Positions 1 through 64,000 of a stretch of 64,000 bases of DNA are shown here, in pieces. The notes beneath the pieces were generated by a model. It was not told where the DNA came from. It saw only the letters and a list, made by a program, of their open reading frames with translations, and did not search any database. The DNA is from Felis catus (taxonomy: Eukaryota), in the NCBI RefSeq assembly GCF_018350175.1, contig NC_058385.1, positions 60,574,001 to 60,638,000 on the forward strand, read 5' to 3'. Every line of letters starts with the position of its first letter. Positions within the stretch are counted from its first letter, which is position 1. The translations under genes and the position numbers were made by a program.

Positions 1-577
1 TGAGGGAGAAAAAAAATCTTATTATGGTAGACATCAACTAATGGGTTGCATTTCTTTCTTCTCAATTAGAAATGGCAGAGGGGTTTTAATTATTTTTCCT
101 TANNNNNNNNNNNNNNNNNNNNNNNNNNNNNNNNNNNNNNNNNNNNNNNNNNNNNNNNNNNNNNNNNNNNNNNNNNNNNNNNNNNNNNNNNNNNNNNNNN
201 NNNNNNNNNNNNNNNNNNNNNNNNNNNNNNNNNNNNNNNNNNNNNNNNNNNNNNNNNNNNNNNNNNNNNNNNNNCATAAATCTATTATTGTATCTTCAAG
301 AGCAAAAATGGAAATTGAGCAACAAAGGCACCACTGATAAATGCAACTAGCCCCCCAGAATCATTGAGATGATCTCATTAGGTAGGAGAGATAACAGGGA
401 ATGTCAGGGTTTCAAAATGCTCTCTTGGGGGGAAAATATCCAAAATTCCAAAGAGGAATTTGGGGTAACTTTAGTCCCCCATATCCTAAGTTATCATACA
501 TTAAAGGAAAAGGAGGCTTTTTCTTTGGTGAGCAGTGGAGGGCACAGTAGAGATGGAACCCAGAAATGAAACGCACT

Positions 578-812
578 TGATGAAAGCACAGCTCCAGGAG
601 TCAGGCAGCCTGCATCTCCGTTCTGGGCTCTGCCACTTACTACCTGTATAACTCTAACCTATTTGTGGCTTAGTTTCTGTATTTAAAACAGGGGATAAGA
701 ATAGGACCTGTTCTTATTTATATGTTTGCTGTTTGCTGTAAGGATTAAATGACATAATAAATGTAAAGTGTATAAAATGTGCTCTGTAGACATTTATTAA
801 TATTATTATCAC
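578..812 (+). mobile_element. MIR SINE (ancient)
   Basis: MIR core: ggctctgccacttactacctgt...aggattaaatgacataataaatgtaaagtg; boundaries approximate. Confidence 0.75.
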
Positions 813-1419
813 CTTAATTATCATTCTGTCAGTTATCAGTGGAAATACATGATAGAATATTAGACTTCCATCATAATCTAGAAGTGGTGCAGAGTCAGGC
901 CAAAGGGTCAGAATTGGGAGTTTATGGATTCAAAATCCAGAGTCAAGAAACCCAAAACAAGGACAAAATGAGTTAGGAACCCAAAAGGCAGTATGAGTAA
1001 TGAAGAAAAATCCAAGGATGACAATTTTAGGGATGGTGCCAATAGCTGAATTACTTTGTTTCCAGATTAACTTTGTTACAGCAGAGACACCCTAGCAAAA
1101 TCAGACATTCTTCCTCTGTCATCTTCATCTAATCAATCCCCGCCCTTACCTTATTCTGGGTCCAGAAGCCACTATCTTAAATAAGTACAGAGAACATGGA
1201 CCCAGTCATAACGGATTGGGATTCAGCACCAAGTCCCCAGTTTTTGAGAGGTGTGGGATGGAGTGGTTATTAGACAAGGTCCAACACTGGGGCAAAAGGC
1301 AAATATTTTCTCCCAAAGAAATAAATTCCCAGTCTTAATCCAAGACGGTAGCCGTTGCCGAACCAACAGTAAGTTTACTTTTATGTTGATAACTTGAGGA
1401 TTCTTAAATGTTCCCTACT

Positions 1420-1578
1420 TGCATACTTCTCCAAATGATGATCTTATCTGGGGATTATCATTTTAAAAAGTCAATTCTAAGGCTCCATATGAATCAGAAT
1501 CCTTGGGAGATGAGGTCTAGGACTGTAAAATGCTCCCCAGGAGATCCTTATGTACACTGAACTTTGAGGATAACTAGA
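1420..1578. mobile_element. MER5-type hAT-Charlie MITE fragment
   Basis: gaatcagaatccttgggagatgagg...ctccccaggagatccttatgtacactgaactttgagga resembles MER5 end. Confidence 0.55.
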
Positions 1579-2599
1579 CTAAAGGCTCAGCCAGCCTAGG
1601 GCACTGGACCCAACTGGAACAACAAGAGATATAAAACAACAGGGAGTCAGTCACATCTCGTTTGCATGATCTGATCCTCCAAACTCCCCCAGTGCAACCT
1701 TTATTGAATATAAAAGTTGCAACCATTCACCATCCAGCGAAGGTTATCAAAAACTGTGGGAACCAAAAAATAACTAAATGACATAATTTTGCTTCCCTCA
1801 TTGAAGAACAAAAATCTCAATGTGGTGGTGTATTAGAATCGATTGGGGTGACTGTCAAACTCTGAAGGCGTGTCCTCCACCATTATCTAAGGGCTACAGG
1901 ACAAGACAAAAGAACTGGAAGATGCAATCCCAACCTTGGGGTAGTTGCCGCAGAGTTAGAAAATTGATACAAACAGTAAGCACTCAGTGGGTATTTGCTG
2001 AAGTGAATTGACTAGGAGCTGTCTGTAAGAACTTGAAAGGTTTGCAAGTGGAATAAGAAGTAAAAGGAATTAGCATTTATTGAGTACTCACATACCAAAC
2101 TAGGTGTGAATACCAGACAAGATTCTTTTTACTCTCTTATTGCCATGTCTGCAGCCCTCTTCTGAAGGCAACAGCCACACATGCAGTTTCTAATGAGGTA
2201 CACCTATGGCATATTCTTAAAATATGACATTCTACCATGTAATTCTTGGCCCTTGGGCACAACAGGGCACCTGAGAAAAGGACAGACAAGCTACCTCCTG
2301 CCCAATGGCCTATGAGGTCACTGCTTCAAACATTCTACCCTTAAAGTAGCAATTAACCAATCTACTCACATTGCCTTGGAAATGCATACTAGCACCGTGA
2401 GCTTCTCCTGTAAACTTTATTTTGACCCCACATTATTAGACATTCTCTTCCCCATTTTAATCATGAGCAAAAGTAGAACTAAGCAAGAATAAATGATATT
2501 CCACGTTAGATCTCTGTGATGTCAAAGCTTACACTTGTACAGACAATTGACCTAGAAACTCTAAAATGAACATTACAAAAAAAGAAAATCAATAAAAAG

Positions 2600-2760
2600 G
2601 AAAAATTCTCTCACAACTGAAGCTGTCAAAGTAAGCCATTGCAGGATCAGGGGAATTTCTACCCAAAGGTTGAATAACCTCTGTTTGAGGAGGCCAATCT
2701 GGGAAGAAAAAGCTGGACAAGATGGATTCTACAATCTCTTCCAACCTAAGATATAATAAT
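2600..2760 (+). mobile_element. L3/CR1 or MIR3 3' end fragment
   Basis: ctggacaagatggattctacaatctcttccaacctaagat resembles the shared L3/MIR3 3' terminus. Confidence 0.45.
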
Positions 2761-2960
2761 TTATTGGCAAACAGCTGGGCACCACATTAAGTTAATTCCT
2801 TTTTTGTCTTGGCAAAAGTAAAATGTATTCTTGCAGAAACTTCTATTGGCAGTGTGGTTGCCTTGTAAAAGTAGAAAAGAAACTGGGAAAACTATTTTTT
2901 TTCCTTCTCAGGATTTTCAGACATGGCTTATGGTAGAATAGGATTAAAGGGATATGCAAA

Positions 2961-3177
2961 GTATAGCACAGTGGTTAAAAACACTAGTAAAAGTGGGTTT
3001 GAATCCTGGCTCTGCTCTTATGAGTTGTGTGAGTTGGGACATGTTGTTTAACCTTTCAGAAATGCATTTTCCTCGTTCAAAACAACTCACCTCATTAGGT
3101 TATTGAGAGAATAAAATAATGCATGTAAAGTGCTTACCACAGACCATATGTCAAACTGTCAATAAATGGTAACCATT
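2961..3177 (+). mobile_element. MIR SINE
   Basis: gtatagcacagtggttaa...gggtttgaatcctggctctgc...catgtaaagtgctta...caataaatgg. Confidence 0.8.
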
Positions 3178-3454
3178 AAACAACATAGAGTACAGTTGGT
3201 TGATGGAACATTCATGTGTTTTTGAGCTGCTGTGTTACCCTGGTACTTGACTTGGAAGCTTCTGAAAATTCCTAGCAGGAGGAGGAATGCATGAAATAAT
3301 GTCCAATATGTGAGGAAGAGAAAACTTGTTTTTTATAGGACACAGAGACAGGGCTTTGGATTCCCACAGACCTGGTTTTTCTTCCCTGCTCAATATCAGA
3401 AAGATCCTGAATAAATGATTTGGACCCCCTATACTTCAATGACCTAACAGGAAT

Positions 3455-3977
3455 ATATAATTAGGATGCTTTTGGCTGCAAGTAACTGAATGCCTGAGTA
3501 CAACTGACTCAAACAATTGTGGCTTATTTTGCTAATACACCATGTGGTCCAGAGATAGTTCCAGAGTTGATTCTGTAGCTCAACTATTCAGATACTAAGT
3601 TGGTTTCTCTGCAATTGTCTTGGTTCCCCACTCATGATCTCAAGATGGCTACAATGGTTCCAGGAATTATATTCTCACATAAAAATGCCCAAAGCTGGAA
3701 GGAGCTGAGAAGCACTTCCTCTTGTGCTACAACTTTGCCTTTTCACCAAGAGGAAAATCTTACCAAGAAGCCCCCAGCAGATGTCTCCTCAGGTCCTACT
3801 GGCCAGAACTGGGTCACATGTCCACCTCTAAACCAAGAGGTATCATGACACTGGTAGGACATGATACTATGATTGAATCACTCATCGCCCATGGCCACCC
3901 CACATCTGAACAAACCAGAGTTTTGTTAGTAAGGAGTACTGCAGAGGGAAGATAGGCAAACAGTAGTGACTGCTCCT
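3455..3977 (-). mobile_element. MLT1 (J/K-like) ERVL-MaLR solo LTR
   Basis: ttaggatgcttttggctgcaagtaac start; caagatggct and ggccagaactgggtcacatg motifs typical of old MLT1 in reverse orientation. Confidence 0.7.
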
Positions 3978-4917
3978 TTTATCTTCCAAGCATGTTGTAA
4001 AGCTCAAACAATACTATAATGTATCTAGCACGTGGTAAGTGCTCAATACATATTTGTTCCTCCTTAGTAATTAAAAGATCTAAAATCCATAATACTCTCA
4101 GGTTAAACTGTCCCCAAACTGGAAGTATTGACTTGTATAGATATATTAGGAATAACTATTTAATATACAAAAAATGTCTTTTCTTTAAAAAGATTCAATA
4201 TCATATTCACGGAAATGTTAGGTCTCCACTGCATTTAAGTTGTATCTTAGTAAATGCTAAGTAAACAAAATATACATAATCAATATTTTGACACATCTCT
4301 ACAGCTTCCAATACACTGCATTAATGTATCATCATAGTCTTCATCATTTACTGAGGGTTTATTGATATCTACAGAAATCATGTTTGTGGGATAGGAAAGT
4401 GATGTCATACAAAATCATTCAGTTCAAAAGTTTATAGGACTAAAATGGAGTGTGGACATTCATGTGTAGCAACAGGTATGAATATCAGATTGGCCAAAGC
4501 AGGGCTTTGAGACACCCCTTACTGTACTTTTCTTTGCTGATGACGCTTTACATGGTGTTTAATACTCTGATTTCTCTTCAGATTGCATAAACCTTTCGCC
4601 TTTTACAAAGCGTTTAAATACTGCAAAGCTTTCCATGCGTCCATACCTTGTATAGTTCCCTCTACCCTTTATAAAGCTTGTTCCCATCTTGTGAAATCCA
4701 ACTCCATTCTCTTCTTCCCTGCAAAGACTTTCTGGGCTTCCCCACTCCAGGGGCAATTACTTCCTCATATGGTCTCTCAAAGCTACACCTCTTTTGTCCC
4801 ACTTGACACTGTAATGATTTACTCATTACAGTGTTCTTGGGGGTGAAGAACTGGGCTATGTTCACACTGATAGTCCCAATGCCTAGTGCATTATTCAGCA
4901 TATATCAAAATAGCACA

Positions 4918-5136
4918 GGCGCCTGGGTGGCTCAGTCGGTTGGGCATCCGACTTCAGCTCTGGTCATGATCTCACAGCTCATGAGCTCGAGCCCCACATC
5001 GGGCTCTGTGCTGACAGCTCGGAGCCTGGAGCCTGCTTCGGATTCTGTGTCTCCCTCTCTCTCTGCCCCTAACCCACTCACATTCTGTCTCCATCTCTCT
5101 CAAAAATAAACATTTAGAAAATAAATAAAACAAAAT
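4918..5136 (+). mobile_element. Can-SINE (SINEC, feliform type)
   Basis: ggcgcctgggtggctcagtcggtt head, (CT)n, A-tail; TSD aaaatagcacaggc at 4907-4920 and 5137-5150. Confidence 0.95.
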
Positions 5137-5189
5137 AAAATAGCACAGGCAACAAATCTTTACTGAATGAGTGCTTTCAATGTTTTGTG

Positions 5190-5365
5190 CACCTACTACG
5201 TGTCAGGCACTTGTAAGAGAAGCTTTAGATATATTTTGAGTCTGCTGACAATCTAACGAATGAAGAGAATGAATCTCAGGGAGATTAAGTGATTTACTCA
5301 AACTGAAGCAGTTTACTGAGGCACAATCTCCATTTGAAACTATTTCTGTCCTTCTCCAAAGCCTG
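5190..5365 (-). mobile_element. MIR SINE
   Basis: cacctactacgtgtcaggcact...gaatctcagggagattaagtgatttactcaa (reverse MIR core). Confidence 0.6.
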
Positions 5366-5799
5366 GATATTCTCCAATATGTTACGAAGGCTTCATGGAA
5401 GCTTCATGGCTGGAGCAATGTCAACATTAGCCAAAAGTACCATTTATATGTTTACTTTGACTTCTCTTGTTTTTTTTTTTTTTACAATATACAACTAGAA
5501 GTCATACCCTTCATTTATTAGAAAGAAAAAAATAACCAAAGCAAACATATTATTATTTTCATTTCCTTCTTCTGGACAAACTCAGTCCTACAGTGCTATA
5601 ATGAAAAGCTTAAGTAAATGTGTGATTATTCTATAAATAAACTATCTCAAGCTGGTATTAATGCAGAGTAAAGCTTGGTCACCTACTGCTGGGGTTTTAG
5701 AGTGATAATCACATCTCTTTTCCCACAAGTGAAGAGTAGATATATGAGTCAAATGAAAGATAAAAATATTTGTTTCCGTGAAAACTAAATTTGAAAACA

Positions 5800-6205
5800 G
5801 AACTTGGCACCACACCAGACGCCCTTTAGGGCTCAGTGCACACACCCTCAGCTGCCGTGTGTGTTGACTGCTGAACATCTCATAGACGACCGCCCAAGAG
5901 TTGTCCTCAGCTGATGGGACCACTTCACCTGAGAAGTTACACGTCCATCACTCCCTCTCTCCACCCCACCCCAACCCTCTTGTCTCAAGGAGAAGCAACT
6001 TTGCTGTGGTTTCTATGTGCTGGGCCCTCTCCCTGTGATACAGGTGAACCTGACCTGAGGCCACATCTTGCCTTGCTCAGCTCCTTCCCTTTCCCTATTC
6101 TGCTTCTCTCCTCCCTTACGTGTTTTCCTGAACACTCTCTCAATAAACCACATTTACTTAAATCCCTGCCTCCAGCTCTTCTGCTAGTGAACCCCACCAA
6201 AGACA
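5800..6205 (+). mobile_element. LTR16-like ERVL solo LTR
   Basis: 3' end ...gaacactctctcaataaaccacatt...aaatccctgcctccagctc...gaaccccaccaaagaca with poly(A) signal and terminal CA. Confidence 0.65.
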
Positions 6206-6695
6206 CTTTGCTTAGATTTGAGGCCACAATTAGGCTTTCTAATTCCACCACCCATACAGACACCCTGAATTTAACTTTATCACCACCACCCCGGTCACAG
6301 GAACAGCTGGATACCAGCAAGGATGCACTGAAATGGCTTCTACAGAGAAAAGGAGGCCAGAAAGAGACCCAAAATGCTTTTCCTGTACTTTTCCCTCCCA
6401 GGAAAGCAAAGTAAAAGTTCTCTTCTAACTAGCACTAACCTATACAGAGCCTTTGTATGACACTGGAGAAGGCACATTTCAGTTGGTAGAGTCCACACCA
6501 GTGTAGACATGGCTCGGTCAACTGAGAACAGCTCAATTTCAGTTGCTCTCAGCCTCTTGTCCTGGCTTCTTTGTATAGGACCAACCCGCACAGTGGCGAT
6601 GAAGGCCTTACCCTATAGAAACATGACTGGGAAAAAGATCCCCTCCTCACCACCCATACTGAAGGGACTAACAGCAACCAATGGACAAATATCTA

Positions 6696-6895
6696 ACCCT
6701 GGGGTTCAATCCTGGATGGCCTGTGTATTATCATGACCTTGGGCAAACTGCTTCCCCTCTCTTTGGCTTCATTTTTCTCATCTTTAATGTAGGGATAATA
6801 AAAGCACACTCCTCATATGGTTGTGGTGAAGATGACTTAAGTTAATGCATGCAAGGTATCTAGAGTAACTTCTGATACATGAAAAGCTCTAAATA
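6696..6895 (+). mobile_element. MIR SINE
   Basis: gggttcaatcctgg...tgaccttgggcaa...ttctcatctttaatgtagggataata...cctcatatggttgtggtgaagat. Confidence 0.75.
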
Positions 6896-7456
6896 TACGT
6901 GAGATAGATGGCATTACTTGTCATAACTGCACATGAGAAACTATAAAGAGTGCACCCCATTTGATTTGGGGACAAAAATCAGAAAAAAATGCCACCCTCT
7001 GGAATTAAGCAAGTGAAAGAACTTATGGTAAAAGACACTGCCTATCAGAAAAATAGCCCTATCTTAAGGAGATGTTTTGGAAGCTGTCTGCAAATGAGAA
7101 AAGGCAGATTCTCAAACCTCTACCTAGGAAATCCAATCACCAACCATGGCAAAACACCTAAGGAATGTGCTCAGAAGAGCATAATTGGGACCTAATAATT
7201 ATTCAAGTTATGATCATCTCGATGATGCTGTGATGTACCTAGCAAGTAGCACAACTCAATAATATTGTCTTGTGGTTGATGTAGAAAGGGTATTGGTTAA
7301 TAACAGTTTATGTTTTTCAAGTATTGTCTGGGGTGAAAAATAATTACATTGGGTGGACACAAGTATCCTCATCACTGGGAAATTATATTCTATGACAAAG
7401 GTGAAATAATTCACAAAGCTGTAATACAACTTAAGCAGTACATTACTACTCTAGAA

Positions 7457-7893
7457 CAGTAGTCCTTAAAGTGGACCTCCAGACCACAGCATCAGCATCT
7501 CCTGGAAATCTGTTAGAAATGCAAATTCTCAGGGCACCTGGGTAGCTCAGTTGGTTAAACATCTGACTTTATCTCAGGGCAGATCTCACAGCTCATGAGT
7601 TTAAGCCCTGCATCAGGCTCTGTGCTGACAGCTCAGAGCCTGAACCCTGCTTCTGATTCTGTGTCTCCCTCTCTCTGTCCCTCCCCGGTTTGCCCATGCG
7701 CACTCTCTCTCTCTCTCCCTCTCTCTCTCTCAAAAACAAACGTTAAAAAAAATGTTTTAAAGAAAAAAAATGCAAATTATTGGGCTCCTCTCCTGACCTA
7801 CTAAATCAGAAACTCTGGGGATAAGACCCAGAGACATACGTTTTATAAGCCTGCTAGGTGATTCTAAGACACACTAAAGTTTAAGAACCATAG
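7457..7893. mobile_element. MER5A hAT-Charlie MITE interrupted by a Can-SINE
   Basis: cagcatcagcatctcctggaaatctgttagaaatgcaaatt...aatcagaaactctgggg...aggtgattct...ctaaagtttaagaacca. Confidence 0.8.
7531..7767 (+). mobile_element. Can-SINE inside MER5A
   Basis: SINEC head, (CT)n and A-tail; partial TSD aaatgcaaatt at 7517-7527 and 7768-7778. Confidence 0.93.
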
Positions 7894-9918
7894 TGTAGAC
7901 CGTGCATTCCTCTGTGCTCTCATTCAGGGCTCATAAGCAACCTGGAGATGATGGATTGATTTGACAGGCTAGTGTTTAAGAGGAATCTACTTACTATATG
8001 TAGTTGCTTAAATAATTGGCATTCTGGCACACCATAATTTCTTGAAATTTTTATTACTGTGCAACAAATTCCAAGAGCCTGACAACCATAAATGTACTGA
8101 CAAGCTTCCTTCTCAACCTACTAAATCTCCTGATGGCATCTTTCTCTATTCAGACCCTTAGCCATGGTGATCCTCTCTGTTGAAATAAAAATTAAAAAAT
8201 CAACTAAGGGAACACACATGAAGACAAAAAGGTGTACATCTCACTGCCATTTCCACCATCCACACATACATATCCATCCCTCAGAAGAAATTTTATAAGG
8301 CTCTGACCGAGAAGAACCAAAACTAAGCATCCCTTATGCCTGAGTTCCAAACTCACAGGACACAATAAATTCAACGGGAAAGGATTCAGCTTGACTAAAA
8401 ACATGCCCATGATCCAACACTGAAACTACGCTTAAACTGGACATAAATTAGTCTTCCCTAAATTAGAATGAGATCTATACAGTGCTTCTCTTCCAAGTGA
8501 AAGTCTAAAGCATGCACGTGTATGTGCATGTGTGTGTAACAAGATACAATTTCAGGGAAGCAATATCCTTTCCTAATATACCAGTTAAGAACAAACAGTC
8601 TCTGGATCATCACAATAACAAATAAATAAATAACTTCTAATGATTCCAATAAATAAATCAGTAGCTTCTTTGTATGCCATTTTTACTGATGAGAAGGAAA
8701 TGGGGGAGAGTGGCAGAGGATGTCGAAAAAGCACTATTTTAACTAACTCTGTTGCATCACATGGGCTTACTTCCCTTTGAACTGTGTTTTAATCAAAGCA
8801 GGTTGATTTCCACTTCGTGGAAATGTTTCATTTCAAGCCACTGGAGTTTTATGAGTTTTTCTACCACATTTTACTGGAGCCTTGTAAATCTTATGAAATT
8901 CTGGAATGTCTAGACCATAAAAACCTGTCATTTGAACATGTTTTCTATAGAGATGTTTCTCCTCTATGCAGACTCACATGGAAGAAAAAAAAAAAAAACT
9001 TTAAGATATGTCCCATAGTACCTGAGTTAAAAGATCACCTTTTCAGTTGACTGGAATTTCACCTGTCACAGAAAAACCTTTTTAGAACCATCTAAAAGAC
9101 TGAATGAAACCATTCCTAATAATCATGATTTTAGAAGTTTATTACCTTTACCCTGTATGCCTCTTGAATTCAATCCTGTTAAAGACACGTAGTACCAAAT
9201 GTACATCTTATGAGAACTCTAAAGCCAATGACAGGCTGCTGTCATGAATGCACATTCATCGCCATTATCAAAGGAGGTAAGTGTGCCAGTAACTGAGAAC
9301 CAGCTTCCAAGATTGCTGCAAAGAGCCCCCTCCCAAATACAAACACATACTGCAACAAGGAAAAAGTGTTCTACAACTTTAATGAAATAGTATCCACTCC
9401 TGAATGCTGCTAAATGAATCACTCCTTGCTCATGACTTTTATTGATTTGGTCTCAGAGTAAACAGAAACAAATTAGCATTATTTTCTACTTGTTTGTCTA
9501 AAACATTGAGGACTGCTAATCATGCACAAGAGTTTCTGTACTGTGATCCCTAAAGCTATTTGCGTCAAATCCCTCAGTCACCTACGTAAACAGTTTCAAT
9601 GCATGGGCAAACACTGATGGATGAATCCAAATATTTATTTCATGCTAATTTTATGAATTCTATGTGAAACCACTGTTTTATCCTAAATATGAAGAGAAAG
9701 GTGCTAACATTGCTTTCACCTCCTTCAGATGGTTGGTGTCTGGGTTTAGAGAAGCCCTTTATATGAGGAACTACTTCTCTTCCGGGAGAGCAAGGAGTAA
9801 TTGAAACCCTGCGAATGAGGCAGTTATCAGGAAGTATTTATATCAGATAAGAGTGGACCAGAATGTCCAGGTTAAGATAATCAGAAAGTTGTTTTAGTCT
9901 CTAAGGAAACAACCTTAT

Positions 9919-10150
9919 GGGGCACATGGGTAGCTCAGTCCGCTAACCGTCCAACTCTTGGGTTCAGCTCAAGTCATGATCTCACGGTGCAGGGATCGAG
10001 CCCCACATCAGGATCTGCAGTGACAGTGCACAGCCTGCTTGGGATTCTCTGTCTCCCTCTCTCTCTGGCCCTCCCCAGCTCACACTGTCTCTTTCTCTCT
10101 CAAAATAAATAAATAAACTTAAAAAGAAAAAAAAGAACGAACGAAAGAAA
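9919..10150 (+). mobile_element. Can-SINE (older subfamily)
   Basis: ggggcacatgggtagctcagt...; TSD gaaacaacctta at 9906-9917 and 10151-10162. Confidence 0.93.
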
Positions 10151-10902
10151 GAAACAACCTTACACGTAGGACACTTGTGAGTCCCCATCCTGGAAATAGG
10201 TGTGAAATGCCTGAAAATAAACATGTTAATTGAGTTATCTCTGAACTGAGATACACAGTTAGTGCCATGTGATTTCCAGATCCCTGTTCATTCCACTAAG
10301 GATGTTGCCCATCGATGTGGAATCAGAAGACCTAAGTTTATTCGTTTTCTCTCATTTAACTTGCTCTGTGACTTTAAATCATTTACTGCTTCTCTGAGCT
10401 CAGTTTCTCCATTTGAACTAAAAGATGGTTGGCAGTTTTTAAGGTATTAGTCAACTAACTGAACAGCTCACTGGATGTCCTCTCTTATCCCTTTAAGCCA
10501 ATGAGCAAAAGCTCTGGAGTGATATTTGATCCTGGAGGGACACAATGAATTGCTCCATGATGAACATAAAAATTGTTAATCTCATAATTCTTATAAATCT
10601 ACCCCATAAATAATATACAATCTGCATGCAATAATAACATTACATGTCATTTGTATGGCACAATCCATCAAATTTTATATGTTGTATCATCCTTACAGCC
10701 ACTCATTGTAGTATTATACCACATGAGGAAAACAAGTTCAGAAAAGTTATGAAAATTGCTCAAGATCACAGGAAGTCACACACTACAATTCCTCTGATCC
10801 TTGCTATATGAAAACAAAAGGAAGGGGGAATAGAAATTAAGAAGTGCTTAATCTTAAATCTAGAGAGACAAGGTCATAACTCTTAAAGAAAATACATGTC
10901 TA

Positions 10903-11108
10903 GGGGCGCCTGGGTGGCTCAGCCAGTTGAGCGTCCGACTTCAGCTCAGGTCATGATCTTGCGCTCCGTGATTTCAAGCCCCACATCGGGCTCTGTGCTG
11001 ACAGCTCAGAGCCTGGAGCTGCTTCGGATTCTGTGTCTCCCTCTTTCTCTGTCCCTTCCCCGCTCATGCTCTGTCTCTGTCTCTCAAAAATGAATACACT
11101 TAAAAAAA
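10903..11108 (+). mobile_element. Can-SINE
   Basis: full head-body-(CT)n-tail; its tail is the target of the next SINE. Confidence 0.95.
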
Positions 11109-11115
11109 GTTAAGA

Positions 11116-11367
11116 GGGGCGCCTGGTTGGCGCAGTCGGTTAAGCGTCCGACTTCAGCCAGGTCACGATCTCGCAGTCCGTGAGTTCGAGCCCCGCGTCA
11201 GGCTCTGGGCTGATGGCTCGGAGCCTGGAGCCTGTTTCCACTTCTGTGTCTCCCTCTCTCTCTGCCCCTCCCCTGTTCATGCTCTGTCTCTCTCTGTCCC
11301 AAAAATAAATAAAAAAAAAAAAACATTGAAAAAAAAAAATTTAAAAAAAATAAAAAAAAATAAAAAA
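11116..11367 (+). mobile_element. Young felid Can-SINE (SINEC_Fc-like)
   Basis: CpG-intact body, gatggctcggagcctggagcctgtttcc diagnostic, long A-tail; TSD aaaaaaagttaagag at 11102-11116 and 11368-11382. Confidence 0.95.
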
Positions 11368-13008
11368 AAAAAAAGTTAAGAGAAAAAAAGTATTGTGGAA
11401 TATTGGGGAAAAAATATTCTGGAGTTGTGAGATCCAGCTTGACATTACCACCCTGCTACTTACTAGTCATGTCTCACTTAGCGCCATTTCCCAATCTGTT
11501 AAATGGAAATAATAATGTTGCAGGCAAAAGCACTTGCAAACTATATCTTCTATTATAAATATTGGTGATTATTATTAATAATGGTAAACAGTGATAAAAT
11601 CCATGGGGTAATAATATAATAATAATCTCTTTTAACATATATTTATCTGTCATCAAAGCACATATAAAATAAATTAGATTAACTTAAATGAAGGAGGGGG
11701 AAAGGAAAAGAACCATGTAGGAACTAGAAAAGGTCCAAATTATGAAGCACATTTAGAAAAATTAACTTTCATTTTTAAATACTACTTTAAGTCTGGAAAC
11801 TGCAGAAGAATTACTTACTCAACTTTTAAGAAATCAAAATTAATGAAATTCTATTGAACACTTTTAAATGTATGGCCCCCCCAGGTGCATAAAATAACCC
11901 TAAAATGGATATTTGGGCCTGGAGTAAAGAACGCATCTTGGCATACTAAAATAAATAAAGCATCCTTAATATAGTATTAAACTAAGTTATAAAACACACA
12001 GGAAACAATGAGGTTACTAAAGCAGCTCTTCTAACTGCTAAAGAAGCCTTTTTGTAATGCATGACCTAGAGTCATTACAGGCCCAAAGTAAGGTGTGTGC
12101 CAAGGTAGGTGTCAGAAAGGAACCACTGGCGCTCCATCGTTTTTAAAAAATTTAAGAAATGTCTGGCCCAAAGTGAAATCATCTCTGCCACCCTTCAGTT
12201 CATGACACAGAGCTCTTAAAACCCTTATAAACAGGGGTGCTAGGAGAACCTTTTGTTCTAACATTTCATTTTTGACCCCAGGTCCTGGGGCAGACCTTCT
12301 AAATCTCTTGTGATTTCCTCGGTGATAGTTGTGGCTTTTGTCCTAATGAGGTGACTCTTGCTGGGCTCCTGGATGCGGGCTGGTCACCAGAAAGACCAAG
12401 CTCTGATTAGGAACTTGAGCTTTCAGCCCCAGCCCCATTCTTCAGAGAGGGGTGAGGAGCTGGAAATGCCTACACAAGGAAGCCTCCGTGAAAATCCCAA
12501 TAGCACGGGGGTTCGAGGAGCTTCTGACTGGTGAACATATCCAAGTACTGGGAGGATAGCGCACCCCATCTTCATAGGATAGAAGTTCCTGGGCTGAGAG
12601 CCCTTCCAGATCTCACCCTATGAATCTCTTCATCTGGCTGTTCATCTGTGTCCTTTATTATACAATAAACTGATACACGGAAGGAAAGTGTTTCTGTGAC
12701 TTTGGTAGCGAATAATCAAATTAAAGCGGGGGGGGGGCGGGTCATGGGAACCTCCAATTTGCAGCTAAGTAGGACAGCTGTTGTGGGTAACCTGGGGCTC
12801 TGCTGCAATAGTCCCCTCTTATCCACAGGGGCTCCTGTGGGTGTCCCAAGACCTCCAGTGGGTGCCTGAAACTGGGGTAATACAGAGCCCTATATATACA
12901 ATGTTTTTTCCTACACATACATACCTACTATAAAGTTTAATTTATAAATTAGGCACAGTGAGAGATTAACAATAACTAATAATCAAATAAAACAAGTGTA
13001 CTAATACA

Positions 13009-13680
13009 CAGGCATACCGCAGCAATTCTGCAGGCTCAGTTCCAGACTACCACAATGAAGCAAATACCGCAATGAGGCAAGTCAAATGAATTTTTTGGTT
13101 TCCCAGTCCGTATGAAAGTTATGTTTACACTATTTTATAGTCTATTAAGTGTGCAATCACATTAGGTCTTTTAAAAATGTGTTTGGGGGGCGCCTGGGTG
13201 GCTCAGCTCAGTCAGTTGAGCGTCCAACTCTTGATTTCAGCTCAGGTCATGACCCCAGGGTCGTGCACTAAGCATGGAGCCTGCTTAAGACTCTCTCTCT
13301 CTCCCTCTCTCTCTCTCTCTCCCTCCCTCTCCCCCCTCTCCCCTGCTCACACTCTCTTTCTGTTTAAAATTAAAAAAAAAAAAAAAGTTGTGTTTTTACA
13401 TACCTTAATTTAAAAATATTACTCAAAACGCTAACAATCATCTGGGCTTTCTGCGAGTCACATTCACGGATCACAGACCACCACAGCAAACGTAACAATA
13501 ACGAAATAGTTCAAAATGTTGCGAGAATTACCCAAATGCAACACGGAGGACACGAAGTGAGCAAACACCCTTGGGAAACCCGGGCCAGGACACGTGCGCC
13601 ATAGCGGGTGGCCGCACACCTCCCACTGGGAAAGTACGCACTGTGCTCTCCGCAAAGTGCAACAAAGCTCGGCACGCCCG
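13009..13680. mobile_element. Internally deleted Tigger1-derived element
   Basis: left TIR caggcatacc; gttccagactaccacaat...tttggtttcccagt...aaagttatgtttacac...; gcgagaattacccaaatg...cacgaagtgagca; degenerate right TIR ggcacgcccg. Confidence 0.8.
13185..13386 (+). mobile_element. Can-SINE with internal deletion, inserted in the Tigger1 derivative
   Basis: gggggcgcctgggtggctcag head, B-box region missing, (CT)n, A-tail, tgtgttt on both flanks. Confidence 0.9.
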
Positions 13681-13980
13681 TCCCGCAACAGGAGCTGTGT
13701 GGCCGTGGTGGCTCTGCTCTCTTTCAAACCCTCTTTTTGTCCCGTACTCACTTTGCTCGCGCCGCGCCGGGGTGGGGTGATAAAAACGCCAGGAAGACGA
13801 GATGAAGGGAGGGGAACGCGGCGTGCGTCCTGACGTAACGTTAGCCTGCAATTGACCTTCTGACGATTCATCGCAAGGAGGGCCCTCTGCTTCCTGGCCT
13901 CGAAAGAGGCGGGCAACTGAAAGTGCCGAAATGGAAACCGCTGTCGTGGCGATTGGCATCGGAAGTGGGGCGCAGTTTTG
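13441..13980. promoter_or_regulatory. CpG island / GC peak built on transposon sequence
   Basis: about 40 CpG in 540 bp (hand count) against a CpG-depleted background. Confidence 0.7.
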
Positions 13981-15040
13981 TGTGACTGAGCCTTTACCTG
14001 CGGGGTCTGTGCTAACTCCAGTTGGTGTCCGAATGGAACAGACTTGTAGGACGCCCACTTGGCATCGGAGAGAATTGCCTGGTGTGGGGGAAATCCCTCC
14101 CTATCTGGTGGCAGAAGGACTTCTGTCTCTTCTTCACCATTTTATTCCACATCTGAAGCTGAAATTTGTTTCCAAACTGGACCAAACAGAGAGAGAGGGA
14201 GGATGAGAGGGAGAGAGAGGGGGAATATTCTCTGTAGAACATTCTCAAGTGACATCTTTAGTTATAAATTAGGACATCCTCTTACATGTATATGGTTCTG
14301 GTTACCATAATGTCCCAGCCTGAATATAAGACCTGCATTGCCTCTTAGCCCCAAAATCTAATCAGACTTGTACAAAGTGATATTTGGATTCCTGGATCTG
14401 GCTGCCCTCTGCCAAAATACAATAGGGCATCCTCACCTAAATGGCCTCCTTCGGGATACAGAGACCAAGCAATTCAACTAGTAACTACACAAACTAATTA
14501 ATACTTAGAGAAGAATATCTACCAGATGCATTATTATACCTTAGAAAGGACAATAGTAAAGGAACCACAGTAATCAAAAAGCTTTCACTGTATCACCAGG
14601 AAATAGTGTCGCCAGCACATAAGGGCCTACCACGAACTTAGTTCTCAGATAAACTTGGGTGAATAGCCAATTACTACTACCCGCTCGCCGTGTTATCTTA
14701 AACCTCTCAGAGCTTCAGTATTCACACCAAAGATTAATAACACCCATTTCTGAGATAATACAGATAAAGTCCTTTTTTGTACCAAAGACTGGTATTTTAA
14801 AAAAAGATCTGTTGTTTGGTATTATTATTAATGTGCTCTTTCTATATAATCTCCTAAGTATTCTTGCAAAAAATTGTTTATAAGAAGCGATTAGATGAAG
14901 TAGCCCTAATGAATTGCAAAAGTAACTTTACAATAATAACCTTTTCATGTTTTATAAGACTAGTCAAAAGAAAAATACTCTACAAAGAGATTGATTATTT
15001 TACTTCTTAAAAAACACTGATAATTTAAATTGCTCTCCCT

Positions 15041-15275
15041 GGGGCGCCTCGGTGGCTCAGTCAGTTAAGCGTCTGACTTCAGCTCAGGTCATGATCTCAC
15101 AGTCTGTGAGTTCAAGCCCCGCGTCGGGCTCTGTGCTGACAGCTCAGAGCCTGGAGACTGCTTCAGATTCTGTGTCTCCCTCTCTCTCTGCCCCTCCCCT
15201 GCTCATACTCTGTCTCTCTCTGTCTAAAAAATAAATAAAAGCATTAAAAAATTTTTTAAAAAATTATAAAACAAA
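15041..15275 (+). mobile_element. Can-SINE
   Basis: TSD taaattgctctccc at 15026-15039 and 15276-15289. Confidence 0.95.
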
Positions 15276-16075
15276 TAAATTGCTCTCCCACCTCCCATTT
15301 TCTACTAAGTAAATCCATGTGGACACAAGTAAGCACTAAAATGCCAGTGGTTTGATATAATTTTGGTATCCAATCCCATCACACATTTCTCAGCCCTTGA
15401 GATCTCTGGGATACTACATTTCCATAAAATGAGACAGGAAACATGGCATCCTGAGAAACTTGGTGTCATATGCATACACATGGGCATTTCTAGTGCAAGC
15501 AGTGTCTCTTTAAATAAGTCTTAAATTTGAACAGAGCTCACCGGATATGATGATGCCAAGACTTCACCAATTTGCCTCTGAATGTCAAAATAAGATTTCC
15601 AAATCAGGTAAGACACAAACTGCATTTTCCCCCACCGGTATTCGTCCCGTGGTTGATTTCCTCAGGGCAATAGAAAGGACTTAATCCGCTGACATTCACT
15701 ATACCAGCTAGAACCAGACAATGGGGTCTCTTATTTCCTTCTAAGCATCATTTAGAAAGTATAGAAGAGGATTCTAAGCTCCACACCAAAACAAACAAAA
15801 ACAAAATGAAACAAAAAACAAAAGAGTACCATAACTGGAATTAAAGCTTACGTGTTTCAAGAACACCACTGTGAGAGTTCAGGTTAAAAGCAAAGTGTTC
15901 ACTTGTTTAGAAAATATTTACTGAGCATCTAGTGTATAAATATCAGACTCTAGTCCCCACACTGGGAACATAGTGATGCATGAGATAGACAGTAAGTTAT
16001 TAAATAGCTTCTTGGTTGGAGCACTGGGCCTTGTGAATTAGCTGCTGCGTGATCAGATTGGGCCAGGGAGGCACA

Positions 16076-16275
16076 TGATGGCAGTGGTAAAGCATGGATT
16101 TTGGAGTCCCTATATTGTAACCTTGGCCAAGTTGCTTAATGTCTCTGAGTTTGACTGTCCTCTGTTGTAAAATCAGAATACCAAGCATGCCTGCCTTAGA
16201 GGGCTATTGTGAGGGCCAGCTGGTTCAAGCTGTTGAAAGTCCAGCCTAGAACATAGATGGCACTCAACAAAAAGC
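16076..16275 (+). mobile_element. MIR SINE
   Basis: gtggtaaagcatggattttggagtc...accttggccaagttgcttaat...ctctgttgtaaaat...gggctattgtgagg. Confidence 0.7.
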
Positions 16276-17599
16276 AATTTCTTCCATTCCCTCGTTCAAG
16301 CCCAAATATTCTCAGTGGATAGTGGAAACACATAAAGATAAAACATTGATGTAATAAGTTTGGTTTGTCTCTGAAATCAAAGTGGGAATCACCTTAGATC
16401 AGGTACTATTTATGTTTGAGTCTTCTATTAGCAATGTGGGAGAATGCAAAAAAAGAGTAGCACACTGCCTCCTTGTATCATTCTTTATTTTAATCAATGA
16501 TGCTTTAAGAAGTTTAAAGTAGAAACAAGAAAATCATAAAACTCTGAGATACCTGAATCTATAAATTCTCACCAAAAAAACAAACTTCCATCATCTTCTA
16601 CTGGAGACCCACACGAGAACTGGGATACCACTTTCTTCTCACCAACGTTTCTCGGCTTTGAAAATAAAGCTCAAACACTTTGCCTCCATTCAGCTCAGCA
16701 AAGGTAGCAGCTTAGACATAAAAGTGCAAACACTGCAAAGGGAAAAAAAAAAAAAAAAAACCCACCCGTGGCTGCCTGCCAGCTCTTGGCCAATCAGTCC
16801 TCACAAGGAAGGTTGCGTCAGAGGCTTCCAGCCTGCTGGAGCCTCTGCAGCTGCCTGCAACGCAAGCTTGGACCACCCAGGCCGCAGTGGACTGGCATCT
16901 GGAGAAACACACAAACAATGGAGAACGTTAGAGCCCTGCATTTCCGAGCCAGAGATCCTGTCACTAGGCTAAGCCTGGTCTTTGAGAAAGTCCTAGGCAA
17001 AGAAGAAATCTAGTATATGCTAAATGGCTCTGCTAGTAAATCACTGTCACGGGTCAGCAGCATAAAACCCCCAGGACGGAAAAGATTTTTTTTTCACTGG
17101 AAAATCACCCGTATTCGTGTTCAACTGGTATTGGGCTCTCACCCAGTGTAATTAACATCTTACCTGTGGGTGGCTGGTAGAATTGCTTTACACCTCTCTC
17201 ATCATCCCAGCCCCAATACTTCCTGAAATGCTTTATACAAACAGATAGGAGGTGATGTTTCTAAAGATAGACTATTTGGTAGAGGGCTCTCTGGTAGCCC
17301 CTCCATTCCACTCTCAGCAAATTTATTTTTCTAATTTAATGTCAGAAAGCAGGTCCACATCACTCATTGGTTTGCTCAAATGCAAGCCATGCCAACTTGT
17401 TATAATTATAGTGAGATACAATAGCGGACGTGGGGGACGCCTAATTAAAGAGTTGGACCTTGAATCCCGGTTGGAAAGCCAAGTATGTGGCCTTCTATCA
17501 GATCTGAATGGAAACTCTGCTCCACCGATGATGGATGTCTCTGGGAAATACACATTCTCCTTGCACCCAAAGATACTTGGAAAGGCGTAGGAGAGAAGC

Positions 17600-17752
17600 A
17601 TCCTGCTAAGATTAAAATTGAAACTAAAACCTGGAGCAAAGCACTGATCCCAAACTAGACACTTGGACTTAATTGGTCCGGATGTGGCCCAAGCATCAAG
17701 ACTGCCTTTATTCACCAGATGATGCTAATGGCAGCCAAGGTTGAGAAACCCT
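17600..17752. mobile_element. MER5A1-like MITE fragment
   Basis: gacttaattggtccggatgtggcccaagcatc...ccagatgatgctaatggcagccaaggttgagaa. Confidence 0.6.
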
Positions 17753-18814
17753 ACGAAGATTCCTTAGATAATACTTACCATTTTAATGGAAAATTTAACC
17801 AGGAAGTCAGTGTATCACAGCATAGTAATTTACTAGATCTCTCAGAACAAAACATAGCCATAATTTACTACATTGCACCATAATGTTGACTTTGTCTCCC
17901 AAACTAGACTGGAGGCTTCAGGAGGGTGCTTTATCTCCAGCTCCTAGGAGAGATCTCTAGACATGCAAAATGTAATAGAAGCATTTGCTTAATCATTGGA
18001 CAGATGCTCAGAAAATATCACAACGTGTTTAAGCAGAAAGACTCAGACTTTATAGAAACATGTTTTCTACAATCCTCTAAAGCATTTATTTTCAAATTCT
18101 AGTGTCCGTGAGAATCTTATTAAATATGTAGGTTCCTAAGCCTCCCCTAGAACCTAGTGTCAGACCAAGAAAATTCAGTTCATTTCAGCAATAACTTCCT
18201 ATGAATTCCTCCAGTGCCTAGTACAACCCAGGAATAAAACAACCAAATGGCACGACCTGTACATCTGAGATGAGAATCCATAGCCAGCTAAACACAGGTA
18301 AAAAAGGGCTTCTTTCATCTAAGTTGTTGAAGCCAAAGCTAGATCAGAGGTTAATGGTACCAAGGACATAAACGAGTTGTGTAGGTCATGACAACGCAAC
18401 ACACAGAGAAAGCTTCTCTTGCTGATTTAAGATAAATAGTGGAGAGTCTGTGGACTGAATATTTTGGATGCTGTGTGGGATCCTTGGCAGTCAGAGGCAG
18501 TGTTTCTGGCTGAGAGCTACACTTTCTACGCAGTGAAGGGAATCCAGATGAGTTCCCTTCTAGAGTGCATTGTGGAGCTCTAATTGAGGCTGCATTTCTT
18601 GTTGTCTTGAGACTCTGCAAGAGCCAAATTTCAGGAAAATCAAGAAAGCAAGTAATCTTATCTTATCAGAAGAGATGGGGCAAAATACACTGTGGCCTAA
18701 AGTTCCAGTATCATTGCAAAACAGAAAGGTTCTTGCTTCAGTATGACCCAGGATTTTAAAAGTTTTACCTTCTTCCGAGTCACCAGCTTAGAACTTAACG
18801 ATGCCTTTATAAGG

Positions 18815-19000
18815 ACTCCATTCAAATCCTGGTCTATCTATATATTTGCTGTGTGACCTTGGGTGAGTTACTTAACCTCTCTGAATCTCAGTTTACTCAT
18901 TTTTATCACAGGGAAACTACTGGCTACCCCATAGTGTTATTGTGAGGATGAAATATTATGTAACAAGTACGGTGTTGATGCATGTTAGCTGATAATAATA
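18815..19000 (+). mobile_element. MIR SINE
   Basis: ttcaaatcctgg...gctgtgtgaccttgggtgagttacttaacctctctgaatctcagttt...ttattgtgaggatgaaat. Confidence 0.8.
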
Positions 19001-19187
19001 ATTATTATCATTACTATTATTTTTCTTCCTTGCCTCCCTCTGGTTCTAGGCAAAGTGAAGTGCTTCATATCCAGTTGTCCAGATAAATCCCTTCGCTTAC
19101 TCCTGTATTGTTTTATTTGAAGCTCTCATCTATTTTCTCTATCCTTCTTTGTACAGAGGACCACCCAGAATCAGCCCAGATGAAAGC

Positions 19188-19620
19188 TTTAGGTTAGCTT
19201 CTGTAACAAATAAACCCCTACGTTTTAACAGCTTAACACCTTAAAAGCTGATTTCTCATATAATAGTCCAAAGCTGGTGTTACTGATGGGTCAGGAGTTT
19301 TACTCAATGATTGGTAATTAGAGGACCTGCTCCCTCCATCGGTAGTTCACCATCCCCAAGGCCTCTCAGGGGATTCTGCACCCAACTGCAGACAGGGAAA
19401 TGGAGAAAGAAGAATTTCAGCCTGTATCTTAAAAGCCCTACGCAGAAGTGAGTCCCCTCCCTGCCAGTCTGGTTCCGTGGGTGAGAAGTATCATGTGGCC
19501 ACAGCAGAAGGGGAGTAGAAAACAGTCACTGGCTGAGCAGCTCCCCCCCCACCCCCCAGCAACAGCTCCATATCATGCAAGAACACAACCTTTTGGTGAA
19601 TTATTATCCATCTCCACCAA
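19188..19620 (-). mobile_element. Old MLT1-type MaLR LTR
   Basis: ttagcttctgtaacaaataaaccc...gcttaacac start and tcatgtggcc motif, reverse orientation. Confidence 0.55.
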
Positions 19621-19884
19621 AAAGCTTTTATGTAATATGCACAAAGGTGAGGCCTGGACACCTGCACTGACAGGAACGTTAGAGATCTCCTGCAGTGCAC
19701 TACAAACACAGACATGTCTCAAACACCCCGAAATGGTCAGCCAGCCAGTGTGAGACCACTGTGAGAAATGTCTGTTAGAAAAGTTTTCCTTCCGTGGTCC
19801 TAGTTGAGCCATCTGTTGTAGCACAGAAGAAATGTATGCATGTACTTCATCAGACCTCAAATGAAATAAATGTAGCTGACTATA

Positions 19885-20070
19885 TAGTTCTTTTTTCCCA
19901 GTAAATGTCCATAGCTCTTCAAATGTTCTTAATATACCATGGTTTTCAGACTCTTCACCATCATGTCTTCTTGTCTCCACTGCAAGCGCATCATTTGTCA
20001 TGGTCCCTAAAGTATTTGACCCCTGAGAGATGAATACAATATTCCAGACACATGACTGGATACCCCATAT
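19885..20070 (-). mobile_element. L3/CR1 LINE fragment
   Basis: reverse complement reads ctggaatattgtattc...gatggtgaagagtctgaaaaccatg...ttgaagagctatggacattta, matching the CR1/L3 ORF2 3' region. Confidence 0.6.
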
Positions 20071-20809
20071 GGAATCATCTTCTCTAAATTATACTAACCA
20101 GAGTCGGTTCTTCCTTCACCTTTGGTTTCTTCTTTCTCCTACATTTTAATTCCTCTAGTCACGCTTCCTTAACCAATGGATATCTTTAGCTTCAATTTGT
20201 CTGTTCCCTTTGTCTTTTATATTCCTGCCAGTCACTTTCTGGCCCATCACCAAATTAGCATTCTTGCATCAAACACGCAAGGGCTGTTCAGAAAGTACAT
20301 TTACAAGGTGTTTTTCTGAAACTGATTCTAAGAGATGGCAACTAATCCCTGCAAGTATTTAAACAGCAGCTGATTGCTACTTTTCCTGCATAATCCAATA
20401 GGTTCACACGTTTGTTATACCACAAGACTGACTTTTTCTATGCCAGCTGAGTAAATTGCAGGGTCCTTGGTTATTAAATCAACTTCATATCACATCAGTG
20501 AACACAAACTTTATTGAGTTCCAGGCTTGTTGCAAATAATGTCTCCGAGAGACAGAATGAATTTTGCTTGAAACTGGGGCACGGTGACTTTTCCACGTCT
20601 TCGAGTATTGATTTGTTCAGTGATTTGCCCTCTGTGTATTTGCGGGTCCTCGGATTACACCGCTGTGCTTCCCTGCTGCTCCACTTGCTCTCCAGGACTG
20701 GGCATGTCGTTCTGATACACTTTCAATTAAAAATGTTCTTGCCATAAATTTAAACAAGTTGACCATGAAATTCTGCAGCAGAAACCGCTTTTTTTTTTTT
20801 CATAAAAAA

Positions 20810-20937
20810 ATGGAAACACATGTTTATAAAAGAACATTTAATGACATGGAAAAATATTCAAGATATATTGGTAGAGGAAAAAAAGCAGATTTCTAAAATA
20901 CAAACACAATATGAATCCATATTTAAAAAACAGAATA

Positions 20938-20977
<40 letters not shown>

Positions 20978-21128
20978 ATATGCTTGCACAGGAAATAGGA
21001 AAATTCTAGAAGGATATTCACCAAAGTATTAGCAGATATTCTTTGGGTGGCGAGTGTTCTAAAAATAATTTCTTTTTCCTTAGCTATATTTGTGATATCT
21101 TCTATAATGACATTTTTTTATATTCAGA
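20810..21128 (+). mobile_element. Old L1 (L1ME/MC-type) 3' fragment
   Basis: atgacatggaaaaatattcaagatatattg...gaaaaaaagcag...ctagaaggatattcaccaaa... Confidence 0.6.
20941..20976. repeat. (TG)18 microsatellite
   Basis: direct read. Confidence 0.95.
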
Positions 21129-21179
21129 ATCCACATCACTATCTCTCTTCTTGTGTGCCATTGGTGCCTAAAGACACAT

Positions 21180-21591
21180 TGTTTTGGACTGAACGTTTGT
21201 GTCCCCCACCCCCAAATTTATATGTTGAAGCCCCAACCCCCCAGTGTGGCTGTATTTGTAGTAAGGCCTTTACAGAGATAATTAAGGTGAAATGAAATCT
21301 TAAGCATGGCACCCTGATCTGATAGGATTAGTGTCCTTTAACAGAGACAGGAAAGAGTACTTTCTCCCTCCCTCTCCTTCTTCCTCTCCCACTCTTTCCC
21401 CTTCCTCCTTCTATCATATGAGAACACAGCAAGAAGGTGGCTGGCTCCAAGCCAGGATGAAAGTCCTCACCAGACACCAAATCCACAGGCACTTTGGTCT
21501 TGGACTTCCCAGCGTCCACAACTGTGAGAAAACAAATTTCAGCTATTTAAGCCATACGGCATTTTGTTATGCCAGCCTGAGCTACTGATAC
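21180..21591 (+). mobile_element. MLT1A/B-type MaLR solo LTR
   Basis: tgttttggactgaacgtttgtgtcccc...gataggattagtgtcctt...cctcaccagacacc...cttggacttcccagc...actgtgagaaaacaaatttc. Confidence 0.85.
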
Positions 21592-22353
21592 GAACGTCAT
21601 GGTGCAACCAATTCATTTTCATCCTCACGCATAAATATTTAACTTCATAGCTACTTTCTTAAGCAATCACAGCACTTTGATATTCCTCACCCATTGTTAT
21701 CAAGATGTGAAAGAAGCAATACTCTTCCACACACACAAGTGAATTCCAAATGTTCCTGAACTACTTTTCTTTCCAAGCCTTTTGATTCTTCTCTATAGCC
21801 AGCTGATGACTCTTCAGGGTCCTAGCGGTTCATACACGGTCAGTCAAGAATTCAAGAGAAAAGGGATTTAGCAAGCATAGACAGAACTGATGACAAGGGA
21901 GGATGGGGCTGGCAGGAGAGATTTTTTGTTGTGTAACTAACTGCTGGTAGAGGTAGAAACTAAAAAGGCAGGTGGAAATAAAGAAAGGAGTGCAGAAGGG
22001 TCTTGAGTACATCTGAATTTATGAAACCCAAAGATATTTGCTATAGGCCCAGAATGTAAATTCAAATTAAATTAAGCTCAATCACTCAAAGCAAAACCTC
22101 CTCCTACATGATCTCTCATTGACCTCAAAGGTAGAATTAGGCTACAGCAAAGAGGTCACAAGATGTGCCTGAAGCTGTGCTTAGAGTCAACAGAGTAGAA
22201 TTAAAGTTCTGAAATCCTGGAGCTTGTGACCCCAGAGGACAGAGTGGACAGTCTCCCCCACCCCAATCCCTCTGAAGGCTCGTTGTAACGAGCGTCACTG
22301 GGTGTGTTCCCCAGTCCAAGGACTCCAGATGCATCTGTGGAAACAAAGCTTGC

Positions 22354-23013
22354 NNNNNNNNNNNNNNNNNNNNNNNNNNNNNNNNNNNNNNNNNNNNNNN
22401 NNNNNNNNNNNNNNNNNNNNNNNNNNNNNNNNNNNNNNNNNNNNNNNNNNNNNNNNNNNNNNNNNNNNNNNNNNNNNNNNNNNNNTGTCACCCCCACCTA
22501 TTGTTCTGCGGAGTTGAAATTNNNNNNNNNNNNNNNNNNNNNNNNNNNNNNNNNNNNNNNNNNNNNNNNNNNNNNNNNNNNNNNNNNNNNNNNNNNNNNN
22601 NNNNNNNNNNNNNNNNNNNNNNNNNNNNNNNNNNNNNNNNNNNNNNNNNNNNNNNNNNNNNNNNNNNNNNNNNNNNNNNNNNNNNNNNNNNNNNNNNNNN
22701 NTTTCNNNNNNNNNNNNNNNNNNNNNNNNNNNNNNNNNNNNNNNNNNNNNNNNNNNNNNNNNNNNNNNNNNNNNNNNNNNNNNNNNNNNNNNNNNNNNNN
22801 NNNNNNNNNNNNNNNNNNNNNNNNNNNNNNNNNNNNNNNNNNNNNNNNNNNNNNNNNNNNNNNNNNNNNNNNNNNNNNNNNNNNNNNNNNNNNNNNNNNN
22901 NNNNNNNNNNNNNNNNNNNNNNNNNNNNNNNNNNNNNNNNNNNNNNNNNNNNNNNNNNNNNNNNNNNNNNNNNNNNNNNNNNNNNNNNNNNNNNNNNNNN
23001 NNNNNNNNNNNNN
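22354..23013. other. Cluster of N blocks (132, 180, 308 nt); other N blocks at 103-274, 49177-49308, 58630-59121, 59296-59507, 61966-62097
   Basis: direct read; the content cannot be assessed. Confidence 0.99.
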
Positions 23014-23099
23014 TAAATACTGCCATAAATTGTAATACATTAAAATACCAGAGCATTACATCCATTCGGCCGTGACTTGATTCGCTTATTGTTTAAAGA

Positions 23100-23100
<1 letters not shown>

Positions 23101-23130
<30 letters not shown>
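23101..23130. repeat. A30 homopolymer
   Basis: direct read; no SINE body upstream. Confidence 0.9.
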
Positions 23131-23133
<3 letters not shown>

Positions 23134-24510
23134 CAGATTACATCAAAACTAGAAATATACCCTGTGGAGTGGCTTCTTTCTACCCATGTCAGGTCAGGCA
23201 GTCGATGGAGTCTGCCAACTTGAGACTCCCCTGTCTCAGCTCCTTGGAAATGTGAATCACTGTTAAAAGAATTGTAGATTTCCGTTTCCCTTAGGTAGAA
23301 TTTATTATTTTTGTAAGATCTCTTTAAATTGCCCTGTACCTCCCCACAAGGGAAATGCATTAGGACAGATTATTTGGCTTTAAATCATAACTAGGTTAAT
23401 ATTTGTTTTAAGTTTGAGTTAAGGCCTAGTTTAAATTCCTCCTTAAATTGTTAAACAAGACAATTTGGGGCTATGAAAAGGAAACTATAGCATGTTTTTC
23501 AGTAATACGATATTATGGCAGAGGCTACCAAATCATGCAAAAGCAATTTCTTATTTTCCTACTAAATAGAGGATTATAGCTAAAGCATTGCCTGCATACA
23601 GACTGTTCATTTTTGAGCAGCATTCTGTCGAGCCTGCTATACTTGGAAAGACATGGAGATAACACTGCCTCCGAGAAGGGAATGCTGCATCTAACACTAT
23701 TTCTGTTCAAGAACCAGCGATTTCTCTGCCTTTTTACGCCCTTGTTTCTCCAGGAGAAGAAAAAAAAGGGGAGAACAGAGAGGTGGGGAGCTATATATAC
23801 AAGGTTGTATTGTTCACACAGTCAATGCTTTTATTCATATAGTTTGTATTTATAAGATATAAAAAAAAAAAAAACCTTTGCAAATTTTCTCTTGGTCGTC
23901 TACCTGCCATTCCCTTGAGGGAGGCACTGAATTCAAGGATCCCATGGGATATATCTCACTATGACTCTTTCAGAAAGAGCCCTAGAATTTTAATGTCAGC
24001 CTACTGGCCTCCCTGTTGTGTGAAACATGGCGGGAGCTAATGAGGCCTTGAATGACTCAACCCATCTCATAGCACTGATGTATTTGTTGGTTCTCCAAGA
24101 GCCTTTCTACATGTTGCAATAACTAAAGCATATAGATTGGAAGTTCTTGAAACTGAAATTCTCTGCCTGGGGAGGCAACTTCTGGCACATTCAAAACACA
24201 ATTGGATTTTCCTTTTTATGGCTGCCTTTTAACTTGGGAAATTGATATTTTATATTTAATGATTCCTAGTGATAGCTTTGTACCAAGCTCAGCATATTAA
24301 ACATGGGCCAGTATGTAAACAAAATCCAACTGCCCTGTGTTGTAATGGGAATGGACAGAATTGAGGTATTCCTTGGGGCCAAGGGAACAGGGGTAGGGCC
24401 AGAAGCAGCAATTCACATGGTTCTTCCCTAGTGGCCAAAAGCACTGAATGGAAGTGTTGTCCCTGTGCTCTGGAAAGGACTGGTTAAGTATTTATAAGAT
24501 GCTGCCTCCA

Positions 24511-24785
24511 GGCACCTGGGTGGCTCAGTCCTTAAGCATCTGACTTCAGCTCAGTCATGATCTCATGACTGAGTTCGAGTCCCACATGAGGTTAGCTTGA
24601 GCCCCACTTCGGGTGAGCATGAGCCCCACTCTGGGCAAAAAAACCATAAGCCCCACTTCTCTTCTCTCTCTGTCTCTCTGTCTCTCTCTCTGTCTCCCTC
24701 TGCCCCACCTGGGATTCTCTCTCATTCTCTACCAATTCTCTCTCTCACTCACTTGCACCCTCTCTCTCTCAAAAAAAAAAAAAAA
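24511..24785 (+). mobile_element. Can-SINE variant with repeated gagccccac units
   Basis: SINEC head and tail; TSD gatgctg(c/t)ctcca at 24498-24510 and 24787-24799. Confidence 0.9.
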
Positions 24786-25627
24786 TGATGCTGTCTCCAA
24801 TTCCTTCTATGGTTTTCAGAAGGTTGGGGAAGGAGGGGACCTTCCCCTCATTCATTGCCTATTGTGCACCTGCTACCAGATCCCCTTCCCTTGAAGCAGC
24901 CATCCTCATTTCTGAAGATGTTTCATCTCCAAAGACTTGTGATTCCCCCTCTACTCGGACTGCATGTGGAAAGTATTTTGGAATCTTGCCAAATGAAAGC
25001 AACTAAAGACAATCGGAAGTTACAATTGTCCATACCATGTGAAAATGAACTCTCTTCCCCAACCAACAGCTTTGACAAGGTGTTAACTTGAGTGTGTTGA
25101 CCTGATGCTGATACATAATTTTAAGGCCTTTTCTAGGTATGCATTCAGATGAAAAATTATTTCCAAAGTAAGACTTTCCCTGTGTGCAAGGGACGTGGCA
25201 CAATTTTACAAGAAGCAGCATGAACCATTTGCAGTAACTAGTGCTTTTTTCATCCAGAATCTCACCTTCCATCTTGCACCCGTGGCATGGCCTAGAAGCC
25301 TAACACCGAGCCTGTCTTAGCCAACCCAACATTAGTCTACAGAGCAGAACTAAAAAGACCAGGCAAATTCTGCCATCAGACACCTGCAGGCTTCCCTGCG
25401 CCTGCCCATTCTACAGACTCCCTAATGTAAACACCCACATGGCTTTTCTTCCCGTTCATCCAAAGCAATGTCCACATTTTCATTTTCACTGCTAACTTTA
25501 TTTATAATATTCTATTAGAGCAATTTGTAATAATTTGAAAAGTTGCTTAAAATCCTTTCTGGAGGCCCTTCAAAGAATTCCATAAAGAAGCCTGACCCGA
25601 CCCACTACACAAAGGTCAAACTTGAAG

Positions 25628-26059
25628 TTCAGTGATTTAGCAGTAAGGAAACAGAGGGCACACTCAAATAGGAAATTTAAGGAGAGTTTTTAATAAAGGG
25701 ACAAGACACAAAGATGCAGGAAGAATCAATGTGAAGCCCGCTATCTTAGCTATCAAACACTAAGAGCTATTGCCATCCTTGGATGGTTCCATGCACTCAT
25801 CCAGAGCTATAGGAAAGTGTATACACAGGAACTGTGGCCCTTGGTAGAGAAACAAGACTCTAACAACCCAGTAGGGAGGTGGCCAGAGAATTAACTTCCT
25901 GACCACACTCTTCTGCCCTCTTCTCTCTTGCTACTGCCTCCATTGGCCAAATGCAAGTAAAAGAGGGCAGGGGAACCTTGTTGACGCCATTGATACAGGT
26001 CAGCCCTCCAGGGCACAGACCAAGTTGATCTGGAAGGGCAAACAGAGACTACCCAGACA
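25628..26059 (-). mobile_element. LTR33-like ERVL solo LTR
   Basis: aggaaacagagggcacactcaaa...ggagagtttttaataaagggac...gatctggaagggcaaacagagactacccagaca. Confidence 0.65.
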
Positions 26060-27498
26060 AGTGGGTTACTCAGGTCATTTAGCTTATCAAGAAATGCTTG
26101 ATCTAAAACAGGCTTCTCATGAGTTCCTTTACTACTATAAAGCCCACCAGTAAAACAAATTTGTTACCACTTTCCACTTCTTATGGATTTTCATAATAGT
26201 CCTCAGAGACCAACAACTACTGTTAACTACTGTTGTCACCAACATCTTAAGAGAAACACACATTCCTGTTTTACATATGTCCAAACATGCCAAGTGGTCT
26301 TTAACTACCTTTTATCAAGAACTAGTTTTACAGGCTCTTAATTATTTCCTAATTATTTATATTTTCCTTTATGACAGTGCCTTGTTAACCACACATTAAA
26401 AGTTCTGTATCTTTGTGATTTCAGACATAATTAATTTTATCATCCTATGGATTTATTAATGGGACTTATTTTCTCACTTTCTCTCTCTTTTATTTCTTTC
26501 CTGCTTTGTTTGTAAGATCTCCTTTCCCCTACATTGATCCTTTGCTATGTGATTAACTAACTCCCCCATTCTCTCCCTTTCCCTGGCAACCTAGGTTAGA
26601 TCTATCATAGACCATGTTTTTCTACTCTTAATATTCCTTTAGTGGCTTTACTGAGAAGATATTTCTGCAATCGAAGCATCAACATGTCTCTTCTGTTGCG
26701 TCGTTAGCTTAGTCTTAGGCTAAGATTCAGGAATATGCTATTGATTCTATCTGTAATTTTTAGCCTCATGTTGTATATGTTGAGCAACCTCACTCAAACT
26801 CACCTGAATCTGCTCTTTGGCCTATATTTCTACATTTGAAGGGTTAATATTCTTAGTGACTTAAAGTAATTCCAATTTCCTCACTGGCAATCCTTTATTC
26901 AATAAAATGGATAATTTAAGTTGCAATAATACACTTTTTTTCTATAGTACATGATAAAACTATTTTAAGTTTAGGTGAAAAAGAATGTGACCAATAACTA
27001 TTTTAATTTTCTCTAGAATTGGACTTGGTACAAAAACAGAAATAAAAACCATTATGACAACCAGTGTGGTAGGAAAGTGGGAAAAGTCTGGCTTTGGAGT
27101 CACATAGCCCTAGGCTTGAGACCCCACTCTTTGGCTAGTACTGATCACCTTTCTTTACTATAACCTTATTGTAAGAATACCCCTTGGTGGGAAATTTTTA
27201 TGTTTTTATGTTTTATGTTTATTGTATAGGATGCCTGAGATGGCATACCTAACAGAGATCAGTAACTTCTTCCTCTAGCTCCTTCTTCTCCCTGTCTCTT
27301 ATGCCCCCATGTTATTTTTAGTGGACATCTGCTCCAGACCAAGTCCTCTGCCAGGTGTTTCCCATCCTTTGCCTTCTATGCAGTTCTAGCCCTTTCTTTT
27401 ACTATCTCTATTTGTTCTTACTCGTCTTTTTCCCTCTCATGCCTGTCAGAGCTGAGTAAGCTGAAAACCTGTAGGCCAGTCAACTAATGTAAACATGT

Positions 27499-27549
27499 GA
27501 ATCAAGCAGGAATAAGATAAGATAAGAATCAAGCAGGAATAAGATAAGA
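27499..27549. repeat. 27-bp tandem duplication (about 1.9 copies)
   Basis: gaatcaagcaggaataagataagataa / gaatcaagcaggaataagataaga. Confidence 0.9.
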
Positions 27550-29849
27550 GTGAGTGATAAAACTAGGAATGTTTGTTCTGTCTACAAACCCTCAAAACAC
27601 AATACACAGACACTATTTGTCAAGCAAAACACATCAGCAGGTTGGATTTGACTTTGGAGCAGCCATTTTGTGTACTGGCCCTCCAAAGGGGCCCATAGAT
27701 GGTCACCGTTCCCAAATCTCAGGTATCTCCGTGCTGGTGACACCTGAGTTAAAGTTGTAATTATAAGCAGCCTTCTGATAAAACTCTTTTCTGAAAGCAT
27801 TCACACATGATATACAAGAAATCATAGACCACTTTGCAGATATACAGATGTAATAATCAAGGTTTATATACCTTTTTGCCTTCACCAAAAAAGCTGTAGT
27901 TATAGCCAAAGATTTTCCCAGATACATATAACTGTATTTTGGAAAGTTGAGGAAGCAAGCTGAATCTCTCAAGAAGCAGACCCACACCAGACAGCTATTT
28001 AGTGTCCATTCCAAGTACTTCTATAGGATATCAGCATAGCTGTGACAACAATTCCATGAGGTAAGAATTGCAATTATTATTATGTCTCTTTCACCTGGGA
28101 TCCAAAAGCTCTGACCTGGGTTCATGATCAAATTTTTCATAAGCAGGTCCCTTGCACAGTGCCTGGCAGTGGTAATCATACTAATTAAATCTGAGTAAAT
28201 AAAGTCAAAGAATCATTAGAGATCTCCCTCCAAAGGAGACATCAGGTTCTTGGATAAATGGATTTAGAGTGTGGTCACTAGAAACAGGTCAGTTTCTTGC
28301 TCAGAGATTCAGTGCACTCTGGAATGTCAGGAAATGATGTCAGGCTCTATAAGCGACATCTATAATCACAAACCCAGAGCCAGACTCTCACATGTGTGCC
28401 ATGTGGAAAGGAATGTGGATCCTACACCTGTGCTGTTTGCTTTTTTTTCAGGCAAATATGCAAACTGATAACAAGACCATCTGCTTCTTCATCCTCAGAT
28501 ATAAAAGATGGCTACACATGCAGAGAACTAATCATTTTACTCCCTCTTAACTGCCTGTCTGATTTCATAAATATCTTTATTCAGTTCATTTTAATAACTA
28601 TTGCTTTAGAATTTTCTGAGTCTCAGCTTTGTTGATATATTCTTAACTTCCCAAGAATGAAAAACTATCAAGTTTCTTCAATTACCATATCAACAACAAC
28701 AAAACTGCTTTCTTAGAATTGAAATCCAAATTTCTATCTTTCCAGCCTGATACTTTCCAGGAATTATGGGGCCTAATATTTGAAATTTGCATATGAAAAC
28801 AGATGAAAAAAGTATGAATTGAGGATTTCTGACAAAGTAATAGAAACCCGAGAGAGAAAACCTTGTTGCTACCTCAGCTCGCTTCACTTTTTCACTTGGG
28901 TTTTTCCTGTTTGTGATGGCTCCAATTCTAGCTACAATTCCTGGGACCCTAAGTCAATATGGCTGCAGCTATCAGCACAGCTGATGTCTCTGACCTTCTG
29001 CTTATCCCCAGCCAGTCATGGTATAAGAAATCCCCTTTCCTATTAGTTTCAGCAAGACTATCTTGGACTCTTTCAAAAGGGGCTCTTAGCAGGAAACCAA
29101 GAGTCAAGAAAACAAATAGAGAAGTATAGACCTCAAAACATTTGCAGAGCCCATGAGTATTATCCCAAAGTAAGCCTGTTATAGACAAGTGCAGCTAGTG
29201 CAGCAGATAAGATCCCAACACCACCTGTAGTTTTTCCCCATCGCCACCCTATCTCTCAGAGTCTGAGATGCAGAAAAGAAATAGTGTACTGGGATCCTGT
29301 AAACTACCCAGCCACGTTAGCTGTGGCTGGGTTTTGGTTAAGCCAGGTTAAGAGATTTTATGTTTTCCTTTGCCCTTTTTCACTTAGTTTCCAAGGCCAT
29401 ACTACATAGAAAATAAATGTAAACTTACCTTTGTTAAAATAAAAGAGAAAGGAGTTCTTGATACAGAAAACAGGAGCATAGGAACTGTCTAGAATGGTGG
29501 TCTCCAGAATGGATCCATTCACCTTAGGGGGTGATGCAGTAAGAAAACATTAGAACATGTATGTTTATTTTATCTTTTTCTTTTAAAATATGTGTTAGCT
29601 TTTACATAAGTAATCCAGTGGAATATGTATATAATGTTTAAATAAATGTGCACGTGTCTGTTTGAAGATCCCTGCCCACAAAGAATACTGTAATGGCAGC
29701 TTCCATGGCAACTCAGGATCTGGGAAAAATCGGGTGGGGCTAGAGCAGATCAGAAGTGAAAACCCAGGCAGGAATGAGCCATAACACCTGATAGACTGAT
29801 CAATTCCTTTCTGGTGTTTCCCGTACACCACAGTTTTGGCTTTCTGTAT

Positions 29850-30080
29850 AATATCGTGTTAAGTGACCAGACTTTGCAGCCAAACAGACCCCCCTCTGCT
29901 TTCTGTGTAAATTTGGGCAAGTTCCACAACTTTTTGCACTTCAATTTTGTGTCTATAAAATGGGATTCGTGGTACTTACATCATATGGGTTATTGTAAAG
30001 ATTAAATGATATTATGTATAGAAAATACTTCACATATTGCTTAAAATGTAGTGATCTCTCAATAAACAGGGGCTATTATT
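29850..30080 (+). mobile_element. MIR SINE
   Basis: ttgggcaagtt...tctataaaatgggat...ggttattgtaaagattaaatga...ctcaataaac...ctattatt. Confidence 0.75.
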
Positions 30081-30389
30081 ACTTCTACTGTTCCTTGCAT
30101 TAAAGCCCCCAAACCCATGGATCTAGGCAAAATTTTGGCTTGAGATTTACAGGGTATTAATTTCTTACTTCCTAAATAAGAGTAGGGGACTAGCCAGGGA
30201 CATCTCTGCCTTCACATGAATTAACTATCCAATGCCTATGAGTTAAGTAATATTTTTGTTGAACTTATGACAACACTAAGACACAAAGAAGTTGAGTAGT
30301 ACCTTTCAGAAGGGTAGATAGCTGCTTTGTGATGGAGCTGGGATCTGAACGCAGGCAATCCAGCTTGAGAGACTTGCCTACCTGCAAAC

Positions 30390-30604
30390 TAAGGCTTTCT
30401 CAACCTTGGCACTATTGCTATTTAGGGCTGGCTAATTCTTTGTTGCGGGGGGGTTGGGGGAGGTTGTAGGATGTTTAGCAGCACCCCTGCCCTCAGCCCA
30501 CTTGATGCCATTAGCACCCCCTCCTTAGTCGTGACAATCAAAAACGTCTTCACACGCTGCCAAATGTCCCCTTGGAGGAAAAATCACCCCTGGTTGATCT
30601 CCGT
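30390..30604. mobile_element. MER20 hAT-Charlie MITE
   Basis: tttctcaaccttggcactattg...tgtaggatgtttagcagcaccc...gtgacaatcaaaaacgtc...gccaaatgtcccc...aaaatcacccctggttga. Confidence 0.85.
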
Positions 30605-30714
30605 GCACCACACCAACTAACCCTTTTATTATTCTAAAGATTATTCTGTTAACTGTGAGTTAGGCAATATTTTACTCATTTTACTCACCACAAACTAAGG
30701 CACAAAGTTCATTC

Positions 30715-30910
30715 TTGTTCTTAACCATGACTATACAGAATTGCTTGGGGAGTTTTTAGTCTAATTCCCAGACTTCATTCAAGGTTACTTGGATCTGGAT
30801 CTCTGGGGCAGTTACAGAAGGGGGAGGGAGGAGACCCAGGCACCCGTGTTTTTAAAGCCACCCCCGCCCCAGCCGATTCTAGTGAGCAGCCAATGTTTAG
30901 GAACAAAGCT
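30715..30910. mobile_element. MER5-type MITE
   Basis: ttcttaacc...agaattgcttggggagtttt...gattctagtgagcagccaatgtttaggaac. Confidence 0.6.
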
Positions 30911-31189
30911 CTAGTCATTCTTTTAAGAATCAACTCACAGAAGTATTTATTTGCTATGTAATTAGGAATCTAACTCTCTAATTACAGTACACCTGTACTG
31001 TGCCCTTTTTCCTTCAATCCTCTCCTTAAAACGCTCCTACTCTGGGTCTCCCTCTCCAGTCACCTAGCTTGAACATTTCCTTTCTCCACCACACACCCCT
31101 CCCATGCATACGCTTCCCTGTTTTTTTCACGATGATCCTTCTGAAATGCTCTGCTCTTGTTTTTTCGTCCCCAGACTCTACCACTATCA

Positions 31190-31497
31190 CCCTTCCTCTG
31201 ACTTCAGCTGAAGTCAGCTTAGACATCATCCTTTTTGGAAAACAGCTTTGATTTACCCACTGACTTTCATCTTCTATATCACTCTAAAAAGCTGTAGGAC
31301 AGCCCATATCCATATTATGTTGTCGTCTTTGATATTTCTCAGTCTCTCCTCAACCTCCTTGCTTCTACCATCAAAGCTCCCAGATGGATCTCCAAAAGGG
31401 CTAGATCCATATCCTTTATCTCTGAACCCCCAGCACTTACCTGCCTCTCATATCTTACAAACAGCTTAATGAAGGTTTGCTGAGTGAGTGAATGAGT
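31190..31497 (+). mobile_element. L2 LINE 3' end fragment
   Basis: cagcttagacatcatc...ctttatctctgaacccccagcact...gtttgctgagtgagtgaatga terminus. Confidence 0.55.
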
Positions 31498-31975
31498 TAC
31501 CTTCATCTTCTTCCCAGTCTTCACCAATCCGTGTGGATCACCGATCCACCCTTTTGCTGGTTTCTCCCTGCGCATTTCATCACTGCCAAACCTTCTTCCT
31601 AGTTCTGAGCCATCTGTTCACTGGTAAGAGTGGCGGCTGACCTGTTTTCACTCCATAGGACTCAGGAGCAGAGCCAGGCAGCTGTGGCTGGAACTCATCT
31701 CTGGCTTTGAAACCTAAATGAAGCTATCATCGGCAAGCTCCAAGTTGTGGTGAGCCTTGTTCATGCCCCGAATCATCTCCTGTCTTCACCACAGTTCCGG
31801 GCTTGCACATTATAATACAAGAGTGTTAGTGAAACTGCCATGTTCTCTCTGTACTCCATAACCGAGGGCAACCCAATTTGTTTCCTGTAATGAAGCTGTG
31901 CCACCTACCTATTGGCTTTACTCTGTAGAAAAGTAATTTCCTTCTTCAAGATCCTTATCATTCAGAGGATTTTTT

Positions 31976-32194
31976 TTTTAATTTTTTTTTTCAACGTTTA
32001 TTTATTTTTGGGACAGAGAGAGACAGAGCATGAACGGGGGAGGGGCAGAGAGAGAGGGAGACACAGAATCGGAAACAGGCTCCAGGCTCCGAGCCATCAG
32101 CCCAGAGCCTGACGCGGGGCTCGAACTCATGGACCGTGAGATCGTGACCTGGCTGAAGTCGGACGCTTAACCGACTGCGCCACCCAGGCGCCCC
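31976..32194 (-). mobile_element. Young felid Can-SINE
   Basis: reverse-oriented, CpG-intact; perfect TSD tcagaggatttttt at 31962-31975 and 32195-32208. Confidence 0.97.
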
Positions 32195-33844
32195 TCAGAG
32201 GATTTTTTAAAATGCACTAGTAATGTGTGGGAAAACACTCAACCCAAGTATTTTTCTTCTTGTAATCCATTCTTAGGGCAAAGTGCAGCATGTAGAACAT
32301 CTGTGCAAAGGAGGAACTCACCCATATGAAGAAACTCCTTGTAAGTTCTGAAGCCAGGGATGGTGTAGGGGACCTAGTCATGTCAGTCGAGTGGACAGCA
32401 AGTGCCATCTCCCAGACTCCCCTCCACTGCTAGTCTGACCATGGCGCCTGACCAGATGACTCTAAAACTGGACAAGGATTGATCCAAACTAACGTGGAGC
32501 TCTGAGGATGGCTGATTCCTAAATCTTGCTTGGTTAGGAACCCCTCACAAACCTGTTTCTAGAATAGTCCTCCTCAACCCCTAATGTTCACAAATCTTGA
32601 TAAGGCGTCCCTGAGTTCATAACACTTCAATCCTCAAAAAATAGTGATTTCTCCCCATGTGGAGAAAAACTGTACTTCAGACTTATCAAGTATCATGTTG
32701 ATCATAATCTGTTCATATTCTTTAACAGATATGTTATAAAGAAATCAGAACTAAAATTACCACTTATCACCAAAGGTAGAATTATTCTAGCTAACATTTT
32801 TGGTGCAATTTATAATTCTAATAATGCTTGTTTCATTGGTCACCCATTGGACTAAAGAAGAGACTTTTGTCAAAAGGAAGTGATGAAGTTAGTGACTTTT
32901 AAATAAGGTAACATTTACAAGAAAGAACAAAAGATTCAATCATGACTAAAACCCTTCAAGTTTTTTTACTGTTTAAATGGAAACTATTCTGTGAAGATTA
33001 GATAAACAAATGCTTTAGTAAAATCAACAATGAGTAATATATCAAATGAATGTTTCTTCACTTTGTAGAGAAGTCACAAAAGCTGCTCTATCAGATAACT
33101 GCGAAATTCATCCCCGACTCTTCCCAAAGTTAATAAACTATAAGCTGCTAGGTATTTCAAAACCATAAACTAAGGAACCAAAGTGACTATTTCTATCTTT
33201 TATGTATTTGTTCCTTGGGCTCCCTTCTTCTCTAACACATGATTGTTTCGGTCATCTTGAACACATTTCAATGTTTTTTTTTTAACCCACAGAGATAACT
33301 AGCTACTTTTGTAGAGATTTGTTCAAGAATAAACATTAGCTGGCATTGCAATACTGCTCTTATAGTATATTATGCATACTACTACTTGCCAGAATAAAGT
33401 TTCAGTTTAACACGTACATTTATAGATATACACATATGTGTGTCTATATACAGACAAGTAGAATTTTATATAGAGAGACTCTGTGTATATGAAAATGAGA
33501 CCTTTATTTGATTGTGTAATGTGCCAAAATATTAAAATTAGATAATTCAGCCAAGTTCTTCATGGTTTTGCTTGAAAAATCCCTTTTAAAATTCATGCAA
33601 AGTTGATTCACTTTCTTGAGACTCTCAAAAGAATCATGGATCAGTCTCAGTTTCACAACTAGTCTATTTGATCCTTAAGAATAGAGGAAGAAAAGGAATG
33701 AAGAGAAGGAGGAGGGAGAGAGAAGTAGAGGAGAGAATTGGGGCAGGGAAGGGAGGAAAATGAGCCACAGAAGGAAAAAGAAGTAGCAACTAATCAGTGT
33801 AAATTTACAGTAGAAGGAAATTACTTCTTAACAGTTATGATTCT

Positions 33845-33925
33845 TTTTTTTTTTTTTTGAGAGAGAGAGAGAGACAGAGAAAGAGAGTGTAAGTGGGGGA
33901 GAGGGGCAGAAGGAGAGAGAGAGAC

Positions 33926-33962
<37 letters not shown>

Positions 33963-34059
33963 GGGAGAGAGAGGGAATCTTAAGAAGGCACCACCCTGGG
34001 ATCATGATCTGAGCTGAAATCCAGAGTCGGTCGTTCAACTGACAGAGGCACCCAGGTGC
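33845..34059 (-). mobile_element. Can-SINE with internal deletion and expanded (GA)n
   Basis: poly-T, (GA)n, gatcatgatctgagctgaaat...gcacccaggtgc. Confidence 0.9.
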
Positions 34060-35480
34060 AACTTATTCTCCTCTTTGATCAGAGAAGTGGGGATCAGATT
34101 TTTCTGGTTCCCTAAAATTCTCCCAACTTCCTAACACAAACCTTATCTGAAGGAACTAATATAAGTCATGAAAATGAGACTAGATGGATTAAATCCCTAG
34201 AAAACTCACTCATTCTGCCGGCATATCACCCGTTGAAAACTTCCCTGGTCCCTGCTGCTCCTCGTTCCTCTCCAAACTTTTGTCCCATACCTTCACCTGG
34301 TTTATGATGTTCCATCTTAGCAGATATAAACTGTTTATATATATGTTACTCCAATGGGACTAAAGATAACAGTCCTACAGGTAAAAATCTGGGTCAGGCC
34401 AACTTTATAAAAAAACTTAAGACAGTATCTGCCTCCTTGCAGGAGCTAAATGTATGCCTACTGCATTAAGAAATTAATATTGGAAGAAATCTGGAAATGC
34501 AGCTGACGTCCATGTCTTCAGATGGCATGATTTGTTGCCAACATCCATTGCCATCAGCAGCTGAGTTCTGGACACTGAAAGGCGAGCCAAGGATTGGTCA
34601 TCGTTTCAATGCTGACTAACACATTTTCAGAATAGTTGAGACTGTCCTATTATTTAATCACAATGTCCTTCCTCATTCTAGTATCTCCATAAATTTGATT
34701 TCACCTGCCCCAAATAAATTACAGCAGGAAAGAGCGTTGTCATGAGATCAGCCACTAGAATAAAAAAAACTATTGTGCTACAAGAGAGCGCAATGTACAG
34801 AGAGCGTGCATCTACTCACTCATTCATTCCATTGGATTTTCTTCTATTCACTCATTTCTTTATTTCTTCATTTCTTTTTCTAATAATCAGATACACAGAA
34901 TTGCATTAATCCTAATCTTCAGTTCACACATGCCATCATCCTTGTTTCATGCAAGACTCTATTTCATCTTTTATTATTGGTTTATTCTAACCATACACAA
35001 ATTCCCTTGATCCCAACACCCAACTACAGAACTAGACCATGAATAATAACTTACATTTAAGTATCCTCTCCCTATTTTATTCCCCTTCTCTCCCATGTGA
35101 GGAAATCACTATCCAGAATTTATTATCCTTACTTTTTTTTTTAGTTTTATCTCCACTTACGTATCCTAAATGATACCTTAATTTGTATCTATTCAAAAAG
35201 TACTTCTGTTAATGTTTCCATGTCATAAAATAGCAATGATTTTGTTTTATAGAGATACTTAGAAGCTTTGGTCAATGTACACATGGCCATGGGCATGGTC
35301 CAGCAACCTCTGGGTGAAGGTTCCAGGCCTGGGGAGTACAAAACCACTCTGCACTTTGGCTGGTCCCTTGTCCCTATGCGGCAGCTTCACGTGTCCAGGA
35401 GCATGGTGGGACCAGCCTCTCTCACAGAAAGGACACTTCCCTCTGCTCTGTCATTGGCTGGTCCTTTCAGATGGATGACT

Positions 35481-35594
35481 TTTTTTTTTTAAGTTTATTT
35501 ATTTAAGTAATTTCTACACCCAACGTGGGGCTTGAACTCATGACCCTGATATCAAGAGTCACCTGCTCTTCTGACTGAGCCAGCCAGATACTCC
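35481..35594 (-). mobile_element. Short old Can-SINE lacking the (CT)n region
   Basis: tttatttatttaagtaat...gtggggcttgaactcatgaccctgatatcaagagtc...gactgagccagccag. Confidence 0.85.
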
Positions 35595-36084
35595 TCGGGT
35601 AGATGAGTGTTAATGAGAGCTAAATAAACAGATTTGCCATGCAAATGCCTGGTCCATAATATCATACTCAGTCACTTTTACTTCCTTCCCTGTTCCCTTT
35701 TTTATATTATTGCTCTAGAAAGATGCTCCATGCATGCTACTATTTAACCTTACAACTTAAGGTAACTCATCATCCACAAAAGCAGAAGTGTTTCAAATGA
35801 TATAAACAAATGCTTAAAGAAGGAATAATCCACTGTGGAGCTGTTGGTGATACCACACCACACTCTTCATCCTGTTTCTTTTCTTCTTGGATGCTGTCAG
35901 CTCAGTCCTGGCCAGGCTTCAGTGCCCATCTCAGGCTCCAATGGCTCAGGTCCCTGTTCTGTCTTGTCTCTCCTCCTGTCTGTGGTTCTACTTGAATAAA
36001 CAGTACCTGAGAGTTGTAGCAAGAGTCAAGAAATGATTGGAGTCCAAACCATTTGAACAGAATTGTACTCCCCTGTATTTGTAT

Positions 36085-36265
36085 CTCACTTTACACCTTT
36101 TCAGTGTCTTTCACAAACAGTACTTATTTGAATTTCACCAAAGTCTTTGTGACACGTGGATAGGTAAAACGTAAGCATCTTATAGAAGACGACCCTGAAG
36201 CCTAGAGCAGTGAAGACATTTGACCAAGGTCGCCCAGTGACAAGAATAGGTGGGATCTAGATTTA
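36085..36265 (-). mobile_element. MIR SINE
   Basis: ttatagaagacgaccctgaagcctagag...ttgaccaaggtcgcccag...tgggatctaga. Confidence 0.6.
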
Positions 36266-37814
36266 CCAACGCCTATAGAAACACTTTCCTTCTACCCACC
36301 TCTTCTCTACCTGCCCCAGGCCCACACCCACAAACCAGTGATGGTCATCAACCTACAGCCTTCTCAGGGAGGACTGGAATTGTACCTTCCTTGTTCAGCT
36401 ATTGTTCTCATAACGTTTGCAAGAGAAATGCTATGGGGCAAAACAATCCTTGAATAACTGTCTCGGTTTATTTGCAATTTCAGTCCTGGCTCTTTTACAT
36501 CGCATTATATAAAGGCATCTTAAAGACACACTGCTGAGTTTATTTTTAAATGTCTTTATAGACACTTTCTTTAAAATAGAACACTTCCTTACGTCGTCCT
36601 TAACTGTGTCAGTCTTCCCATCGTCACCTTTATTATTTGAAAGCCCTTCGTCAAAGTGATGTTAATAAACAGTCCTGAGAGACAGTTTAGAGCCATCTAT
36701 TCCTCTAGAATCAAAGGAAATCAAATTTATTCTATTAATCCAGCCTGTGGGAGTTAATGGAGTCCCTTCATTCATCTTATCACAACTAGAAAGACTCACG
36801 GCGCCCCCATGCACAGATGACAAAACCACTTTCTCAGCTCCACCTCAGACCTGATCCCTCTTCCCACCACTGTCATTTTTTGGTTCATAGAGCCTTTCAC
36901 CAAGAACAGTCCTCCTTGATTATTCTCCGTGATTCATAACTAATCACTGGCACTGTACAAAGGAATGAAATATAAAGATTCATTGGAAAACATGGGATAT
37001 TATGTACCATTATATTTCTGTACCTTGAACATCATCAACTTTCTGGATTGATTGCATTTGGGTTTCCATTTTTAATACTAGCATTGCATGTACAGGCGGC
37101 ATAAAAATCTGTCGTTAAATGCAGCCTTAATCTGCACTCGCTAAGCGCACAACCCACCCACAGCTGGCTCAGTCTAGGGCACTACCTAGGCCCACTGACA
37201 TTCGGCTATGCTTCTGGCCTCCTCGGGTTGTGGAGGCCCCCACAAGGCACCTGCACGCTCCTAGATTCCCCAGGGCTCCAGGCTCCCGTGGGCTCCCGTG
37301 GGCCTGAGGAAATGGGGCAGGCGGGCGTGCCAAGCAGCCGGTTTTTATTCAGGCATTTGCCAGAAGGGAAATTGCTAAAATGTTTTAGGGCCCCCTCAGG
37401 AGAATAAAAATGTCACACTGCCTTTAGCTTTTATCCCTCAGCTAAAAATCAATGTTTTCTAAAAGAGAGAAGCTTTCAATACTCTTGTAAGGGTTTTGCT
37501 TCAGATCCAGCTTATATTAATTAAGCACATACTTTTGGCAAGTGTTTTAAATAACTTCATTCCCATAACAATCAGGTATCAACCATCTTCACCTTACATT
37601 TGTGGAAACTGAGCCTGAGGGACTAAATGGCCCCTGAAGGTCACACAGCCTCAGGGGCAGAAGTGGAATTTGCACTTGGTTCCTGGAATTCTCTGTTTGA
37701 TGTCCCATTTTATGTCGCTGTGTCTCACCATATTCTGATCATACATCTCCAGCAGGAGAGAGTTTAGGCTAAATGAAATACGCTATGGCTGAGTCCTACA
37801 TAGAACTGTCATGA

Positions 37815-38130
37815 TTCACTTACTCATTCTTTCAGCAAATATTAATTGAGAAACTACTGTGCACCAGGCACTCCTTTAGGTGCCAGAGATATAGCGGAGA
37901 TCAAAACAGACACACTTCCTGCCCTCGAAGAGTCTGACGCCTACTGTGGGTCACAGACCACAAACAAGATATGAGAAGTAAAATGCAGAGCGTGTTAGTG
38001 AGCAGCAAGTACTAAGGAGAAAACATAAAACATAAATTTGGGAAGTGAGATATGAAAGCCCAAAGGTTGGTAGGGGTGGAAATTTTCAGCAGCATGGACA
38101 GGGAAGGCCTCCCAGAGAAAGTCACTTTTT
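37815..38130 (-). mobile_element. L2 LINE 3' fragment
   Basis: tcattctttcagcaaatattaattgag...ctactgtgcaccaggcact...cctgccctcgaagag...gggaaggcctc. Confidence 0.75.
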
Positions 38131-39659
38131 GAAATACTTTTTGGCATCTCAGTTACATTCAATTATTTCATTGGTATTTGCCTTTCAGGATTGTTGTAAG
38201 GAATCCCATAATTTCATTTCTGGGAGATACGTTGTAAGAATCAACCTGATAATATTGATCAACTGTTCTATTATTTGCATATTAATTTTGCCCCAGCTGG
38301 TGACTTATGACACATCCAAGGACCAAAAACCGTGGCTGTGGTTTGGACAGTTCTTGGCCATTGCAGAGAATGCAGAGTAGATAAGCATGAGTCTATGAAT
38401 CAACCTTTCTACAGTCATACTCTGATGGCCCTGTTACCAGCTTGTAACTTTCAGCATGTTACACAACTTTTTGGTGCATTAGAAAAGTCTGTAAAATAGA
38501 AACATTATCAGTACTCACCACATAGGACTTCTATGAGGGTTACGTGAGTGCAATCTTGGACAAGTCTGCACTCAGATGGGGGTGCGGTATGTCACTTACA
38601 CACCTCATGTACACATACAAGTGTTAATTAGTGTGAGAGACATTACTCGTGATGACATATTCACCAGAAATAAAGAAGTAAAGATACCCATACGATCTTT
38701 TTTTTTTTTTATTAAAGAACACTGATGTGAGTATGGATCTGGTGTGGCAAATATCCAGCACTAAGGAAATGTTTTTAATTTAAGGTGTGAATATAAAATA
38801 AAAAAGCAGAGTTTCTTTAAAAAGAATTTTGAAGGCAATTCCATAACTATCTTGAAGCATAACTGACCTCAGATCAAGATGTTGAAAAATAACATGCATT
38901 GGGACACAGGTATTGTGTTGAGATGATTATTTTTCATTTGTAAAAAAAAAAAAAAAAAAAGGCAAACCCATCAGTGGTAGGGACTGCATATGACCATCAT
39001 CTGTGTATCCCTGGTCACCAGAGCAGACCCAGGAAGTGCCTGATGACAGCCGGTATCTGAGCATGGCAAGCCCACTCTTAGCTGTAGGTCTGTGGTTTCA
39101 GGCTCTGTTCCAGATTGCCCCAGGGCTTCACACGGATGCCTGGGGACTGTAACTGGGCAGTTACAGGACCCTGAAAGCAGTCCTCCAGCATCCTGCCTGT
39201 GCTCCGACTACCCCTGCACCCCTACTTTCATTGATCTTATATACTGGATCCCAGGGCAGAATTTGTTATTTTTTTCCTTAAATCCCACTGCTTAAAAAAA
39301 AAAAGTTTGAAATGTCTGAAAGCCATTATTTTATAACTAGCACATGGTTTTCATACTAGCATGCTTTCAGTACCCAGCCCAGTACCTGGTCCACGATAGC
39401 TATTCCATGACTATTTGCTAAGTGACTGGATTACAATGGAAAACTAGGATAAACACACAAATGTAGCTAGTGCAGAAATCAGCTCCATCCAATCTGAACC
39501 AGTACAAGCAGCTCTGGATTTAAATATTGTGCCAAAATAGACAAGATGGGTAAGGATAAGGATTTAGTAGATTTCGTTTACTTTTTAAATTACTGAATCC
39601 ACTCCGAATTTTAAGATGAGAGCAGCAATGTAACAGCAGATGAACAGAGAATTAGTTAA

Positions 39660-39892
39660 AAGAGGAGAGAGAAATACAGACTCTGAATTCTGTCAAATCT
39701 AGCCTGAACTTCCCTATTAGCTGTGTGACATTGAACAAAGGACTTAATCTTGCTAAGCCTCGGTCCAGTTGTAAAATGGGGATACTAACAGTATCTATTT
39801 TCTTGAGGTATTGTGCAGAAAAAATAAGATACTCCACAGAAAGTTCCTAGTACAGTTTGAGGCACATAGAGAGCATTCAGTAAATGTTAGCT
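39660..39892 (+). mobile_element. MIR SINE
   Basis: tagctgtgtgacattgaacaa...tgtaaaatggggatactaacagta...ggcacatagagagcattcagtaaatgttagct. Confidence 0.75.
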
Positions 39893-39893
39893 G

Positions 39894-39896
<3 letters not shown>

Positions 39897-39931
<35 letters not shown>
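39897..39931. repeat. (CA)n microsatellite followed by degenerate CA/TA tracts
   Basis: direct read; further CA/CATG tract at 40276-40370. Confidence 0.9.
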
Positions 39932-39933
<2 letters not shown>

Positions 39934-40469
39934 TACATATACACACACATACTATACACACACTATACATATATATATGCTATGTATGTACACATTAAGT
40001 GGATATATGTGTATTTATACATGATTATTAAAATTTTGAGGCTTAGACATAAAAACAAATACACATGCTATATATATCTGCACTAAATGAATATACATAT
40101 ACATATATATGTTTATTACAATTTTTAAACTAAGATATAAAAAAAATCATATAATCCTGTGATTTTAGCATGTATTTATTAGCAGCAGAACCCCTCATTC
40201 AAATATGTGGGAAAATCCCAAAGTATGGGGTCCTCTGGCTAAATCAAGAGGTTAGAAAGACCATTTCCCCTCATCCACACACATGTGCATATAACCACAC
40301 ATGCATGCGCACACACATGCACACACATACGTACATGCATGCATGCACACACACATATACATATACACACTGTGCCAACCCAACAAGCATCCTATGTCTT
40401 AATTTCTCTTACTATCACCCAACAAGACTCTAAGGCTCTTTGGAAAAGATTGATAAAGTCTAACTCTCA

Positions 40470-40709
40470 GGGCACCTGAGTGGCTCAGTCAGTTAAGTGT
40501 CTGACTTCTGCTCAGGTCATGATCACATGGTTCAGGAGTTCGAGCCCCACATTAGGCTCTCTGCTGTCAGCACAGAGCCCTCTTTAGATCCTTTGTCTCT
40601 CTCTCTCTCTCTCTCTCCCCCTCTCTCTGCCCCTCCCCTGCTTGCACTCTCTTTCTCAAAAATAAATAAACTTTAAAAAAAATAACCTTATTTTTAAAAA
40701 GTAATAAAA
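40470..40709 (+). mobile_element. Can-SINE
   Basis: decayed TSD ataaagtctaactctc / ataaaggctaattctc. Confidence 0.93.
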
Positions 40710-40906
40710 ATAAAGGCTAATTCTCTCATACGTCAACAGCATAAACAGACCCAGAAAAATGAAGGTCTGATGTCAATGGAATATCCAAAAATAACAACCA
40801 GTATTTCTTGAGTACTAACTCAGCATCAGGTACCATGCTGAGCAGTTTACCTACATGACCATAATCTTTTCAACAGCTTTGTGAATTAAGGATTGTTGTC
40901 ATTACC

Positions 40907-40909
<3 letters not shown>

Positions 40910-40952
<43 letters not shown>
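40910..40952. repeat. (CA)n microsatellite inside a reverse MIR (~40790-41035)
   Basis: direct read. Confidence 0.9.
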
Positions 40953-40953
<1 letters not shown>

Positions 40954-41809
40954 TAAATAAACTGACCAAAGTCTTAATGCTAGTAAGTGTAAAAGCCTGG
41001 ATTTAGGTCAGGTTTGTATGATTCCAAAACCTTAGCTCTATTATCTTCTGGAAACCTGATTCCCCATTTCATCAACTTTAGTCCTACCCTCATATTGTCC
41101 CAGAGCCTCTAGCTGATGTACTTCTTTTCATTTCAGAATATGAAACTCCATCTCTGATTCATAAAAGACTCAAGGTACATTTTCCATAGGTCTAATGTCC
41201 CCAACAGAGAATTTAAGTTGTATCTACCACAACAGCATCGTTGGAGTCAACTTAATCAGCCTATGTTAAGCATGATGTTTAAAAAATTGTTTTTGGAGAA
41301 AACGAAGTGACAAGAGGGTTGCCTGAAGTTTTTAGCTTTCTCCTGGCCATTTTGGTTTTGTTCCAGAACAGCTCACTCTCTAAGAACCAACAGCACATTC
41401 CCCCAACTTGTAGAGAGGACTTCTGTGATCAAATCTGCAGTGAGTGGCCCCAGCAGTCTTGAAGATGGAGTCATCTGGTTGATTTCTGTGCGTGTTCCCT
41501 TCCTGTGAGCCCCAATAAAATAGACATTTGCTACCATACTTAAAATTCATTACTGATCATGGAAGCCAACAAAGGCATAAGTGATTTTAAAGCAAAAGTA
41601 CCACTGTGATATTGGGTTTTCCTGAATGAATAACACTGTTGGCAATAGATATCCTTGACTCTTTGTGTTTCATAACTCTTGCAGGCAGCTATGACAACTA
41701 ATCATTTCAGTCATTCATTTATTAAGAATTTTAAGCACTTACTCTGTGCCAGGCATGAACAAGAAACAGAATATTAACTTTTTAAATAAAAATATTTTTA
41801 TTACTTTAG

Positions 41810-41982
41810 TGTCTTCCAGGGTCCAGGTACTATCCTAAGTGCTTTTCAGACATTGTTTCATTTAACTCTCAAAACAGGGAGCTTGGAAATGTTATTACCC
41901 CTGGTTTACAGATGAGGAAACAGAGAATTATCAAGTTAAGTAATTTTCTCCGAATCCCACAATGATGCAGTAACAGAGCTGG
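41810..41982 (-). mobile_element. MIR SINE
   Basis: ccaggtactatcctaagtgcttt...tttacagatgaggaaacagag...cagagctggga. Confidence 0.75.
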
Positions 41983-42167
41983 GAAACTTTGAGTTGGAAT
42001 GGGATTTTTGGTGTTTACTGAATGACCTCAGTGACATAGGCCTCTTTAGGATTGTTGCTTTTGTTTGTTTTGTTTCTGTTTCTGGTTTGTTTTTTTTGGG
42101 GGGGGGCAGTTGAGATATGGTTAGAGATTTTGTCCTCCAAGAAGCTTTCAGTTTAATTTTGTAGAGT

Positions 42168-42381
42168 ACTGGTTCTCAAGTGGGGAAATTTGCCTCCAAA
42201 GACCTTCAGCAATGTCTTAGACCACTTTTTATTTTCACAGTTGGGTTGGGGGAGATGTTGATTGCATCTGGTAGGTTGAATCCAGAGATGCTATTAAACA
42301 TCCTACAATACAAAGGCCATCCCCACACAACAAATATTTGCCTGGTGCAAAATGTCAGTAGTGCTAACATTAAGAAATTTT
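42168..42381. mobile_element. MER20 MITE
   Basis: tggttctcaagtgggg...tttgcc...gcaatgtct...ccagagatgctattaaacatcctacaat...caaaatgtcagtagtgc. Confidence 0.8.
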
Positions 42382-42952
42382 AGATAAGATAAGACAACTT
42401 AGATAAGACAACTCATGAAAAACTAAAATCAATCCATAATGTACAATTATGTTAAGGCACTGAGAGGAATCAAAAGGCTGGATTATGGAAAATGGTTCAA
42501 AGAGGAAAGCTTTAGAGTACAAGATCTAGAATACAAGCTTCATCTTTGGACCAACCTCTATTTAATTCCAAGTCTGCCCTTAACAAATCACATAACTGTG
42601 GCAGAGTCTCAATCTCCTCATCTTTAAATGGAAATAAAAATACTGATGTTACAGTAATATTATAATAATTGACACAAAGCCTACGTTGTCCCTATTACCC
42701 CAAAAGTGGTAGCCATTCTGAAAGATTTCACTTTTTTAAGTTACAGATGATGTCAAAGTGCCTAAAACAATTGGACTGGGTTTAAAATAATGTGGTTATT
42801 TCAATGATGTTAATACTGTAACATGTCACTACATCATCTCCCCGGCTGGTTGTTGCACAAACCATCACATTCCTGGACATGACCAGAAAAGGAGTCAAGA
42901 TTCCTGCTCTCTCACCAATGCTTTTGGCTCCTTCATGTTCTTGGTAAATAAT

Positions 42953-43553
42953 TTCTATACACTGGATGTTTGTGTCCCTCCACCCCAGATTCATTTGTTA
43001 AAACCTAATTCTCAATGGGATAATATTTGGATGTAGGGGGTGATTAGGTCATGAGGATGGAGCCATCATCAATGGCATTAGTGCCCTTATTAGAGATGCG
43101 ACAGTGCTCCCTGACCTACTTTCACCATGTGAGAATATAGTGAGAGGACAGCCCTCTGTGAACCAGGAAGCAGGCCTTCCCCAGACACTGAACGTGCCGG
43201 GGCCTTGATCTCTGACTTTCCACCTCCAGAGCTATAAGAAATAAACACCTGCTGGGGCACCTGGGTGGCGCAGTCGGTTAAGCGTCCGACTTCAGCCAGG
43301 TCACGATCTCGCGGTCCGTGAGTTCGAGCCCCGCGTCAGGCTCTGGGCTGATGGCTCAGAGCCTGGAGCCTGTTTCCGATTCTGTGTCTCCCTCTCTCTC
43401 TGCCCCTCCCCCGTTCATGCTCTGTCTCTCTCTGTCCCAAAAATAAATAAACGTTGAAAAAAAAAAAGAAAAAAAAAAAAGAAATAAACACCTGCTATTT
43501 GTAAGCCACCCAGCCATTCAGGGATTCTATCACAGCCCATGTAGAACAAGACA
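42953..43553 (+). mobile_element. MLT1A0-like MaLR solo LTR interrupted by a SINE
   Basis: actggatgtttgtgtccctc...gtgattaggtcatgaggatggagcc...gaaccaggaagcaggcc...taagccacccag...aagaca. Confidence 0.88.
43254..43478 (+). mobile_element. Young felid Can-SINE
   Basis: perfect 18-bp TSD aagaaataaacacctgct at 43236-43253 and 43479-43496. Confidence 0.97.
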
Positions 43554-44774
43554 CTAACTTCTCTATTTTAGGCCACTACACAATTCCTGAGGTGAACAAT
43601 TCCAAGTATCCTAAGTGATTTAAAAAGTCAGTAACATACTGACAATTTTAATGGGCACACTGAAAGCCGACACATTTTTATGAAAACAACCTGTTCTTAC
43701 CTGTCCTTCTCCTTTCTACCCTTTCCCTGAACCCATATGTGGTGCAACATGTCGTTATGCAAGCCAGGGGTCAAACTGCCCAACTGCCTCTAACAAGAAG
43801 ATTTGTATCTTTAGAGGATCCACAAGAGTGAGCCTGAAGCCAACCAGGATGAGCACAGAACTCTGGAAAGATTCAGGCCCACATCAGTCTGAGTCCAAAG
43901 AGTGGGATGGGACCAGGTTCTGGGGCTCAGGATGGGGTTTAGGGGACCTGAAGTGCTGGCAGAAGCCAACAGGGTCTCACTGGGACCCAACAGGTCAACA
44001 GTCAACATTTCTTTTTCTGAGAACCTTGAAATAGTCCCACTTCCCTGAGGAAAAAAGAACTGCAATGTCTGGGAACTGCTTATGAAGAACTTTGGAAATA
44101 GTCCCCCTAGGTCAGTCTAGTCTGACCACGCTCTCTGCTCATCCAAAATGGTGGCTGGCCCTTGATAAAGCAGTGGACGGGTTTCCATCACTCTCAGATG
44201 CCCACACACACGGCTCGGCAGGGCCTTGCTTCACCATAGCCTTGCACCGCCTCATCCATCACCAGCGTAGAACCTGCTTGGGCCAGGCTTCACACACAAG
44301 GCCCTGCTCCTCCGCCCAGGCCTCTGCCCACTTGGCTTGAAGCACGTTTGGTCCCTTTGTATAAAACGCTTTCTGAGACTTGCCATTTCTATGTGCTACA
44401 ACATTTCTATCATATCAAAAGTGGGTTTTGCCTCTCTTTCCATTGAAAAGGAAAATCTCCTACGTTACAAGTGCTCCTGACACAACCTTGTTCTCTCATT
44501 GTCTACAGTGAAAAGAACAGTAAAATCAGAGAAGCAAGTTTCTCTCTAGGAATGAATGAGCTTGACCACGTTACAACACTTTTCTCCGTGAAGTGTAGAA
44601 AAATGTACCTACCTCAGAGGGTGGCTCTGAAGATTAACTAAAGAGGTGAAATAATATTTTTCAAGTTCCTTGCCTAATGTCTGGCGCTTTGAAGGCATTC
44701 AATAAACAGTGGCTGCAGTTGCTATTATTAGGATTATTATTGTGGTTGTTCAGTTTCCTTATCTGTAAAAATGC

Positions 44775-45705
44775 ATGTTCAATCATTCAATCAACACCAA
44801 ACTATGCTCCAGCAATACAGTGACAAACAAGACAGACAAGGTTCTTGATGTCATGGAAACTTCTTCCGACAGCCAGAGACACAGACAATGATCAGGTGAA
44901 TGAACAACATAATTTTAGAGAGTGGGAATTGCTATGAAGAAAAACACAGCAGTGAATCGGAGAATGGCTGGTTGAAAATGGGAAACTACCGTAAATTCTA
45001 TAATCAGAGGCAGGTTTCCCTTACAACAACAACAAAAAAGCATTTGTACTGAAAAGTGAAGAGCAAGGAGGATCAGCCAAAGAAAGAATGGGGGGCAGAG
45101 GGTTCCAGGCAGAGAAAACAGCAAGCTCAAAGTTCCTGCAGTAAGAACACACTTGAGGAGTTAAAGACAGGAAAGAATGTGAGTGTGACTGCAGAACAGT
45201 GAGGAAGGGGAGAGTGGCTGAGATAAAGTCAGAGGAGCAGGAGAGAAGTCCTACAGACTAGGCTAGTAGACCATGGCAAGGAACTTGGATTTTATTCCAA
45301 GTGCAGTGGAAAGCCATAGGGAGTGTTTAAGTAGGGAAGTGATGAGCTTTGAATCGCAATTTTAAAAGATAATTCAGGGGAGCATGGGTGGCTCAGTCGG
45401 TTGGGCATCCGACTTCGGCTCAGGTCACGATCTCACTGTTCGTGAGTTCGAGCCCCGCATCGGGCTCTGTGCTGACAGCTCGGAGCCTGCAGGCTGCTTC
45501 AGATTCTGTGTCTCCCTCTCTCTCTGCTCCTCCCCTGCTTGCACTCTGTCTCTGTCTCTCTCAAAAATAAATAAACGTTAAAAAAATTAAAAAAAAAAAA
45601 AGGTAATTCAAGCTTTAGACTCCACCAGAAGAGGGCAAAAGTGAAAGTGAAGAAGCACCATTAGAAAGCTAATAATGCAGTGACCAAGGTTGAGATGATA
45701 TGGCC
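44775..45705 (-). mobile_element. L2 LINE 3' part interrupted by a SINE
   Basis: cattcaatcaac...aacaagacagacaagg...gttccaggcagagaaaacagcaag...ttggattttattccaagtgcagtggaaagcca. Confidence 0.8.
45377..45597 (+). mobile_element. Can-SINE
   Basis: TSD aaaag(a/g)taattca at 45364-45376 and 45598-45610. Confidence 0.95.
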
Positions 45706-46369
45706 TGCAACACAAACGCTTCTCTCCTTCTCCAGGCTTCTCTGAAGAATAAGTGAGAGAACATAAATGCACCTGGGACAATCCCTTGCACAGAGAGGAT
45801 GCTAACTATAAATATTTTCATTCTCTTCTTTCACCTCCGTTCTATAGCAGAGACTCTAAATCCACAAAGAACTCTAAGAGGCAGACATAATGCATGGAAC
45901 TGTGAATGCCAGAGACTTGAATCCTCATCAACTGAATGTTGATACAACAACATTATAATAAGGCCGAGCAAATGCCAATTTAAGCCTGGTACATATTGCC
46001 TTGTGTTGCCATTTTGTGAGAAGTCCAAAAACTATTATGCTTGAACATTGTAAACTCGTTTTTTAAAAAAAGGAGCAGAGGGACCATAATGTGTTTTGAA
46101 TTCACAATCTAGGATCACCATTCTCCTCCGGTCCAAAGAGAAGATTAAAAAATTTCCAATTTAAAACCAGACCAGATCTGTCTTGCAATTAATGCTGAAG
46201 GCACAATCCGGCTGTCTTGAATTAAAGCTGCATGCTTTGCTGCTATCAGCTAATGGATACTATAAAGGGTTTGTTGTAAAATAAGTGCAAGGAATACATG
46301 TTAATTGTAATTCAGATGAGGGATAAGACGGGTGAGTGGTGCTGGTGGAGCTCTGGATTAGAGCACTCG

Positions 46370-46630
46370 CGAGGAGTCAGGAGACAGAAGGCGACATCAC
46401 GTAACACTTCAGGATCTGGGTTCTGAAGAATGACTCCTGGGAGTGAATCCGTCCTTCCCTCGGTATTCTCAGGTGTGTGCGACCTTGGCGGGGAGTCTCT
46501 TCATCTCCCTAAACACCAGTCTCTTCATCTGTGGACTATGAAAAATAATAATACCTCTCTCATCAGCCTGTGGTAAAAATTACACATGATCATCTATTTA
46601 AAGTGTTTAGCATGATGTTCGCATAAGGTT
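46370..46630 (+). mobile_element. MIR SINE
   Basis: gtgtgcgaccttggc...cagtctcttcatctgt...aataataatacctctctcat...taaagtgtttagca. Confidence 0.6.
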
Positions 46631-46804
46631 TAAAGAAATACCAGCTATCTTTACTACCCTCCAGTACCCTGAGGCTCAGCTGAAGGAATTGGAAATGTTT
46701 ATTCAGGAATTGGGAAGGCTGAGCGTGTAATTTAGATTTTTACGATGGAAAGGGCCATGATGTGTTGAATCCTCAAGGGCTAAGATGCTAGGCCAAGGGT
46801 TTAT

Positions 46805-47368
46805 ATTTTACAGAGAGGAAAAAAAATGCAGCCCCCAACATTCAGAAGCTGGCCTGGCACTCCCAGCCAGGCCTTGTGAGCCTCCTATTAGGAGACCATA
46901 TCTCACCACCTCACAAAATACCAACCTAAGACAATGTTGCTCTGAGACCATGATGAAATGACACAAAGCAAAACCACCTGATAAGTTTGTCCAAACACAG
47001 ACACAAGCAAAGCCACTGTGCCGTGTGAAAATACCAAACACCTCCTCTCTCCCCAAATGAATGCCTGCTATGTGGTCACCAATTACAGCTTTATACTCAG
47101 GCTGGTTCCACTCCCTGCAGATAAGCTTAACTGAGACACACAACCATAGAATTGCCTCTGCTTTCTGACGGTATCTAATCTAGAGCAAACCCTTCCCTGC
47201 ATCACCAGCCCAAAGCCCAAATTCTAGAACAGGTTCTTTCTAATGCCTTCTTTATGAAACATCCTATACTTGCTATACGATGTATGTTCTTCTCCACTGC
47301 AATGGATAACAAATCCAACTTGTTTGACCACGGGTGTTTTCCCAGGGATCTTCAGCTGAACTGCATGA
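46805..47368 (+). mobile_element. MER74-like ERVL solo LTR
   Basis: tgcagccccc...gctggcctggcactc...ctctgagaccatgatg...aaaataccaaaca...accaattacagcttta...catagaattgcc...ccaacttgttt. Confidence 0.75.
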
Positions 47369-47783
47369 ATCCTTAAGCAACTCTGTAAAGCATGTATCTC
47401 TATTAGACAGCAGAGGAAACCGAGGTTCAAAGCAATTAAGTAACTTGCCCAAGACCCTCCACATAGCAAATAACAGCAATAGACTGGAAGTCAGGTCTGT
47501 CCCAGAGCAAAGCCCAGGCTTCTAAACGCCCAGTTTCACCCTGGTCTTCAAAGGTGACCACGCTTTGGGTACAGTCCAATGGATGGCTGAACAAGAAAAA
47601 ATTGTCAAGAAACCACAGGACTGATTCCATGGGGGCTTCTTAATAGGAAAAGGGGGCCATAAGTGTTGGAAGGGGGAATTATTTTTCCCACCAATGGAAG
47701 ATTATTCTTTTTAATTAAAATATATTAAGATGATATAAAGAAGGTAGAGGCAGAGACATTCTGACTTTAGAAAAGGTCAAGCA

Positions 47784-47980
47784 GGGGGACCTGGGTGGCT
47801 CAGTTGGATAAGTGTCCAACTTCAGCTCAGGTCATAATGTCTTGGTTTGTGAGCTTGAGCTTTGGTTTGTGAGCTCTATGCTGCCAACTCAGAACCTGGA
47901 GCCTGCTTTGGATGCTGTGTCTTCCTCACTCCCTTCTCCCCACCGCATCTGTCTCAAAAATAAACAAACATTCAAAAAAT
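47784..47980 (+). mobile_element. Can-SINE with internal 14-bp duplication
   Basis: TSD ttagaa(a/g)aggtcaagca at 47767-47783 and 47981-47997. Confidence 0.92.
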
Positions 47981-49169
47981 TTAGAAGAGGTCAAGCAACT
48001 GAGAAGGACAGGTTGGGGGAGAGAGGACACTGTCAACACTCTATAACTCTGTTCTGTTATTGATTCAGAAATAATGGTCTATAACTGAATGGTACTTATA
48101 TTGGGAATGAAGATATGGAAAGCGTTATGAGTGATATTATCCTCTAAATGATTGGAGGTATTTCACATAAACAAGAAATCATTATTTTTACATTTCAAAT
48201 TTATCTTAGTAATTGGATGATATAAGATTTGGTTTAATTATTTTCAGGCAGAAAGGGAAAAACTGGCAAGTGAACATTTAATGGAGAAAATATATAGCTT
48301 GCACAATTTAAAAATAAAATCTAACAGTTTGCATGCTTAGCACCTTTCACGCAAGAATTTCAGAGCGTGTTGCAAAAATGAATTACACCGCCGTCCCTTC
48401 CCCCCACCATGCCTGAAGATGCTTTCTTTTACAACTGTAAGGAAAAGCTCATGAAAGCATGACAAATCTTGCATGCCCAGGGATGTAGGGGTATGCTCTG
48501 AGTTGAAAGGAAGGCTTGGGTTGATCTTTTAAACAGGAGCCCACTCATATACATCAGCCAGTCTCCAGAGAAGCAAACCCCCTCCTTTTGGACCTGCTCT
48601 CCTCCCCTCTCCCTATGCCTGCCTGAGTCACTTCATCCCCTTCTGTCCTCCTGTCGGACCCCACGTCTTCTTTCCCTCAACTCAGGAAGTCAGTCTTTCA
48701 GTTATATCTGGTTTCCTTTGAATAGTCCCCTGAGAAATGATGGGGAAGGAGAAGTTTAACAGGGGAGGTAGGCTTTGACAATCACGTCTCTGGAGAGGGC
48801 ACCTACAAGATAGTCAGACTTTCATGTGACCACATAGGCTTCACCTTAGCGGTCAAGGAAGACTTCATTTAGAAGGTGATGTTTGAGCAAAGATTTGAAA
48901 GAAGTGAGGAAGCAAGTGAAGGAAAGAAATATTCCTAGGTAGATGGAATACAGGAATAAAGGTCTTGAGCCAGGAGGATATCCAGAGTGCTGGGCTGTGG
49001 CTGACCAGGAGAGAGTAGGGGCAGAAAAGTAGCATGCAGAGAGCTCAATGTGGAACAGGAGTGGACAGTTTGGGTAAGGTCTTGTGGGTCACTATAAGGA
49101 CCTTGGCCTTTCTTTTGCATCATATGCAGAGCCACTGGAATTTTTTTTGAACAAGAATAACATCATCTT

Positions 49170-49422
49170 AAAATTTNNNNNNNNNNNNNNNNNNNNNNNN
49201 NNNNNNNNNNNNNNNNNNNNNNNNNNNNNNNNNNNNNNNNNNNNNNNNNNNNNNNNNNNNNNNNNNNNNNNNNNNNNNNNNNNNNNNNNNNNNNNNNNNN
49301 NNNNNNNNCCACACTGTCAGTGCAGAGACCAATGCAAGGCTTGAACCCATGAACCGTGAGATCATGACTGGAGCCGAAATCAAGAGCTGGATGCTTAACC
49401 GACTGAGCCATCCAGGTGTGCC
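49170..49422 (-). mobile_element. Can-SINE, 3' part hidden by N block
   Basis: gcttgaacccatgaaccgtgagatcatgac...gcttaaccgactgagccatccagg. Confidence 0.9.
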
Positions 49423-51232
49423 TAAATGGTATTTTTAAGCAGAGACTAAAGGGAGGCAAAAGTGTAAGTGGAGAGTTCACTTAGAAGTTTATTGCAACAA
49501 TGTCTATAAAAGATGATCATGGCCTGGACCATCACCTTCAGAGGGGAAGGCGGAAAAAGTATCAAGAGTCTCAATATATTTTGAAGGAAGAGTCAATGAT
49601 ATTTGCTGACAGAATGGATGTGGGGCATGAGAGTTAAAGATGACTCCAAGCATTTTGGCCTGAGCAACTGGGGGGATGGAACTGTCATTGGTCAAGATCG
49701 AAGACCCTGAAGGTGGAGCACTTTGGGGAGGAGGGATCAGAAGTGCACTTGTAGGGATGTTCCACTTGAGATGTCTATTAGACATCCAAGGAGAGATGCC
49801 CAGGAGTCTTTTGGACATACAAATCTGGAGCTCATGGACAGGTTGGAGTTGCAAATATAAGTTTAAGTGCTGTCAGTATATTGGCAATACGTAGAGTCAT
49901 AAAATTAAATGAGAGCACCAAGAGTGTGGGTGCAGGGAAGTTAAGAGAGCCACGAGCTAAGCCCGCTAGATGTTGGGGACATGCAGAGGAATCTGCAAAG
50001 GAAACAGGAGGACATCAAACATGATGACATCAAAAGACCTGGAATATGAGTATCCTGGAAGCCAAGTGAAAAAAACAGTTTCAAGGAGAAGGAAGTGATC
50101 ACTGTGTCCAACATTTCTGATGGGTCAAGTGTAGCCGCTGAAAGTTGACCAATGGATTTAGCAATGTGGCAACATTGAGGAAAACAGTTTATTTGACATG
50201 ATGAAGGCTTTTTTCAGAGAAATAACTGTATATTTATATGCTGGGGATGGTAACCTAGGAGAGCAGAGAAATTATTGATATGAGAAAGAGAATTGCAGAA
50301 GCAATATCCTTGAGTAGTTGGAGGAAATAGAATTCAGCACACACATGGAGTGGCTGTCCTTAGATAGGAGCATGGACATTTCCTCTCTGTAGTAACAGGA
50401 GAATGTTAGTAAAGGGAGAATGGATCACAACAGGTGCTGGGAGGCAAGTGAATATGGTCGTGTCTGTGGGAAGTTACCTTTTGCTTCTGTGTTTTCAGTG
50501 ACAAAGCCATCTCCGGTGACATAGAGGTATTAGAGGTTTTAAAAGAAAAGAAAAGGTATAAAATAGTTGTCAGAACAGCAGGATGAATAAATGAAGAAAT
50601 GTGGTATGATTTCTGGGAAGCATTAGATATTCACATAAGGTTCATGGCCACTATGTTCATGTGTGTATTTTCCAGCCACATCAATGCATGGGTAAAGGCA
50701 TAGAATTGGCAGAGTTCTATTTAAGCAAGTTTGGGGTTTTGCCACATCAGTATAAGGAAGAGGGGCAAGAGAATTGAGAGGGAGAGCAATGTAATGGTTG
50801 TAATGACTGTACTGTTTTGGTTGAGAAGGGAGGCATGGCATGTGATTAGAAGGGAGGGTGAGGGAAAAGGTGATAGGATGGATGGGTTGTAGAATGAATT
50901 GGGTGGGGGGGGGGGAGATTAGGAGGGAGGGAAATGGAAAAGGTAGGAGGCTCAATAGGTTGCAGATCCCAGAGAGTTCAAGGGGTGATGGTGTCAGGCT
51001 GTTAGAGGAACCAAGTTCAATAGATGAAGAAAGGGGGTCAGATGGTGGGGTCATTGAAATTGAAATTATGGGTGGGTCGCATGATGTCTAGTATAACCCT
51101 GGGAAGGAGGGGTTAGGGTAGTGGGTTAGGAAAATCAGTGTAGAATGAAATCACTGGAGGGAAGGAGTTCAAGGAATAGAGGAACCAGGATATTGGAAGT
51201 ACCGTTTAGATATTGAAACAAGAGAGGATGGA

Positions 51233-51463
51233 GAGGTGCCTGGGTAGCTCAGTCAGTTAAGTACCTGACCGGCTCAGGTCATTACCTCACCATTCACGAG
51301 TTCAAGTCCCACACTGGGCTCTGTGCTGACAGCTCAGAGCTTGGAGCCTACTTCTAATTCTGTGTCTCCTCTCTCTGCCCCTCCCTCGTTCATGCTCTGT
51401 CTCTTTCTCTCTGAAAAAGAAACATTTTTTTTATTTTAAATAAATAACAAATAAATAAATAAG

Positions 51464-51497
<34 letters not shown>
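51233..51497 (+). mobile_element. Can-SINE with (TAAA)n tail
   Basis: flanked by aaacaagRgaggatg copies at 51216-51230 and 51498-51512. Confidence 0.93.
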
Positions 51498-51498
<1 letters not shown>

Positions 51499-51511
51499 AA
51501 CAAGGGAGGAT

Positions 51512-51710
51512 GGGATGCCTGGTGGCTCAGTCAGTTAAGCATCTGACTTTGTCCCAGGTTGTGATCTTGCAGTTGTGAGTTTGAGCCCCACACCAGGCTG
51601 TTGCCTGTCAGCACAGAGCCCGCTTCAGATCATCCGTCCTCCTCTCTCTCTGTCCCTCCCCTGCTCTATCTCTCCCTCTCAAAAATAAATAAACATTTTT
51701 TTTAAATAAT
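51512..51710 (+). mobile_element. Can-SINE (tandem to the previous one)
   Basis: flanked by acaagggaggatg at 51500-51512 and 51711-51723. Confidence 0.93.
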
Positions 51711-52268
51711 ACAAGGGAGGATGAAGAAAGTAGAACATGACAGTGAGCCAGGGTGAAAGTCTTCAACAGGTGGACAGGAGTGATCTGAGGGGTCTACAGA
51801 AGACTGCAACAAAGAGGGCGGTGGCTGGGGTTGTCTAATGACAAGAGAGTCAAAGCTGCAGGGTTTTAGGCAAGAGGCAGGGAGAATGAATGGCCTGGAA
51901 ATGGAAATGGTGAACTAGGAAGACACCCAAATGCACCCAGTGTGCAAGGGGTGAGGGAGGAGCAGAGCTTCCAGTAGGGGAGGCTGCAGGGAGAGTAGTG
52001 TGTTCCAGGAAGCCCAGATTTAGATTAGTCCAGTGCACACACATGCATGCACACTTGTACATACACCTCACACACACAAATACACACATACAAGGAAACA
52101 TACAGATGGGTGTATCCACATGTGTGGATACTATAGTATGCGAAATATACCTCAATAAATATGTTTTTTTTTTTTTTTAAGGAAACATCTAGAGATCTTT
52201 AAGAACAAGGAAAGCATACCCATTTTAGGAGAGGTCAAAAAAGTCTCCTTAAGAAAGTATCTGATGGA

Positions 52269-52501
52269 GGGGCGCCTGGGTGGCGCAGTCGGTTAAGCGT
52301 CCGACTTCAGCCAGGTCACGATCTCGCGGTCCGTGGGTTCGAGCCCCGCGTCGGGCTCTGGGCTGACAGCTCGGAGCCTGGAGCCTGTTTCTGATTCTGT
52401 GTCTCCCTCTCTCTCTGACCCTCCCCCGTTCATGCTCTGTCTCTCTCTGTCCCAAAAATAAATAAAAACGTTGAAAAAAAAATTAAAAAAAATAAAAAAA
52501 A
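52269..52501 (+). mobile_element. Young felid Can-SINE
   Basis: perfect TSD aagaaagtatctgatggag at 52251-52269 and 52502-52520; TT/AAGA L1-endonuclease-type site. Confidence 0.97.
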
Positions 52502-52900
52502 AAGAAAGTATCTGATGGAGATACCTGAATATGAAGAAAATCTCTTAAATTTTTAGCATGTAATAATGTTACATTTCCCTCCTTTGAATTCACAGTGCTC
52601 TCTCTGAATTTCATTCATGGTCCTTCCATCATACTTTACTCATCTGAGTATTTGTCCTAAATTGTCTACAAGATTGTAAGGCCCCTGAGGGCCTGGAGAA
52701 TGTGTCCCTCAGTTTGATACCTTCCATATGATGTAGCACCATATCTAGCTCACTAGAGACCCAAATAAATACTTCTCTAAATGTGTTGAATTAAAAATAG
52801 ATTAATCAGTTAAAAAAATAAATGTGCTGAATTAATTTAAATATTTATTACTTCAGAGTATCAAGGTAGCACCTACTATATTCATATAAAAAGTAAATCA

Positions 52901-53116
52901 GGGGAGCCTGGGTGGCTCAGTCAGTTAAGTGGCTGACTTTGGTTCAGGTCATGATCTCATGGTTTGTGAGTTCAGGCCCCGCATCAGGCTCTGCACTGAC
53001 AGCCTGGAGGCTGCTTCAGATTCTGTGTCTCCCCTCTCTCTCTGCCCTACCCTCCCTCAAGCTCTCTGTCTCTCAAAAAAAAAAAAAAAAAAAAAACCAA
53101 CTGAATAAACATTTTT
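52901..53116 (+). mobile_element. Can-SINE
   Basis: TSD taaaaagtaaatca at 52887-52900 and 53117-53130. Confidence 0.95.
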
Positions 53117-54489
53117 TAAAAAGTAAATCAAACATAGAGTTTTTTATCAACTATCATTAACCAATAATCATCTCCAAGTCAGAGAGTGAGAAAGAAATGG
53201 TAAAGATAAATATTGAAAATGTGTCCAATAGGCAACTTTTAGAATTACATGGTGAAAAAAAACTAGAATGTAATTGCCAAGAAAGCTATTTAAAGCAGAA
53301 ATATGAGATTAAAAACGCCAAAGGTGTAAACAACTTTAATCTGCTAATTTATTACACATGTCTCTTAGAGCCAAGTTTTATTTTAAGATTAGATCTTGGA
53401 TATTTTCACTGTGTTGCCACAAATGAAACTAACATTTTCTAAACTCAGATGCTATGCATTTTTCATCTTTGAGATGTCACTTCATCTCTTTTCAAACCAA
53501 GTTCATTTGTATAACTTAAGCATTGTATATAGAGAGAGACTCTTTTTTAAGTCTAAAAGGCACTATAACAATGCTTACCAGTGTCTGCATCCCATCAACA
53601 GACTACACTAAGGAACAGGCTGGCTACAGAAGTAAGAGTTACTTTTTTATTATTAGAACGGCAAACACGGCTTTAACTAATAGAGATGATTCAGGGCCAC
53701 TTGCTGAGGAAAATCATCCTTTCATATGTGAAGGTGTGAAAGTGTGTTATGGATCCCATATTACACACTGGACCCAATTACCTGCAACTCTTTCCTCTCT
53801 TCCAACTCACTTTCGACTTGGGGTTCTATACATATCTAATTCTGCCTGCTAACTTAATCCTCTAGCTGTATAAGGGAGCAGCCACAATAAAAAATCAAGG
53901 TCCAATCGGTTATTTAAGAAATGATTCACTACCAAAGGTAGTGGCTTCTGAATACGTCTATGTTCTCAAACTTTCCAGCAAGGCTTTGCTACCTCTATTC
54001 TTAAGAAACACTTCTCCAATTACAGCACCATGAAATGTGACCTTTCTCTCCAGCTGGCACTGAGGGTTAGCCATAATCATTAAAAAGTACAGGTGTGCTG
54101 ACAATTCAAGCCAACTCAACAGTGGCATGGTATGAGACTGGGTGGATGAGAAGGGGAAATTTACAGGAAGGCTTGCACAAAATTGAATCCTTAATATAAT
54201 CTTAATAATGTGAGCTCCTTAAGCCAAATATTTGGCCTCCTCACCTCCCCCATGAAATGTGATTGACTGAGAGCGTATATAAAACTGCAGTTTAGGGATA
54301 TTGTAAGTTTTTAATGCATGAAGTACAAGTATTTGCTGCCGGTATGACTTGTCCAACTTGACTCTGCCTTGTCTCCTTCAGCATTTTGTTGCCAAAGATG
54401 GAGGGGTGGGGGGGCACTGGCCAGTGACTGTTAACCACTGGAGAAGCTACAAATTGTCAAAAAGCACAGAACGAGGACCAGCGATGGGA

Positions 54490-54670
54490 AGCAGAAGGTG
54501 GATTTCTCTTCCTCCTGTGGAAGGACTTCATTAGAGGTGCTAAAAGAACAATAGACATTCTTGGGAAGCTTTCCATCACAGGAGGTGCTCAAGAAGCAAA
54601 GAGTGTTAAGGCATCTTGGGTGGCTTAGCCTAGATGACCTGAAAGACCTCTTCAAGCTCCAAAGTTATAT
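54490..54670 (+). mobile_element. L3/CR1 3' end fragment
   Basis: ccatcacaggaggtgctcaag...cctagatgacctgaaagacctcttcaagctc. Confidence 0.5.
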
Positions 54671-56066
54671 TCCAGATCCCCAGGCAAGACACCATTATGG
54701 TCTGATAGTGTCATCCTTCCTCTCACCCCCGAGCCCTTGTACATCCCATTCCCTCTACCTGGGCACACTTCCACCTCATTAACCATTCAAATATGAGCTT
54801 CGAAATTACTTCCTTCTTCCTTTACTTCTTCCTGGGAAGCCTTTGCTGTCCCAACAAATTTGGTTCAGGATACCCTTCTTCTAGGGCACTCTGGCCTCCC
54901 CTATCATAACACTCATTCCACCTGACTGGAATTCTTGAAGGGTAGGGAATATGTCTTTGTCGCAACTGCATGTCCTTCACCGCACAAGACCTGCAGAAGA
55001 GCCAGTTCTCAATGGATATATGTTAAATGACTAAATTGCTTTGCTACTGAAAACACTGGCGTGTCTTCTCCAGAAATCCATTGTCCCTGGAAATATTTAA
55101 CCAGAGATATTTTACCTTGCTTAGTCATACTATCTCATGGGTCTCAAGTCCTTTTCTTACCCAACAAGTGCCCATAAGAGAACATTGGAACCATTCATGT
55201 GCTGTAGGATATCATATCACAAAGGGGTCTTCAGGTTAAAACAGTTAATTAATACTTCCTAAGGGCTGCACATACTTTAAAAGCCGCTTAAAAAGTGAGA
55301 AAGAAAAACTGTATGGCCACCATCTATATGACTCAAATTCTAATTTTGGGTGGGGTGACATGAGTTCTCATTAAGAATCCTGATGATGCCAGTCCCAGGG
55401 AGAACCTTGCCAGGGTCAGTCCCTATAAACATATTGATGTTCCAATCCTGTTAGAAAACACTCTAAATGGCTGCAATATACAAGACATCTTGCTCAGCTA
55501 CTTCCTGCAACTGCCTACCAGGGCTAATGGGCATGAATCAAAAGCTGTGATGAGTGTGTGGACATTAATCTAAAATGCCTAATTAAAAGATGATAGTCCA
55601 AACCACTTTACCACATGATGTGAAGCCCATCCATTAACCTTACTGATTCAAGAGGGAAAAAACAAATGCAATATTGAATAGCTTAAGTGACTACGTAACA
55701 GTCAAATCTACAATTTCATCACTTCCCATCTACTGTCATTTGTTTCAACTACAACTTTTGCATGACAGTTATGTGAAAACTGCTTCAGTCATTTGAAACC
55801 CAGGAAGTATAGGTTGTTGAGAAGAATCAGACGACCTATGACACTTATCCCCTTCATCATGACCAAAGATGAGAAATGTCCACAGTTAACAATTGAATGG
55901 CCGGCCTCTAGCCATCTCCCCACTTCCTGATGAATCTGAGACCTTGTACTGTCCTCAGTCTTCCTGCTCAACCACAATATTCCCTACCTTTACCCTCTAA
56001 CCTCTTCAACACCCCTCATTAAAAAAGATGCTACCCTCATTCTTACCTGACTGTTGCTTACCTAGA

Positions 56067-56232
56067 CCAACGTTTCTCAAACTTCAATGTACTTGGGAAT
56101 CACCTGGAGATTTTGTAAAATGCAGATTCTAATTTGGTAGGTCTGAGGTGGGCCTGAGATTCTTGTCTTAGTAAGAGCTATCAGAAATTGCTGATGCTGC
56201 TGGTCCATGAACAATGCTCTAGGATAGCCAGG
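56067..56232. mobile_element. MER5A MITE
   Basis: tttctcaaactt...gaatcacctggagattttgtaaaatgcagattct...taggtctgaggtgggcctgaga...tgctgatgctgctggtcc. Confidence 0.85.
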
Positions 56233-56247
56233 ACTACTGCCAAGGAC

Positions 56248-56313
56248 TCAGCATAGGATCTATCAATCTGAGCAGCTTTAGTGAGTCTGCAAATTCCTAA
56301 AATTTTTAGCAAA

Positions 56314-56348
<35 letters not shown>

Positions 56349-56421
56349 AATTTTCTGGGGAGAGGGTCTATAACTCCCATCAGAGTCTAAAAGGACCCTG
56401 TGCAACAGCTAAGAACAATTG
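56248..56421. mobile_element. hAT-Charlie MITE (MER103-like) containing a (TG)n at 56318-56347
   Basis: ttttctggggagagggtctataac...catcagagtctaaaagg...taagaac end. Confidence 0.5.
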
Positions 56422-56920
56422 GCCAAAGCTCCCACTGTTCTATTCCAAGCTATGCAATGTCTCCTTCTATTCTTCCCCAACTGTCACCAGCCGCTCTTGA
56501 AGTGTTTGTCTGGCAAACCCACAGTAGCTGGTTTTCGATGCCCAGATTTACATTACTCAAGGTGCCTGATATGCTGGTCATATTAATTTTAAGGAACACC
56601 ACTAACAATAGAAAAAAGATTTGCGATTAGTGACTCAGATACATGGAGGGTTAAAATTGCATGACGTTAGGCAAAGCAAAGAATTCAGTTTGAATTCTAG
56701 CTCAATATCAACTGGATTCTATGACCTTACACAGATTAGTTAGCTTCTCTAAGCTTTGATGTTCTCTCCCTGTAATAAGATCTACCTATAGGCCTTTTGT
56801 GAAGATAAAATAATAGGGACAAACTTTCTGGCATATAGCACTCACACAATTAATTAGTTACCCATTCCCTTCCTCTTTATCATAAATGAACAGGAAGGAT
56901 AAATTAAGAACTAAATTATT

Positions 56921-57129
56921 GGGGCGCCTGGGTGGCCAGTCAGTTGAGGATCAGACTTCAGCTCAGGTCATGACTTCACCGTTTGTGGATTCAAGCCCCG
57001 TGTTGAGCTCTGTGCTGACAGCTCAGAGCCTGGAGCCTGCTTTGGATTCTGTCTCCCTCTCTCTCTGCCCCTCCCCCCACTCACAGTCTTTCTTTCTCTC
57101 AAAAATAAACATGAAAAAATTAAAAATAA
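56921..57129 (+). mobile_element. Can-SINE
   Basis: TSD aactaaattatt at 56909-56920 and 57130-57141. Confidence 0.95.
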
Positions 57130-57261
57130 AACTAAATTATTAATAAACAATTTAAAACTAAGATCTAATAAGTTAATATCACAATAAAGGAAGTGTTCTT
57201 CTAGACTTGGGTTCTGAGCAATAAGAAAAAGTATCTATTTTTAAAATAAGTTTAGGTAGCA

Positions 57262-57450
57262 GGCACCTGGGTGGCTCAGTCGGTGAAGCATCCAACTCTT
57301 GATTTCGGCTCAGGTCATAATCTCACGGATCCTGAGATCAAGCCCTGAGTGAGATGAATCCCTGCTGGTAGCACAGTGCTCACTTGGGATTCTCTCTCTC
57401 CCTCTCTCCTGCTTTTCTCTCTCTCAAAATAAATAAAACAATTTTTTTAA
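57262..57450 (+). mobile_element. Can-SINE (older subfamily)
   Basis: tttaggtag at 57251-57259 and 57451-57459. Confidence 0.9.
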
Positions 57451-59167
57451 TTTAGGTAGTTTTTCTCTAGGGCCTAAAATAAACTGGAACTGAAACTTTT
57501 GGAGGAATTTTTAAGGGAAAATAAGGAATTCTCACACCACATTTCAACCTTTTTTGGTTTAAGGAAATTGGGTTAGAAAATGCCTGCTAACCGAGAACTC
57601 ATAGCAAATATGTATCCAATTTTAATACAACACTATGAAACTGTTCTGGAAAGTTAAAACTAGTTATTAACAGAGTCTGGGTGGGAAAAATATTCTCTAG
57701 GGGTGAAATGATTTCCCATGTGAAGACTCAGGCTTAGGGACTCTTGATCATAAGCCTTTCCAATATTACATAATAAAAACACCATCAGTTCCTTATCAAA
57801 CAACTACTGGGTCCTCACTGGCACATTTTCATTGAACCTCAATGCAGTTAATCACTGTAAAAATAATGTTCAACATCCCCCATTTCACGCTCAGTGTGAT
57901 GTTACACCTTTACTTGTTTGTCCCAGAAAGTTAAACATTTAAAATATTTAATGGCCCCAACACAAGCTTTTAAGGGCATATTTATTATTCTATCGCATTC
58001 TATTTTTTAAAAACTACTGAAGAATTTGAAAGAAAAGCTATCTCTTCGGACCAATTTGTCAAATAATGGGAGTTCAAAGCTCTAGTTATCTCTTATTCTA
58101 AAATACTCTGTTATCCCTCAAGGACAAATTGTTCCATTTCTGATAAGGTCCTTGTCCAATCCAAATTATAAGCAAAGGAAGTCTTGGGGGAGAAATGTGT
58201 TTACTTATTTTTCCACGTAACATCTTCAAAGAAACTTTAAGGAAGAAAGAACTCCTAAGGATATCTTCCAACAGTAAAAAATTCAGGAAGACATTTTCCT
58301 CATCCTCCTAAAACAATCTTTATCTCCAAGGAAATTGAACCAATACTCAAGATCTTACTTCTCAATGTTTTTCCAAAAGAGTTGTCCTTATTCATCTAAT
58401 ATAAATATCATCTGTGGAGTCATTCTTTATACCCCCAAGATTCACATTAAAGCTAGTTTAAAAATAATTTGCCATTTACATATGTTTTCACTAGATTGAA
58501 AGTCAAAGCTCTTCAACCCTTGCCATTCCGGCAACAAAAGACAGAAGAACCGCATTATCTTAGGGGTTTTATTTAGCAAGATAGAGCGCTGGGCTTCTGA
58601 AAGAGATACGTTTCTCGTGGTGAAGGGTTNNNNNNNNNNNNNNNNNNNNNNNNNNNNNNNNNNNNNNNNNNNNNNNNNNNNNNNNNNNNNNNNNNNNNNN
58701 NNNNNNNNNNNNNNNNNNNNNNNNNNNNNNNNNNNNNNNNNNNNNNNNNNNNNNNNNNNNNNNNNNNNNNNNNNNNNNNNNNNNNNNNNNNNNNNNNNNN
58801 NNNNNNNNNNNNNNNNNNNNNNNNNNNNNNNNNNNNNNNNNNNNNNNNNNNNNNNNNNNNNNNNNNNNNNNNNNNNNNNNNNNNNNNNNNNNNNNNNNNN
58901 NNNNNNNNNNNNNNNNNNNNNNNNNNNNNNNNNNNNNNNNNNNNNNNNNNNNNNNNNNNNNNNNNNNNNNNNNNNNNNNNNNNNNNNNNNNNNNNNNNNN
59001 NNNNNNNNNNNNNNNNNNNNNNNNNNNNNNNNNNNNNNNNNNNNNNNNNNNNNNNNNNNNNNNNNNNNNNNNNNNNNNNNNNNNNNNNNNNNNNNNNNNN
59101 NNNNNNNNNNNNNNNNNNNNNCTGGACTACCCTTTGTGCCTAATTCAGGTTGGGTGTGTGTCCAAAT

Positions 59168-59170
<3 letters not shown>

Positions 59171-59212
<42 letters not shown>
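59171..59212. repeat. (TG)21 microsatellite
   Basis: direct read. Confidence 0.95.
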
Positions 59213-59213
<1 letters not shown>

Positions 59214-62200
59214 TTGTGTGTGACATATTATAGGGTACAGAATCTCAGCCAACTGATCAAGAGGACGTTTCTGTGCCCAAATTTGGATACAATATNNNNN
59301 NNNNNNNNNNNNNNNNNNNNNNNNNNNNNNNNNNNNNNNNNNNNNNNNNNNNNNNNNNNNNNNNNNNNNNNNNNNNNNNNNNNNNNNNNNNNNNNNNNNN
59401 NNNNNNNNNNNNNNNNNNNNNNNNNNNNNNNNNNNNNNNNNNNNNNNNNNNNNNNNNNNNNNNNNNNNNNNNNNNNNNNNNNNNNNNNNNNNNNNNNNNN
59501 NNNNNNNAAAAAAACAAGACTCTTTTATCTTGGGCTTCTTACAAGTGCTTGCACTCTGGTGATTGTTTCTCCTCAACATGTTAGATTGTGTCTTGAAACT
59601 TGACCATCACTGCCTTGGTTAAGTTGTCATTTCAATTTATCATAAGTGAAATGAAGTCTACAAAAGGGTCAGCAGTTGGGACAGTGGAGGAAAACATTAC
59701 ACGAGAGAGGAGGTGATCCCCAGACGTGGTGCAGCCACTGAAAGAGGAGAACCCCAGGCAGTGAGTTCGTGTAGCAACAAAGTCACCCTGATTATTTCCT
59801 GAAGTTTTTTTTTTTTTTTAGTGGATACGGTCTTAGATAAAGTATGTTACTTCTATAATCATAAGGGTACCAAGCTCTTAAGCATATTTTTAGTTGTAAA
59901 ATACTTAAAACAACAATTTGGGAGGAAAAAGGAGAAACCTCTGTCTTTTTATATCATGATCATAAAGCCACCCTGTCAATCTGAGGGAATTCTGACAGAA
60001 GGCTTCCATATTTGGAACACCCCCTAAAACTTGGAAGGAGAAAAAAGGGGGGAGATATTCTTTAAAATTTCTTTTAATAGAATTGGTTAAGACAGTTAAT
60101 GTAGAAAATGTTCTATTAATCATGTATGCTTTTTATAGTATTTTTACATGGGTTTTGAGATGTGGTTTTATATCTTCGACAAATACAAAAATGGAAGGCC
60201 TCCATAAAACATAAGAATAGACAGCTGTGGGCACAGAAAAGTGAATATTCAGTCATTCAAAAAGGCTTTGAAATCACTCTGCTGGAGTCTCGTGTACGAT
60301 AATTAAACTCTGAGCAAATATCTTTCATGGTATCCTGCCCTATGCTGTGGGTGCATAACATTTGCCCTGTGAAAGAAAGAATGTGTTCTCAAGAACCAGC
60401 ATTTTTCAAACGAATTACCTAATGAAGTAGCATTTAACTTATGTCCATGAATGGAAATGATCTAACTTGCACTTGGAATGTCCATTCCATGACCCAGACA
60501 ATGGTCAGATATTCTGGGAAATCTACACCAAAGAATCTCCTTCTGAATCTACTTTGTAGTTTGTGTGGCCAGGAAAGCCACTCCATTTAAAACAGGCAAG
60601 TTGGTACCTCAGCCTCCTCTACGGTGATAAACTAAGCCCATTTTCCTACTCAAAGAAAAAAAAGGATGGGGGGGGCAATATGACTAAACAAGGGAGGAAA
60701 ATATTCCTTTCAGGGACCTGGTGCATGCAGAGAAAATCTAGCCCACTACCTTACAAACTTTTGGCCTCATTGCTCCTCAACATTGCCATGTCAGTTGCTT
60801 ATTCTCATTCTCTCATTTTCCTTCTGTTCGCCTGCCCCTCCCTAACCTCAGTCCTAGCTCAGGTCCTTTCTGCTCCATGAGACCTCTTCCACCGCCAAAG
60901 TCCATCCTGCTGTCTCCCTTCCCTGGACCACGAAGGCTCAGTCTGGCTGACTATACTGTACATACAGATACCTTATCACATGCTGCCTTGTGTCATTCGT
61001 AATAGTTTCATGTCTCTTTTCTGCTTTCTTTACTTGACCATGTGCTCCTGGATGACAAAGTGTTTTTCTAAAACATACTAATAATTGCAGCATTGAGCAT
61101 ATACCACAGGCCAGGCACAACGTTCCCTGAGTTATGTCATTAACTCCAGAATATAGATTCCATGAAAACACACCTGCTTTGCCCACACAGTGCTGGTAAA
61201 ATGAACAGGTTCTACAATTCTCTGAGCTCCAGTACCTAGATCAACACTTACTGCCCAATTTTGAGAATTCAAATGCAATATAGAAAGCCTGAAATCCATA
61301 GACATTTTAGAGGGTCACAGTAAATGGCTGGAAAAATTATTCCAGTGGAATGAAAATATTTTCTCATCTCAAAACTGGCTCACCGGTTTCGTTGGTTCAC
61401 TTTGTGTTACTTAAGTGAACTTTGGTGACACTTCATTATTTCATTGTGATTTTCCATGGCTATGCCCATGAGTTTCAGTCCTTTGTTAGAACTTCCTGAC
61501 AGAACGGCCTAGAATGCAAAGTTTCCCAGTGTCATTTTTGTCTTTTGAAAATACCTGGCTAGATTAAACCATTTAATAAGAGTTATTTTCATTTTTCCAC
61601 ACGTTCAGTAGTTCGGTTACATTGGATAAGAAAAGAATGTTCCCCAAACCATTTCCACAGCTTTGCACCTAACTTCTAGATTCCTACTCCTTTAGTCTTG
61701 AAAGAACCTTTATCCCCCTGTAGCAAGGAAAGAGTAGCCCATTGGAAACTGTCAAGCTGCACCCTGACAGGCAAAATGAAAGGAACACTGAGTCTCAAAG
61801 CCCCTTTGAACTAAAATGGAAGTTAGAGGTCTGGATGATTCAGACTGTAGATCTACATTGGTAAGATTAGCTACGTAAACCCCACCCAGCTCTGTACTTG
61901 ATTTTCAGAATAGTGAAAGCCATGGATGCCAACTGAAATGAGAAATTATAAAGCCAACCTTGGCCNNNNNNNNNNNNNNNNNNNNNNNNNNNNNNNNNNN
62001 NNNNNNNNNNNNNNNNNNNNNNNNNNNNNNNNNNNNNNNNNNNNNNNNNNNNNNNNNNNNNNNNNNNNNNNNNNNNNNNNNNNNNNNNNNNNNNNNNCTA
62101 AGATACAGATGCAAATGTGAATTTGTGGGCAAGAAAATGCAGTTTAACCTGGGCTGATATCTTTGCTCCATAACTTGGATGAGTTTGGAAATAACCCAAG

Positions 62201-63559
62201 CCTGCTTCCAACCAGCACCTTGAACTTCAAAACTCCAAAAAAAAAAAAAAAAGGCACAAGGAGAGAATCACTCGGGAAACAAATGCATTTCTCAAAAAAC
62301 ACTATTTAACTTGGGGAAAAAGGGGGGGATTCAGCAAGAGATAAGCATGCTCAAGGCTGGGAATTATTTGCTAGTTCGTTCTTTCTATGAAAAGGATTAT
62401 CTCTGTGGCCACAAATAAATTCCAAAGCCTCTGGTTCCATGAGAGCATTTTTCCCTTGCAAAAGGAGCAGTACTAGAATTCTACTTTACTGATTTACAAC
62501 TCTAAAAGGACTCTCATTGTAAAGGTTTAGACAGAGGGTCTTGTGCTTAAAGGGTTGATCAGATTTACCTATTGCTTTCTTTCTCCACCACCCTAAAGAA
62601 GAAGGTTTTCTGTAGGTTGTCAAATATAGACACAGGTTTAGGTCTTGGGAGCTGTACACTTAGGGTACATATCAGAACCAGAGGAAGTAGTTTCCATGGG
62701 CTAGCAGCATGGAGGAAGTTGGGCAAGCTTGAGAGTCCTGCTCTCTTAGACTTCATCTTTCCAGGACCTTGACCCGCATTATGTCACCCCTGAGCAACTT
62801 TAGATGATTTATGCTCAGTGGCACTGGCTCTTTCATTTTGTGTTTTGGGAAACAAAAGAAAAAAGATGTCCAAGAGAGATTACTTAGAGATTTGAAATTT
62901 TATTTAATGCATGATTATTTGCCTACATATGGCCTAGGCCTGTTTGGCATAAACTGCCAAGTATCTTAAATAGTTCCCAGGAAACTCCCAGCTTCAGCTC
63001 CACTGCCACGACTTTTCTGTACCATTTTAATTGTTCCAATAAGATGCTGCTAGTGAACAGCCAAGCACTGATAAACCGGTAATTTGCCAATCTGGATGTT
63101 AAAACCAAACAAGCAGTACAGAGATGTTCTCTATTCAAAGAAGAATGTTTTTCCAGTGGTCATTTTGTTTTTAACTCTTTCGCAGATAACATTTTATTTT
63201 GCATCAGTTTCAATTGCCAAACATGAAAAATGACAAAAGTAGGCCATTGGAGAGTGGCACTGTGCCCCCGCACAGGGTCCTAAGGAGTAAACAAACTTTG
63301 CTGTGGTGTGGTACAGTGCCAATTCACGAAGGAGAAGCCAAAATCCTAAACGATGCCTGAGCTCATAAAACTGTTCTTTCCCTTATCAAGATGAGGTTTT
63401 AGGCTCTCAGATTTCAAGGGTTTGCTTTGATTTTTATTTTTCTTAGACCAGCACATGTAGCTCTCACATGTTTTGCCTTGGGCATTAATTAATATGGGCA
63501 ACGAACACCTCACGTAGGAAAAAGCAAAATCAATTAACAAATAGGAGCTATTAGCTGCT

Positions 63560-63875
63560 CATTATATATGAGGTTCTAGTCTAGATGCTCAAAGAACACA
63601 AAAGAACAGGCAATGTGGCTACATTTTGAGTTGCTATAGGGCTAACTGAAGAACAGAGATGAGAGATAATAACAATAAAATACATGTTAAGTGCCAAAAT
63701 AGAGTCAGATAAACCAGTATTTGAGGACCTGGAGAAGGGTGTGGGTCATTTAAGAAAGTTGAGATTTGAGCTGAACCCAAGAGAGAGGAAAATTCAAGGT
63801 AGGGGAAAAGAGAAGATAGAGATTCACAGCAACAGGTAAAAATGTAAAAGAAAATCCTTGCTGAATCTGGCACTG
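63560..63875 (-). mobile_element. L2 LINE fragment
   Basis: taagtgccaaaatagag...gagatttgagctgaaccca...gaggaaaattcaaggtagg. Confidence 0.5.
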
Positions 63876-64000
63876 TAATAATTAGAGTTTTTACATATTT
63901 TTTCTTTTCTCTAAACCTGCTTGAAAACTATTTACATATGTATGCCCCTGAAGAAGGAATAGCCTTCAGGTAAATCAATACATTTGAGATTGACCACGTA

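What the first reader, a model, noticed from the sequence alone, without database searches (positions are those of the whole stretch)
13441..13980. New CpG island written onto AT-rich transposon DNA by one-directional A/T-to-G/C substitution
Seen directly: the Tigger1-derived element's left TIR is CAGGCATACC (13009-13018), so the right TIR should read GGTATGCCTG. It reads GGCACGCCCG (13671-13680): three changes, all T>C, two creating CpG. The left half of the same MER44 (12807-13008) is still AT-rich while its right half is GC/CpG-rich, with about 40 CpG in 540 bp by hand count. Against the MER44 consensus as I recall it (ctgtaataaaagttatgtgaatgtgg), 13683-13708 reads ccgcaacaggagctgtgtggccgtgg: 10 of 26 positions differ and all are weak-to-strong. 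The shift crosses three different element boundaries, so it happened in place after insertion. Old transposons normally lose CpG. Inference: this is a long-lived recombination hotspot with GC-biased gene conversion plus germline hypomethylation. Such GC peaks are best known in canids, which lack functional PRDM9, so a strong one in a felid would be notable.
Basis: partly seen in the sequence, partly recalled or inferred. Interest (0 to 1): 0.78.

Follow-up and report, generated by a model that had tools for sequence, protein, structure and literature searches.

The report
CpG island overwritten on dead transposons
A half-kilobase CpG island in cat-like DNA sits on two old, once AT-rich DNA transposons in which up to half of the A/T bases became G/C, most likely at a long-lived and probably now extinct recombination hotspot; this is a clear single-locus example of a known process.

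Summary
13441-13980 has 43 CpG, GC 0.57 and CpG O/E 0.99 (window 0.23).

Against majorities of 27 genome copies each of two nested DNA transposons, 13481-13860 shows 82/216 weak-to-strong (A/T>G/C) changes and 9/112 in reverse. The left halves show 33/293 and 16/132. The profile is a single ~500-bp peak reaching ~50%. A>G, T>C and transversions are raised 4-6-fold; A<>T is not. Of the 43 CpGs, 31 are new. No GC-rich subfamily was found, and 13-14 DNA runs carry the same sequence.

Corrections: two elements are clearly rewritten, the flanking LTR only weakly. Contigs from two probably different felid lineages share 93 of 95 changes, and the 9 later differences are not GC-biased (p~0.003). The episode is therefore probably old and over, and may predate felids.

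Best reading: GC-biased gene conversion at a long-lived, probably PRDM9-independent, hypomethylated hotspot (0.7). Recombination and methylation were not measured. It is a known kind: cat orphan islands overlap such tracts (PMC11170920), and most mammals use PRDM9-independent hotspots (PMC11161765). The scan noted similar cases on other DNA, several in this genome.

The parts
12235..12804 (.). Outermost element of the nest.
   Evidence: 40 other matches at 67-85% identity. In copy L092/L032 the left and right parts are contiguous. Pairwise non-CpG bias ratio over most of this part is 1.32.
12805..13008 (.). Left half of a MER44-like DNA transposon; internal control, not rewritten
   Evidence: W>S 15/128, S>W 7/58; copies 0.090 and 0.154. 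GC 0.37, 0 CpG.
13009..13180 (.). Left part of a Tigger1-like internally deleted element, with its left TIR at 13009-13018; not rewritten
   Evidence: W>S 12/106, S>W 6/49; copies 0.110 and 0.164.
13181..13392 (+). Carnivore-type SINE inserted in the Tigger-like element; outside the peak
   Evidence: Too few close relatives were in hand to date or polarise it.
13393..13680 (.). Right part of the Tigger1-like element. Bias rises towards its right end; right TIR at 13671-13680 carries 3 T>C changes.
   Evidence: W>S 6/59 (13393-13480), 17/69 (13481-13580), 25/46 (13581-13680); S>W 3/25, 4/26, 1/29.
13681..13950 (.). Right half of the MER44-like element; rewritten, bias falling rightwards
   Evidence: W>S 27/53, 14/49, 9/37; S>W 2/27, 2/30, 3/28. 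Its copies were selected on the left half only.
13947..14118 (.). Right part of the LTR-type repeat; CpG-enriched, non-CpG bias within the range of other copies
   Evidence: Pairwise counts only: ratio 1.67 over 44 copies; 4.3 CpG per 100 bp.
13441..13980 (.). The CpG island: 43 CpG (31 new, 8 ancestral kept, 4 unscored)
13555..13824 (.). Summit of the weak-to-strong peak (40-59% of ancestral A/T sites changed per 60-bp window)
   Evidence: Sliding profile.

Best explanation
A ~500-bp stretch spanning two nested DNA-transposon fossils was rewritten in place from A/T to G/C, most likely by GC-biased gene conversion at a long-lived, probably PRDM9-independent meiotic hotspot that likely went quiet before the sampled cat lineages split. 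Shown: one-way change in both elements, a single bell-shaped peak, transitions and transversions raised alike, A<>T unchanged, S>W reduced, 31 new CpGs. Inferred: repeated meiotic breaks centred near 13600-13800 made heteroduplexes repaired towards G/C, so that A/T>G/C variants were fixed at several times the background rate (B roughly 7-15 over half or more of the elements' age) and G/C>A/T changes, CpG decay included, were suppressed. Once GC-rich, the site probably became or stayed unmethylated in the germ line. That would both attract PRDM9-independent breaks (a feedback) and keep the CpGs after conversion stopped. No function is needed or shown.
For: Core 13481-13860: W>S 82/216 against 33/293 in the left halves (Fisher p=2e-12). 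With all present-day CpG sites removed it is still 55/189. Against copies: W>S transitions x4.4, W>S transversions x5.9, A<>T x1.2 (n.s.), S>W x0.4-0.6. S>W at the summit is 3/65 against a ~0.15 background (p=0.008). The profile is unimodal and ignores the element boundary. 53 of 54 copies have W>S <=0.17 in the same columns; the window has 0.37 and 0.40. No preference for WA context: 39/124 against 43/91 in SA context. Ancestral CpGs kept: 8/20 in the core, 1/13 on the left, 39/496 in copies. A rough two-state model fits the observed S>W best with bias lasting about 50-75% of the time; a 10% episode needs B~74 and predicts S>W 0.13 against 0.046 seen. Human PRDM9 hotspots reach B>10 but last <0.7-1.3 Myr (PMC4510005, sections 15-16). 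Timing: X15 and X16 differ from the window at 9 listed sites, W>S 2, S>W 4, S>S 3, against about 93:11 before (p~0.003; 0.006 without the depth-2.3 contig).
Against: No recombination, methylation or chromatin data. PMC11161765 warns that gBGC rate estimates are not appropriate for a single locus, and reports a deficit at default hotspots in some felids. S<>S changes are also raised (9/112, x3.3, p=0.002), which gBGC alone does not predict; multiple hits, misalignment or break-associated mutagenesis are possible. T>C exceeds A>G per site (35/95 against 22/120, p=0.003 raw; p=0.07 and 0.42 per side after correcting with copy rates). 6 of 20 ancestral CpGs did decay, so the site was not always protected. 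Present-day hypomethylation rests on 2 CpG transitions against 3.4-12.6 expected (P 0.33 to 0.0003 depending on assumptions). The dating rests on 9 sites in RNA-library contigs of unidentified animals, one at depth 2.3, with one X15 difference unlisted; some may be polymorphisms. This genome appears to carry an intact PRDM9, so PRDM9-independence is inferred only from duration.
Confidence: 0.7

Rival explanations
1. The same gBGC, but delivered by one or several PRDM9-directed hotspots (short, very strong episodes) rather than a default hotspot.
For: A PRDM9-like locus with open SSXRD, PR/SET-type and zinc-finger exons is present. The episode appears to have ended, as PRDM9 hotspots do.
Against: About 50% of A/T sites changed and S>W was suppressed (3/65). 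A short episode needs B above 70 and predicts background S>W. Reported lifetimes of human hotspots are about 1 Myr (PMC4510005).
Confidence: 0.12
2. A local mutational process (error-prone repair or translesion synthesis at a break-prone, open or transcribed site) that makes G/C from A/T, with hypomethylation preserving the CpGs; no fixation bias.
For: S<>S is raised x3.3 and T>C exceeds A>G in raw counts. The three changes private to the window lineage are all S<>S.
Against: A<>T is not raised (x1.2), S>W is reduced, and there is no WA-context preference of the polymerase-eta kind (signature recalled). Both A>G and T>C occur on one strand, which excludes strand-specific A-to-I editing. Later changes are not W>S.
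Confidence: 0.08
3. Selection built a promoter or enhancer CpG island out of the transposons (exaptation).
For: RNA-library contigs from three studies lie within 13403-14063 (DNA carry-over not excluded). Recalled motifs are present: E-box 13591, KLF-type 13769, CRE half-sites 13831 and 13861. The CpGs persist.
Against: Two thirds of the W>S changes are outside CpG. O/E of about 1 is what random creation without decay gives. No gene was identified: 0 of 67 long frames hit Pfam, and 0 Rfam hits. No splice was seen; the one long RNA loose end maps to another contig.
Confidence: 0.07
4. A GC-rich repeat subfamily, conversion from a paralogue, or an assembly error.
For: One copy, L029, is also GC-shifted (33/115 W>S).
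Against: L029's changes are independent of the window's (12 of 38 sites overlap, p=0.37; 7 with the same base), and it lies in a broadly GC-rich zone 2.2 Mb from a contig end. The best other matches are <=86% over short pieces. 14 runs from 6 studies hold all 69 sampled words (13 of them flagged as possible sources), and X15, X16 and X18 carry the GC-rich state independently.
Confidence: 0.02

Closest known systems
Orphan CpG islands overlapping phastBias gBGC tracts in cat, dog, pig and horse (Kocher et al. 2024, PMC11170920; passages read)
   Same: A CpG island with no identified gene and a strong weak-to-strong excess, in a cat-like genome; gBGC is proposed there as a way such islands arise.
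   Different: Here the ancestral sequence is read base by base from transposon copies, and the episode appears to predate the sampled cat lineages. Enhancer marks are untested.
Dog GC-peaks and gBGC-made intergenic CpG islands (Berglund et al. 2015, PMC4350167; parts 1-3 of 5 read)
   Same: About 500 bp wide, W>S about 4-fold above background (dog CGIs 0.26 against 0.06), CpG decay reduced, away from identified genes.
   Different: This genome appears to have PRDM9. GC elevation is 1.44x, just under their 1.5x threshold. The bias seems to have stopped, whereas it is ongoing in dog.
PRDM9-independent (default) hotspots in mammals with PRDM9 (Joseph et al. 2024, PMC11161765; parts 1, 3, 4 of 8 and passages read)
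   Same: A narrow GC* peak tied to hypomethylation in PRDM9-bearing lineages, evolving slowly. The deficit reported in some felids fits the lack of recent bias here.
   Different: Those loci were defined from mouse knockout and dog maps and are promoter-like. This one lies wholly on transposon DNA that began AT-rich.
Transposon-derived CpG islands from young CpG-rich elements (You et al. 2025, PMC12582260; first part and passages read)
   Same: A CpG island that overlaps transposable elements.
   Different: There the CpGs are inherited from young LINE, SINE or LTR sequence. Here 31 of 43 CpGs arose after insertion in old AT-rich DNA transposons, a class and mechanism not mentioned in that text (0 hits for 'DNA transposon' and 'gene conversion').

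Membership tests
CpG island (sequence definition) | >=200 bp, GC >50%, O/E >=0.6 (PMC12582260); stricter >=500 bp, GC >=55%, O/E >=0.65 (recalled) | tested here: met
   540 bp, GC 0.569, O/E 0.99
CpG island (functional) | Unmethylated in the germ line | tested here: inconclusive
   Indirect only: ancestral CpGs kept 8/20 against about 8% in copies; 2 CpG transitions against 3 transversions at CpG sites since the split. No bisulfite data.
gBGC tract | Excess of W>S over S>W substitutions, also outside CpG | tested here: met
   82/216 against 9/112; without present-day CpG sites 55/189 against 9/89
gBGC tract | GC-conservative changes not raised | tested here: inconclusive
   A<>T x1.2 (n.s.) but C<>G x3.3 (p=0.002)
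gBGC tract | Strand-symmetric, covering transitions and transversions | tested here: met
   A>G 22, T>C 35, A>C 16, T>G 9; the T>C excess is not significant after correction with copy rates
gBGC tract | Derived G/C alleles at higher frequency than derived A/T alleles; raised local recombination | not testable with these tools
   No population genotypes or recombination map were available
Dog-type GC peak (Berglund/Axelsson definition) | 500-bp window at least 50% above the 10-kb background GC | tested here: not met
   0.594/0.414 = 1.44
Dog-type GC peak | Occurs in a lineage lacking functional PRDM9 | tested here: not met
   SSXRD hit, two open PR/SET-type exon frames and a 507-aa open frame with 9 C2H2 matches at G000:C39:61.71 Mb. 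KRAB exon and function not checked.
PRDM9-independent (default) hotspot | Long-lived at one position | tested here: inconclusive
   A rough model favours bias over half or more of the elements' age; the counts are small
PRDM9-independent (default) hotspot | Breaks (DMC1 signal) at a hypomethylated, H3K4me3-marked site without PRDM9 binding | not testable with these tools
   No such data were available
Tigger1/MER44/MER21 Dfam families | Match to the curated consensus | not testable with these tools
Repeat status, TIRs and nesting are shown from genome copies.

The most novel reading that the evidence does not exclude
A default-type recombination hotspot was born on inert transposon DNA in a PRDM9-bearing carnivore ancestor. 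It built its own CpG island through a feedback of conversion and hypomethylation over tens of millions of years, then switched off before the cats radiated, while the island stayed unmethylated and weakly transcribed as a proto-promoter. Transposon copies would then give a base-resolution fossil record of the birth and death of default hotspots, and of a past shift of felids away from them.
Probability: 0.25. Interest if true: 0.55.

Novelty: new member of a known kind. Interest (0 to 1): 0.3.

Why it matters
How orphan CpG islands arise is debated: inherited, protected from transposons, or written by gBGC. This locus is a clean case of the third route. The starting sequence is known from dozens of sibling copies, each element carries its own unchanged half as a control, and 31 of 43 CpGs are new. 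It also suggests a cheap genome-wide test: polarise every old DNA-transposon copy against its family majority to map extinct hotspots, and ask whether felids stopped using default hotspots. As a single locus it adds an example, not a mechanism.

Tried and rejected
GC-rich subfamily, paralogue conversion and assembly error: rejected.

A-to-I editing: rejected, because both A>G and T>C occur on one strand, along with transversions.

Subtelomeric effect: rejected; the locus lies 22.9 Mb from the nearer end of an 83.5-Mb contig.

Splice junction from the 98-nt loose end of X15: it has no match in the window and an exact match on contig C15, so it is probably a library chimera.

Protein-coding reading: the 225- and 190-codon stop-free frames on the minus strand (13467-14141, 13531-14100) have no Pfam hit. 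Stop-type triplets fell from 0.12 to 0.04 per base; 12 of 1000 local shuffles reach 225, and the region was chosen post hoc. Treated as a by-product. No Rfam family. Gene context not found: 0 of 67 frames tested (of 71 listed) hit Pfam.

Dating with the SINE: uninformative, as it lies outside the peak and has no close relatives in hand.

Rotational strand asymmetry around a break centre: not seen; T>C is higher on both sides and not significant.

X17 and X20 were never laid. No orthologue from a non-felid could be fetched, and no look-alike stretch is in the scan's notes.

Rows dropped: L011 and L015 (interrupted by SINEs) and L070 and L082 (longer variants) before alignment. L029, L072, L024 and L008 were dropped from the background only. 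With them kept, the fold excess is 3.1 and 3.7 over the full right halves.

Full report
OBSERVATION. The stretch 13441-13980 has 43 CpG in 540 bp, GC 0.569 and CpG O/E 0.99; the window as a whole has O/E 0.23. After masking SINEs it is the richest CpG patch in 84 kb: 27 CpG per 300 bp, next best 12. Against genome copies, the right TIR has three T>C changes and the 26-mer has 10 differences, all weak-to-strong. The locus is at G000:C46:60.587 Mb of an 83.5-Mb contig, so it is not subtelomeric. That the animal is a felid is inferred from the SINE type (recalled) and from a 'feline metagenome' label among the holders.

ANATOMY. Genome searches show a four-level nest. An LTR-type repeat (about 12235-12804 and 13947-14118; contiguous in copy L092/L032) is interrupted by a MER44-like DNA transposon (12805-13008 and 13681-13950). 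That is interrupted by a Tigger1-like internally deleted element (13009-13680), which is interrupted by a SINE (13181-13392).

POLARISED SUBSTITUTIONS. For each DNA-transposon family I took the 29 non-self loci returned (of 39-40 other matches listed), dropped 2 each (interrupted or longer variants), aligned 27, and used the column majority (at least 60%) as the ancestral state. Columns with a decayed-CpG signature were set aside. The MER44-like copies were selected on the left half only, so the right-half test is free of ascertainment. For the Tigger-like copies, selection by similarity to the window is conservative.

The left halves behave like ordinary copies (W>S 15/128 and 12/106). W>S then rises through 6/59, 17/69, 25/46, 27/53, 14/49 and 9/37 from 13393 to 13950, while S>W is 1/29 and 2/27 at the summit. 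The 60-bp sliding profile is a single peak with a summit at about 13555-13824. Core 13481-13860: W>S 82/216, S>W 9/112, conservative 14/328. Left control 12805-13480: 33/293, 16/132, 11/425. Fisher p is 2e-12 for the W>S rate and 0.22 for the conservative rate. Excluding every base now in a CpG leaves 55/189.

Relative to 50 copies (4 of 54 dropped; see Tried and rejected): W>S transitions x4.4, W>S transversions x5.9, A<>T x1.2, C<>G x3.3 (p=0.002), S>W x0.4-0.6. In leave-one-out tests 53 of 54 copies have W>S of 0.17 or less, against 0.37 and 0.40 for the window. The exception, L029 (0.29), changed at independent sites and lies in a broad GC-rich zone near a contig end. Of 43 CpGs, 31 are new, 8 ancestral and 4 unscored. 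Ancestral CpGs survive at 8/20 in the core, 1/13 on the left and 39/496 in copies.

The LTR part was compared pairwise only. Its non-CpG bias ratio is 1.67 on the right and 1.32 on the left; the bin next to the transposon is 0.66; and 5 of 40 copies exceed the window. The third element is therefore not clearly rewritten.

NOT AN ARTEFACT. Fourteen runs from 6 studies hold all 69 sampled words; 13 of them are flagged as possible sources. Three RNA-library runs carry the GC-rich state as well. No near-identical paralogue was among the scored candidates.

TIMING. Contigs of X15 (489 bp covered, 5 listed differences, 1 unlisted) and X16 (571 bp, 7 differences, 2 indels, one contig at depth 2.3) differ from the window and from each other by about 1.2-1.5%. 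At 4 of the 6 sites scored (13581, 13792, 13830, 13903) they carry the transposon-majority base, and probably also at 13545 and 13755 (read by eye). That argues for real orthologous alleles, likely from other cat species; their identity is not established. At 93 of the 95 scored W>S sites, no covering contig lists a difference from the window. The 9 later changes are W>S 2, S>W 4, S>S 3 (p~0.003 against the earlier ratio; 0.006 without the low-depth contig; 0.04 for the window lineage alone). The biased episode is therefore probably over.

The host elements are about 13-14% diverged from their majorities outside CpG (from the rates), against 18.3% pairwise for dog-cat (PMC4350167). They are likely older than the cat-dog split, so the episode cannot be assigned to Felidae. 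Among the later changes, only 2 are CpG transitions over 64 CpG bases, and 3 are transversions at CpG sites. That hints at continued hypomethylation (P 0.33 to 0.0003 depending on the assumed methylated rate; the 11-fold figure is recalled).

MECHANISM. The spectrum (both strands, both mutation types, A<>T flat, S>W reduced), the width and the indifference to the element boundary are what a fixation bias towards G/C at a focal site predicts. A rough two-state model needs B~7 if the bias lasted the whole time, ~9 for 75%, ~14 for 50% and ~74 for 10%. The observed S>W (3/65) fits the 50-75% range best. Human PRDM9 hotspots reach B>10 but last about 1 Myr (PMC4510005, sections 15-16), so a long-lived, default-type hotspot is the likelier source. 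This is so even though this genome has a PRDM9-like locus with open SSXRD, PR/SET-type and 9-finger exons. Note that strong gBGC would itself protect CpGs, so O/E near 1 does not prove hypomethylation during the episode. Unexplained: the C<>G excess. No function is shown. RNA-library contigs of three studies lie over the island but may be DNA; there is no Pfam or Rfam hit; the long stop-free frames follow from loss of stop triplets.

KNOWN WORK. Five answered paper searches found the process described genome-wide. PMC4350167 (parts 1-3 of 5 read): gBGC likely generated many intergenic islands in dog. [quoted passage not shown] PMC11161765 (parts 1, 3, 4 of 8 and passages): 39 of 52 mammals show recombination enrichment at default-hotspot orthologues, and some felids a deficit. 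Supplements were not read; the figure behind the cat statement (Fig. S47) and the per-felid values may bear on how common such sites are. None of the listings from these searches described this locus. The scan's notes hold similar cases in this genome and another (unchecked), and none for this sequence.

VERDICT. Real and strong; a new member of a known kind; interest 0.3. The useful additions are the internal controls and the indication that the hotspot is a fossil.

Noticed in passing
L029 / L134 (G000:C15:2,183,000-2,183,700): Another copy of the same Tigger-like element is independently rewritten (W>S 33/115, S>W 2/54, 14 CpG). It lies in a broadly GC- and CpG-rich zone 2.2 Mb from the contig start, with 43 CpG in the adjoining 500 bp.
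   Followed up: partly
window 13467-14141 and 13531-14100, minus strand: The two longest stop-free frames of the window (225 and 190 codons) overlie the island. No Pfam hit; likely by-products of GC enrichment.
   Followed up: yes
window 13481-13950: C<>G changes are 3.3-fold above copies, and all three changes private to the window lineage are C<>G; unexplained.
   Followed up: partly
G000:C39:61,710,633-61,716,439 (L129, L132, L133): PRDM9-like locus with an SSXRD motif, PR/SET-type exons and a 507-aa open last exon with 9 C2H2 matches. A second SSXRD hit at C47:42.2 Mb (L130) was not examined.
   Followed up: partly
window 13403-14063: RNA-library contigs from three studies fall on the island, with right ends at 14038 and 14063; transcription is not shown (DNA carry-over possible).
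   Followed up: partly
window 10904-11320: Two young CpG-rich SINEs in tandem. Other CpG-rich patches at about 32000-32200, 43250-43470 and 52270-52480 are also young SINEs.
   Followed up: yes
window 37051-37350; L123 (window-equivalent 71901-72200): Next-richest non-SINE CpG patches (12 CpG per 300 bp each); not examined.
   Followed up: no
window 13187-13292: The SINE inside the Tigger-like element has a 5-bp duplication near its 5' end and appears internally shortened relative to related copies.
   Followed up: no
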